The notes under the pieces were generated by a model. The model was not told the origin of the DNA. It made no database searches and saw only the letters and a list, made by a program, of their open reading frames with translations. This document shows, in pieces, positions 1 to 64,000 of a stretch of DNA of 64,000 nt. A program made the translations under genes and the position numbers. Location of the stretch: positions 9,932,962-9,996,961 of the forward strand of contig NC_134034.1 of assembly GCF_964204645.1 (NCBI RefSeq), given 5' to 3'. The stretch comes from Tubulanus polymorphus (lineage: Eukaryota > Animalia > Nemertea). How positions within the stretch are numbered: position 1 is the stretch's first letter; each line of letters opens with the position of its first letter.

Positions 1-132
1 GTCGTATCGGTATCGGTATCGGATTAGCGGTCGCCTGCAGTCAGGTGACCGGTTTCTCGTATCTGCTCTACCAATTAGCGACATCCGACGTGCAGCGTTT
101 TATTAGTCGAGATGCCCGACGGTGTACTTAAA

Positions 133-437
133 ATGAGATATGAGGTTGTTGAGTGAGATATGAGGTTGTTGAGTGAGATATGAGGTTGTTGAGTGAGATG
201 TGAGGTTGTTGAGCTAGATGTGAGGTCGCTGTGTGGGAGGTGAGTTGCCGAATGAGATACGAGGTTGCCGAGTGAGATATGAGGTTGCCGAGTGAGATAT
301 GAGGTTGTTGAGTGAGATGTGAGGTCGCCGTGTGGCAGGCAAGTTGCCGAGTGAGATATGAGGTTTTTGAGTGAGGTCGCTGTGTGGGAGGCAAGTTGCC
401 GAGTGAGATATGAGGTTGTTGAGTGAGATATGAGGCT
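133..437. repeat. 20-bp minisatellite (gagtgagatatgaggttgtt)
   Basis: Direct tandem copies. Confidence 0.9.
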
Positions 438-1475
438 AATGAACCTCGCCTCCTTTCCTTAGGATTGTATCTAATAATTACACTCATAGCAGGTGATCGG
501 TTACCATGGTAACGGATAGATAAGCAGTTCGGCGCCGAAAGGTGCAGTGATTTTTAAACTTTTTTAAGGAAGGAGTTAGGGTCAATTGCTGCTCTTAATG
601 TAAATGAGCATCAGAGCTCATTTCTCTGAAAGAGGTGCGGGGAGGGCATTCGTAAAAAAAGCTTTGATCTTAGCCTTGAAAAAATGATAACTTATTTCTC
701 CCAATTCGTTTCGTAAACTGCGATACAATTTGTAATCAGTTTATAACTGCTGGCTTGTTGTTATTAGCTTGAACATGATTTAAGAAAAAATAGTGAAGCG
801 AGTTAGTTACTCTTATTATCCGCCGTTTGTCCCAAAACGGAATTTAGAAAGGGTTAGCAGCCCTAAGGATGGATAGGCTGCCGGCCGGGTCATGTTTCAA
901 CAGTAATGAAAAACAAGGTATGGATTGTTTCTAGCAACTGGTCGCAAATGGGTGCGTATGTTGACTGCAACCGTTTTTGCGGAGAATGCGTGCGACTAGT
1001 CCGCGTCGGTCGCAAGAACGGTATTTGCCAGACTACCGGATGGGGTCGCGTCGATGAAATAGAAACTTATTGTGCCCAACTGCCCAATTGCTAAAGGTCA
1101 CGATGTCAAAGGACGCAATCGTCGCTCGGTGTCGCGGAGAATCGCGTCGTAACAAGGCCGTCCCATCGTGTCCTTTACGTAGACCGGCGTCGGAATCGGG
1201 TTTTTCTAGTCGCGGATATTTTTTGTTGTTTCGGAAATGGATTCGTCTCGATTTTTCAGGGTGACATTTGAACTTTTAAGAAATTGATTGTGAAGCGGAT
1301 ATAAAAAAATCCCTCGTCATTTCTCTCCCCCTCCTAGCTCTCGTGTTACAAATGTTACTTCCGTAAATAGCTCTCGTTCTACTGCTGCGCGCGCGTGGAC
1401 GAATGGAGTTGCTGACATCACGTACCGTTTTACATTGGCCTTATTTCCATACAGATTCTTGACTGGGAACTATCT

Positions 1476-2325
1476 CTGACGCACACAGAGCTGTCAACCA
1501 TCCCTGATTGTCAGCAACTGTCTCTGAAAATACTTTACTTTCCCCCCTGACGCACAGAGGGCTGTCAACCATCCCTGATTGTCAGCAACAGTCTCTGAAA
1601 ATACTTCACTGTCCCCCCTGACGCACACAGAGCTGTCAACCATCCCTGATTGTCAGCAACTGCCTCTGAAAATACTGAACTGTTCCCTTGACGCACGCAG
1701 AGCTGTCAACCATCCCTGATTGTCAGCAACTGTCTCTGAAAATACTTCACTGTCCCCCCTGACACACGCAGAGCTGTCAACCATCCCTGATTGTCAGCAA
1801 CTGTCTCTGAAAATACTGAACTGTTCCCTTGACGCACGCAGAGCTGTCAACCATCCCTGATTGTCAGCAACAGTCTCTGAAAATACTTTACTGTCCCCCC
1901 CCCTGACGCACACAGAGCTGTCAACCATCCCTGATTGTCAGCAACAGTCTCTGAAAATACTGAACTGTACCCCTGATGCACACAGAGCTGTCAACCATCC
2001 CTGATTATCAGCAACAATCTCTGAAAATACTTTACTGTCCCCCCTGACACACACAGAGCTGTCAACCATCTCTGCCCTGAAGATCAGCAACAATCTCTGA
2101 AAATACTTTACTGTCCCCCCTGACACACCAGAGGTGTCAACCATCCCTGATTGTCAGCAACAGTCTCTGAAAATACTTTACAGTCCCCCCTGACAACCCA
2201 GAGGTGTCAACCATTCCTGATTGTCAGCAACAGTCTCTGAAAATACTTTACAGTCCCCCCTGACAACCCAGATGTGTCAACCATTCCTGATTGTCAGCAA
2301 CAGTCTCTTGAAAATACTTTACAGT
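1476..2325. repeat. ~70-bp tandem repeat, ~12 copies
   Basis: Recurrent gagctgtcaaccatccctgattgtcagcaac unit. Confidence 0.9.
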
Positions 2326-2599
2326 GACCCTGTGCGATGTTTGTGTTGCTGGTTTGTTGTCGTTGTCATCTGTAGAATCTGTCTCTCTCTGTCTCTCTTT
2401 CTACGGTGTGTCGTACTACTCAGCGAGATGTTGACGGTGATGTTGAGGAATTCTATTTTTAGTAACGAGCATCTCTCCCAGTTGTATGGATGGCTATGAA
2501 ATCAATATCGAATGTTACAGATATTGTGTGTGAGTGTGTGAGCGTGCGTGGTTTTGTACAGGTGAGTGTGTGTGTCTGTTCAATTATTGTCATGTGTTC

Positions 2600-2706
<107 letters not shown>

Positions 2707-3537
2707 TGATCAGGACTGATTCAACTGTAAGTGTCAGGACCGCAATTATAGAGTTCCGCGGTTGAAGGGGGTTGTACCTTACTGACCCGGAAAACCTTGA
2801 AGGGAATCAGAAAAATCATGGAAAATTTGGGGAATTTGACGGGTTTTGCGCTAAAAATACCCGGAAAACCTTGAAGGGAATCGGAAAACTCTACGAAAGA
2901 TGGGAATTCGACAAATGTTCCTTAGTTAAACGGGTGTCCACTGACCTGGAAAACCTTGAAAACTCAGGGAATCAGGGAAAAATGCAGAGAATTTGACAAA
3001 TTTTACCAAATATCTTGAAACTCGGGAGACATTCAGATAATGTTATCGACCACATGTTTCTTTATCAGTACGTGAATCGATGAAAAATGAATGAATTGTA
3101 ACATTTCAAATCTAGGAAATTTTATTTATTTCCCGGGGAAATTTTTTATAATCACATGGAATAATCAGGAAAGGGGATTTGTAAACGAGTGGATAGTGAA
3201 TGTAGGTTAAGTTTTGACTTAAGCGTTAACTCACCGAAAATGAACTTACTGATTTTAGCTTATTCGGGACGATCGTGGCGAGCGATATAGCCGGGGGTAG
3301 GGATGGCGCAATTGACTTGAATTTCATTATGTCTACTTTTCTCGCGACTGGCTGTCGATGTCTTACCGCAACCCGGTTTGGGCTTTACACATCTCGAAAT
3401 TGAATTCGCTTATCGTGGAATTGAATTTTAAGCGCGGAAAAATGACGAAAAACCCTAAAGATAAGATTCCTTGAGCTATTTATTTTCAACGTTTCCACTT
3501 TATCTCGTCGTAGTCATCTTCATCTATATATATATAT

Positions 3538-3599
<62 letters not shown>

Positions 3600-4047
3600 C
3601 CAAAATCCAAAGGCTAGAATGCTAATGGGCTCAGTTATTGCTAATTAGATAAGATTTTCGGGATATAATAGTGAAATTATTCAGTTGAAATTATAGATTT
3701 TAGATTATTTGGCAGTGCATTCCGATGTTTAGGAGGTCCCTTGTAGATGAGGTGTTCACCGTTTTTCGATCGATGTGAATATTGTTATATAGTCACGCGG
3801 TAATCACGGTTCGTTTGCGTCTACAGAAAGCACAAAAGGTCGCGTAAGGTTGAATACATGCGGTTATATGCTGTAACCGTTATAACTGGTGTCAGTTGAT
3901 TCTGAGTTCAATGATAATCAAATTATGATTCGATGATAGCCGCGCCCAAACATGTCACGATTAAATTGCACTTTAGGCTTTCGATTTATACGATCTTCGG
4001 TCGTTAACTTCATGTGGTGTTTGTCTTAAAACCCAGTTAAGGTTATT

Positions 4048-4425
4048 GTGCCACAAGTGGAATCCTCTATTTCCACAGTATGTGTTGTCCTACTGCACAC
4101 TAGTGACACCTCGTGGATCCTAATTTTCCACAAGTGGAATCCTTTATTCCCGCAGTAGTTGTTGTCCTACTGCACACTAGCGACACCTGGTGGATTCTCA
4201 CTTGCCACAAGTGGAATCCTCTATTTCCACAGTAGTTTTGTCCTACTGCACACTAGGGACACCTGGTGGATTCTCACTTGCCACAAGTGGAATCCTCTAT
4301 TTCCACATAAGTTTTGTCCTACTGCTCACTAGCGACACCTGGTGGATTCTCACTTGCCACAAGTGGAATCCTCTATTTCCACATAAGTTTTGTCCTACTG
4401 CACACTAGCGACACCTGGTGCCACA
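4048..4425. repeat. ~76-bp dispersed/tandem repeat (cctactgcacactagcgacacctggtggatcctcacttgccacaagtggaatcctc)
   Basis: Tandem here. Also at 4730-4905, 7215-7360, 8020-8170, 22150-22640, 50450-50675 (inverted), 56270 and 61085. Confidence 0.85.
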
Positions 4426-4544
4426 GAAGTTAATATCTTACGATGTGAGGCCTTGTGTATCCTCACTTGCCACATGCAGAATCCTCGCCTGCACAGAAGT
4501 TTGTTGAGTTGTCATTCAAGTTTTCTTTTGGTTTTTTTTTTCAG

Positions 4545-4596
4545 AGATGTAATATATAAGGAAATATGGATTTTAATCTGCCGAACCAAGATCCTA
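4545..4596 (+). CDS. HDAC4: Putative alternative HDAC4 5' exon (ATG 4566, MDFNLPNQDP)
   Basis: Strong acceptor (tttttttttcag) and donor (a|gtaagt). It ends in phase 1, compatible with 12217-12237 and 18690-18752, and there is an in-frame stop upstream of the ATG. Confidence 0.5.
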
Positions 4597-5821
4597 GTAA
4601 GTCATCATTTTTATTTCAACAATTGCAAATGTAAATGAAAATTTGTGGAAACTCATGCAGTTTAACTGAATTTTTTTAAATGACGTGATCATTGAACTCG
4701 AGAAGATTTGGCATTTTTAACCGTATCGATGTCCTACTGCACACTAGCGTGGATCCTAACTTGTACAAGTGGAATCCTCTTTCACGGCAGTTGATGATGT
4801 CCTACTGCACACTAGCGACACCTAGTGAATCCCCACTTGCCACAAATGGAATCCTCTATTGCTGCAATAATGTAACTCCTACTGCACACTAGCGGTGCCT
4901 GGTGGATGTATAGAAAGAAAGCAATGATTTCGACGGTTTCGGACGAATACAGAAAATTTGCGTAAATTTAAATTTAGTGAAAGATGATAATGCAGTGCCG
5001 TCGGAACAGGGGTGGCCCCACTTTTTTGCTTAACAACAATTTTTTCAAAAGCACGCTGTACTGCGTGGCAGCTGGTCGTTCTCTGTACTAGGTGGTTGGC
5101 TCACGACTTCTCATGCTTCAGTGAATGAGACCGGAAATGGCCCCAAAACGCATCTCCGGCGATTGAATTTTCAAAATTTTTCACGGGGAGGGCCCCCAGA
5201 CCACCCTCCAGAAATAAGCCTCGCCACTGAAAAATTCCTTCCGACGGCTCTGTAATGAAGATGTCGGTGATGATGACACAGTTTTTATCGCCGTTTATCT
5301 CCAGCCCAGTGTGTGTGTGTGTGTGTGTGCACGTGCCTGCATGTGTCAGTTTTTAGATGTGTATCAATTTTTTTTTAAACGGATCGATGTCGAACGCGAA
5401 TCGCCTGTAGTTTATTTATGTTCGAATTCAACTTTATAGAGCGCGATCGATCGTTCTATTTGCTGCTGCTGCTGCTGTCTCCGCTGCCTGCAGCAGTCGT
5501 ATCCATCCGATGCTGACTCACTGTTGTCATCACCGCGCATCCAGGTTATTTCATTATTTTAAAGGTCATTCGAATGATTTTATTCTAATGTATTTCTATT
5601 TTAAGCGCGCGGTTTAAGTTTTTGTCGGTAAAACACACGCGCACACACGGGCGGATATTATTCCACGGTTTATTGCGGCTGTTTTCATCGCGCAGTGTTT
5701 GCGCTGTTGTCGTGATTACGGATTACGCCCAGGGGCCGGTTCCACCATCGAGACTGTAGATTTTTGAAAAATGTTATTAAAGGTCATTCGAAATGATTCG
5801 GGGCGAATTCTTTCAACCATC

Positions 5822-5878
5822 GAGACCGGAACTCAAACCACGGATCTCGCGATTGCTCTACCTCTTGAGCTATCGGGG
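5822..5878 (-). mobile_element. tRNA-derived SINE fragment
   Basis: Minus strand cccgaTAGCTCAAGAGGtagagc...GGTTTGAGTTCCggtct shows A and B boxes. Confidence 0.4.
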
Positions 5879-5937
5879 TGACTTGCAGGTTTTCGCCCGA
5901 ACTCTTAATTCGTTCTAAAGGTCATTCGAATGATTTA

Positions 5938-6240
5938 ATGAGCTTAGACTGGTCCTAAGTAGTTAAATTGGTTATAGAACTAAAATAAGCTTAGACTGGT
6001 CTTAAGTTAAATTGGTTATAGAACTGAAATGAGTATAGACTCATCTTAAGTTATTAGATTGGCTATAGAACCAAAATGAGCTTAGACTGGTCTTAAGTTG
6101 TTAAATTGGTTATAGAACCAAAATGAGCTTAGACTGGTCTTAAGTTGTTAAATTGGTTATAGAACCAAAATGAGCTTTGACTGGTTTTAAGTTGTTAGAT
6201 CGGTTATAGAACTAAAATGAGTTTAGACTGGTTTTAAAAT
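5938..6240. repeat. 47-bp satellite (ttagattggttatagaaccaaaatgagcttagactggtcttaagttg)
   Basis: Also at 8690-9205 (inverted), 9900-10090 and 59025-59200. Confidence 0.85.
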
Positions 6241-9200
6241 CAAGACGGACTTTACAACAAACAAAAATGTTTTTAAAATGATTTTTGCAAAATTCTGGGA
6301 GACAAATCCGTATCCAAGTAATCAAAGAAAAAGGCCTTACTAAATATCACCTTATGTCGCATGATGCACTCAATATCATCATGTTCTTGATAGTGAACAC
6401 GTTTTGCGTGGTCCTGTATAGGTCTCTTCACATCTAGCTCGGGGTCACGATTCGCGCCGGTCGACGACAATTTCGCACGAACGTTTCCTCCGCTCGCTCG
6501 ACGACGACGACGATGGCATTTCGCCTTTCTGTCCACGTCTATCTTTTTTTCGAGGTCGAAAACGTGACAATTTGCGCGTCCTTATGAAGCGACTCGAGCG
6601 GAATGTGTTTTTACCGTCGCGCGAAAGACAGATTTTTCCGAGCTTTTACGCGTCGCGCCCGGAGGAATCGACGAACACCTATGAAAAAAAGTCTTACCGA
6701 AGAATATCTAAGAGTAAAAAAAAAAATCACCTGTAATCATTCTGATAATTCGGCGAGCGGTTACCTGCTGTCTCACTAGATGGCGCGTTTTTATCGAAAT
6801 CAACCTTTCAACTGAATTTTTAGGCTCCCGAATCCATTACATTATGCTGACATCTGACAAATAAAAAAATGAAAAACGTGGGTCTTCCAAGTATGTATTT
6901 ATTTTGTGAACATTTATTTTGTGTTAAGTGCCTGTCCTTTGTTTAGAATACATCGAAATGCATGCGGATGCCTCTGATTTTTCAACATTTCATGGGGGAG
7001 GACCAGCGGACCTCCCCTCGCGCCTAGGGTGTACGCCTTTGTGGAAACCCGACGTATGCCTTTTTTCCTGTGATGTCTGAGCAATTTAAAAATGAAGATA
7101 CGTTGCTGTATCACGGGACAGTCGTTCGTCTTTGGGGAAAAAGTCGATGCGATATTAAATGATATATTGAAGAAATTGTGAAAAATTGAGAGGCGCAAAA
7201 ATGTCAAGAAACGACTAGTGACATCTGGTGGATCCTCACCTGCCACAAGTGGAATCCTCTATTGTCGCAGCTGTAGCAGTTACTGTACACTAGTGACATC
7301 TGGTGGATCCTCACCCGCCACAAGTGGAATCCTCTATTGCCGCAGCTGTAGCAGTTACTGCGCCCTGTTTGTAGTTTGACTGAAAGTCGATTTGATTTTA
7401 AATGAAATAGATTGAAGAAATTGTGAGAAATTAAGGCGCAACTATGTCAAATAACTACTAGTGACATCTAGTGGATCCTCATTTATCAGAGCTGTGTCCG
7501 AGGTTCCCGTTGATAAATCCATGCGCGACCGAACTCGCTTTGAAAGTTTCTAGATTTATGATCTACACGATGTTGCCTGCCTGTGCGTTACCATCACCGC
7601 GCTGGAACTTAAACCTATAAACATGTGAAATATTTAAAAAGATGTCTACAATGAACGAACGAACGAACGAACGAACGAACGAACACTCCCATCGGTAGCA
7701 CTTGATAAGTTAACAGTTTTAGGGAGTGTTTTACACTGCAGCACGCTATGCGGTTTGCGCTAGTAAAACAGTGCAGTTCACGACGAGTATACGCCCGAGC
7801 GTTTTGTAATTTCGTAGATTTGAAAAAAAGATAAATCTTTCTCGCGTTTGTTCGCGCATAACGGGCAGCTTTGATAAGCGATCGCGTAGTAGAATTCGGA
7901 GGAAGTTGTGGATTGGTTTCGATTGAATTCGAGGAGGAACCTGGATCATAGTCTTAATGCGACAAATCGTTGATCCTCACGTAGGCCTACCACGAGTGGA
8001 ATATTATGTTATTCATCTGCAATACCTGGCGGATCCTCGCCTGCCACAAGTGGAATCCTCTATTGTCACAGTAGTTGATGTCCCACTGACACCTGGTGGA
8101 CCCTTGTTTTCCTCTATGGTCACAGTATTTGATGTCCCACTGCACACTAGCGACACGTGATGCATACTCACTGGCTACAGTTTAGATTGCGAGTTCCTCA
8201 TTTCTTAAATTTAAACCATGTGAATCTCCCTCTCCCTCTCCCTCTTACTCCGTTCGTAGCAACAGGTATCTACCAGCTGTTTCTCTGTGATCAATCAAAC
8301 CTCGGATATTCATTCAAAAAAACCTTCACGTAGTTTTTTTTGGTTTGTTTGTTGTTTTCCACTCCTCGCTCGCTCTCCCTAGTGACCTATTCAGTGCTTT
8401 GAAGCACTTTCAAACTTTGAAGCGATGATCCTGAATTTTAACTCCTTTAATCTTTGGGTCCCGGGGCCGTCGGCACCCTCAGGGTTGAAATTGAAGGAAC
8501 ACTGGTCTATGTAGATGATATTATGGATTTTAGACGATCTAACAATTCGAAACAATTTCTTTTTACTTAGTGGGACTTGATTGCACAACTTGACCCTGTC
8601 TTATAAGTGTGGATATCAGTTGTGGACAGGCATTTGCGAAATCAAGCCTTAGATTCAACACCAGTCTCAACGCTTAGGTTCTCGATCAATCTTACAACTT
8701 GAGACCAGTCTAAGCCCATTTTAGTTCTATAGCAAATCCAACAACTTAAGACCAGTCTAAGCCCATTTTAGTTCTATAGCCAATCCAACAACCTAAGACC
8801 AGCCTAAGTTAATTTTAGTTCTATAACCAATCTTACTACTTGAGACCAGTCTAAGCCCATTTTAGTTCTAAAGCCAATCAAACTGCTTAAGGCCAGTCTA
8901 AGTTAACTTTGGTTCTATAACCAATCTTACAACAGTCTAAGCTCATTTTAGTTCTATAGCAAATCCAACAACCTAAGACCAGCCTAAGTTAATTTTGGTT
9001 CTATAACCAATCTTACAACTTGAGACCAGTCTAAGCCCATTTTAGTTCGATAGCAAATCCAACAACTTAAGACCAGCCTAAGTTAATTTTGGTTCTATAA
9101 CCAATCTTACTACTTTTTAAGCCCATTTAAGTTCTATCGCCAATCCAACAACTTAAGGCCAGCCTAAGTTAATTTTGGCTCTACAACCAATCTAACAACT

Positions 9201-9600
9201 TAAAACTAGTCAAACGCTTCCTGTTTAACTGCGTTTATTTAGATCCCTTTTCTCTCCTCGAGTAGAAATCTATTTTCGTAGCTGTTGCGCTATATATAAC
9301 CGTTACGAGTGCAGTAAACATCAGTAAATAGGTCCTCTCTCTCCTCTCCCCCCTCCCTCTCTCTCTTAACCAGCGGATAAAAATACCGCCGAACAAGTTC
9401 GATTTTCTCGTGCGTAGTCGTCGGACGACGGACCCGAGAGTTTTACGGAATATTCCTGGATTTTTTGTCGAACATTCCGGATAGATGTTTCTCAATCGAT
9501 ATGGACGTCGATGTGTTTTGTAAGTCGTGTTTCTTCTCGCGTCGTTTCTAGGTATCCTGTCTACTAGGCCTGGGCCCCGCAGTCTTATGTTAATGTCTCT

Positions 9601-9740
9601 GGGGCCGGTTCCATAGACAGGGCTCAGACTTAAGACCGACCTAAGACAAACTTAGTTCTATAGCCAATCTAACAACTTAAGACCAGTCTTAAGGTTTAAG
9701 ACCACTTCTGGTCTTAGGTCTTGACTATGGAACTGGCCCC
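9601..9740. mobile_element. MITE with GGGGCCRGTTCCATAG terminal inverted repeats (PIF/Harbinger-like); second copy inverted at 53944-54082
   Basis: 16-bp TIRs seen directly. The internal sequence carries the 47-bp satellite unit. Confidence 0.7.
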
Positions 9741-10479
9741 CTAGAGTAACAGGTCTTGATTTGGTGCGGTCTAGTTTCGAATGGTCGATCCAGGTCTGTT
9801 TTAGCCGGGGAAGTCTCATCACACTTCCCTAGTTTAGCACATTCAGTACAGACCCGGTTACATCCATGACTGAAATGTTCATGAAGATGTCCACTGTCCC
9901 TTAGACTAGTTAAATGTTAGATTGGTTATAGAACTAGAATGATCTTAGAACGGCCTTAAGTTGTTAGATTCGTTATAGAACTAAAATGAACTGGTCTTAA
10001 GTTGTTAGAACTAACTTAGGCTATGGAACTAAAACAAGCTTAGACTGGTCTTAAGTTGTTAGATTGGTTATAGAACCAAAATGAACTGGTCCCTAACTAC
10101 GGCCCGGGGCGAGGGCTGGTGTCGGGGTTTCAACGGTGTCCACGTTTATAAAGCATTTAAGAAATCTGTTCTCTACGTATTTAACTCTTAAACGCCGTTG
10201 ATTTATGTTGTTTTTTTGTTTCTGTTGTTGAAATCACAACTCTATCGGTAGAACTGGTATAGTAGCGTATATAGAATAGCGTGTAGTACTGTTTCCTGCT
10301 ACGATACTATATCGACTATTATCACACGTCTTATCGTCGAGTGTTGAACGTGACAATTTAATTAGATATTAATGAACTGAGGAAGAACAACGATGGGGGG
10401 GATAATGTGAAATGTGGGAAGTGGAAAGAGGTGTGACAATTGAGAAGGGAAGGGCGAAAGAATGAGAAAGATCGATTGA

Positions 10480-12035
10480 GAGGGAGAGAGAGAGGGAGAA
10501 GAGAGAAAGAAGAGACAGAGGTAGAGAGAAAGGGTAATCGAGTGGGAAGAGAGGGAGAGGGAGAGGAAGAGGGAGAAGAGAGAAAGAAGAGACAGAGGTA
10601 GAGAGAAAGGGGTAATCGAGTGGGAAGAGAGGGAGAGGGAGAGGAAGAGGGAGAAGAGAGAAAGAAGAGACAGAGGTAGAGAGAAAGAGTAATGGAGTGG
10701 GAAGAGAGGGAGAGGGAGAGGAAGAGGGAGAAGGAGAAAGAAGAGACAGAGGTAGAGAGAAAGGGTAATCGAGTGGGAAGAGAGGGAGAGGGAGAGGAAG
10801 AGGGAGAAGAGAGAAAGAAGAGACAGAGGTAGAGAGAAAGGGTAATCGAGTGGGAAGAGAGGGAGAGGGAGAGGAAGAGGGAGAAGAGAGAAAGAAGAGA
10901 CAGAGGTAGAGAGAAAGGGGTAATGGAGTGGGAAGAGAGGGAGAGGGAGAGGAAGAGGGAGAAGGAGAAAGAAGAGACAGAGGTAGAGAGAAAGGGTAAT
11001 CGAGTGGGAAGAGAGGGAGAGGGAGAGGAAGAGGGAGAAGAGAGAAAGAAGAGACAGAGGTAGAGAGAAAGGGTAATCGAGTGGGAAGAGAGGGAGAGGG
11101 AGAGGAAGAGGGAGAAGGAGAAAGAAGAGACAGAGGTAGAGAGAAAGGGTAATCGAGTGGGAAGAGAGGGAGAGGGAGAGGAAGAGGGAGAAGAGAGAAA
11201 GAAGAGACAGAGGTAGAGAGAAAGGGGTAATGGAGTGGGAAGAGAGGGAGAGGGAGAGGGAGAGGAAGAAGAGAGAAAGAAGAGACAGAGGTAGAGAGAA
11301 AGGGGTAATCGAGTGGGAAGAGAGGGAGAGGGAGAGGAAGAGGGAGAAGAGAGAAAGAAGAGACAGAGGTAGAGAGAAAGGGTAATCGAGTGGGAAGAGA
11401 GGGAGAGGGAGAGGAAGAGGGAGAAGAGAGAAAGAAGAGACAGAGGTAGAGAGAAAGGGGTAATCGAGTGGGAAGAGAGGGAGAGGGAGAGGAAGAGGGA
11501 GAAGAGAGAAAGAAGAGACAGAGGTAGAGAGAAAGAGTAATGGAGTGGGAAGAGAGGGAGAGGGAGAGGAAGAGGGAGAAGAGAGAAAGAAGAGACAGAG
11601 GTAGAGAGAAAGGGGTAATCGAGTGGGAAGAGAGGGAGAGGGAGAGGAAGAGGGAGAAGAGAGAAAGAAGAGACAGAGGTAGAGAGAAAGGGTAATCGAG
11701 TGGGAAGAGAGGGAGAGGGAGAGGAAGAGGGAGAAGAGAGAAAGAAGAGACAGAGGTAGAGAGAAAGGGGTAATCGAGTGGGAAGAGAGGGAGAGGGAGA
11801 GGAAGAGGGAGAAGAGAGAAAGAAGAGACAGAGGTAGAGAGAAAGAGTAATGGAGTGGGAAGAGAGGGAGAGGGAGAGGAAGAGGGAGAAGGAGAAAGAA
11901 GAGACAGAGGTAGAGAGAAAGGGTAATCGAGTGGGAAGAGAGGGAGAGGGAGAGGAAGAGGGAGAAGAGAGAAAGAAGAGACAGAGGTAGAGAGAAAGGG
12001 TAATCGAGTGGGAAGAGAGGGAGAGGGAGAGGATG
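10480..12035. repeat. ~77-bp purine-rich minisatellite, ~20 copies
   Basis: Recurrent gtaatcgagtgggaagagagggagaggg unit; the + strand is almost entirely A/G. Confidence 0.95.
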
Positions 12036-12216
12036 AAGAGACATAGATAGTAAGAGAAGAGAGAGAGGGATAGGTTGAAAAGAGTTGTTGTAGATGTGAT
12101 GTAAGGATGGGGTTAAGGGGTAGAGACGGGTAAGATGTGGTATAAGGAAGGGAGAAGGAAAAACTACTACAATGGATAAGATTGTCTGATTATTTCTTGT
12201 TTTCTTATCATTTCAG

Positions 12217-12237
12217 GCTATGCCTTAAAATCGAAAG
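12217..12237 (+). CDS. HDAC4: Putative 21-nt HDAC4 microexon (xYALKSK)
   Basis: Long polypyrimidine tract plus tttcag acceptor and aag|gtaagc donor. It is a symmetric phase 1-1 exon and is open in the HDAC4 frame. Confidence 0.5.
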
Positions 12238-12309
12238 GTAAGCGAATAATATTAATATCAGTGGACCGGTGAAAAAAACTGGATATTCTGGATTTATGTT
12301 TCCTTGCGG

Positions 12310-12432
12310 GGAAAATGCCTGTCCTTCTTGCTATGTGGCACAGTCATTCTCTGTCCGCCGGGATCAGAACCTGATGGCATCGAGACTCGCCACGGTACGA
12401 AACCCTGCCACACTAGACCGAGCGCGCAGCTT
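12310..12432 (-). mobile_element. tRNA-derived SINE-like fragment
   Basis: Minus strand has A-box-like cggtctagtgtgg and B-box-like ggttctgatcc. A partial inverted copy lies at 12558-12603. Confidence 0.4.
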
Positions 12433-13080
12433 AGATGATATCGGATATCCTATTATATTTTAGCCCGGGTTTTCCCATTTCTAGTTAATCCATGAAATTT
12501 ACCTCAGCGATTATACAACGAGCGATCTGATTGGTGCCGCAAGTTTCGGCGCGGCAAAGCTGCGCATGTATCTGCGCACCCGGTCTAGTGCGGCAGGGTT
12601 TCGCGCGATCTGTGAAAAACTGTAAAAAGAAATACATTTATTTCAATTTGAACGTCAAAAAACTGTACAGCTATTTCCGTACGCGTCATGAATCATAACC
12701 TGAAACGAGGACGGACTTTCAGCAATCTTGCAGTGTAGCTTTTTTGTTTTTCGTATGGAAAAAGTTGCGGTTGCAAATAGTTGTGTAACTACGCAAATTG
12801 ATATGTTTTTGGCCGCTGTTCACTCAATCGGGACGGTTCGTGACTAGCTTCACTGCGGTATTATTATTTGGTATTATTATTTATTAACATCGCCATATCA
12901 CATTATCAAGTTATATCGTGCCTTGAAACCCTAACAGCTGAAATAATAGAAATTCATGTACAATTTCTAACATTGGAAATTCAAAAGGAGGCCATGTTTA
13001 ATAAAATAAAATCCCACTATTTACAGATTAAAAGAATTTAAAAACAAGAATTTATTTATTAAATCTAAAATATTTAAAAG

Positions 13081-13122
13081 ACACGACGTTTCGATCTCAC
13101 CCTAGAGATCATCGTCAGGTGT
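13081..13122 (-). ncRNA. Minimal type I hammerhead ribozyme motif (Penelope-like element type)
   Basis: Minus strand reads acac-CTGACGA-t-gatctc tagggt gagatc-GAAA-cGTC-gtgt: intact core, 6-bp stem II, 4-bp stem I. Confidence 0.7.
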
Positions 13123-13849
13123 TTGGCCATGTTTGTTTCTGCTGCTTCGCGTAAATCCCGCGCGGAGTGGGGCCAATACTTAATGGAAGATGAGTAATGG
13201 AAGGTGAGTAGAATTTATCGTTAAATCTTGGACCATGAAAATTAGTCTGACTTGATGGTTCTGTTTTATGGTACGGTACTGTAGACTCCGCTGAAGACGG
13301 ATCTTTTTGACTTGACAGTGATATCTGAGTTGATTCGACGATCGTGATACGACCCCTCCCCCCGCTGTTCTGCGAGTTTGGTCGACGATCGTGATACGAC
13401 CCCCTGTACGTTGCACTGTTCTATTCCGGGAACATGCGTTTTATATTTAGACACCGGTGACAGCGGTTGCGGCGAATGATCGCTGATTAAAGTGAGTCGC
13501 TTCGTGTTTTTTTTTTTCATCATCTTTTCCTTATTCACTTTGGTTCGTCAGTTTTTCCTGTCCGTCGAATATTGATTAAGATTAATGAATTTTTTGAAGT
13601 GGTATTGGAATTAGTTTTTTGATCTTTAGAAAAGATTGCGTTTTCTTTAGAAAGGTTGAACATCCACGCTGGCTACCAGAGAATAGTGACGCGATGAGAT
13701 ATTTTGATGTCGGTCTTAGTCGATATCGCCAGACTGTTTTGGCTCGGGCCACATTCGGTATGTGCCTGATCGGGCCCGGGCACCGGCTCTATACCCGGGT
13801 CCTGTGCCAGATTTTAGCGTGAGTCGAATTCGCATGGACGCTTGCCGGT

Positions 13850-14117
13850 TCTCTCCCTCTCTCCCTCCCTCCCTCCCTCCCTCCCTCCCTCCCTCCCTCC
13901 CTCCCTCTCTCCCTCTCCCTTTCTCCCCCTCTCCCCCTCCCTCTCTCCCACTCTCTCCCTCCCTCTCTCTCCTGTCTCTCTCGCATTCTGTACAAAATCA
14001 ATTAAGTATTTTTAGCCGCGCCGAGGTCATTCATCGATTTGTGAGATCGATATTTGATGATGTCATCAACTCAGCGCGCACACTATCTACCTCGTTTATC
14101 TATCTCTCTCTCCCCGC

Positions 14118-14197
<80 letters not shown>

Positions 14198-14325
14198 TCC
14201 CTCTCCCTCTCCCTCTCCCTCTCCCTCTCCCTCTCCCTCTCCCTCTCCCTCTCCCTCTCCCTCTCCCTCTCCCTCTCCCCCTCCCCCTCCCCTCCCCCTC
14301 CCCCTCCCCCTCCCTCTCCCCCTCC
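13850..14325. repeat. (CCCT)n/(CT)n/(CCCTCT)n microsatellites
   Basis: Seen directly. Confidence 0.9.
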
Positions 14326-15087
14326 ATCCAAAACCCACCCACCCACCCTCATTTACTCTCTTGCCCTCCCTCCCACTCCACACCCTCTCCTATTACTGTC
14401 CTTTCTGCTCTCCCTCCTCACTCTCACCCTCTTGTTCTCCCTCTCTCCCATTCCCTCTCCTCTTTTCATCTGCCCACTCCCTCTTCCTTTTCTTTCAATT
14501 CCCTCTCTTCTATCACTCTCTTTCCCTTCCCACTCCCTTCTCGCCCAATCTCCCCATTTCCTCTCCTCTGCCTCGTCTCAATTCCCTCTATTTCTCGACG
14601 GTCGTTTGTTCTCGCGCCGATCAGTCAGTCCGTCAGTCCGTCCGTCATATAGTCGTCTACGTCATCAACTAACTCCGGCGCGCGTTACGCAGAAATCGAC
14701 GTCGATATATTTAGCCGGCGAACGACACAGCGGCGGCAGTAGCAGCGGCAGAACGCCCGATGACATTTCTCAGAATTGCGGCTACTATTTATAGCCGGCG
14801 TTCTATTCAACTCGACGACGTTGAAGACGATTAATTCATTCTCGTTCTTCCACTCGTAATTCGTCTTCTTTCGTGGAGACAATAATAGACGACGACGGCG
14901 GTTTATTCTCGAACGGGCGCGCGCGCGGTCCTTCGAAATGGAGGATAAAAAATACCGCGTTTTTAAAGTCGCTCGAAGCGATCGTTAATTTCGGGGGGAA
15001 ACACGCGGAATTCCTTTGAAACTAGAGAAATAGGCGATTATCGAAATGTTTGTTGTGGGTAAACCGAGCCTTAATCTCTGGTGTAGT

Positions 15088-15932
15088 ACTGAACACATGT
15101 GAAGTGCGGACGATCAGTATTTGAAATTGTGCTGATAAAGTGTCTAATGTCCGGTGTTTGTAGTTCATTTTCGATTAGAAATGTTTCAGATGAAGTTCTG
15201 AACACATGTAAAATATGGACGATCAGTTTTGGAAAGTGTGCTGATAAAATATCTAATGTCCGGTGTTTGTAGTTTATTTTCGATTAGAAATGTTTCAGAT
15301 GAAGTTCTGAACACATGTAAAATACGGACGATCAGTTTTGGAAATTGTGCTGATAAAATATCTAATGTCCGGTGTTTGTAGTTTATTTTCGATTAGAAAT
15401 GTTTCAGATGAAGTTCTGAACACATGTAAAATATGGACAATCAGTATTTGAAAGTGTGCTGATAAAATATCTAATGTCCGGTGTTTGTAGTTTATTTTCG
15501 ATTAGAAATGTTTCAGATGAAGTTCTGAACACATGTAAAATATGGACGATCAGTTTTGGAAAGTGTGCTGATAAAATATCTAATGTCCGGTGTTTGTAGT
15601 TTATTTTCGATTAGAAATGTTTCAGATGAAGTTCTGAACACATGTAAAATACGGACGATCAGTTTTGGAAATTGTGCTGATAAAATATCTAATGTCCGGT
15701 GTTTGTAGTTTATTTTCGATTAGAAATGTTTCAGATGAAGTTCTGAACACATGTAAAATATGGACAATCAGTATTTGAAAGTGTGCTGATAAAGTGTCTT
15801 ATGTCGGGTTTTTTTTTAGTTCATTTTCAATTAGAAATGTTTCAGATGAAGTTCTGAACGCATGTGAAGTGCGTACGATCAGTTTTTGAAAGTGCGCGGA
15901 TGAAATATCTAATGTCTGGTGTTTGTAGTTCA
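15088..15932. repeat. 109-bp tandem repeat, ~8 copies
   Basis: gaacacatgt recurs every 109 bp. Monomers are also at ~18600 (inverted) and ~36255. Confidence 0.9.
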
Positions 15933-17321
15933 GATCTGATTTTTTTTTCAGTTTATTTTCGATAAAAAGCCCGTCATTTTGTCGATGAAGTCAAACGTCA
16001 ATTCGCGCCGTCTTTCTAGTAAATATATTATATATCGGTGACAGTTGAAGGTCGCGCGGGCCACGATTTCTATTTATAAGATACACTTGGTGTGAGAAGT
16101 GTCGTGAACTGTAAGCTATATTCGTCTCCGGTTAAATTTAGACGCGACCACGATTGTGGTTGGTTTTGTTTTGTCGATCGGTTGGTCAGCCAGTGTGACA
16201 GTACGTTCATTTAACCTTACCGCGATCATCGTGTGTTTCGCAGTTTGTATCGATGTGAATATTCTTCGCAATGAGTTTATCGTAGAATCAGTCGTGTTTA
16301 AACACGAGAAAGTTTTCAATTTGTCTTCGAACTATTATCGCGAAGCCATGTGTTTTAAGCGTTGAAATTAAGATCGCGTTTGAAAGTCGTCGATCTTGGG
16401 TCGCAGTTTGTATCGATATGAATATTCTTCGCAACGAGTTTATCGTAGATGATTAAAATCATCGGTCGCGTTTAAAACGCGAGAAAGTAACGCGGTATCA
16501 ACGGTTCATTCGTCTCCGCATTTCGCGCGTGTGCGCCTACTCGGTTGAGGGCGATTCCTACGATATCCGATTCTGAAATATCTCGTTTTCTGCCGTCGTC
16601 GGTTTACGAAGGACGCGCGAATCTAATTTCGCCATCGTCTCTCCCGCCCGAGTGTAAACGGGAAACAAAGATTAATTTTACCGAGCGCGCGGCAATGCAA
16701 TCAACGACAACCGACAAGGATTCCAAAAATAAATCTAATCAATCCATCCATATATGTATATATGCAAATATATATATATATATATGTAGGTATATATTGT
16801 AATAGTAGATATTTATATACGCTCGGGAAGATATTGTCTTTGTTCACAAGATTTAATTATGATTAAGCAGGTATAGATACGTCAACAGACGGACGAGCAG
16901 ACGCAGTGACCGACGCAGTGATCTCCGCGTGCGCGCTCGCTCACACGTTCGTTCTTTATGGAGATTATCTCGAATCGGAATTCCGTCGGGCGCAAGTTTT
17001 ATTAACTCGTGCGATCATTCGATCTGTTTTTTTTTTTTTTCGAACCAGGCGCATGCACGTTTCTTCGCAAAATTGCCGCGTTTTCGTTTTGCCACAATTT
17101 TGCCGTTTTTTGCCGACTCTCCCCCGTGGATACCGACAGCGTTTCGCGGATTAGTACCTCGAAGGAAATTTGGATTTCGAAAAAACGGATAATTCTGTGT
17201 TTCTTGTTTCGATTTCATTCTTATTCGACGAAAGTTTGTTTTGTTTTTCGAAGATTCTCATTTCGAGCCGAACGCGCGAATTAAAGGAATTATTAGGACG
17301 GATTTTTTTCGGCGAATAATT

Positions 17322-20300
17322 ATGATTCCGGAAGTCGATTGGAAATTCGGAACGAACTCGATGCAGACGTTGCGTAACGCGACGTCGTCATCGCCGCCGC
17401 CGTCCTCTTCGTACGGCGCGTTGGCGACTGTCCCCGAGGAGCCCGGGCTGTCTGCGCCGGCGCGGGTTATTTCTCGCGATCCGACTGCCGGTAAGACGAT
17501 ATAACCGACGAATTGCCACCCACCCGCCGTTTGAATCCGGGTGGTCGCTTGAATTCACGGACATTTCTGGAATAGTTCGGGTCAGGGATTAGTCGGAAAT
17601 TTTGTGAAAAAATTCTAATAATCGGGGCTAAGTTGGGAAATTGATTTTTAAAAGTCGGGGAATAGTTGGGAATTTTGTTGAAGAAGCTAAAAATTGGGGT
17701 AATGTCAGGGATTAGTCGGGAATTTTATGAAAAAAAATGCTTAAAATTAGGGATTTTTTTTTCTTGCCAGGGAATAGTGTGAAAATATTGCTGAAAATTG
17801 GGATCAAAGTCAGGGTGATTTCGTTTTAAAAGTCGGAGAATTTTGTAAAAGAATCAGGGAAATTTGTTAAGATTGCTAGCGCGTAAAATCAGACAGTTTA
17901 TGTCTATGTCTAACATATTTGACTGTGTTAATTGATTCGATTCTAAGCAGATCAAGTTAGGGAAAACCACGTGCATGTCAGGGAATATAGTCAGGGCTTA
18001 GGGAAAATAAAAGTGATCAAACCCACGCAACGTTGGAACTTGATCTAGAGGCAAATTTAAAGCACACAACAGTGGAACTGAGTTCAGTCACATAAATCTC
18101 ACTCTGTGCAGCCCGTATTGTAAATTGTCTGGTTGAGAATGAAACCCCCCTCCCCCACCACGGCCACGCTTGTGACACATGTCCTGCTGATTTCATTTAT
18201 AGAATTAACAACTGTTATAGACGAATTCCTGGGGGCCGTCTCACAGAACGACCGAAAGTGTCATTGGTCACGATAACGTAGCACTGAATGAAGCCTTTAG
18301 TCATCTGTGAAATGCCCCCCTCCTGTTGTCAATACGCGACCCCCAGCTGATATTGAGTACGTAAATATAAAGTTATTATCGGGTCAGCGAATGTTTTCAT
18401 GTTAAAATCTATTTCAATGGTTTATACTCTATTCATATTGCTATGTAGCTATTATTTGGTTATAGCATTAAATATAAACCTGGAAGTTCATTGTCGGTCA
18501 ATTCGAAAAATAATAATTATCGCTCTATTTATATATGTATAGATGATCCGTCAAAATGATATCAGGTGCACCAGAAATTGGACATTTTATCAGCACAATA
18601 GTCATCGTCCACACTGTGTTCAGGAGATCTTTTTAAAAAACGATATATTTCTTAGATCGTAATGATTAGACTTTTGCTTTATTTTTCAGAGCCTCTTGGG
18701 TCGAGGGAATCAGCTATGGAAATCAATAATCATTTCAGTTTGAATAAAAAAGGTAAGAAATGTGAGATATCTCGTAGTGGCAATGCTAGTACACTTAGAA
18801 ATACGAGATATCTCATAGTGGCAATGGTGGGACACCCAGAAATATGAGATATCTCGTAGTGGCAATGGTGGGACACCCAGAAATATGAGATATCTCATAG
18901 TGGCAATGGTGGGACACCCAGAAGTATATCTCAAATTAGCAATGGTAGCAGAACCAGGGAGGCGCACTGGCCGAGTGGTTTAAGCCGCCGGTCACTGGTC
19001 TCGTCAATCCAGGGCTTATGGGTTCAAACCCTGGCGGCGACAGAGTTTCTTGGTCGAAGGTTCTTCTCTGGGCTCTCCCCACTTGGGAAAAAGAAACATC
19101 GAACCCGCCCTGCGATATGCTTAGCGGGTGGGAGTGTGTTAAAAAAAGGCTTTTTGCCCATTTTAAAAGATTTGATAAGTTTGTCTCATATTTTTTTCTC
19201 TTGGCGCGTTTATTTCAGAAGTGCTACATTCCCCGCCCATCGAGTCGGCGTTGATCAATCGTGATCTGGCGATCGCCGCCGAACAACAACTACAACAACA
19301 ACTGCTCACGTTGAAACAACAACAACAACTCCAACAACAAATGTTGCTGCAACAATTCCAAGCGCAACAACAACAGCTCGCGCACGAACACGACAAACAA
19401 ATACAGGAGCATATGAAGGTACGCGATTTTGACCGCATCGGGGGTACTACCTACGAGTAAGGGGAACATTGCGAATTAGGACCCTTGGGTTCCCGGGACA
19501 TTGGTAAAAACTTGGGGAAATTTTGGAATGGTATTCCTGGGAATTCGAGCGGCGCAAATATGCCGCTTTCTTCGGCAATTTTCCTCGAAAAAAATTCACC
19601 ACTAAATAATTGATATGCGTTTATGCGGTATGATGGTACACGTATACGAAGGCCCAATTTCCATTTCTGGCAAATTTTGGATAATCACCCCGCGCTGGGA
19701 AAAAACTTGCCAATTTTGAATTCGTGTGTAACTGTTGTAACGGTGTTTGTAAGAACGTTTCTAGGTTTCGCCGTAAATAAGGGTAAACAAGGTATTGCGC
19801 TGCCTGAACACGCTATCGAGGAATATCGTATCGACTATGTCCTAATAGTCATCTTGAATATTGAACTAGCAGTTTATTCAACATTACAACTATATTCCTA
19901 TAGTCATCTTGAATATTGAACTAGTAGTTTATTCAACATTATAACTATATTCCAATAGTCATCTTGAATATTGTACTAGTAGTTGATTCGACGTTACGAC
20001 TATATTCCAATCGTCATCTTGAATATTGAACTAGTAGTTTATTCAACATTACAACTATATTCCATTAGTCATCTTGAATATTGAACTAGTAGTTTATTCA
20101 AGATTACAACTATATTCCTATTGTCATCTTGAATATTGAGCTAGTAGTTTATTCAACATTACAACTATATTCCAATAGTCATCTTGAATATTGAACTAGT
20201 AGTTTACTCAACATTACAACTATATTCCAATAGTCATCTTGAATATTGAACTAGCAGTTTGTTCAACATTACAACTATATTCCTATAGTCATCTTGAATA

Positions 20301-23300
20301 TTGAGCTAGTAGTTTATTCAATATTACAACTTTATTCCATTAGTCATCTTGAATATTGAACTAGTAGTTTACTCAACATTACAACTATATTCCAATAGTC
20401 ATCTTGAATATTGAACTAGCAGCTTGTTCAACATTACAACTATATTCCTATAGTCATCTTGAATATTGAACTAGCAATTTATTCAACATTACAACTATAT
20501 TCCAATAGTCATCTTGAATATTGAACTAGTAGTTTATGTTCAATGTTTCGATAAGGCCTATATCCTAATGTATTCCTGAAGGTGACTATTAGGATATAGT
20601 CAAATAGACCTCTAGATCTCGAATAGTTTTAGCGCTTTACATTATTTTTAGTTGCCATTGTGGGATTTTCTTTATACCATACCTACACGCCTGTCACTGG
20701 AGGCGAATTTATCTTGTCAAATCAGATTTGATTTTCCTAATCATAATTTGCTTGTCACGTGTTATCTAATCAAATAAGATTTGCACAACAGGATGAATTT
20801 GACGCCTTGTTCCAAATGGCTGACAAGAAAATACTGTCCCACTTTTTATTTAAAATGTTATTTCCTATGAATGAGTTTCAGGTTTCTCATTCAGTTCTGA
20901 CATTTATATCAGTTTTTCGAAACATATTTGTGAGTCCACCACCATCTTCAAATCGTATCAAATCAGCTCCGGGGGTGATTTGATGATTTGACAAATCGAT
21001 TTGAATTTGATCGTGTGTTAAATTTAAAAATTAGACCAAATCAAATTTGATTATGACGAGATAAAAACGATTTTACTTAAAATCAAATTTGATTTGACGT
21101 GATAAATTCGCCTTAGTTGATGAAAGGAAGTAGTTTGATTTAATTAACAAATGCGTAAAACGGATGGTATTAGTCGAGATACCGAAATTGTGTGCGTCAT
21201 TCATTCCGCTCAGAGTCGTTGTATTAGTTATCAAATCGTATATGTTTGTAGTGTATTGGTACGATTCAACAGCAAGAAATACTGTACGCGAGGCAGATGG
21301 AACAATGGCGCGAGGTAAGTTACTATCCCCTCCCTGCTGCCTAACTTGGGAATCATACGTTCATGTAACTGTGGGAACCATGCTTCAAACTTCCTGACTT
21401 GGTCAAACGTTATCTTAACCCTGCTTTAGCGTGGTAAACAAGCACGTAAGAGGCAATTTTTTATTGCGGTGGCCAATTGCGGGTTTTTAACCAGGTTCTA
21501 TCTAATATGTTACCCCGGCGAATTTAGTTCAATTTCCGCAAAGATATAACATACAAAGAAACAAAAAACGTCATTCAGTAAATGATAGTAGTCGCTGCAG
21601 TTCCGATGCCGCTAGTCAAATCGCCTGGTTCTCCTTTTCCCGTTTAATTCCCCTTAATCGTCCCCAACTTTCCTTCGACTCTTCAACTTCCGGTCGAAGC
21701 CTGCCGAATATCGGCCTCTAATGCCCCTTGCAACGCCGATCGCGTTCAGAACTAAGACTGCCGTTCTACTAGATTTAGATTTCGTACCGGCAGCGTTCCG
21801 TTCAGACCGAGGCGTTTAACGAAACATAACGTTTAACGAAATACCCCATGATCTATTACACCAGTTTTTGCTTTTCTATTTCTGGACGTTTTCGAGAAAC
21901 TAATTACCTTGGTTTTTTTTTTCGTCCGTCGGGGATGGCGCGCGTACATTAAACGGTATATATATATATATATATGATAAATATATGAGCTACTTTGCTC
22001 CTACCGAGGTCGACCGATGTATATTTGTCGTGGAAACAATTCTTCCCCGCATCCTGTGTATATGATTAATGATGGCGACGAAATTTTCGCAGTCTAACTT
22101 ATCCGCCTGACCTTATGTATTTATCAACGCTCGGCGGCTGATATCCTCGATCCTCACTTGCCACTAGTTGAATCCACTAGTTGATGTCGTAGTTGATGTC
22201 CTATAACACACTAGTGATACCTGGTGGATCCTCAATTGCCATGAGTGGAATCCTCTATTACCGCAGTAGTTGATGTCCTACTGCTCACTAGTGGCACCTG
22301 GTGGATCCTCATTCGCTACAAGTGAAATCCTTTTTTACCGCAGTATTTTATGTCCTACTGCTCAATAGCGACATCTGGTGGATCCTCACAAGTGGAATCC
22401 TCTATTGTCACAGTAGTTGATGTCCTACTGCTCACTAGTGACACCTAGTGGATCCTCACTGGCCACAAGTGATATCCTCTATTACTGCAGTAGTTAAAGT
22501 CCACCTGCACACTAATGACACCTGATAAATCCTCACTTGCCACAAGTGGAATCCTTTATTGACACAGTAGTTGATGCCTTACTAGCGACATCTGGTGGAT
22601 CCTCACTTGCCACAAGTAGTTGATGCCTAACTAGCGACGCCTCGGTAAAAACTCTCTAAAACCTGTTTTCTCTTTTCGTTCGATTTCTCAGAGGCAACAG
22701 GAGTTCTTGGAACGGCAGGAAAAAGAGGTCAATCGGCGCGAGCAACAGAGATGCGAGTTGGAAAAACTGCGCATGATCAAAAACAAGAAAAAAGACGAAG
22801 AAAGTAAGTAACAAAAATGAGAGGAAAAAGTACATTTATGTCCGATCGGCACAAATTCAAACTGTTGACTCGCTGCTGACTTTGCCATTATTTTTCCAGG
22901 CGCGGTCGCGTCGACGGAAGTCAAGCTTCGACTGCAAGAATTCGTACTGAAGAAGAAACAGCAAGAAGCGGCCATGACGAATATGAGAAATTCGCCTCCT
23001 CAACTTCGTCAATGGTATCTCTATTTTTAGATTTTGCGAATCGTTTAGATTGAAAAGCGGAAATTGGTTACGAATTAAAAAATTTTGAAAAACGTTAAAA
23101 GATTGAACGTACGAAAATAGTATTTAAGAAATCAGGATATTACTGATTAGGAGTTAGAATATTGAAAGTGAACTGATTAGAGTTAACCCATTACAACAGT
23201 AATTTCACGATGTTCAAATTACTCCTAAAAATTGTTAAGATCAGGAAAACTTGTTACGAGTTCCGCAGTTCAGTACCCTATTCTGCAGTTCAGAACTATA

Positions 23301-26300
23301 TTCCGTAGTTCAGAACCCTATTCTGCAGTTCAGAACCATATACTGTAGTTCAGAACCCTATTCTGCAGTTCAGAACCCTATTCTGCAGTTAAGAACCATA
23401 TTCCGTAGTTCAGAACCATATTCTGCAGTTCAGAACCATATACTGTAGTTCAGAACCCTATTCTGCAGTTCAGTACCCTATTCTGCAGTTCAGAACCATA
23501 TTCCGTAGTTCAGAACCCTATTCTGCAGTTCAGAACCATATACTGTAGTTCAGAACCCTATTCTGCAGTTCAGTACCCTATTCTGCAGTTCAGAACCATA
23601 TTCCGTAGTTCAGAACCATATTCTGCAGTTCAGAACCATATTCTGCAGTTCAGAACCCTATTCTGCAGTTCAGAACCATATTCCGTAGTTCAGAACCATA
23701 TTCCGCAGTTCAGAACCGTATTCCATAGTTCAGAATCGTATTCCATAGTTCAGAACTGTATTCTGCAGTTCAGAACCATATTTCATAGTTCAGATCTGCA
23801 TTCCATAGTTCAGAACCGTATTCTGCAGTTCAGAACCATATTCTGCGATTCAGAACCGTATTCCGTAGTTTAGAATCATATTCCGCTTTATTTCATCATT
23901 TCGATCTTTTTCAGGGCGGCTCATCACAGCTCGATTGACCAGCAGGGGTCACCACCGGCCGGACTGTCGCCGCCGTACCACCCGCGGATACTCGGCGCGT
24001 ACGAGGACGACTTCCCGCCGCTGCGTAAAACAGCGTCGGAGCCGAATCTGAAAGTCCGCTCGGTGCTGAAACAAAAAGTTATAGAACGACGCAGCAGCCC
24101 GCTGTTGAAACGGAAAGAAAAAGCTTTACTTTTCAAACGGAAGCCGCCGTTTACGAGTGAGTACAACAATGACGAGTACCCTGCTGAATTCCCTTGGGAG
24201 TACCCTGCAGAGTTCCCTGGGGAGTTCCAATTCAATTCAAATACTTTATTGACACTAATAGATTTTACAATAAAATATTTTAGTGATACCCTGCAGAGTT
24301 CCCTGGGGAGAACCCTGCAGAGTTCCCTGGGGAGTACCCTGCAGAGTTCCCTGCATAGTTCTCTGGTTCTCTGGGGAGTACCCTGCAGAGTGCCCTGGGG
24401 AGTACCCTGAAGAGTTCCCTGTGGAGTACTCTGCAGAGTTCCCTGGGGAGTGCCCTGCAGAGTTCCCTGTGGAGTACCCTGCTGAGTTCCCTGTGGAGTG
24501 CCCTGGGGAGTACCCTGAAGAGTTCCCTGTGGAGTACCCTGCTGAGTTCCCTGTGGAGTGCCCTGCAGAGTTCCCTGTGGAGTACGCTGCTGAGTTCCCT
24601 GTGGAGTGCCCTGGGGAGTACCCTGAAGAGTTCCCTGTGGAGTACCCTGAAGAGTTCCCTGTGGAGTACCCTGCTGAGTTCCCTGTGGAGTGCCCTGGGG
24701 AGTACCCTGAAGAGTTCCCTGTGGAGTACCCTGCAGAGTTCCCTGTGGAGTACCCTGCCGAGTATTAGTACTCTATAATAGCAATATCTACACCGTAATC
24801 ATTGTACTTTTTACGTTAGATGAGACATTCGACTAGGAAAGCAAACATCGGTGAAATAATCGGCAGTAGAATTACGAATAATTGTCGATTTGTTAAAAAC
24901 AAATTCTAAATTTCTTTGTAATTCGTTTCAGCAGATCCGACTCTGTCTCACAGCAACCCCGACTCCGGTCCTAATTCGCCCCCTAGCGGCGTAAGCGGAC
25001 AACAGTCTATCAACGTGAATACGAGTAACGGCAGTCTATCGAATATACCCGCTCCAGAGGTGAGTCGTTATCTTTCAACGCTATTATTTGGTGCATGTCG
25101 GCAAACTATACCATGTTCGTCCATCCATTCGGACAGGTGGCTGTCTGTTACCATTGATGTCTGTCTGTTCGGAACAATTTGTGAATGTTCCAAAAGTCAC
25201 CTGTCTGTTCGGATAGTCAGTTGGGACGGATCCAGAGGCTGATTTTGACGGACATTTTGTTGTCCAATAAGGTGTACTCCCGCACTGAAGGGCTAATTTT
25301 GAACCCAAAAGGGCACTTTGATGACCCATTTGGTGTACTCCTGCACTGAAGGGCCAATTTTGAACCCTAAAGGGCACTTTGTTGTCCCATAAGGTGTATT
25401 CCCGCACTGAAGGGCTCAGTTTGAAGAACTTCTCACATCCAGAATGGACATTTTTATTTCCATAAAGGTAATTTTAAGCGTACTACCATACTGAAAGGCA
25501 CCAATTACCTTTTGTTGACAAAATAAAAAAAGGGCGCTAAAAAAATTTGATAGACTTGTATAAGTCACCGTGGATCCGCCTCCGGTGCCTGTTCTATTCC
25601 AATAGGCGTGGTCTATTCCAATGGATGCCCGTCTGTCCGGATAGTCGCCAGTCTGTTCCGATAGACTTGCATCTATTGCCTATGGACATTCCTTAGTTGG
25701 GATAGATGCCTGTCTATTGAGATAGACTTTAGTCTGTTCTGATAGACATGCCTCTGTTCCAATAGACGTGTGCTTCTGTTCCAATAGATGCCGGTCTGTT
25801 CTGATTGTTTCATGATTGTCTATTTGTGATTTTTGCAGCTGATTCCTGGTGTAGCTCCAATAAACAACAACACTAGCTCTGACATCAATAACCTTTACAC
25901 ATCACCCTCCATGCCAAATATCTCACTCGGTAAACCATGTGCTCCTACATCATCTGTAAGTATTTCAAATATATCAAAATTTCCTTACATTATCACAAAC
26001 ATGCCCGAAAACTTCATCAGAATGCTTAATTCTGACCCTAATTGTTAAACTAACCCATGATTGTGAAATTATGTGCCTGATTGTTGAAAGACTTACCCCT
26101 GATTGTGAAAGAATGTCCCTGAATGTGGAAAAACTGTCCCCTGATTGTGAAAAACTGATCCCTGATTGTGAAAGAATGTCCCTGATTGTGACACTAACCC
26201 AAGACTGTGGAAAGATGACCCCTGATTGTCAAAGAGTATTGAGTACTGATTGTGGAAGAACGTTGCTGATGGTCACAGACCAACCCTTGGTTGTTCAAGA

Positions 26301-29300
26301 ATGTCCTCGATCGTGTAAAACCCTGATCGCCAAAGACTGGTCCTGTCAAAAAGAACCTAGATTTGTAAAAGAACCTTCCGACTGTCAGAAGCGATGTCTC
26401 AAAATATTCATCCGCCCGCTGACGAACTGATCATCGAATATCTGAAATGTTTCAATGTATTTCTGTTTTTAGTCGGTGACGTCATCAGCGTCTGAGGCTG
26501 AACTGCGAGCGATGGCCGCTGCTCGGTTCGGGCTGCCGCTGACCGGTCACATGTTGTCCAGTTCCCTCCCATTTTATCCATCACTGCCAGGTACGTAGAT
26601 TTCTTCTTCCTCGTCGATCTACTTAGGGCGGCGCCACTTACCTGAAAATTGGGGGGAAGTCAGGATATATGAGCACCCCAAGGATAACAGCAAGACTCGC
26701 TTAAGATAATGAATTCTATGTTCTGTTTATAACAACACAGTTGCAAAACCAAGTCAAGCGGTTTCTGCAATTTAGAAAATACAGATACTAAGTACAAATA
26801 TATAAATAATTGAATTATTTGTGTATCGAAACACACTAGGTTTGAAGTCAAAAGTTGAATAATTTAACAAGAAAGCGGTAATTTAATTTACTTACAACAC
26901 GTTATCTTCCTTGAGTTAAAGAGAGACTCGCTCCACTCGCAGCCAGTAGTAGAAATGACACCCAAAAATGCATTACACATGGAATTATACCTAACTGTAC
27001 TATACCTGACTGCCAGTGAAGCGAGTAGAAAATGTTTGAATACACGGCACTGAAAATCGCAAACCATGGTAATTCGAGGCTCAAACTAGTGTATAAAGAG
27101 TACAAAGAGCGCGACGGTATAGAATTGCGACTGTATGACAGACTCAAAACTCAATTGATTATCAAACATGAAACCACGAATAACTGTAATAATAATAAAT
27201 AATATATGTGCATAGCACAGGAAATTTTCTTTTATTTGACAAAGTCAGGGGATGGTGGGGAATTTCGTAAAAAAAAGATAAAAATCATGGAAATTATGTG
27301 AGATTGCTAGATCCACAGTTTCCGACTATGTTTTACATATTTGACCGTGTTAATGGTTTAAGAAGAAAAAGAACCCTCGATTGATTGGATTCTGAGCGGA
27401 ACAAGTCGGGCAAAATAACATACATGTCAGGGAATAGTCGGGAAAGCAATTCAGATGAAAGTGGCCGCCCTGAAAATGTTCTTCGTTTTCGATTTCATGA
27501 AATTATTTGCGGTTTTTTTTTCGAACGCACTTGCAGTAATCGATGGAGAAGTGACTCCTCCCACCAGTCCCGCGTACATCACTGCTCAAATGAAAGCTCT
27601 CGAAGCTCAAGGTCAAACGAATATTCCCGGAAAACCGAGTCCGACGTTGCTCGCGATTACCGGCCACTGTTTACAAGAAAGCAATAAACCTTCGCATCCA
27701 CGCCTGCGGTAAGTCCACTAGAAAACTAATAACAAGTCCGGTGATAAAGGAATTCAGAATTACGTAATAACCGTCGATAATAAAAAAATCGACGATTTAG
27801 TCAATCATACAAACTCGCCTGTCAAATTGAGAAATTTTGAAATATCAGCATTGTGGGGTTACTTTGTATACTATTTAATCTGGCATGCGTTACTGTTACT
27901 CTGAAGATCGAATTTGTGTCGTGCGCAGCTAGAGGATGCAGAAAACAAAAGTCGATAAGAAATATACGTTTTTAGGGCTAAGGCACTAGAGGGTTAAGTT
28001 ATTGAAATTCAGGGATTTTTTTGTCATCTGAATCGCTGAGAAAATATATCGGTATATCCATCTTCTTCCATCGGGCGAAACGAATTTTGACACAAAATTT
28101 ATCTTTCGCTTTCCGACGATGTAGGCATCGGCCGCTAGAAAGGACGCACTCGGCGCCACTGCCGCTCGGCAATCCGTTACTGCAACAACAGCTACTGCAG
28201 CAACAACAAGAACAACTGAAAGAACATCAGAAGAAGATTCTGAAGCAGCACATTCGTCAGACGGTGCTTCACCGGGCCGGTAGTAAGAGTCATATGGAGA
28301 ATGTAGACGAGGAAACAGAAGCGAAATTAGCTCAAGTGAGTGTCTGATTGATTATATGTATCTATAGACTGGATGCTCAGGTTTATAGACTGGATGCTTA
28401 GGTTTATAGACCGGATGTCTGGGTTTATAGACCGGATGTCTGGGTTTATAGACTGCACGTCTGGGTTTATAGACTGGATGTCTGGATTTATAGACAGGAC
28501 GTCTGGGCTTATAGACCGGACGTCTGGGTTTATAGACCGGATGTCTGGGTTTATAGACCGGATGTCTGGGTTTATAGACCGGATGTCTGGGTTTATAGAC
28601 CGGACGTCTGGGTTTATAGACCAGACGTCTGGGTTTTATAGACCGAACGTCTGGGTTTATAGACTGGACGTCTGGGTTTATAGACTGGACGTCTGGGTTA
28701 TAGACTGGATGCTCAGGTTTATAGACTGGATGCTCAGGTTTATAGACTGGATGCCTGGGTTTATAGACTGGACATCTGGGTCTGGTTTCATAGACTGGAT
28801 GTCTGGGTCTGGCTAAGGCTGTTATATAGACTGTATGCCTCGTCCGGGTCTCGGGCTATCGCGAATATTTACTCATCCATTTATTGTTCCGTGTTTCAGG
28901 AAATGAAAGAAGGTCGCGACAACGAAGAGGAGGTTGCCATCACTCGGGAAAAACCAGGAATGACACCACCAGCGCCACCTGTACCACCCGTTTGCCCCGC
29001 CGGCGACATCAGTCAACAACAACAACAACGTCGATCATTCCTTATTCAACAACAACAAGAACTGTTGGCGACTTCAGCGGCGGCGGCGGCTGCAGTGAAT
29101 AAAACAGCAGGCGGGTTCACGGCGGGTACGCCGATCCGACCAGCGCCACCTCGTCCTCTATCGCGGACTCATTCCAGTCCTCTCGTTACGTTTAGTTTAC
29201 CCCCTCAACCACCTCCGAATGCAGAACCAGTGAAACTCAAATTTACTACAGGTACTTTACGCGTAATCAATCGAATGGATGAATTAAGTGGTTTTTTTAC

Positions 29301-32300
29301 CCCGTTTAAAGTATCTTTTAAGGCTTCTTTTTTTCCTTCAACACACCGACCGCCATTAAGAGCGTTGTAAGAGGGATTGAGGTTTTCTTCCCCTCAAGTT
29401 GTCGAGCACCATTTAAGGCATGATTACTGGGTTTAAGGGTTTTTTTTTTCCTCTGAATTTCTTAGCAATTCAGGGCCTGGTTTCATAGACTGATTACCAA
29501 AGTTATCCCTTGGGGTAAATCCTCAATCTGGGTGACAACGACCATAGTAACAATGAGAAACCATGGTGGTTATAACTGACGAATTTCAAAATATTCCCAG
29601 AGACTATTTTTCTTCCACATCTATGAAACCCAGCCCCGGGCATTATCAGCTCATACGAGGTTACCTTATACATGATATCCTTCGAAGAATACACTTACTT
29701 CGAATCGGCCAGAAATTCGCCCTTCGATACGAGATAGATTCATGATTTATTTAATTCCATTCATTATGAGTTGTGTGTATTGTATTTAGGTCTGGTTTAC
29801 GACAGTTTGATGTTGAAACACCAGTGTACGTGCGGCAACAACGCCAACCACCCGGAACACGCTGGCCGCTTACAGAGTATCTGGGCGCGCCTACAAGAAA
29901 CCCGATTAGCTGATAGATGCGAGGTATGTACCGGTATGTTGATGATGAAAGAGATTTCTTATGTTGCGCCTGTGATAATTGAAGTTAAAGGCAGAGCTTC
30001 GCACAAAATATCTAAAAGCGATTCAGGGGAAATTAACTGATTGTAACGTTTTTAAATCAAGGAATTTCTCCATTCACCTGCAGCAGATTCACTCGGGGAA
30101 TCTCTCCATTCACCTGCAGCAGATTCACTCCAGGAATTTCTCCATTCACCTGCAGCAGATTTACTCGGGGAATTTCCGCATTCACCTGCAGCGGATTCAC
30201 TCAGGGAATCTCTCCATTCACCTGCAGCAGATTCACACAGGGAATCTCGCCACTCACCTGCAGTAGATTCACTCGGAGAATCTCTCCATTCACCTGCAGC
30301 AGATTCACTCGGGGAATCTCTCCATTCACCTGCAGCAGATTCACTCCAGGAATTTCTCCATTCACCTGCAGCAAATTCACTCGCGGAATTTCCGCATTCA
30401 CCTGCAGCAGATGCACTCGGGGAATTTCATGTTGCAACATGGAAAAATCATATAAAACTTCGGCAATTTGTAGATAAGGGAAAGTAAGGCCCCAACTCGT
30501 TTTTTCTCGTTCCAGAAAATCAAATCGCGTAAAGCAACAATCGAGGAGCTGCAGCTGTGTCACAGCGAGGCGTATTCGCTGCTCTACGGAACAAATCCGC
30601 ACAATCGCCTGAAACTCGACCCGAAACTTCTCGAATCGCTGCCACTACGATTCTGTCTCCTGCCGTGTGGCGGAATCGGCTGCGATTCGGACACCGTCTG
30701 GAACGAGATTCACACATCGCACGTCGCTCGTATGGTCAGTTTTGATTTTTTTTTTGCAACTAGAAAATTTATCATTATTATTAATGTTAACCAATTTTTG
30801 AGCAACCCACTTGCCCCTGATGGATCCTCACTTGCCTCAATTTCATTCAATTCATTTTCAATTGTTCAGGCCGCTGGATGCGTAACTGAACTCGCGTTGA
30901 AAGTCGGAGCCGGTGAATTGAAGAATGGAATGGCGATAGTGCGACCTCCCGGACACCACGCCGAGTTCCAACAGCCTATGTAAGTCTTGATACGGTCGAA
31001 ACCACTTAATCTGGATCAGTGGAATCTGTTTTTTGATCGCGGTAGTAACTGATTAAATACGTATGAATACAATGTTTAACGCCTGTAATGTAAATCTGAG
31101 TTAAATGCAGATTTCTGCCCTCATTACTTCCAATATTAATTAGCCAGCACTGAAAGGGTTAAAAAGTAACAGAAAAATAACCGATTTGAAAAACTTTCCG
31201 TACGTAATATTTCGATCCTTACCCGTACGGAATTTACGTGTTTCTAGTTCGAGTTTTTTTCGTCGCAGGGGTTTTTGTTTTTTCAACTCGATCGCGATCG
31301 CCGCGAAACAACTGCGAGAACGGCTGAAATTCAACAAGATACTCATCATCGACTGGGTAAGTATTCCTCACAACTTATCAGTACGCGTATTTATTTCATT
31401 TGATTCAATTTCAAAGGGTACCCGCGACTCCTTGATTCCTTAAAAACTCCTTAGTGGAACATTCTTTGAAAGGTGCTTGAAACTCCTTCAATTTGAGATA
31501 TTGGAAATTTTTGTCTAGTTAGTAGTTGCACAATATCCGTGTATGATGATGACCTGAGAAATCCCATAATAACGAAGCCAAGATTGAAAACCACGCCTGA
31601 TGATGGCTAACAGGTGTTAGCCGAAACGTCGCTCCTCAAGTACAATCATTCTGATATAGAATTTTTCAATCTTGGCTTCGTTATTGTGGGATTTCTCTCG
31701 TCAGTTAAACGGTGTATAGGATAAAAATAAGTTTACAAAACCACCGAATTACCGGTTCACCGAGATAAATAGTACCGATTTAAGAGGAGTCAACAGGGAT
31801 CTGAAAGTGACGCAGAAGCTCACTAAAAATTCAAAAAATTTACTCCTTTAAAACTTGAAAACTCCTTATATCCAGGAATGGCCGTTGACCTGTAGGGACG
31901 CGGTTTATCTGTAATTTCGGCGAGTTTTTTCTAATCGACGATCGTCTCGCGATTCATTTTACAGGACGTTCACCACGGCAACGGAACGCAACAGATGTTC
32001 TACGACGACCCGAACGTTCTGTACCTGTCCGTGCACCGGCACGATAACGGCAACTTTTTCCCGGGCACGGGCGCGTTCGACGAGTGCGGCTGCGAGCAGG
32101 GCATCGGTTTCAACGTGAACCTCGCGTTCTCTGGAGCCGGCTTGCCGATGAGCGACGCCGAGTACCTCGCCGTGTTCCGCACGGTTCTGATGCCGATCGC
32201 GCGCGCCTACAACCCCGACATGATCCTCGTTTCATCAGGGTTCGACGCCGCGATCGGACACCCTCAACCTCTCGGAGGTTACACTGTCTCTCCTGCTTGT

Positions 32301-34835
32301 AAGTATCGATTTTGTTGATGAGCTTTTCATTAAATCGTAAAAATAAACCGGAGGGGGGGTTCTACCGGCGTCTAGCTAATATGTTGATACATGGTGGCCT
32401 CAGCGCATACCACAAAGCTATCCCACCAGATGGCGTTTCTAACAGTAGGACATACTTGTTACATATCCCACTAGATGGCGTGTCTAACAGTAGGACATTC
32501 TAGCTAGATATACCACCAGATGGCGTGTCTAACAGAAGGACATTCTCGCTAGATATACCACCAGATGGCTTGTCTAACAGAAGGACATACTATACCATGG
32601 AAATGGTTGGCGTGTAATAAATATTCGCATTCATACTAGTTAGTAATCGCCACCTAGTGGATACTCACTTGCCACGAGTTGAACGCGTGCTCCTCTCACC
32701 CGTCCTCTTAGTAAAACTGTGCCCAGAAAAAGATCTCTTACAACTGAAATTAAACTCCAATCCGATTTTCTAATCGCTCGAATTCGAATTCCAGGTTTCG
32801 GTCACATGACGCGGCAGTTAATGACGTTAGCGGGCGGTAAAGTCGTGCTCGCGTTGGAAGGTGGCTACGATTTAGCGGCGATTTGCGACGCGTCGGAAAT
32901 CTGCGTGCAAGCGTTGCTCGGCGATGAGGTACGTGATGTTACGCCTAACCCCCCTGAAACATTTACGCACAAGAAATATAGTTTCGCAAATAACTTTCAA
33001 TTCACCCCTTAGATGTTTTTGTTGTATCTTTACGACCAATGAACCAATTTTCATCGCGGGTCGAAAACCCAGTTTTGGAGGTATATGTACGTCTTCATAT
33101 CCTGAGTCCATCACCTGAGTGTTATTTCATTTGCCTGACATCCAATAGATGTCGCTATGGTCTTCATTCGTCACAAGCACAGCAGCTCCAGGGATGGCAG
33201 AATGTTAACTATAGTGAATTTTGTGCGATAAATCAAACCCCGGGGCCAGTTGCTTAAATGTTAGAGTTAACCAGTGGATAGTTGACAATTAAAAGTTCAT
33301 TGTTATTTAGTTAGTTACCTAATCGTTGGTGTGGTGGTAAGCTTTTTATAATCGGATGAGCTTATACCTATATATGTGGTTTGTGAAAATATCCGATCGT
33401 GAAACTAAACCACAGTCAGGTTACTGACTAATTGTTATTATGGTATTTATGTGCTGGTAATCTTAAACCAACTTTTGAGCAACTGAACCCTGGAATACCG
33501 GTACATGGAATCCAGAAACAATTGAACTTTGACGAAGAAATCTTGCATCTAAATTATTTGAAAATTAGAAAAAAGCAGCGTTTAACCCGGTAAAATGGTA
33601 GCGCGATAAAGTTTTGAATAAACGTCGGTTCGTGATTTTATTTTCCCGTAGATCCCGCCGTTGAAAGAAGACGAGCTGCGACGTTCACCGCACCAGGCAG
33701 CGGTCGAGAGTATCGAACGCACGATACGAATCCAGGGTGAATACTGGCCGTGCGTTCTACGATACGTCAACACGATACACTACTCGTATTTAGACGCTCA
33801 GAAACTGGAACGCGAAGAGGCCGACACGGTGACCGCGTTGGCCTCATTGTCGATGGTTCACGCGCAGCACAGTCTCAGGTAAGATGATATAAGACTACCA
33901 GGGATGAAAATCTTCCGACCATAGACGGATTTCCGACCTTTTCGAACATTTTCTTTATTCCTGAGAACAGTGTAAATCACCTCAATCGCGGGCATCGCAT
34001 CAGAGCGCTCTGTAGTTAGGAGTGCTCCTTAAGACGGTTTTCGGCAGTTGTTAGCACAACTGTGGAGTCGGAGAAACCAATATGACGTCTCATTCAAAAA
34101 GAGGCTCTAATTCAGGCCCAAACTATTGATATTTTGACCAAAAGGAAGTAAGTTTTTTGGCTAAAAGTTACTGATTTTTGTTCCCCCAAAAAATTCTTTT
34201 TTTTAAAAAATATTTTCCGACTTTTTCAATATGGACTACGTAAGACGAGATAAGATTTTACGAAATAAGATCAGATGAAATGAGATTATATTAGATGAGA
34301 TGAGAGAGGAGATAAGATAAACTGATATCTGATAGAATAAGATATAAAAATGATACGAGATAGGATAAGATGAATGATAAGCTGATATGGGTCAGGATAT
34401 GATATAAGATAAAATGATATGAGATAGAACATGGACTTTTTGAAGGGAATAGGGATGAAGAATTTTATTCGAGCATTTTCCGCATAAAATCTTGCTGAAG
34501 CACTGCGGGACGAGAAAAAACGGAAAAAGGACTGGAAATTCTGATCAATTTAATTCAAATTTTGAGGAAAGACGATGGGTACTAAATTTCGGAAAAATTC
34601 GTTTTGACAATTTTTTGTTTGAATATGACCCTTAAGCCTCATGGTCAACAAAAGTATATCACACAGCTAGTCGTACTTTCGTTAGATTTTTCTTCTAAAA
34701 TACATATTCGAAGTCCCAAATGTTGATAAATAGGAGAAAATGTCTCAGTTTTTTGATGAACGCTAATTTCTTCTTTTCTTTTTTCGTAGCGATACCGGTT
34801 CATCCCTCGACTCAGAACCGATGGAAGAGTCGTGA
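17322..34835 (+). CDS. HDAC4: Class IIa histone deacetylase (HDAC4/5/7/9 family), ~1096 aa, 20 coding exons
   Basis: Exons with GT-AG borders and consistent phase: 17322-17490, 18690-18752, 19219-19418, 22692-22803, 22900-23014, 23915-24156, 24932-25059, 25839-25955, 26473-26590, 27537-27708, 28125-28335, 28900-29251, 29790-29923, 30516-30734, 30870-30979, 31269-31356, 31965-32298, 32795-32928, 33652-33878, 34790-34835 (sum 3291 nt). Motifs: Gln-rich N-terminus; MEF2-binding [17 protein letters not shown]; 14-3-3 sites RKTASEP, RTHSAP, RTHSSP; [13 protein letters not shown]; catalytic [42 protein letters not shown]; C-terminus [13 protein letters not shown]...EPMEES. Confidence 0.96.
18958..19130 (+). 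mobile_element. tRNA-derived SINE head
   Basis: A box tggccgagtgg (18968-18978) and B box ggttcaaacc (19021-19030), with no proper cloverleaf acceptor stem. Confidence 0.55.
19835..20537. repeat. 55-bp tandem repeat, ~13 copies
   Basis: gtcatcttgaatattgaactag recurs every 55 bp. Confidence 0.9.
20701..21113. mobile_element. MITE-like element with ~33-bp imperfect TIRs
   Basis: aggcgaatttatcttgtcaaatcagatttgatttt ... aaaatcaaatttgatttgacgtgataaattcgcct. Confidence 0.6.
23260..23885. repeat. 20-bp minisatellite (gttcagaaccctattctgca)
   Basis: ~31 tandem copies. Confidence 0.9.
24172..24765. repeat. 12/24-bp minisatellite (gagtaccctgcagagttccctgtg)
   Basis: Tandem copies in an HDAC4 intron. 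Confidence 0.9.
28362..28812. repeat. 21-bp minisatellite (tatagaccggatgtctgggtt)
   Basis: Tandem copies. Confidence 0.9.
30061..30428. repeat. 36-bp minisatellite, ~10 copies
   Basis: ggaatctctccattcacctgcagcagattcactcgg unit. Confidence 0.9.
31556..31697 (+). mobile_element. Penelope-like remnant: 35-bp inverted repeat enclosing a hammerhead motif
   Basis: Arms 31556-31590 and 31663-31697 (one mismatch). The loop contains CTGATGA-t-ggctaaca gg tgttagcc-GAAA-cGTC (31597-31630). Confidence 0.6.
32423..32660 (+). promoter_or_regulatory. Cluster of CTCF-like motifs (4 tandem at 45-bp spacing plus 1 inverted)
   Basis: ccaccagatggcg (32423), ccactagatggcg (32468), ccaccagatggcg (32513), ccaccagatggct (32558) and cgccacctagtgg (32648) match the CCASYAGRKGGC core. 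Confidence 0.45.
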
Positions 34836-36459
34836 AGGACGACGACGACGGCAGCAGCGCCACCCGGTGTTAAAATGTAGAATCGTATTGCACACACACA
34901 CACACACTGTGTCATCATCATCATTAAACCCCCCGAGTCAACGTTACTCTGTAGTTAGTTAGTCTTAACGGAAAAAAAATGATCGAATAAATGTGGGTCT
35001 CGTGAATGTACCCCCGAAACAAACCCAACCCGAGAAAAGGACGAAAAGACGATCGTCTAAGGCGGATAGAAATTTAGACGCGTGGGCCTCGAAACGAGAC
35101 CTTAAAATCAAGGTCGGACGGTTCAGTCAGTGACACGCGCTGCGCTGACTGACGGCTAAACGGAAACGACGGCGGCGGAACAAAACGCAAGTGAGGTCAT
35201 TAATTAACTGGAACGATTAACTGGACTGCGTTATGCCCGCGCGTCCCTGCTCATAGGATTTATAGAAAACGGACTGCGTTTAGAGAAACGATTAACGGGA
35301 ATAAGAAAAAATGCGCGGGCACGACGTCAACATCTACCCCGCTAACTGTTGTTGTTGTTTTAAAATTGAATCATTCGTCGCGTAAAAAGTTGCGTAAAAT
35401 TGCCCGGATATATATATGTATATATCGAAAATTCGCCGCTTGTGATAGAACTTAGTTTTTTTTTTGTCGAAGCGTAAAAAAAGTGCGGTATTCGCGTTTC
35501 GTGTTGTCGTATTGTGTTCGAAATGCCGTTATCGCGCGGTAACGGACGAATGAACGAAATTCGAGCGGACTTGATATATTTTCATATTAACCGAGAATTC
35601 GGCCGGCTCAGGCGTAGCGCGGATTTATTTTCGCACTCGCGGAAGAAGAACATTGATTCGTCGTTAAAATTGGGACGATGATGACGGAAGAATTTGTGCC
35701 AAAGTTCGGTAGTTAGGAACACGCGAGAATATGATGTTATTGTGTTGTCGGTGTGTTTTCGATGTTATTACCCGTCGTTTAATTGATAATTAGATGATAA
35801 TTAGATGATGATTATTTATGCGAATAATATTATCGCGAATTGTCGTCGTATGTGAGATGTATATTTCGGTGTATTTGTATGTGCGTGTATGTACGTGTGC
35901 GTAAAAAGTAGCATTACGGGAGATATTACGTTCGATGGCTGTTGATATGTACTTTTTTTTTCTGAATTTTAATTTTCGATGTCGGTTTCGAAACCGTCTC
36001 CGACCGGCGTTTTGTTTACGGTAAAGTAAATTATTCCTGTGAGTCGATGAAACTGTGGTCATCAGGATCGAGTACCACAGTTGTGAGTTATAGTTAACTC
36101 TGAGTGAGTTGAAATCAGTTTATTTTTAGATCAATCTTAACTCGGACGCTGTGGAACTGGGGCCAGCTACCGGTAGCGATCTGTAGCCAGGAACCTGCAC
36201 CCCATCGTAGCGAATTTCATTCACCATCGTAGCGTCAAGTCTTAATGAAAAATCTGAACACATGTGAAGTGTGGACGATCACAAATTCTAAGAATGGTGA
36301 TGAAATATCAAATGTCTGGGGTCAGATACCGGCAGCAGATTGATACCCGCATTTCTGACATCTCTTTTTTTCAACTTCAGTCTATTACTGGCCAACGCAA
36401 GAGGCATTCTTTTCTGAACATTTGAGAGTAGAACAGCATTAAAAGTTACAGCGTTTTAA

Positions 36460-36737
36460 CCCTTTCAGTGCATCTACACCGCAGTGCGGTGTATGAATCG
36501 GTCGTGGACTTGGCAGTGTATTGATGTTATTACTAAATAGTTTGTATCTCTATTGAAAGATGGCAGCACCTGTCAAACATAGTGAAATATTGGTAACTAC
36601 CGGTAATCATACACCGCACCGCAGTGTAGACACACTTTAGCGGTATGCCTGTTATTCAACACGCTGTGGTGGAATCTTTTTAAATTTTTTAAAAATCTCA
36701 AGCACTTTTGGGTAGTAATAAGTCAGCGTTGAAAGGG
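36460..36737. mobile_element. piggyBac-type MITE
   Basis: TTAA-CCCTTTCA...TGAAAGGG-TTAA ends. A homologous copy lies at 40166-40446. Confidence 0.75.
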
Positions 36738-37324
36738 TTAAGTTCTAGAAAATTTTGCAACGTTACTTTCAATTTAATTTTCGAAAAACAATTTCGATTT
36801 ATTCTTATTATTATTATCATTATTACAAGTTTATTGAAAGTTTAAAACGACGTTTAAAAAGGATTTATTTACTTTTATATATATATATATATATATATGT
36901 ATATGCGAAGAAGAAATTTTAATCAAAGACAAATGATGAATATTAATTGATTATGATTATTACGATTATTATTATTATAATTATTAATTGTTGTTGTTAG
37001 TGTATGTGCGTGTGCATTTTGAGAAAGTATGATTTTATTGTAAATATTATTAAGCGGTCTACACAAACATAATGTACGATGTGCTAAAACTTTGTGTCGT
37101 AATTTTGTAAATTCTTTTCATTTCATTCTGCATCATCATACATTGCGTAATTGTTTTGTGGTCTGTCTGTTTGTTGTCGTTGTACAGCCCTGTAAAATTT
37201 CAAAACGACCAAACTCGTTCGATGTTGTTACGACGCGCTCTTTGGGAGACTAATAGTTTTTTTTTCGGCCAAAAAACAGAAGGGGGGGGGGTTTCTCGTA
37301 TGTAGTTTTGATATACCGGTACTC

Positions 37325-38066
37325 TCAAGTCGGATTTTTTGTACTGTAAAAATTTTTCCGACTTGAAGAGGGATATCTGAGTTTGATGGTACAGTAGACT
37401 CCGCTCAAGTCTGATCTTTTGACTCGAGATGATATCTGAGTTGGATGGCACAGTAGACTCCGCTCAAGTCTGATCTTTTGACTTAAAGAGCAATATCTGA
37501 GTTGGATGGCACAGTAGACTCCGCTCAAGTCTGATCTTTTGACTTGAGGTGATATCTGAGTTGGATGGTACAGTAGACTCCGCTCAAGTCTGATCTTTTG
37601 ACTCGAGATGATATCTGAGTTGGATGGCACAGTAGACTCCGCTCAAGTCGGATCTTTTGACTTGAAGAGCGATATCTGAGTTGGATGGCACTGTAGACTC
37701 TGCTCAAGTCAGATCTTTTGACTTGAGAGCGATATCTGAGTTGGATGGTACAGTAGACTCCGCTCAAGTCGGATCTTTTGACTTGAGAGTGATATCTGAG
37801 TTGGATGATACAGTAGACTCCGCTCAAATCGGATCTTTTGACTTGAAGAGCGATATCTGAGTTGGATGGTACTGTAGACTCTGCTCAAGTCAGATCTTTT
37901 AACTGGAGATTGATATCTTGAGTTTTGACTTGAAAGTGATATCTGAGTTGGATAGACTCCCACTAGACTCCCAGAGCGATATCTGAGTGGGGTGGTACAG
38001 TAGACTCCGTTCAAGTCAGGTATTTTGACCTGAGAGCGATATCTGAGTGGGGTGGTACAGTAGACT
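37325..38066. repeat. ~60-bp tandem repeat, ~12 copies
   Basis: gatatctgagttggatggtacagtagactccgctcaagtc unit. A monomer is also at ~13270-13335. Confidence 0.9.
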
Positions 38067-38847
38067 TGTGAGTTTCATCAAAGTTGAACAGACCTAACTT
38101 GAGTAGGGGTCTACTGCCTATGCTTGAAAGCGTATTACCTGGTCCACGGTTTTAGTGGTGTTTAGTGGTCATGTACATGTGACATTCAAAAATAAATGGT
38201 TTCAGGAAAAATTTCTATAATGTGATAAAATTGGGACGAGAGATTTTTCTTTTTTGTGGAATATAGTTTTTCATCGGTATGATATTGAAAGGTATGAGAA
38301 TGATATGTGATATAAGACGAAAAGGATAAGGACTTTATTTCATCATTTGTTTTGAGAAAATGCAGAGTCCCCTGGGGAGTCCCCTGCAGAGGTCCCCTGC
38401 AATGCGGAGGTTACGTATATCGAGCACCACATGAAAACACTGATGATATATATCAATATGTATATATATGATATTATTTTTCGATATAATGATTGAAAAG
38501 AAATTTTGATGTGCATAAAATCTAGTCATTAGAAATATATGAGCATTTCATATTAGTTTGAACCAGCAGTAATTAACCTGGAACCAACACTAGTTTTCAT
38601 TTTCAATGAATATCTCTTGCTTTAGGGGATTGCTCTAATTTTACTCATAATTGGAATTGTGGAATTTTGCTTGTGTCACGGAATTCGGGTTGTTATTTGA
38701 GGAGATTTAATGAAATGCAGTTATCAATCAACCGGCCGCCTTTACCCTGCGCGGGGTTCGGTCACGATTTGTCATTCATATGGAGATGTAAATTCCTCAG
38801 GTCCGGACAGGGGACCTGGTGATGTCTGTTTTTAACGACGGCCATGG

Positions 38848-39335
38848 AATGGGTACAAACAGCAGATTACCTATTGGGTGGGTACAGAAAACAGATTACC
38901 TATTGGGTGGGTACAGACAACAGATTGCCTAGTAGGTGGGTACAGACAACAGATTGCCCATTGGGTGGGTACAAACAGCAGATTACCTATTGGGTGGGTA
39001 CAGAAAACAGATTACCTATTGGGTGGGTACAGACAGCAGATTACCTATTGGGTGGCTACAGACAGCAGATTACCTATTGGGTGGGTACAGACAACAGATT
39101 TTATGAGTGGATGCAAGATATAAACAACAAATTGTCTGAAGGGGGTACAGACAGCAGATTGCCTGAGTAAATTTTCTGAGGGTGTGCAGACAGCAGATTT
39201 TCTGAGGGTTGCAGGGTACAAATAGCTGATTGGTTGAGGGTTGTAGGGTACAGATAGCTGATTGGTTGAGGGTTGCAGGGTACAGATAAGTGATTGGTTG
39301 AGGGTTTGCAGGGTACAGATAGCTGATTGGTTGAT
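38848..39335. repeat. ~29-bp minisatellite with a gradient of unit variants
   Basis: gggtacagacagcagattacctattgggt unit. Confidence 0.85.
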
Positions 39336-39480
39336 AGCTGCATCATAACTTTTTAAGAATACGGTTACAATTATCTTTCCGAAGTTAAAACATACATATA
39401 TGCGAATCATCCGCGAACTTTCCAACCAATCACCAGCTATTATGTAAATTAGCGCTCAGGTCACAAGTTGTAGATTGTAA

Positions 39481-39511
<31 letters not shown>

Positions 39512-40165
39512 CACACACTCACACTGTGTACAGACTGTTGTGTTTAAATGTATAGCGATATAGATATCGTCGAATAATTTTCCGGGAAAAAAAAGTTGCC
39601 GTAATTTTTCGATTAGCACCTGAGAGTTACAGGTTACCCTAAACTGGTAATGTTTGTAGATAATGCGAGTATGAATAATAACGGTATACATGTATAAATC
39701 GGTTGAATATGATTATATACGAATATTGAATTTGTTGTAATTTCGTGGAACAAAGAGCAGCGATGCCTATTCCAATTCAAAATGGCGGCCTACCTCTGGT
39801 TCCCACGGAACAGGGAATTCGGAAAAAAACTTGGGAATTCCCAGTTTGGAAATATTTGGGAATTTGAAAAAATTTTCCTCAAATCAGTAATATTTTGGAT
39901 AGTCATCTTCATTTCACGTATTGCATTTGCCGAGTGCAACTTTCTTCAGTGATTTCTTTTGAGAATCATCTTTATCCTTTTTTCATCACTAAAATGTTGA
40001 CTGTAGTATGATGATATCTGTTCATTCCATTTGGGCAAATTGAAAAATCACCCATGAATTACTTTGGAAAAACTTGGGAATTTCTAGTTCATGTAACTGT
40101 GGGAACCACGCCTACGATAATCTGTATACACTAGACCTTACGTTACTCCGACCATAGATGTTTAA

Positions 40166-40446
40166 CCCTTTCAGTGCGTCTACACCGCAGTGCAGTGTAT
40201 AAATCAGTGATAGATTTTGCTAGTACACCGCACTGTGGTGTATTGATGTAATTAGTAATTATCTCTATTGAAAGATGGCAGCACCTGTCAAATATAGTGA
40301 AATATCAGTAACTAACGATACACTGCACCGCGGTGTAGACGCACTGTAGTGGTATTCCCGTTATTCAACACACTAGGGTAGAATTTTTTCAAATTCTCAA
40401 ATTATCTCTAGCACTATAGGGTATTAACTAGTCAGCACTGAAAGGG
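40166..40446. mobile_element. piggyBac-type MITE
   Basis: TTAA TSD, CCCTTTCAGTGC TIRs, and interior shared with 36460-36737. Confidence 0.8.
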
Positions 40447-40788
40447 TTAAACTGGACGCCCATGCTCCGACAGAGTGGGCTGGCTAAGTTGGTCCGATAT
40501 AAGCCAAGTCCGAGTTGAGGAAAGGAAATATATGTTAGGAAATCGCAAAAATTGTTTCGTTTTTGCCCGACTTAATCTAAAGTCAGGAGTAGGGCAGATT
40601 TGATGTATCCATTTAAGTAGGTCGAAGTTGGTGACATGATTTCATTTACCCGGTAGTAGTTTTAGCAGAATTTATATTTGCATTTCTTATGAGCTGAAAA
40701 TTTGGCACGAATTGTGGAGATATTTTCATCGTCATCGTAATTCGTGAATTAACGCGCAAACTTAAATTCAAATTGTAGAAACGTTTGA

Positions 40789-41089
40789 CAGGTTTCGGTT
40801 GGTCTCTACCGATTCCGACGCATTCTACTCGATCTATCCCGGAATAGCGTAATCCGTAAACCTGATAGAAACGAACTCTCTACCGGCCGCTTCTATCAGG
40901 TTAACAGATTATGTTATTCCGGGATAGGTAGAGCGTATTGTGGTAGCAAATAACACAAGAAAATTGCGGAATCGGATGAGACAATGGAAACCCTACCGGA
41001 CTCTCTACCGGTCGCTTCTATCAGGATTACACAGATTCCTGGAATAGGTACGGCGTATTCCGCAATCGGTAGAGACCAATCGGAACCTG
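40789..41089. repeat. Foldback/MITE-like inverted repeat with internal hairpins
   Basis: caggtttcggttggtctctaccgatt ... aatcggtagagaccaatcggaacctg. Confidence 0.6.
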
Positions 41090-42871
41090 CCGTTAGTTTC
41101 CTATACGCGTATGATTGTGCAATTATTTAAAATCGGGCATTTCTTTCTTTCTTGTTTTATAAGATATGTAAATCAGGTATAATCGACGAATGTAAAAAGT
41201 TCGAATTCGTCTTGATTTTCGTGTATTTTGTGTAAATATGGTAAAATACGCGCTGTGAATCGGTTGAATAAGTTGCTAGAATGTATTCGGGTCCCATTTT
41301 TCCGGTCCCGAATTTCGGATTTTCTAAAAATCAATTTGCGGATCGAGGGGCTTCGAACTTCTACCGTTATGTCGACAGAGTGGTCAATCAGTCTTGCAAA
41401 TAAGACGCTCATCCTCCCCTCCCAAATTGCATCTTTATGGACATGTTTTTTTTTCTCTGAATCAAACTACTACCGCGATACACTGGAGCCATTACCGTAA
41501 TATAAAAGCTTGCTCATTCAAGGACTGAAAATTCGACACCTCGTCGAGGTCCAAGTTTTAGCCTATATCTTACAAATTCTCTTATTCCAATCGTAAAACG
41601 AATTGTTTTTAGAGTGTATGCTCCAATTCGTATCATGGTAACGACCCCTTCCTCCTCCGAATACCCCCCATCGCGCTGTACCTGATTGAGAGAATTAACG
41701 GTCCTCTGAGGTGAGCAGAGTCCTGTGCGTAGTCCCGAATACGATTTTCAGATCTTTGTTAAACCCGAAAGAAGCCTAGAAGTTCAATTATTATAGTTTT
41801 ATGGTCACCAACTATAATATAGCATTTATCGTGTATGAAAATCAGAAGCGAATCGACGGGTTTTTCTTTTCGATTATTTGCTCAATTCGTTCCGCGTGTA
41901 ATTTTTTTAAATTTCTTTCGATCATCGAATATCAGAGAAAACGAAATGTATAATCGTGTATCGTTGAGTATTCGTCGCGACTGACTGGCGTTCTCGCCGG
42001 CCTGTCGGGAAATTCGCCCGCGTTTATCATTCCTGATCATGACGTTTCTTCATTTCGGAAATATCATGTAAAAACTATTATAGAAAAGACAATAAATCTA
42101 GCGAGTAAATTTTCGTTCGCTGGTTTAAACTCATTGATCATTATTATTGTAATGATGACGATTATGATTATTATTTTTCTTTTTTTTCGTTACCGTGAAG
42201 CGTTTGTTCTTGTTGTTCTGAATCTTAACTCATATACCGTTTCTTATACGTTTAAAAGAATAAGATACGTTATAAAGGTTATATGGAATAAAATGGCAGT
42301 TGTTGAATGTGATAATTATTATTATTATTATTATTATCATCATTATTATTATGAGAACGTTTTACTTGATTGAGATATTTTGTTGTTTTTATGAGAATAA
42401 ATTTGGCTAAATGTATATGATCATATACATGTATATGAACTACTATATATGTAGTGCTCTTGTGCCTACCCCCTCGTGGTAGCTCGCTTTGCCTCGTAAT
42501 TGACGGGGCTAGGACCTATATCATGTTACTCGGATCATCTGGCTTCATTGTCTAGTGGTAAATAAAAGTGTAAGTTCTAAAATATTGCCAGCGTTGTTCA
42601 AATGCTTTCTTTTTTTTTCGTTTATGCGTAATGAATGCTGTTACGTCATGATGTTTGTCAACTATGGCTGGAGACTTGCCAATGTTGGCGATAACGGGTT
42701 TTCTGCCTTGTGGTTAAAAAGTCCTTTTGGGAAGCGTACAAGATTTCAATTAGTCTTTAATACCAGCTCATAACATACGGCTATTTTGATGAAGCGCCAC
42801 CTAGGGGTCAACACATCTACGGGCTATTGGATACAGTCCACTACGTATAAACAGGGAAGTGTCACTTCCCT

Positions 42872-43373
42872 GGGGCCGGTTGCCCAAAGGTTGGTTAAAC
42901 TCCTAACCGTTGGTTAAATCTCTAACTGACAGTTAAACTATTTACCGTCGGTTAGATTGGGTTGCTCGAAAACTTAACCAACGGTTAAATTCCCTAACCA
43001 CTGGTTAAAATTAAACGACCTATGGGGCTATGTTAGGTTCCTTATAACCAGTGGTTAAAAATGGCCAGCGTAGTTTTTTATTGCCTACATTTGGCTACAA
43101 CAGAGTAAATCGACAGTGATTCGAACATCTAAATCAATTTTCGGATGAATGTTTAAGAGAATGATTGCGTTTTGGGATAAACTTTATAGCTGAACTTTTA
43201 CGCGAGGAGCCACGGATAGAAGTCACGCTAGAATATTACCTTTCAATCAAGCGTTGCAATCTTTTTCTGTAAAATTGGCTTTTTGAATTTTCTTGTCATT
43301 ATTAATCAAAACAGACTCCATTTTAACCGGTAGTTAAGAACTTATCCACCGGTTATCTTAACCAACCTTTGAG
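42872..43373. mobile_element. Harbinger-like MITE with taacc/ggtta internal palindromes (right end truncated)
   Basis: ggggccggttgcccaaaggttggttaa ... ttaaccaacctttgag. Confidence 0.55.
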
Positions 43374-44916
43374 ATGTTCCATGTTTGGTCAAAATAACGA
43401 AGATATGGTGTCCTCTGGTGGCAATTGTATGAACTAGAAAACCGCAGATATTTTTGGCAGATTTCACAGCATATGTTTATACTCATATACCAAGTTGAGT
43501 GATTTCTATAATGAAATGAATGAATGACGTGCGAAAAACCGATCTACTAAGTTCAGTTTTTTCAAAATCTACGCCTCCAAGTGGTCAGACAAAGGGTTCG
43601 TTTTATCAAGTACCGGTACATGTCCAGGTAATGCCATTAGTAGAAATGGAAAAATGCATTTAGCGTTTTGTAGGAAGTTTGTTATATGTTGCTATATGTC
43701 ACTACTGGCCTGTGATTTCAGTGAGGTTGCACATTGTAGTGAGCACTGCTCGAAGTTCTATACGTAAATTCATATGGCAGGATCCAGCGAAAAAATGGAT
43801 TCTACGCAAATAGATCTTAGGTAATGCCTGGTGTAATGGGACGTTACTTAGAAATTCTACATCTTAAATAGTTTTTTTTAATGACACGAGCGAAAGACGG
43901 CTTTACGTTAACAAAAACGAATCAGTCGATGAATTTATCAGATATTTTGCTAGAAATAACTGAATCAATCAATCGATGATTGTTTGTTTACCGAGTAATC
44001 ATCGCACTTTACAATAGTTATACATGAAACCACAAATTATTTGAAATACCATTGCAATACAAGAACATAAAAACATAGCGAGAGACATTATTCATGGTAA
44101 AAGCTTTCCTAAAAATTTGTTTTGAGGTTGGCGTTTAAAAGCATCGACGGATTCCCGAATACGGTAAAACATTCCATCTCAGCGATCGTTATATTCATTT
44201 AGAAAGTAGGCCGGCATTTGACTCGAAATTTACGTTCAATTATTATGGTAGATTTTTTTTGTATTTTTATACGTGTACAACTGTCGTAAATGATATACAG
44301 ACTTCGTTGCAATCAAGAGGGTCTGAAAACGATCAGGGTATTCAAATTGTTTGCTTCAATCATTAGTTTTCGATCAAGTTCAATATTCCATATGCTGGGT
44401 GTATAGAGGTGGCGTCGCGTCAGTGTTTTATCATGCGGTAACTTTGATAATTCAGAGATATTTCTATAGATCAATATCTGAATGGGACCCGTGTGCCCGG
44501 TCTATATGCTGGATGTATACAGAGGTGACGTCGCGTGTGTATTCGGCGTAACGTTCCACAAACTTCAGTAAACCCATTCACAATAAGAGACAAACAGCGC
44601 GGCTGCCTATTGGTCAATATTGAAATACGCCACCAGTCGACAGTAAGTAGAATCGCCAGGCCAGTCATTCGTCTCTTGATCTTCACACTGTGCTGACAGG
44701 ATTTCGAATATGGCGTTCATCCCGGCTATCATCCTCGCGATTACGCTGCGCTCTACAAGCTGGTTCCTTCATGAGGAACGACGTCTATATGTTTTACGTG
44801 TTACTGTTTGTCTTCGCACTGTCCTGTACTGTTCTGTGTTTATTAATCCGTTCTTTTTTCAGGTTCTCACCCGTTATATTTTTCAGGGCCGATTTCTCTG
44901 TCGATTTTCAATGTTC

Positions 44917-45752
44917 TATGGAACAAAACTAATGTCCGAAAGCGTCGGCTCATTCGCCGGTCATGTGCAGAGGATGTCAGAAAAAGAGTCGGTCAGGAAA
45001 TGCTGCCCTCTGCACGCCCTCACACAGAACACGAAAACCAGGACAACTGCTTCACGTTAATCATCTAACTGCAGGGTGTGCTTGGCGACGTTAATGACGG
45101 GCAGATCTGTCGGATTGTTCGAGTTAAAAATGGAGTGGTTATACTGGACTGTCACGCCACTGATATTCATTGCGTCCTTGTGACCACCTCGGATGAGGGA
45201 TGGAGTCTACTGTCTCGCCTTTGATTTCTGGTATTCATTGAGTCGGGTGAGGGATTGAGTCTACTACTATCTCGCCTTTGATGTCTAGTATTCATTGTGT
45301 CCTTGTGACCACCTCGGACAGGGATTAATTTTCCTGTCTGCCGTTGAGTGCTAGATTTCATTGTGTCCTAGTGACCACCTCGGATAGGGATGAAGTCTCT
45401 TGTCTGCTTGTGAGTGCTAGGTTTCATTGTGTCCTCGTGACCACCTCGGGCAGGGATGAAGTCTCTTGTCACGCCTTTGAGTGCTAGTTGAGATCCTGAA
45501 TCTCAATTCGGGCAATCTGGTTGTACTGCGCTATTTTTCTCTTGACCAATTTTACAGGTTTGTCAGTTACTAACGTCGCCCAGTACATCCTGTGGTTAGA
45601 TGATGAACATGAGGCGTTGTCATTCAGGTTTTCACGTTCTGTGTGAGGGCGTGTAGAGGGCATCGAAATCCTGGCTGACTCTTTTTCTGGTATCCTCTGC
45701 ACATGACCGTCGCCGGGAAGCCGACGCTTTTGGAAATTAGTTTTGTTCCGTA
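44917..45752 (+). ncRNA. Candidate long hairpin RNA (~235-bp imperfect stem, ~360-nt repeat-containing loop)
   Basis: 44917-45153 is the imperfect reverse complement of 45511-45752. Most transitions create G-U pairs on the + strand. Confidence 0.6.
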
Positions 45753-48700
45753 CCAGGTTTTCATATCTGTTCTTTTTTTCATTTCAGGACTCCCCCAGAA
45801 GACGCCCTAAGAGGACAGAAGATGACGATACTGAACTCGGCAATCTTGAGAAAGTTAAGTTGATACACGTGTAAATTACAAATAATCAAAGAATTGTGTG
45901 ACTACAAAATGTCGTTCTTTAACTCATTCCAGCTAAACTTGGATTTGGAAAGGCCCAGAGATACATTAGCCATCTAGATCCTACCGACCAGAAGTGACCA
46001 CGGAAGACTCCAGCTTAAATTAAATTCATCAACAAAACACCAAGAGACCTTTCGAAACTGAACCTGGCAGTCTTGATAAAAAGCTAAGTTAATTTTTCAT
46101 TTCTGAGTTAGCATCAAGGGCAGGATGCGTATGGCATTTGAGAGAACAGATGCGCTGGTGAAGTTCGGCATCTCAATTTTACTATAATTGAAGATTGAAG
46201 CTCTATGACCGGTATAATGGTTATTAGTGAATTAAAATCTAAGACAATCACTGCTCTAATCTAACTCGTTAGGTCCCATATGAATATTCTTGGCTGAGTA
46301 TTGAAATGTGTAAATAGGTCAGTTATTAATCAACAGATTTTTCTTAAGTATACGTACAATTAAGTATCTTAGGTAGCATCAAATACTTCTCTAGTGTAGA
46401 TATTTCATGCCTCAACAATGAAAATATAGATAGGAAAATTTTCTAATTGACCTATCACACTTGGATATTAACAATAATTCAAATAAAGTTGGATCCGAAA
46501 TCATTGGTAGATATTTCAGGGCCTGCTAAATATACACGCAGGCAAAGATAAACTAGTTATACATATATTATTTATCAATTAAACTTTTTCGTCGTTTAAT
46601 AGATTATTTTAGCGAATGATATATTAATACATTTATAAAGATTGAGGCAATACTTTACATCACGTGTTGTGTGCTGTTTGACCATTTTCATTAATGAATT
46701 TCTCGGCGGATATCGGCTAGTGTCTAGGGCAATATCGAGATCTGGGTATTACATTTGGGGAAGTAGACTAAGGGTATAGTTGCTATATGTGATTTTAGAA
46801 ACCATGATTTGGTCTCTACACCTTGACGAATGTGGGATAAACCAAAGCTTTAATTGATTCATTTCCTGTTAGTCATGTTTGGATGAAGCATAAGGATTAT
46901 TGTTTAATCAATGATTAGAATATACCTAGAACAAATTAGGACAATATTAGCCAATTACTTAAACATCTAGTGAATTCAATATCTGATGTAAGATTACAAA
47001 TTGTTTTCATAGATATTATCAAACTGATAATCGAAATATAGCTGATAGATAATCTAAGTGAATCCATCACATCCAACTATTAGTTGAATACATAATATAT
47101 CTATTCGCCAAAATCAGTTTAAGGCAGATTTACCTTCGATCCAATAATCGAGATCAACAAATCTGCATATCGGACACACTGTCGTGAATTTTGATGGGTG
47201 AATATTCCAATATTCATTGTGTATTTAGATTGAGAACCTTATTCTGACAGGAAATCCTCAACTTAAGTCTTTCTCCTCTAGCTAATATCTCTCCTTAACT
47301 AATCTATTCTTCAAACTATTATAGTATCATTTCACCAAGCACCGCACTATGGACGTCCTGCCGATAAAAGGTTTTCAGTCGTCGTACACAGTGTACTGTA
47401 AAAAGGAAACATAGAAATGTGACTTAGGCAATTTCTAATTAAAACGATGATGTAATGATGGATTCAAATAATGATAAATTCAAATAAGAAGTCAAAATAA
47501 TGATTCGTTTTAACTTGAATCATGTCTGAAATTCTTTAGCTTAGACTAATTAATTCAATATCTTTACGTTAGAAGAGAAATAAAGGAATCTAGCTAAGAC
47601 AATATATTAATTACATATATACAATGAAGATTGATTCAATATCTTCATAAAAGAGTTTAAATCCAAACTGGATGAGTTGATTAGATAACTCAATGTGGTC
47701 TAATATCGTCAGGAACGAAGATCTATCTCACTGGGCTTCTTATATGAGGACTGTAATGAACCAGTTAGGTTTTGGTGTCATTCTGGACTCGTCAAGGTTT
47801 GAGCAAGGAATCGTAGTTTCTTAAGTCCGTAGAACCACGTTCATATAGGATGAGTGATTCTGACAGAACACTGCTCGGAAATCAAGCAGAGCCTTGCATC
47901 GGGAGCAATATTTAGAATTACTGAAATAGATACGAATGCCATTTATTAGGTACAGGTGGGTAGGAAACATTTCTAGATTTTCCAAATCTTTACAAAAGTT
48001 TATTAACCGACAATAATGTTAATTCGATAATAGGAATATTGTTTAGCTGACAATTAAAATGTAGGGTAATTACTAGGATATAGGTAATCAAATTGCCGAA
48101 ATAAACTATAGCTAAAACTATAGCTGTATAGCTCAATAATTAATGGATTGTTTAAATATCTAGAATAAAGATGGATTTAAATGATCTGAAATTCTTCTAG
48201 TATAGACATTTCAGACCTCTATATTGTTCGATAATTTGCTATTATTGAAATTTGCATGTAACGGTCCGCACGGCTGATCTTATATCCAGCCTCATATTCT
48301 ATTGTCACTAGTCTTAAACAGTGATGTATTAATGCTGCTAAACTACTTTTAATTATTGGGGTTTTTAAACCGCAGTGAATTTTGATGAATTTTCCTATAC
48401 GAAAAACATGGCGGCTAGTAATTCAAATTAACGTGTAAATTATCATCAATGCTTGTTAGGATCGTCTGCCTCAAAGAATGTTCTTCTTTACTTATTTCAG
48501 CTGAATTCTATCCTGGAAATAATGCTCCATGATTGGTAGATGACAACCGAAAAATTAAAATTAATTTGTGAATTATAATCAATGCTAATTAGGATGGTCT
48601 GCCTAAAAGGATGTTCTTTTTTTTCTTAATTCAGCTAAACTCTATCCTGGAAATAATGGGCTTCGATTGGCAAACGACAACCAGAAGTAGACGACTACCG

Positions 48701-49586
48701 ATGCCGATGAAAACTACTGCAGACGTCCAGATGAGAAGTTGTGGAGCCAGCAGCAGCGAGTTATCGCCCAACGATGGATTTCTTCCACAAATAATGGTGG
48801 ATTTCTACCAACACTGATTCAGGAGCAGCAGCAGCGGATCCCGTTAACACTCGAGGAGCAGCATGGACAATAGCGCATCTTATAAACACTGATCCAGGAG
48901 CATCAGAGACAATAGTGTATCTTATAAACACTGATTCCGGAGGAGCAAAGATATTAGTTCATCTTATAAACACTGACTCAGCTAATGAACCTAATTAGAA
49001 CCACTTGAGGAGCAGCTAGTGCCTCTTATAAACATTTTAGGAGCAGTAAGTGAATCGTATAAAACTAAGGAGCAACTGAGACAATAGTGGACTTCAAAGT
49101 ATAGTAAAGTACTGATTTATTTTTACACTTCACACTTGTACAAATTGGTCTAAAATCTTAGTCAGAAATGTAGTTCACGAAATCTACCAGATTACAGTCG
49201 ACTTAGTGGTGGAACAGAGTATGAATTCTTTAATGAAATTGAAGTTAGGATAATTAGGGTTCTGTAGTCTTAGAAGACTACGTTTGAATATTTCAATAAA
49301 ATCGCATCCAAATACTGCCATTTGTGTATTTAAACATTTACCCGAGATAAAACACCAAGAGGATTATGTGTTTTAATCTGAATAAATTTCACCTTTATTC
49401 ATGTTAGTTTATGATATTATTTACAGCAATCGTACATAAATTTAAAGCAACAAAATCAATCGGCACATAATTTTATAGATGGCAAAGCTGTTCAGTGTAT
49501 TAAATAAAATGCAGCAGTTATCACAGGGATATAGGCACTGTTTATAGGCACTGCGCCATTTACAAAGACGCATCCAAGAAGAAAGC

Positions 49587-52500
49587 TCACGACAATTGAA
49601 ACGCAGGAAACCGCGCGTTATTCGGGCTCAAAATATCCGCTAGAAAGTAAATTGTACCTGCCAAACCTGAAAAAGACAAGCTTACTAACTTAAAAGAGCT
49701 ATTTTTTGGTTAAATTTGTTTCCTTTATTCATTTTCAGTAAAAGTAAAAGAACATTTATTTACTAACCTTCAAATAATGAATAAGGTCGGTCAGGGGTTC
49801 TACAATCGTGTTTACCATAATCTAAACACCATTCAGCGAACTACAAAAAATGTATTGAATTTAATTTCACCTTGTCCGTGTGGGTTCAATTTGTTCCACG
49901 GTTGTGTGGGTTTAATCCGACTGTGGATCCAGTTCCACAGTTGTGTGGGTTTTATTTGACTCTGCATTCAGTTCCACCATTATGTGGGTGTAAATTGACT
50001 CTGGTTGCGGCCAGGTTTAATTAGTTCCCAGTAGAATCAATGTACCTACCTGTATGGCTCTGTAAAGCCAGTTGACGTCACCAGTGAGTTTATATAGGAT
50101 GAGGAACGTGTAAGCATTACCCCCCGTGCCGTGACATATACCATAACCTTTTTTCAACAAACCACGCTTCCAAACGACCTCGCCGCACTGTTTTAATTTC
50201 GACAAATATGTGTCATCTTTAAATGTCTGCAAAGCAACAACAGGAGGATATGAATTTAAAACCAGTTAAAAAGGAAAGGTTTCTTATCTCAAGTTATGAT
50301 ATTTAGGGAAATATTGGCGAGGAACTTCCAAAATACCTTATTTGCATAATTTATGCATCTATTTATGCACCATTTTATGCACCATTTTCAAAATTCTTGA
50401 GCGGCAATTGAGAATTCCTTTTGCCAAACATGAGAATTGACTAGGTATCACTAGTGTGATTGAAGCAGGACATAACTTTTGTGGTAACAGATGATTCCAT
50501 TTGTGGCAAGTGATGATCCACCAGGTGTCGCTCGTGTGCAGTAGGACATCAAATATTGTGGTAATAGAGGATTCCTTCAATCCATGGCAAATGATGACCC
50601 ACCAGGTGTCGCTAGTGTGCAGTAGGATATCAACTACTGCACTGGAAAGTGAAGATCCACAAGGTGTCGCTAGTAGTTAGTCGATATGAAACTGACTACC
50701 GGTATTGGTGGGACAGAACCATATTGACTGCAATTCAGAGCTCAGCGACTTACTCACCTTATACGCCATGGCGAACATGAAGGCCCAACCCGGAGCTCCG
50801 TGACACCAGTGTACTAACTTATCCCCACTCCGGCTGCCGATGGACGAGGGAAAATTTCCCGATGGAAACTGAAGCGTTGACAACCAATCGACGGTCGGAC
50901 GAACAAAACGATCGAGTTGGCTGAGAAATTTCTCATCATTGCACTGAAAATGATTATTCTGGTTTAAGGGATAAATTTAGATGAAAATCAACAAAACCTT
51001 AAATACGTGAAACCTCTGGATAAAACAACATTATACATTTACGCAAAGATGGATCAACTACAAATTAGATCCATATCTAACCCAAATTAAGCGGGTTTTA
51101 GACTAACGATCAAATGGCCCATGAAAGGCCCAAAATGCCCCAAAATGAACAAACATACATTCAACCATCGATTATTTGCCAGCCTCAGTTTTACGCACTA
51201 ATTTCTAATCCCTGATTACAAAAATTCAGTTCACTGTCAATTGAAATCAAGCTAAAAAATCTATAACTTGTATCTCATTTCTGCTGAGCTTAAAATTTGA
51301 TGCGGGCAGCCACCTGTGTACCCAAGACATAACTTTTTCTGAAATCACGATCAAGCTAACCATAACAGGCAGTTATAGAAATGGCAGACCTGGCAGTTGT
51401 AGAAATGAACTGATTAAAGATTTGCAATTTACAAACAAAATGACATGGCCGATTAGGAGAAACAAGGTATCAATTTTTCAACCTTATGTTCCGTTACTTA
51501 TTACCCATCGAGTCCACAATCAAGAGTTTGACTGGATTTTGCTCATAAAATCCTTAAAGGGGCCTAATATATACAATGAATAGATAGTAAAGTTAGCGGA
51601 TACGTACTTGCATGAGTATGTACATGATACCAGAGATCCCGTGAGCTGCTCCGAGATATTTACTATCGTGCCATTCGTACATCAACGGCGCTTGAGAGTT
51701 CTCCGCGTGCGATAATCTACGTCCGGACTCGATTATACGATTAAACACCTGTTAAAACAAACAAACGTCCGAATATTGGTACATTGTATTAGAATTCACG
51801 GGTGGATTTAGGGGGTGTCGTCGGCGGTACGGACCCCTGACGTTCCATTGGGGTCGCCCTTTTTCAGTTGTTCATTTCTCCGTAATGATCTAACGCCAAG
51901 GGGTGGAACTTCACTAATAGCCTATGACGCCCTGCTTTATCAAAAAGATGCCTTTGTCATTTCATCTGGACCCCTGCCTTCCAAGAAACGCCCCTGGGAT
52001 TCTCAAAAATCAGAAATTCGCCGACTTCCCTGCTCCCTGTACTGGATTCCCCAACTTTTTACAGAAAAGAAATTCCCCTGATTTCCAGGTAAGACTGTCC
52101 ACCCTGCGTTATGTTGTTCTATGATGAGCGCTATTTCTACCCTTCTATTACCGAAATGGATCAATCATCTAACTATTCTTGCCTTAGTTACCTTTTCAAC
52201 AATGGACTGATCGACGGCGCCATCCCCTAGATGAAGCCGTACAAACAATAACGCGTACAAATAACCGACTCTGCCGAACAACAGCTCGTCGGGAGGGCTG
52301 CCCTTACAAACGCTGTCATGGAGACTTATCAATCTGAAATTGACTTAATAAATGGGTTTAAGAAGACCACAGTTGCCTATTTCTGAAAAGTGCTATCAGT
52401 AACAAATTGAATATTATTTCGGGGAAAAATTTCATTGGAATATAATATAAAAGAAAATTTTCAAATTAATCAGTAATCTACGTTAAGACCCTCAGCAACA

Positions 52501-54750
52501 TCTTCCATATTTGTGTTCAAATTAATCAGTAATCAACAGTAAGACCCTCAGTAACATCTTTCATATTTCTGTTCAAATTAATCAGTAATCAATAGTAAGA
52601 CCCTCAGTAACATCTTTCATATTTCTGTTCAAATTAATCAGTAATCAACAGTAAGACCCTCAGTAACATCTTTCATATTTCTGTTCAAATTAATCAGTAA
52701 TCAACAGTAACACCCTCGGTAACATCTTTCATATTTCTGTTCAAATTAATCAGTAATCAACAGTAACACCCTCGGTAACATCTTTCATATTTCTGTTCAA
52801 ATTAATCAGTAATCAACAGTAAGACCCTCAGTAACATTTTTCATATTTCTGTTCAAATTAATCAGTAATCAACAGTAAGACCCTCAGTAACATTTTTCAT
52901 ATTTCTGTTCAAATTAATCAGTAATCAATAGTACGACCCTCAGTAACATCTTTCATATTTCTGTTCAAATTAATCAGTAATCAATAGTAAGACCCTCAGT
53001 AACATCTTTCATATTTCTGTTCAAATTAATCAGTAATCAACAGTAAGACCCTCAGTAACATCTTTCATATTTCTGTTCAAATTAATCAGTAATCAACAGT
53101 AAGACCCTCAGTAACATCTTTCATATTTCTGTTCAAATTAATCATTAATCAACAGTAAGACCCTCAGTAACATCTTTCATATTTCTGTTCAAATTAATCA
53201 GTAATCAACAGTAACACCCTCAGTAACATCTTTCATATTTCTGTTCAAATTAATCAGTAATCAACAGTAATACCCTCAGTAACATCCTTCATATTATCGT
53301 TCTTTGTTATAAAAGATTAACAAATACTAAAAATCAGGAACAGTAGGCAGCTCTGGAATTTTTTTGGCAATCCATCAATACAGTGTGAAATGGATTTAAA
53401 AACAATGGGTTATTCAGATTCGCGCACAGTTTCACTGGCCGTATAAAGACTAAATCAAGAGAAATATCCCCAAAAATTGATCCCGGACAAAAATAGATTT
53501 AGACTTCGATACGTACTGTTGTAAACAATTAAAACTGTCATCTTTTCGTCCGATCTCGTTGTAGATGACCGCTCCAAGCGCCAATGGTCCGGCGTCTCCG
53601 CATAAAAACGACACGCGTTTCCCTTTCAAATGACGTAGAGGGCGCTTCAGATAACTTTCAGCCGATTTCAAATATTGTCCGTTTTCGTCGTCGAGCTTTC
53701 GATGCAGGTGATAATAAAGCAGAGCGATGCCTGATAAAGAAATTAGGCCGGGTTTATTTCAGCGAGTTCCAGGGCCAGTTTTAAACGGTCTGGGGCTGGC
53801 TTTAAGGGAACTTAACCATCAACCCCCCACTTCTAATTGTCACACCCATGGTCTATGACCATTTCTACCCATAGCCAATGTAACAATTTAAGATCAGTCT
53901 ACAAAATAAAGACCATGTTTGATATAGTGCATTGACGCTTCTCGGGCCGGGTCCATAGTTGTGACTTAAGACCAAAAGTGGTCTTAAACCTCCAGACCGG
54001 TCTTAAGTTGTTAGATTGGCTAAAGAACTAAGTTTGTCTTAGACCGGTCTTAAGTCTAAGCCCTGTCTATGGAACCGGCCCCTGAATCTGTGACCCTGTT
54101 TTTACTAACCAGACATTCCGGTATAGACCGAAAAATCATCGTTGTCCACTTCTTCGGCTTTCAATCCATGTTCCATGTGCGACAGCAATCTTTGGATTCC
54201 TTGTTGAATTTTTTTACGTGAATCCGCCGCCAGCTAGAGGATACAATAGAACCAACTATCAGAACAGGATGGCCCACAGGGGGTCGTAGGTTAATGTAAA
54301 AATGATTATCCCTGTTAATACAGTGTCTACATACAATGTATATTAGACACTAGTTAGTTACCTAACGTTGGTGGTAAGCTTTTTATAATCGGATGAGCTT
54401 ATACCAACTGTGGTTTGTGAAAATATCCGATCGTGAAACTAAACCACAGACCACAGGGACTTGTCACAGTTGATAGTGAATGAATAAAACCAATATCATT
54501 ATCAATGACCAGATCCACTATCCCTGTATAATAAAGAAACTATTATCATACAGTTGCAGAGATACTGGTACCCCCATCATTGGTCTCATCCATTATCAAT
54601 CGTGACAAGTCCCTGTGCCACAGACAGGTTACTGACTAATTAGTCCAAAAACCTCACCCGCCCATCATCAATCCCAGCGTTTTTCTCTTCTTTGCTTTTT
54701 GTTAATTCTGGGAAATGATTCGTAAAATGTCGCCCATCTTTAACATCCAT
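49587..54750 (-). CDS. LANCL2: LanC-like protein (LANCL1/2 family), 409 aa, 9 exons
   Basis: Exons 54750-54658, 54233-54110, 53730-53517, 52333-52192, 51748-51608, 50943-50758, 50226-50050, 49840-49768, 49666-49587 (1230 nt). Motifs: SVYTGMSGIALLY, FLCGDAGPLA, PDELLFGRVGY, YLGAAHG, Zn ligands WCHG and GICHG, RTPDRPYSLFEGLAG, RFPAFQL. Choice of LANCL2 over LANCL1 is tentative. Confidence 0.95.
52460..53295. repeat. 56-bp tandem repeat, ~15 copies (LANCL intron 3)
   Basis: caaattaatcagtaatcaacagtaagaccctcagtaacatctttcatatttctgtt unit. Confidence 0.95.
53944..54082. mobile_element. MITE, same family as 9601-9740
   Basis: Near-identical reverse complement of 9601-9740. Confidence 0.7.
54452..54617. 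mobile_element. 166-bp MITE with 8-bp TSD (P or hAT superfamily)
   Basis: TIRs CACAGGGACTTGTCAC and TSD ccacagac on both sides. The uninterrupted target sequence is visible in the paralogous repeat at ~33410. Confidence 0.8.
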
Positions 54751-54826
54751 GATGATCGTGGTTTATTGTTTAATTTCAAATTTCCTTTCGTTTTGATTTG
54801 TATTTGAGTTTGTTATGTCAGGGACA

Positions 54827-54834
54827 TATCGATA
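54827..54834. promoter_or_regulatory. DRE-like element (TATCGATA) in the LANCL promoter
   Basis: Exact palindrome ~80 bp upstream of the LANCL ATG. Confidence 0.35.
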
Positions 54835-54931
54835 AATTGAACGGCCGCAATAGACTGGTTACCGTTCTCTATCGTGGGACAGGCAACCAGTCTATAGCTC
54901 ACGGTGTACCCCTAACATTTGGATTCGGCCT

Positions 54932-55260
54932 AAAAAGTCGATGTGCCAACGCTAGCGCTCCTCCCGCGGCGGGATTGCAAATTTGGCATCCCTCAGATTC
55001 TAACCATGTTCCTTTCTCGGCACTGATTCGAATCTGGTGGCATCGTGAGACCTTGGAGTAATCATTTGAATGATTACTCCAAGGTGGAGACTCGATCAGC
55101 CCTAGGCACATCGGATCCGGAATCTCGCGGAGGATAATCGCATGCCCGAACCATAGTTTTAGTCAGTAGCTCCGCGATCCTAAGCCCCGACCCGACCCAC
55201 AGCCACCAGCCACTGTGGAGTATACTAGAGCAACGTGGATGCAACCCCGTCCTCGGGCTT
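54932..55260 (-). ncRNA. Candidate structured ~330-nt Pol III-type ncRNA, family not recognised
   Basis: Three consecutive closed helical domains, a perfect 17-bp hairpin at 55050-55085, a T5 run right after the last helix on the - strand, and AT-rich/PSE-like elements at about -30 and -46 to -66. Confidence 0.5.
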
Positions 55261-56324
55261 GGTTTGTAAAGCGCACTAGCTAACGGATAAACGGTCTTCA
55301 TACACTTTGATTCATGCATAGAATTTCAAACACAGAGAGACAGGGAGAGACCATATTTACATTATAGTCAACTACTTTCATCAACACGCCGACATTTGCG
55401 CTAAGTAAAATCACTAAGTGTAATTTGATATCACTCTCACGAGCTTACTGCTAGGTTCATGTCGAAGACAAAGTGAAACTACAGATGAGAAATAACGTGT
55501 GGGCGATGCCGACGATCGGCCCTACCAAATAGAAGATTTGTTTCTTTACCTTCGGGTGGTATAGGTAGTCGAATGAATCCGTGCTAGCGCTGAAGTTAAT
55601 CGAAAAAGTTCCACAATTCGAATTTTTATATGATATCATTTATAGAAACGAGACCACAACGTTTCGTTTATTGACTAACAGCCATCATCAGGTGTGGAAT
55701 AATTCCACCGTTCCACCATTCGAATTGTGGGACTTCTTCAATTATGTAAACGACTATAACGATGAATATCGGTGGAGCCCGAGGCGGTGAGTGGGCGCAG
55801 TGTCATGTGAACTAACGATCATTTCATTTCTTACAGCGATATTCGATAATGCATCTTTTCCCTTCCTCCGGAGTGTATATATACAACAATATCCCCCATC
55901 ATTTCGCAAATATTCATAGATTCGAATGCCGATAATAGCGTGCCCTGTAGCGTGACTGATTTTGCGGGCCGTGCGTACTCAGGTCTTTTGGACGCCTGCC
56001 AATGCCCATAGACTGCAGAGGAGCCGTAAACGCTAGCTAACCCGACCAGTTGGCGCGAGGAGCATTCGTCGTCGAAATAAGTTCATTTTCAATCTTAATG
56101 AACTTATAATTTAGGCTCCCGAACCGATACATTATCACAGGGGATCCACCAAATATATATGCATTAAATTCATTTTTCTACTCGGACACTTATCATAAAT
56201 ATTTAAGTAAAAGTTCTTTCAAATTTAACTGAAATGTAGAAGAAATTGAACGCGGAAGACCGATGACTACTAGCGACACCTGGTGGACCTTCGCCTGACA
56301 TATGAGCCATCCGATTGCCACAGG

Positions 56325-56480
56325 AGGTCGGAAGTTCCTATTTTCGGCTTCTTAGTGGATATTACGTACCTGTATACGCGGGAGTGAATACGATGAGCCT
56401 AGAGTTTTATTCAATTTCCGAAAAAAATTCACAAAATCGCGGATTTTTGGCGTTACGTCGTCGTTATCCCGACAGCCCCC
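56325..56480 (+). pseudogene. Possible CUB-domain exon remnant
   Basis: LLSGYYVPVYAGVNTMSLEFYSISEKNSQNRGFLA resembles the CUB C-terminal pattern (S.gn.m.v.F.Sd.s...rGF.a.Y), followed by an apparent frameshift and stops. Confidence 0.3.
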
Positions 56481-56629
56481 GCCCCACCCTCGCTACGAGT
56501 CTGAATACATCTTTGGTCTCGCCTTCCCAAAAAGTACTGATAGATAACCATCACCGATAGAGGGCAGTTTACTTTTACAGCTGAAATTCCACCATGCCGA
56601 GAATTCGATCAAATTAAATAAAATTCAAA

Positions 56630-57836
56630 TCAATCATCCCTATTTCGCGATTCAAAGAAACGTGATAAGATCACTAAGAGTTTAAATGTATCAAAATCGC
56701 CAAATATGAAATGGTATAATAGGCAGTTGAAGCAGATGTAGTTTTTATTGTAGTGCGCGCCGCTCGGGGGATTGTTTTGTTTGGTTTCGCCGATGAGGCG
56801 TTGATAATCTAACATCCTGTAATATTCTCTGCCGCACTGCGGGAAAATCAAACGACTTGTGAAAAATCGCACTCACGGTTTTCTTCTCGACGCCGTAATA
56901 TATCAGACGCTCCTGTTTATACGACATACCGCGTTGAGAATCAACGCAAATAGATGGATTTCCAAATACCATAATATTTGGTAAAGGTCGCCGATCTGAG
57001 GCAGCGCCTTTTACTGAGATGAACAAAATTCACAATTACTTGCTAAATATTTCCGGAGTATGTTATCCGTTGGCATAGCAATAAAGCTTAGAAAAAGGCT
57101 GAAAAATGATAGATACATTGGACCCAGTTCCACAGTTCCGTGTTAAGGGTGGACTCGGAGTTAACCCATTGAAAATGAACTGATTTTATCTCAGAATTAA
57201 CTCTAAACTCAAAACTGTGGAACCGGATCCTGTTTTTTATTTCCGCTTGGCTTAAAATCGACTCCTATGTACCCTGTAGGCCCTATATTACTTTTTCTTA
57301 AAATCGCGATCAAGCTAATTATAACAGATCCGGTAGCTATAGAAATGAACTGATGACACATTTTACAAAATGACTCGGCCGATTAGGAGATAATGTATCA
57401 TGTTTTCATAGCCAAAAGAAATATTCTTATAGAACATAGAACCACTGATTTTAGATTTTATATAGTAAAGCGTCGTGACCGTTACTGATCCTTAACAGCC
57501 AAATTATTGTTTATCGGAACTTTATAGCGGATAAATAAACAATATAAACACAAGGTATTTCTGTGATATTTTGAATTTGTTTGCAGTTCATATTTATCGA
57601 GATTATCAGCAACCCGAAAGTGAAATCTAAGTCCATACACGAACCCCTGTGTCGTTTTCTGCGTTCATTAAGACGGGCCCTGAAACCGATCAACAGAACA
57701 AGGATCACCGATAATCCGCCCGCCAGATAACACAAACACCACGAGAAAACTAACAACCACGACTCGATGAAAGGCGGACAAATTGATAAATAATAATGTG
57801 ACACCGGGTTAAAAAGGTGTCCTCGGTGAATTATCA
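56630..57836 (-). CDS. Tentative spliced 3' part of an unrecognised membrane-protein gene
   Basis: Phase-consistent putative exons ~57836-57644 (TM segment LAGGLSVILVLLIGF followed by basic RARLNERRKRHR), 57013-56878 and 56837-56630. The model needs a 40-nt intron and has no start found. Confidence 0.25.
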
Positions 57837-59378
57837 GCTACACTGTCAATCTGAGAGTGATACAGAGTGGAACTCGTGTTCATTCTGTCGTTTATGGCTC
57901 TTTCGGGAGAAGGTTTTCTTTTCGCTAACCGTTCTTACTTAATGAAATACACGGCGAGAAATGAGTTCTTCTATATAGGTTTCAAATACGATTATATCTC
58001 CTGTCTCACCCCCTCGCCCTCACCCCACACCAAATCAATCGACTCTTACTGATGTAGTCTAGTTAATAGAGGTTATTTTGTTGCGACCACTGATGGCCAT
58101 TCTACGCGGCCGTAAAAATTAGTCGGGCAAACAGCGTCGTGAATGTAATTTTACTCTGCGCGATGCATAGATGTTATTCTAGCCGTAGGCCGCAATTCAC
58201 GCGCGGTGGAAGACGGTTTATTCCAGGTAAAAAACACAATCAGTTTCGTAAGAGGAAGTTTTATTCGCCGTACATCTAATAAACAGATATACGAACAAGA
58301 AGTTAGAAATATATGTACTTAGCTTGGAAAGAGTCCAGTTGCACAGCAGTGGCGACTATAGTGATCTCCCCGATCTTGTTACGATGCTCTTGCAATTTGC
58401 AGAGAAACTCATCATTCTTCTTTACCATAAACATTAACATAACCCAAGAATTAAATAAAACATTGTAAATTTAAACCTAGCCACTTTGCGTTCGGCTTTA
58501 TCAATAATCCTAACAAACCAATTTTCTTAGATATCGCCATATTTTTAAATCATGGACTTGTAAATATCACGGAAAGAATATAGTATGGAGGCCCTAATGA
58601 TAGATATTATATTATATTGTTTCTCTTGTTTATTTATTGTTTTATTGTTCACCCTTTCTATATTTTCCGTTTTCACAATCATGTACTCTTGATTTATGAT
58701 GAATAAATGAATTTGAATTGATTTTTTTAAAATTTTGATGCAAGTCTCAAAGCATGCAAATAGGCGACAGGGCAATTAGATTTATAGCGCCTGTTTTGTG
58801 GAACCAATTTCCCTTGAGATATTTGACGAAGTCCATCGGTTCAATGTTTTAAGACAAACTTGAGAACTTATTTTTTCAGAAAGAGCTATAAGTGCAATCA
58901 ATCTTGGTCACCTGTAAATTCTAGCTTAATAATATCTATTCACCGAGGTCTTCAAATTACTAATTTATGAGCTCATATTTATCTTAAACTGATAAATTCA
59001 AAAGTGGTGTTAAATCTTATGCGTGACTGGTCTAAAGTTGTTAGATTGGCTAAAGAACCAAAATGAGTTTAGACTGGTCTTAAGTTGTTATATTGGCTAA
59101 AGAACCAAATTGAGTTTAGACTGGTCTTTAGTTGTTAGATTGGTTATAGAACCAAATGGAGCTGAGACTGGTCTTAAGTTGTTAGATTGGTTATAGGCTG
59201 GCCTTTTGACAAGAAGGCCGCGTCGAGAACGTGTTCGCGACATGCGAGTCCAGTGATCGACTGAGTGAGAGCGGGAAGCGCTGGAACAGGTAGACGACAC
59301 TACTACCTCGAGTTGTTTTAACGCATATAATAGGCTATCCGCGCGTTACAAATTTTCGTTTTTGTTTTCGAAAAAAAA

Positions 59379-59693
59379 ATGTCACCACCTCGGACTACTG
59401 GTCGGTCAAACAGATTAGCAGTTGTTGTTGTTTTCGCGTTGTTGATATTCGTTAGTTTACAAACGGTCGAAACGAAACGTCGAAAATTTGACTTGAAACG
59501 ATTTTGCAGCCGGGTTTGCCTGGTGAATCAGGGCGGACATATTTGTAGGTGTAACTACGTGATGTGGTTGGGAAAACGCTCAGCCGTCAGAAATCGGCAA
59601 TTCGCAAATCTTCGCCAATTCGTTTTAGAATCGCTCGACGAAAATCGCGACGACGACGACGTAGAAATTCTGCGCAGATTTCGAAGTTCGTAG
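59379..59693 (+). CDS. Secreted Cys-rich amidated neuropeptide precursor (104 aa); predicted mature peptide FCSRVCLVNQGGHICRCNYVMWL-NH2
   Basis: Hydrophobic signal peptide (LAVVVVFALLIFVSLQTVET), dibasic KR before the peptide, GKR amidation/cleavage site after it, a C-x3-C-x8-C-x-C framework and an acidic C-terminal propeptide. From recall, it resembles lophotrochozoan HFAamide-type precursors (CxxxCxxGxGGNxCxCN..HFAG-KR). Confidence 0.8.
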   Translation: MSPPRTTGRSNRLAVVVVFALLIFVSLQTVETKRRKFDLKRFCSRVCLVNQGGHICRCNYVMWLGKRSAVRNRQFANLRQFVLESLDENRDDDDVEILRRFRSS

Positions 59694-61764
59694 AAATATC
59701 GAGCGAAAAAGGAAATATCACGGGCATTCTAACTTAAAATCGACAGGTAAGTTTTCTGAAACTGGTTCAGACAGCTTTAACAAGAGTTATTGTAATCATT
59801 TTCCTATAACTTTTAGCGCTACCATTCGTGTTATTAGTGCAGCAATTCTCGGCAAAACTTTCGGCAAACGAAAATGACGTCATCGTTACTCACTCAAATC
59901 CATCACAAATTCTAGCGCTCCTGTGGCAAGCATAGATCCGCCAGGTTCGCTAGTAGTAATTGATTTTTTCTATATTCTAATGGTAACTGATGAACTCTTC
60001 AAGAAATCATCTTTATTGTTAATCATAACCATATCTGAGTAAAAATTGAATCTAAAGTATATTTGGTGCCGCACCCTGTGATGATGTGTGGTTTTGGGAG
60101 CCTAAAAAAATCAGTTCGAAGTTCATTGAAAATGAACTAATTTTGACAACGAGACCGAGTGACCATCACGCCATCTGGTGGGATAACTGGTATCGCAGCA
60201 GCTCCCCACTGCCGGCTCGCCCATGCACGTCATTGTGTTAATCAAAAAGGTTACGAACTCAAGAAGAAAATTCGCACTAATTACATTACATAATCCAGTA
60301 CAAGTTCACCCACCACTTTTATATATAGATGTGACGTCTAGGCTTGCTGTCTAATTACACGAAGAAATATACCACTTTGACCTTTATTTCGTCGAGTTGC
60401 CGCGGGCAAAAATTGTGTGTCGGTAAAATAATTGTCACCACGAAGCCTGAGAGAAAAAATTTTAGCTCTTTCTACTGTAAAAAAGCGTATACACGAGTTT
60501 CTTAAATTCCATCGATACGAAAATGCTGTACGAACTAATGGTACCATTCAACAGTTCAATGTCGCCATTTTTTCTACGAATTTAGTACCGGCACACACAC
60601 ACAAGATGGCGCTACTATCAGGGGTCGACCCAGGGTCAAAGGAAGGAGGTTTTCAAGAAATTTAGGGCCTTCGTATACACTATGATCTATTAGATCATAT
60701 TCAATAGTTAAACAGCTAGTTATTGCCATAACAAGATTTTGATACTATTCAGTTGTACTTTGATTTTGATCCAGGAAATATTCATTCCGCAATATTTGAG
60801 GGTTGATTTTCAGGGACCCCAAAATGTAGGGGTGCGCACACCCACGGACATCTCCTGGATCCCCGCCAATGACTATACGGTCGGTTTTACGTAATCGAAA
60901 TAGTTCAATTCCAGAACAGAACTAAATTTTTTGACTTCGAAATTTCCGATTATTCGAGCCTCCAAAACATACCGTATTGACTTTTCCACTCTCGATGTTT
61001 GGATTAAGTTCCGTTGCTACTCGATTTTGTCCAGCGAGAGAAGTTTGTTCAATTTCCGATCGAACCAATGTAACCGAGTATACATACTAGCGAACCTGGC
61101 GGATCTCCACTTGCCACAGTAAACGGTGCCGCGGTATTCCATCGAATAAATATTAGAATATTGATATGAATCTTTTTTCTCTTTTTTCAAGGCTTCTCCA
61201 GGGGGAAACCAATATAGAATACAGACATTTATAGAAACGACACGTCATTCGGTTGTAGAAAAGTGCAAAAACGTATAGAAAACCAACCGAAATTCGAAAT
61301 CTGATGGGGTTTAGTTCCGTAAAGCCGCGTTTGAGAGGACTCGTGACCAATGAATAATTACTGGAATCGGTTAATCGTCCCATGTATCAACGTGCAGTTT
61401 ATTGCGCTTGAATTTCACTAAATCGAGCCGGGATTTAGGTTAAAAACCGATGAATTTATTTGGGAATGAATTTTGCAACGAATAGTAAACAAGTGCAGAT
61501 ATAATCATTTAAGCGCAGAGCGGAGAAAATTGTGCGGACTATATATACATGTAAATATGATAACCATCCTGATAAATAAAGTGGTTATTCGTGGAATAAT
61601 AAAAGGAGATTAAATGATTAGATATATGTTCGACTTCGATGGTATTTACGGGGAGTCGAGATTACGAAACAAAAAAAAAATCTAGTCAGACATTTTTGAA
61701 TCATTTTGAGTGAAATAAAATTATATCTATTTTGAATCAAATGTTTTTAAATCTATATCCGGTA

Positions 61765-62785
61765 TGGTATCTTGTCTGGTTTAAATCTAAGTGTATCTTG
61801 CATGGTTTAAACCTAAGTGTATCTTGTCTGGTTCAAACCTAAGTGTATCTCGTATGGTTTAAATCTAAGTGTATCTCGTATGGTTTAAATCTAAGTTGTT
61901 CTTGAATGGTTTAAACCTAAGCGTATCTCGTACGGTTCAAACCTCAGTGTATCTCGTATGGTTTAAACCTAAGTGTATCTCGTATGGTTTAAATCTAAGT
62001 TGTTCTTGTATGGTTTAAACCTAAGTGTATCTCGTATGGTTCAAACCTCAGTGTATCTCGTATGGTTTAAACCTAAGTGTATCTCGTATGGTTTAAATCT
62101 AAGTGTATCTCGTATGGTTTAAATCTAAGTGTAACTCGTATGGTTGAAACCTAAGTGTATCTCGTATGGTTTAAATCTAAGTGTATCTCGTATGGTTTGA
62201 ATCTAAGTGTATCTCGTATGGTTTGAATCTAAGTGTATCTCGTATGGTTTAAATCTAAGTTGTTCTTGTATGGTTTAAACCTAAGCGTATCTCGTATGGT
62301 TCAAACCTCAGTGTATCTCGTATGGTTTAAACCTAAGTGTATCTCGTATGGTTCAAACCTCAGTGTATCTCGTATGGTTTAAACCTAAGTGTATCTCGTA
62401 TGGTTTAAATCTAAGTGTATCTCGTATGGTTTAAATCTAAGTGTAACTCGTATGGTTGAAACCTAAGTGTATCTCGTATGGTTGAAACCTAAGTGTATCT
62501 CGTATGGTTTAAATCTAAGTGTATCTCGTATGGTTTGAATCTAAGTGTATCTCGTATGGTTTGAATCTAAGTGTATCTCGTATGGTTTAAATCTAAGTTG
62601 TTCTTGTATGGTTTAAACCTAAGCGTATCTCGTATGGTTCAAACCTCAGTGTATCTCGTATGGTTTAAACCTAAGTGTATCTCGCATGGTTTAAACCTAA
62701 GTGTATCTCGTATGGTTTAAATCTAAGTGTATCTCGTATGGTTTGAATCTAAGTGTATCTCGTATGGTTCAATTCTAAGTGTATA
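61765..62785. repeat. 26-bp minisatellite, ~39 copies, overlapping the DEG/ENaC stop codon and 3' UTR
   Basis: ctaagtgtatctcgtatggtttaaa(c/t) unit. Confidence 0.95.
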
Positions 62786-63500
62786 TCATCCGTTGCCGAC
62801 GTTGCTGCCTGGTTTTTTCTGTCACTGCTAGCATTTCCCTTTTTCCCAATTCGGGAGAATCCTCGCAGAATTTCACCACCGAGGAAGTAGATAACCTCAG
62901 CGATAGCCAGCAGGGAGGCTCCGAGATAGAGACCAGCAGTACCGCCGACATCACCTACAAAAGAAAATCGATGTTATTTCTAGGTCACAGAATTCCATAT
63001 TTGAGTTTTCATTTTCATCCCCCAACCCGCAATGCATCACTACGGTACGAGCTTTCTTCCGCTCAACCCGCTGGGCGTCACTACGGGCATAACAGCAGTT
63101 CGAGCGCTACTAAAGCCACTATAAGTACGGGCTCGAGGTTTCTTTCCGAATCCCCATATTGTTAGAAGCAGGCCGGTATTCTATTTATCCCGATTAAGGG
63201 GCCAGAGAAGAATCTTTCGACCAAGAAAAGAACTTCGCTGCTTCCAATAAGAGGACAATACAATCTCATAAAGAGCTTATGTTTTTATAAATCTTTAGGT
63301 ATCAGTTTGATGTTTTTAATTTTCCCGGGTAACGTCATGTTTTCAGGGGGGGGGGCGTACCCCTGTATACCCTCCCCTTGGATCCACCCCTGGTGTTCAT
63401 ATACTTACAAACCAATGAAAACCACGTGTAAGCTTTTGACTTTGTTAGTTTTTCTACGTCGAGCGACCGGAAAAATACGTTCACATAAACATAATTATCC
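62749..63500 (-). CDS. DEG/ENaC (ASIC-like, amiloride-sensitive sodium channel family), last two exons; gene continues beyond the window end
   Basis: Exons 63500-63409 and 62954-62749 splice in frame to give DNYVYVNVFFRSLDVEKLTKSKAYTWFSLVCDVGGTAGLYLGASLLAIAEVIYF, the pre-TM2/TM2 signature with the GAS selectivity filter. Confidence 0.9.
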
Positions 63501-63698
63501 CTGAAATGTAACGTGTGAAAATGATACCAGATGGCGTTACTGTACAGTTTTAGTACCAATGATAAAAGTTGATTTCATTTTATTTGGAATATATATTAGT
63601 AGAAGGTAACCCATTCAAAGGAAATTATTTTCAGCAATCTTTCAATATACGGTAAAATGGATTAGAAATCGATGTATGCATTCAGCTGCCCATCAGTG

Positions 63699-63850
<152 letters not shown>

Positions 63851-63888
63851 ATAGTCGTTTTCAAAAATTATATATGTAGAATATAGTC

Positions 63889-63939
<51 letters not shown>

Positions 63940-64000
63940 ATAGTCGTTTTCAAAAATTATATATGTAGAATATAGTCGTTTTCAAAAATTCTCGACCTAC

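Follow-up and report, generated by a model that had tools for sequence, protein, structure and literature searches.

The long inverted repeat at positions 44917-45752 of the window, by which we mean the whole 64,000-nucleotide stretch of DNA analyzed here from the ribbon worm Tubulanus polymorphus, probably represents a single, worn member of a non-coding repeat family that is dispersed through the genome. A hairpin forms the core of this repeat, and the G:U bias of that hairpin is ancestral and would have been kept by selection while the family spread. The features discussed below all lie on the plus strand:

43807-49316 (approximate ends), plus strand: this copy of the dispersed non-coding repeat, from own-genome matches and flank divergence
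44710-45060, plus strand: 116-aa A-poor open frame that crosses from the left flank into the left arm, from the list of open reading frames (ORFs) and a 28-copy check
44767-45936, plus strand: conserved core, consisting of 150 bp of left flank, the hairpin, and 185 bp of right flank, from the 28-copy alignment
44855-44886, plus strand: two polypyrimidine-CAG (splice-acceptor-like) motifs with a variable spacer, from the 28-copy alignment
44917-45153, plus strand: left hairpin arm, from inverted-repeat blocks, formal arm alignment, and RNAalifold
45154-45510, plus strand: loop with a tandem array of 57-66-bp units (45189-45487), from the repeat finder and copy comparison
45511-45752, plus strand: right hairpin arm, from inverted-repeat blocks, formal arm alignment, and RNAalifold
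45753-45862, plus strand: CCAG/GT and a polypyrimidine-CAG motif (to 45786), an A/G-rich stretch, and a GTTAAGT-type motif, from the 28-copy alignment

Geometry and Predicted Folding of the Hairpin

The repeat finder resolves the inverted repeat into four collinear inverted blocks, spanning 44917-45131 and 45533-45752, with a complementarity of 75-92%, and the complete arms are ~79% complementary. A local alignment of the arms contains 197 Watson-Crick (WC) pairs and, in the plus-strand RNA, 24 G:U pairs versus 6 A:C mismatches, together with 23 other mismatches and 9 gap columns. Aligned globally from end to end, the arms yield 186 WC pairs, 25 G:U pairs, and 5 A:C mismatches (two-sided binomial p = 0.0003); other mismatches number 20-23 and gap columns 7-9 in the two alignments. 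The plus-strand RNA of this region has a predicted folding energy of -438.1 kcal/mol (z -19.1), which is ~100 kcal/mol better than the -336.2 kcal/mol (z -13.8) predicted for the minus-strand RNA.

These results agree with much of what a first-pass annotation of the window had described from the letters of the DNA. A diverged inverted repeat with the arm boundaries given above is recovered by both the repeat finder and the alignments, and the ~25 G:U pairs versus ~5 A:C mismatches counted in that annotation compare with 24-25 versus 5-6 in the formal alignments (p about 3e-4). The annotation had also proposed folding both strands, and the plus strand is the one favored. The tandem array in the loop was absent from its description.

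Copy Number and Composition of the Family

Within the window, the hairpin is indeed the only one of its kind, as had been noted at first pass, and no second match to the arms was found elsewhere in the element or in the window. For the genome, this statement does not hold: a search of the species' own 268-Mb assembly with the left arm yields at least 313 candidate matches, and the earlier picture of a single locus has to be abandoned. The 40 left-arm matches that were scored are 82-93% identical and are located on contigs C1-C12, and the loop has 146 candidate matches in the same genome. Because one element can match the arm query twice, the family is estimated to comprise ~150-300 copies. Many genomic copies had been named at first pass as a finding that would speak for a DNA transposon with terminal inverted repeats (TIRs); the copies exist, but the arms are not TIRs, as described below.

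Thirty loci were fetched, and the copy analyses that follow concern the 28 of these, out of several hundred, in which both arms are present. Every one of these copies is collinear with the window copy, and a single orientation is shared by all 28. Their left arms score 306-407 against the window left arm and 181-265 against the window right arm. The left arms are thus closer to the left arm than to the right arm, which indicates that the arms diverged before the family spread.

The copies fall into several subfamilies that are 1-22% apart. The hairpin module is usually 776-781 nt in length, and the loop ranges from 143 to 357 nt with a variable number of tandem units. The 3' part of the loop is conserved in sequence, with many copies 92% identical over loop positions 191-353. 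In L018, L019, L022, and L025, a different loop repeat unit with a GCTTCGGGC motif is observed (alignment columns 260-600), and the arms can still be aligned; in this subfamily, the arms are better conserved than the type of loop repeat between them. Internal deletions are present in many copies. In addition, some copies are mosaic, with arms from one subfamily and a flank from another. When L006, L008, and L024 are compared with L002-L005 and L017-L030, the left flank is seen to carry the deletion and the substitutions of the other subfamily. The mosaic copies suggest recombination or template switching between family members. On account of these copies, a tree of the full alignment conflicts with a tree of the arms, and the arm tree was used for the branch tests.

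Extent, Core, and Ends of the Repeat

A core of 1.17 kb is common to all subfamilies, and many copies align only from its left boundary at 44767. The majority-base frequency in the 28-copy alignment is 0.79-0.96 in the core and 0.2-0.7 outside of it; a comparison of divergence between the core and the outer flanks was abandoned, given that mosaicism or truncation causes the outer regions to misalign. Homology between copies passes through the 100 bp beside each arm and far beyond, in one orientation, extending at least 150 bp to the left and at least 185 bp to the right of the arms in all subfamilies and 1.1 kb to the left and 3.5 kb to the right in the window subfamily. None of the 28 copies ends at the arms, and the sequence adjoining the arms is conserved element sequence, not a TSD-bearing flank.

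With 41000-44900 and 45760-49500 as queries, matches in the genome begin at position 2808 of the former and end at position 3557 of the latter. On the left, the flanks of the window copy, L002, and L003 diverge at 43807, an end common to two independent copies, and the 5' end of the window subfamily begins with CAAATAG. Left ends are otherwise scattered (43807, 44060-44225, and 44385-44405; -167 to beyond -1500 in the D and E subfamilies) and vary even among close relatives. On the right, other copies extend 610-630 bp past 49316, and L033 and about 14 other places reach a common end (L033:2663 or 2681). As the other copies run past 49316 to this shared end, the window copy, from which the right-hand part is missing, is incomplete on the right. 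Scattered left ends combined with one shared right end would fit copying from RNA, a pattern that mosaicism and internal deletions confound. The shared 3' end at L033:2664-2683 coincides with a 6-bp palindrome (CCTTGG, 8 nt, CCAAGG). In L033, the single readable 3' end, neither a poly(A) or microsatellite tail nor CTRR is present; a 3' CTRR, along with a 5' TC and a short subterminal hairpin on the 3' side, would be expected of a Helitron-like rolling-circle element.

Further repeats are found within the element. The window copy contains a 130-bp direct duplication that is 81.5% identical (48420-48682) and a tandem array of 2.9 units of 42 bp (48854-48976), and in other copies the stretch corresponding to 45836-45957 itself occurs in tandem, at a period of about 173 bp. 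On the minus strand of L028, about 1.0-1.5 kb upstream of its truncated copy, an open frame of 154 aa ends in CCVPYC, which we take to resemble the start of a THAP zinc finger.

Inheritance of the G:U Bias

The G:U bias is a property of the family. Each of the 28 copies contains 22-38 G:U pairs versus 5-13 A:C mismatches, and the plus-strand hairpin is predicted to be more stable than the minus-strand hairpin in all 28, by 34-99 kcal/mol (mean -334 versus -265 kcal/mol). Helices of WC and G:U pairs run uninterrupted for 26-47 bp in every copy, a length sufficient for dsRNA-binding proteins. The family consensus comprises 196 WC pairs, 28 G:U pairs, 4 A:C mismatches, and 13 transversion mismatches, and the 28 versus 4 split corresponds to a two-sided binomial p of about 2e-5.

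The window copy inherits 23 of its 27 G:U pairs, 18 of which occur in the family consensus and 5 in that of the subfamily; the other 4 are in neither. Since the bias is already in the consensus and the pairs are inherited, the hairpin would have been shaped in the ancestors of the family and not at the window locus. The private changes of the window copy, measured against its subfamily consensus, are mostly pair-breaking, with 8 changes from WC to a transversion mismatch and 3 from WC to A:C versus 5 from WC to G:U. To judge by these counts, the window copy is the carrier of an inherited structure that is now wearing out.

Probable Selection on the Plus-Strand Fold

The arms covary across the family. 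Both sides change in 47 pair columns, compared with 24.1 +/- 3.8 for random partners (0 of 2000) and 21-29 in a control with slid partners. Among the alignment cells in which both sides of a WC-majority pair have changed, 81 of 118 are again WC. On the arm tree, there are 22 instances in which a single branch carries a change on each side of a pair, compared with 7.2 +/- 2.6 (0 of 5000) by chance and 8-13 for slid partners; paired columns thus co-change three times more than chance. For 16 copies that represent all subfamilies, RNAalifold predicts 241 pairs, and compensatory change is seen in 36 of these. The subfamily consensuses contain full switches, such as A:U to C:G or G:C, that proceed via G:U or A:C intermediates.

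Parsimony on the arm tree, with some noise added to the counts by the mosaic copies, assigns 118 changes from WC to G:U and 67 from WC to A:C (p = 2e-4). A strand-symmetric process predicts equality here, because any WC pair can undergo one transition to G:U and one to A:C. The corresponding counts are 52 versus 21 on internal branches and 66 versus 46 on terminal branches, a difference that is in the expected direction and, at a rough estimate of about p = 0.09, does not look significant. The same copies show no strand asymmetry in their conserved flanks and loop, where A to G plus C to T changes number 107 and G to A plus T to C changes number 109. Plus-strand transitions within the arms are also balanced (152 versus 136), as is expected at mutation-selection balance.

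Taken together, the covariation and the unbiased substitution in unpaired parts argue for selection on the plus-strand fold, and at the level of the family this fold looks selected. The view expressed at first pass that the asymmetry is unlike the neutral decay of a DNA inverted repeat is in agreement with both observations. The accompanying proposal of a duplex under plus-strand selection holds for the family, in which the covariation and the 118 versus 67 excess are seen, and fails for this locus, at which the structure is inherited and decaying.

Motifs and Open Reading Frames around the Hairpin

The hairpin is bordered by conserved motifs. The two polypyrimidine-CAG motifs are located just upstream of it and are conserved in nearly all copies. 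On the downstream side (45753-45862), the A/G-rich stretch is variable and rich in indels, and the motifs on either side of it are conserved. The layout of this downstream region looks exon-like, with the flanking motifs as putative splice sites, and the polypyrimidine-CAG motifs on both sides of the hairpin together with the exon-like stretch resemble a piece of an unspliced gene. Splice-site-like motifs in this position are awkward for the retroposition of a processed RNA.

All ORFs of 70 aa or longer in the repeat lie within 44471-45702, in the left flank and the arms, and none of that length is present in 45703-49316. Over the span of the 116-aa frame, at least one frame is free of stops in 22 of the 28 copies, and often two frames are stop-poor. 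The frame displays no codon periodicity (73/66/88, p = 0.19). A Pfam search with three ORFs over the arms and the left flank returned nothing above the cut-off, and no relative of the 116-aa ORF was found among 5.8 billion proteins. A coding reading of this frame was considered and rejected, given the lack of periodicity and the two stop-poor frames; the frame is probably compositional, a by-product of the A-poor strand. On this evidence, the element is a non-coding repeat without a credible ORF. No match to the Rfam 15 covariance models was obtained for 43000-48000 on either strand with E up to 1, and metagenome contigs searched for exact occurrences of the right arm's most conserved 24-mer likewise contained none.

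Other Features of the Window

Three further regions of the window were observed. A purine-rich (GA) satellite at 10478-12033 consists of about 20 units of 77 bp at 97% identity and is responsible for the extreme GC skew (0.79) and AT skew (0.57) of its 2-kb bin. At 38844-39425, overlapping ORFs on both strands contain a repeated peptide-like unit, GWVQT.DYLLGGYR.QITYWVGT..., and correspond to a short tandem repeat that is open in several frames. On the minus strand at 50017-53671, exon-sized ORFs carry a GxCHGxxGN motif, presumably the one typical of LanC-like proteins. A distance of about 700 bp separates the end of the repeat copy from the nearest ORF of this last region, and the two are arranged tail to tail.

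Comparison with Known Systems

Stringent LINEs recognize their own RNA or that of a SINE by 3' stem-loops, whose stems are tens of base pairs long and 3'-terminal. Similar to these cis-acting stem-loops of retroelements, the hairpin described here would be a structure of the sense RNA, with compensatory change across subfamilies and with variable 5' ends and a shared 3' end of the element. The differences are that the hairpin is ~235 bp long and lies kilobases from the 3' end, and that neither a reverse-transcriptase partner nor a tail has been identified.

The arrangement of the arms is reminiscent of MITEs and foldback transposons with long TIRs, which are also multi-copy and have long inverted arms and a central tandem array. 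In the present family, however, the arms are internal, and the mobile unit is several kilobases in length and asymmetric. The strand-specific wobble bias and the covariation seen here are not features of TIRs.

The hairpin also resembles the Drosophila hpRNA loci that give rise to Dicer-2-dependent endo-siRNAs, in that both are long, imperfect inverted repeats of one strand with a predicted duplex of several hundred base pairs that tolerates G:U pairs. The Drosophila loci are described as single host loci or small clusters that are derived from, and aimed at, a target gene (PMC10317233). The present hairpin, by contrast, occurs in hundreds of dispersed copies inside a larger repeat. With regard to a target in trans, the 40 scored arm matches comprise only family copies, and the ORFs of the arms have no Pfam or protein relative.

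A further likeness is to engineered G:U hairpin-RNA transgenes (Nat Commun 2022), in which C-to-T changes in one arm keep the RNA duplex and spoil the DNA repeat; in plants, hairpins with 18-22% G:U avoided self-silencing (PMC9263138). The design principle is the same in the natural hairpin, of which ~12% is G:U. The engineered hairpins are artificial constructs in plants, whereas the hairpin of this study belongs to a natural animal repeat.

Proposed Mechanism and Alternative Explanations

In the account that we consider probable, selection for pairing in a single-stranded molecule of plus sense would keep the G:U bias during the spread of the family. The folding molecule would most likely be the element's own RNA, because G:U counts fully only in RNA. 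The fold would serve the element in cis, for example in recognition by a reverse transcriptase or a processing enzyme, in stability, or in export, and the family would move through that RNA. A copy that has landed would then decay neutrally, and the window copy would be at that stage. Some variants of this scheme may be considered. G:T is the least harmful mismatch in single-stranded DNA, which makes a DNA strand intermediate an alternative folding molecule, and the repeat may be a rolling-circle element that moves one DNA strand. By analogy with the engineered hairpins, G:U pairs may have been favored for spoiling the DNA inverted repeat while keeping the RNA duplex (PMC9263138). As a cis signal, the hairpin could govern copying, stability, or export; alternatively, it could be a substrate of Dicer.

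Dicing as the reason for which the hairpins are kept, with the family as a multi-copy source of endo-siRNAs or other small RNAs that silence its own members, an autonomous partner, or another gene, be it of the host or selfish, appears unlikely. This reading transfers to the family the mechanism that the first-pass annotation had proposed for one locus. The long, strand-specific stem, its maintenance by compensatory change, and the uninterrupted 26-47-bp helices of every copy would all suit such a role, and G:U-rich hairpins are proven RNAi triggers that are free of the drawbacks of perfect DNA inverted repeats (PMC9263138). However, no target was found, since each of the 40 scored genome matches to the arm is a member of the family and the arms have no match elsewhere in the element or window, and selection along lineages that are still spreading favors what benefits the element, for which self-silencing has no obvious benefit. 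Far less likely still is that the hairpin belongs to a unique host gene, an hpRNA or endo-siRNA precursor or else a dedicated ADAR substrate, that is selected at this locus. The hairpin, its strand bias, and its folding energy are as the first-pass annotation described them in proposing a hairpin-RNA gene under selection, but this proposal is very improbable in view of the hundreds of dispersed copies, the inheritance of 23 of the 27 G:U pairs, the disruptive, pair-breaking private changes, and the 610-630 bp missing from the 3' side of the copy. Scarcely credible, finally, is a MITE or foldback DNA transposon with the 235-bp arms as TIRs. Such an element would be expected to be multi-copy, with a long inverted repeat and a tandem array between the arms, as is observed, but homology in the same orientation continues past both arms in 28 of 28 copies and no copy ends at the arms. 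The arms as TIRs were rejected as they are internal to the conserved 1.17-kb core.

It is highly doubtful that selection played no part, with the bias as a fossil of strand-specific mutation or editing (transcription-coupled asymmetry, A-to-I editing of a retro-copied RNA by ADAR, or C-to-U deamination) and the co-changes as products of gene conversion between the arms or of mismatch repair. Most of the bias is already ancestral (28 versus 4), which leaves room for a single old event, the mosaic copies attest to recombination in the family, and the U of 11 of the 28 consensus G:U pairs precedes G, which fits CpG deamination as one source. CpG decay may contribute, but it is strand-symmetric and thus cannot make the bias. 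The unpaired parts, moreover, are symmetric, and the same 107 versus 109 in the flanks and loop ruled out strand-asymmetric mutation as a candidate; the excess of WC to G:U over WC to A:C changes continues within the family; and conversion would erase G:U sites, whereas these sites persist at the same columns in all subfamilies. ADAR avoids a 5' G neighbor. The 5' neighbors of the G in the 28 consensus G:U pairs are G in 9, U in 10, C in 8, and A in 1, the opposite of the ADAR preference, and an ADAR fossil was rejected on these grounds. A neutral or editing origin is retained mainly because the ancestral part of the bias needs an outgroup to polarize it.

Biological Implications

The safest statement is that the locus appears to be a decaying copy of a mobile non-coding repeat whose core hairpin looks to have been selected as a plus-strand fold. 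The locus is no longer a lead as a unique hairpin-RNA gene. For a dispersed repeat, however, the strand-specific wobble bias, the compensatory change across subfamilies that are 12-22% apart, and the unbiased substitution in unpaired parts are unusual, and this combination marks the hairpin as a likely functional single-strand structure of a mobile element. A literature search that was not aimed at ribbon worms found no papers on such loci in Nemertea.

Taken a step further, the selected ~235-bp G:U hairpin at the core of this ribbon-worm mobile repeat might function within a small-RNA system, either as an hpRNA that a transposon carries and that supplies Dicer or as a structure that the element requires for its copying, a reading that we hold to be quite unlikely as it stands. 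If it is true, the hairpin would represent a natural equivalent to the G:U design of the engineered hairpins. If the RNA is diced or needed for copying, the family would provide a natural, long, G:U-wobbled hairpin that is maintained by selection, and, if transcribed and diced or needed for copying, it would give access to the biology of small RNAs or retroelements in a phylum that has been little studied.
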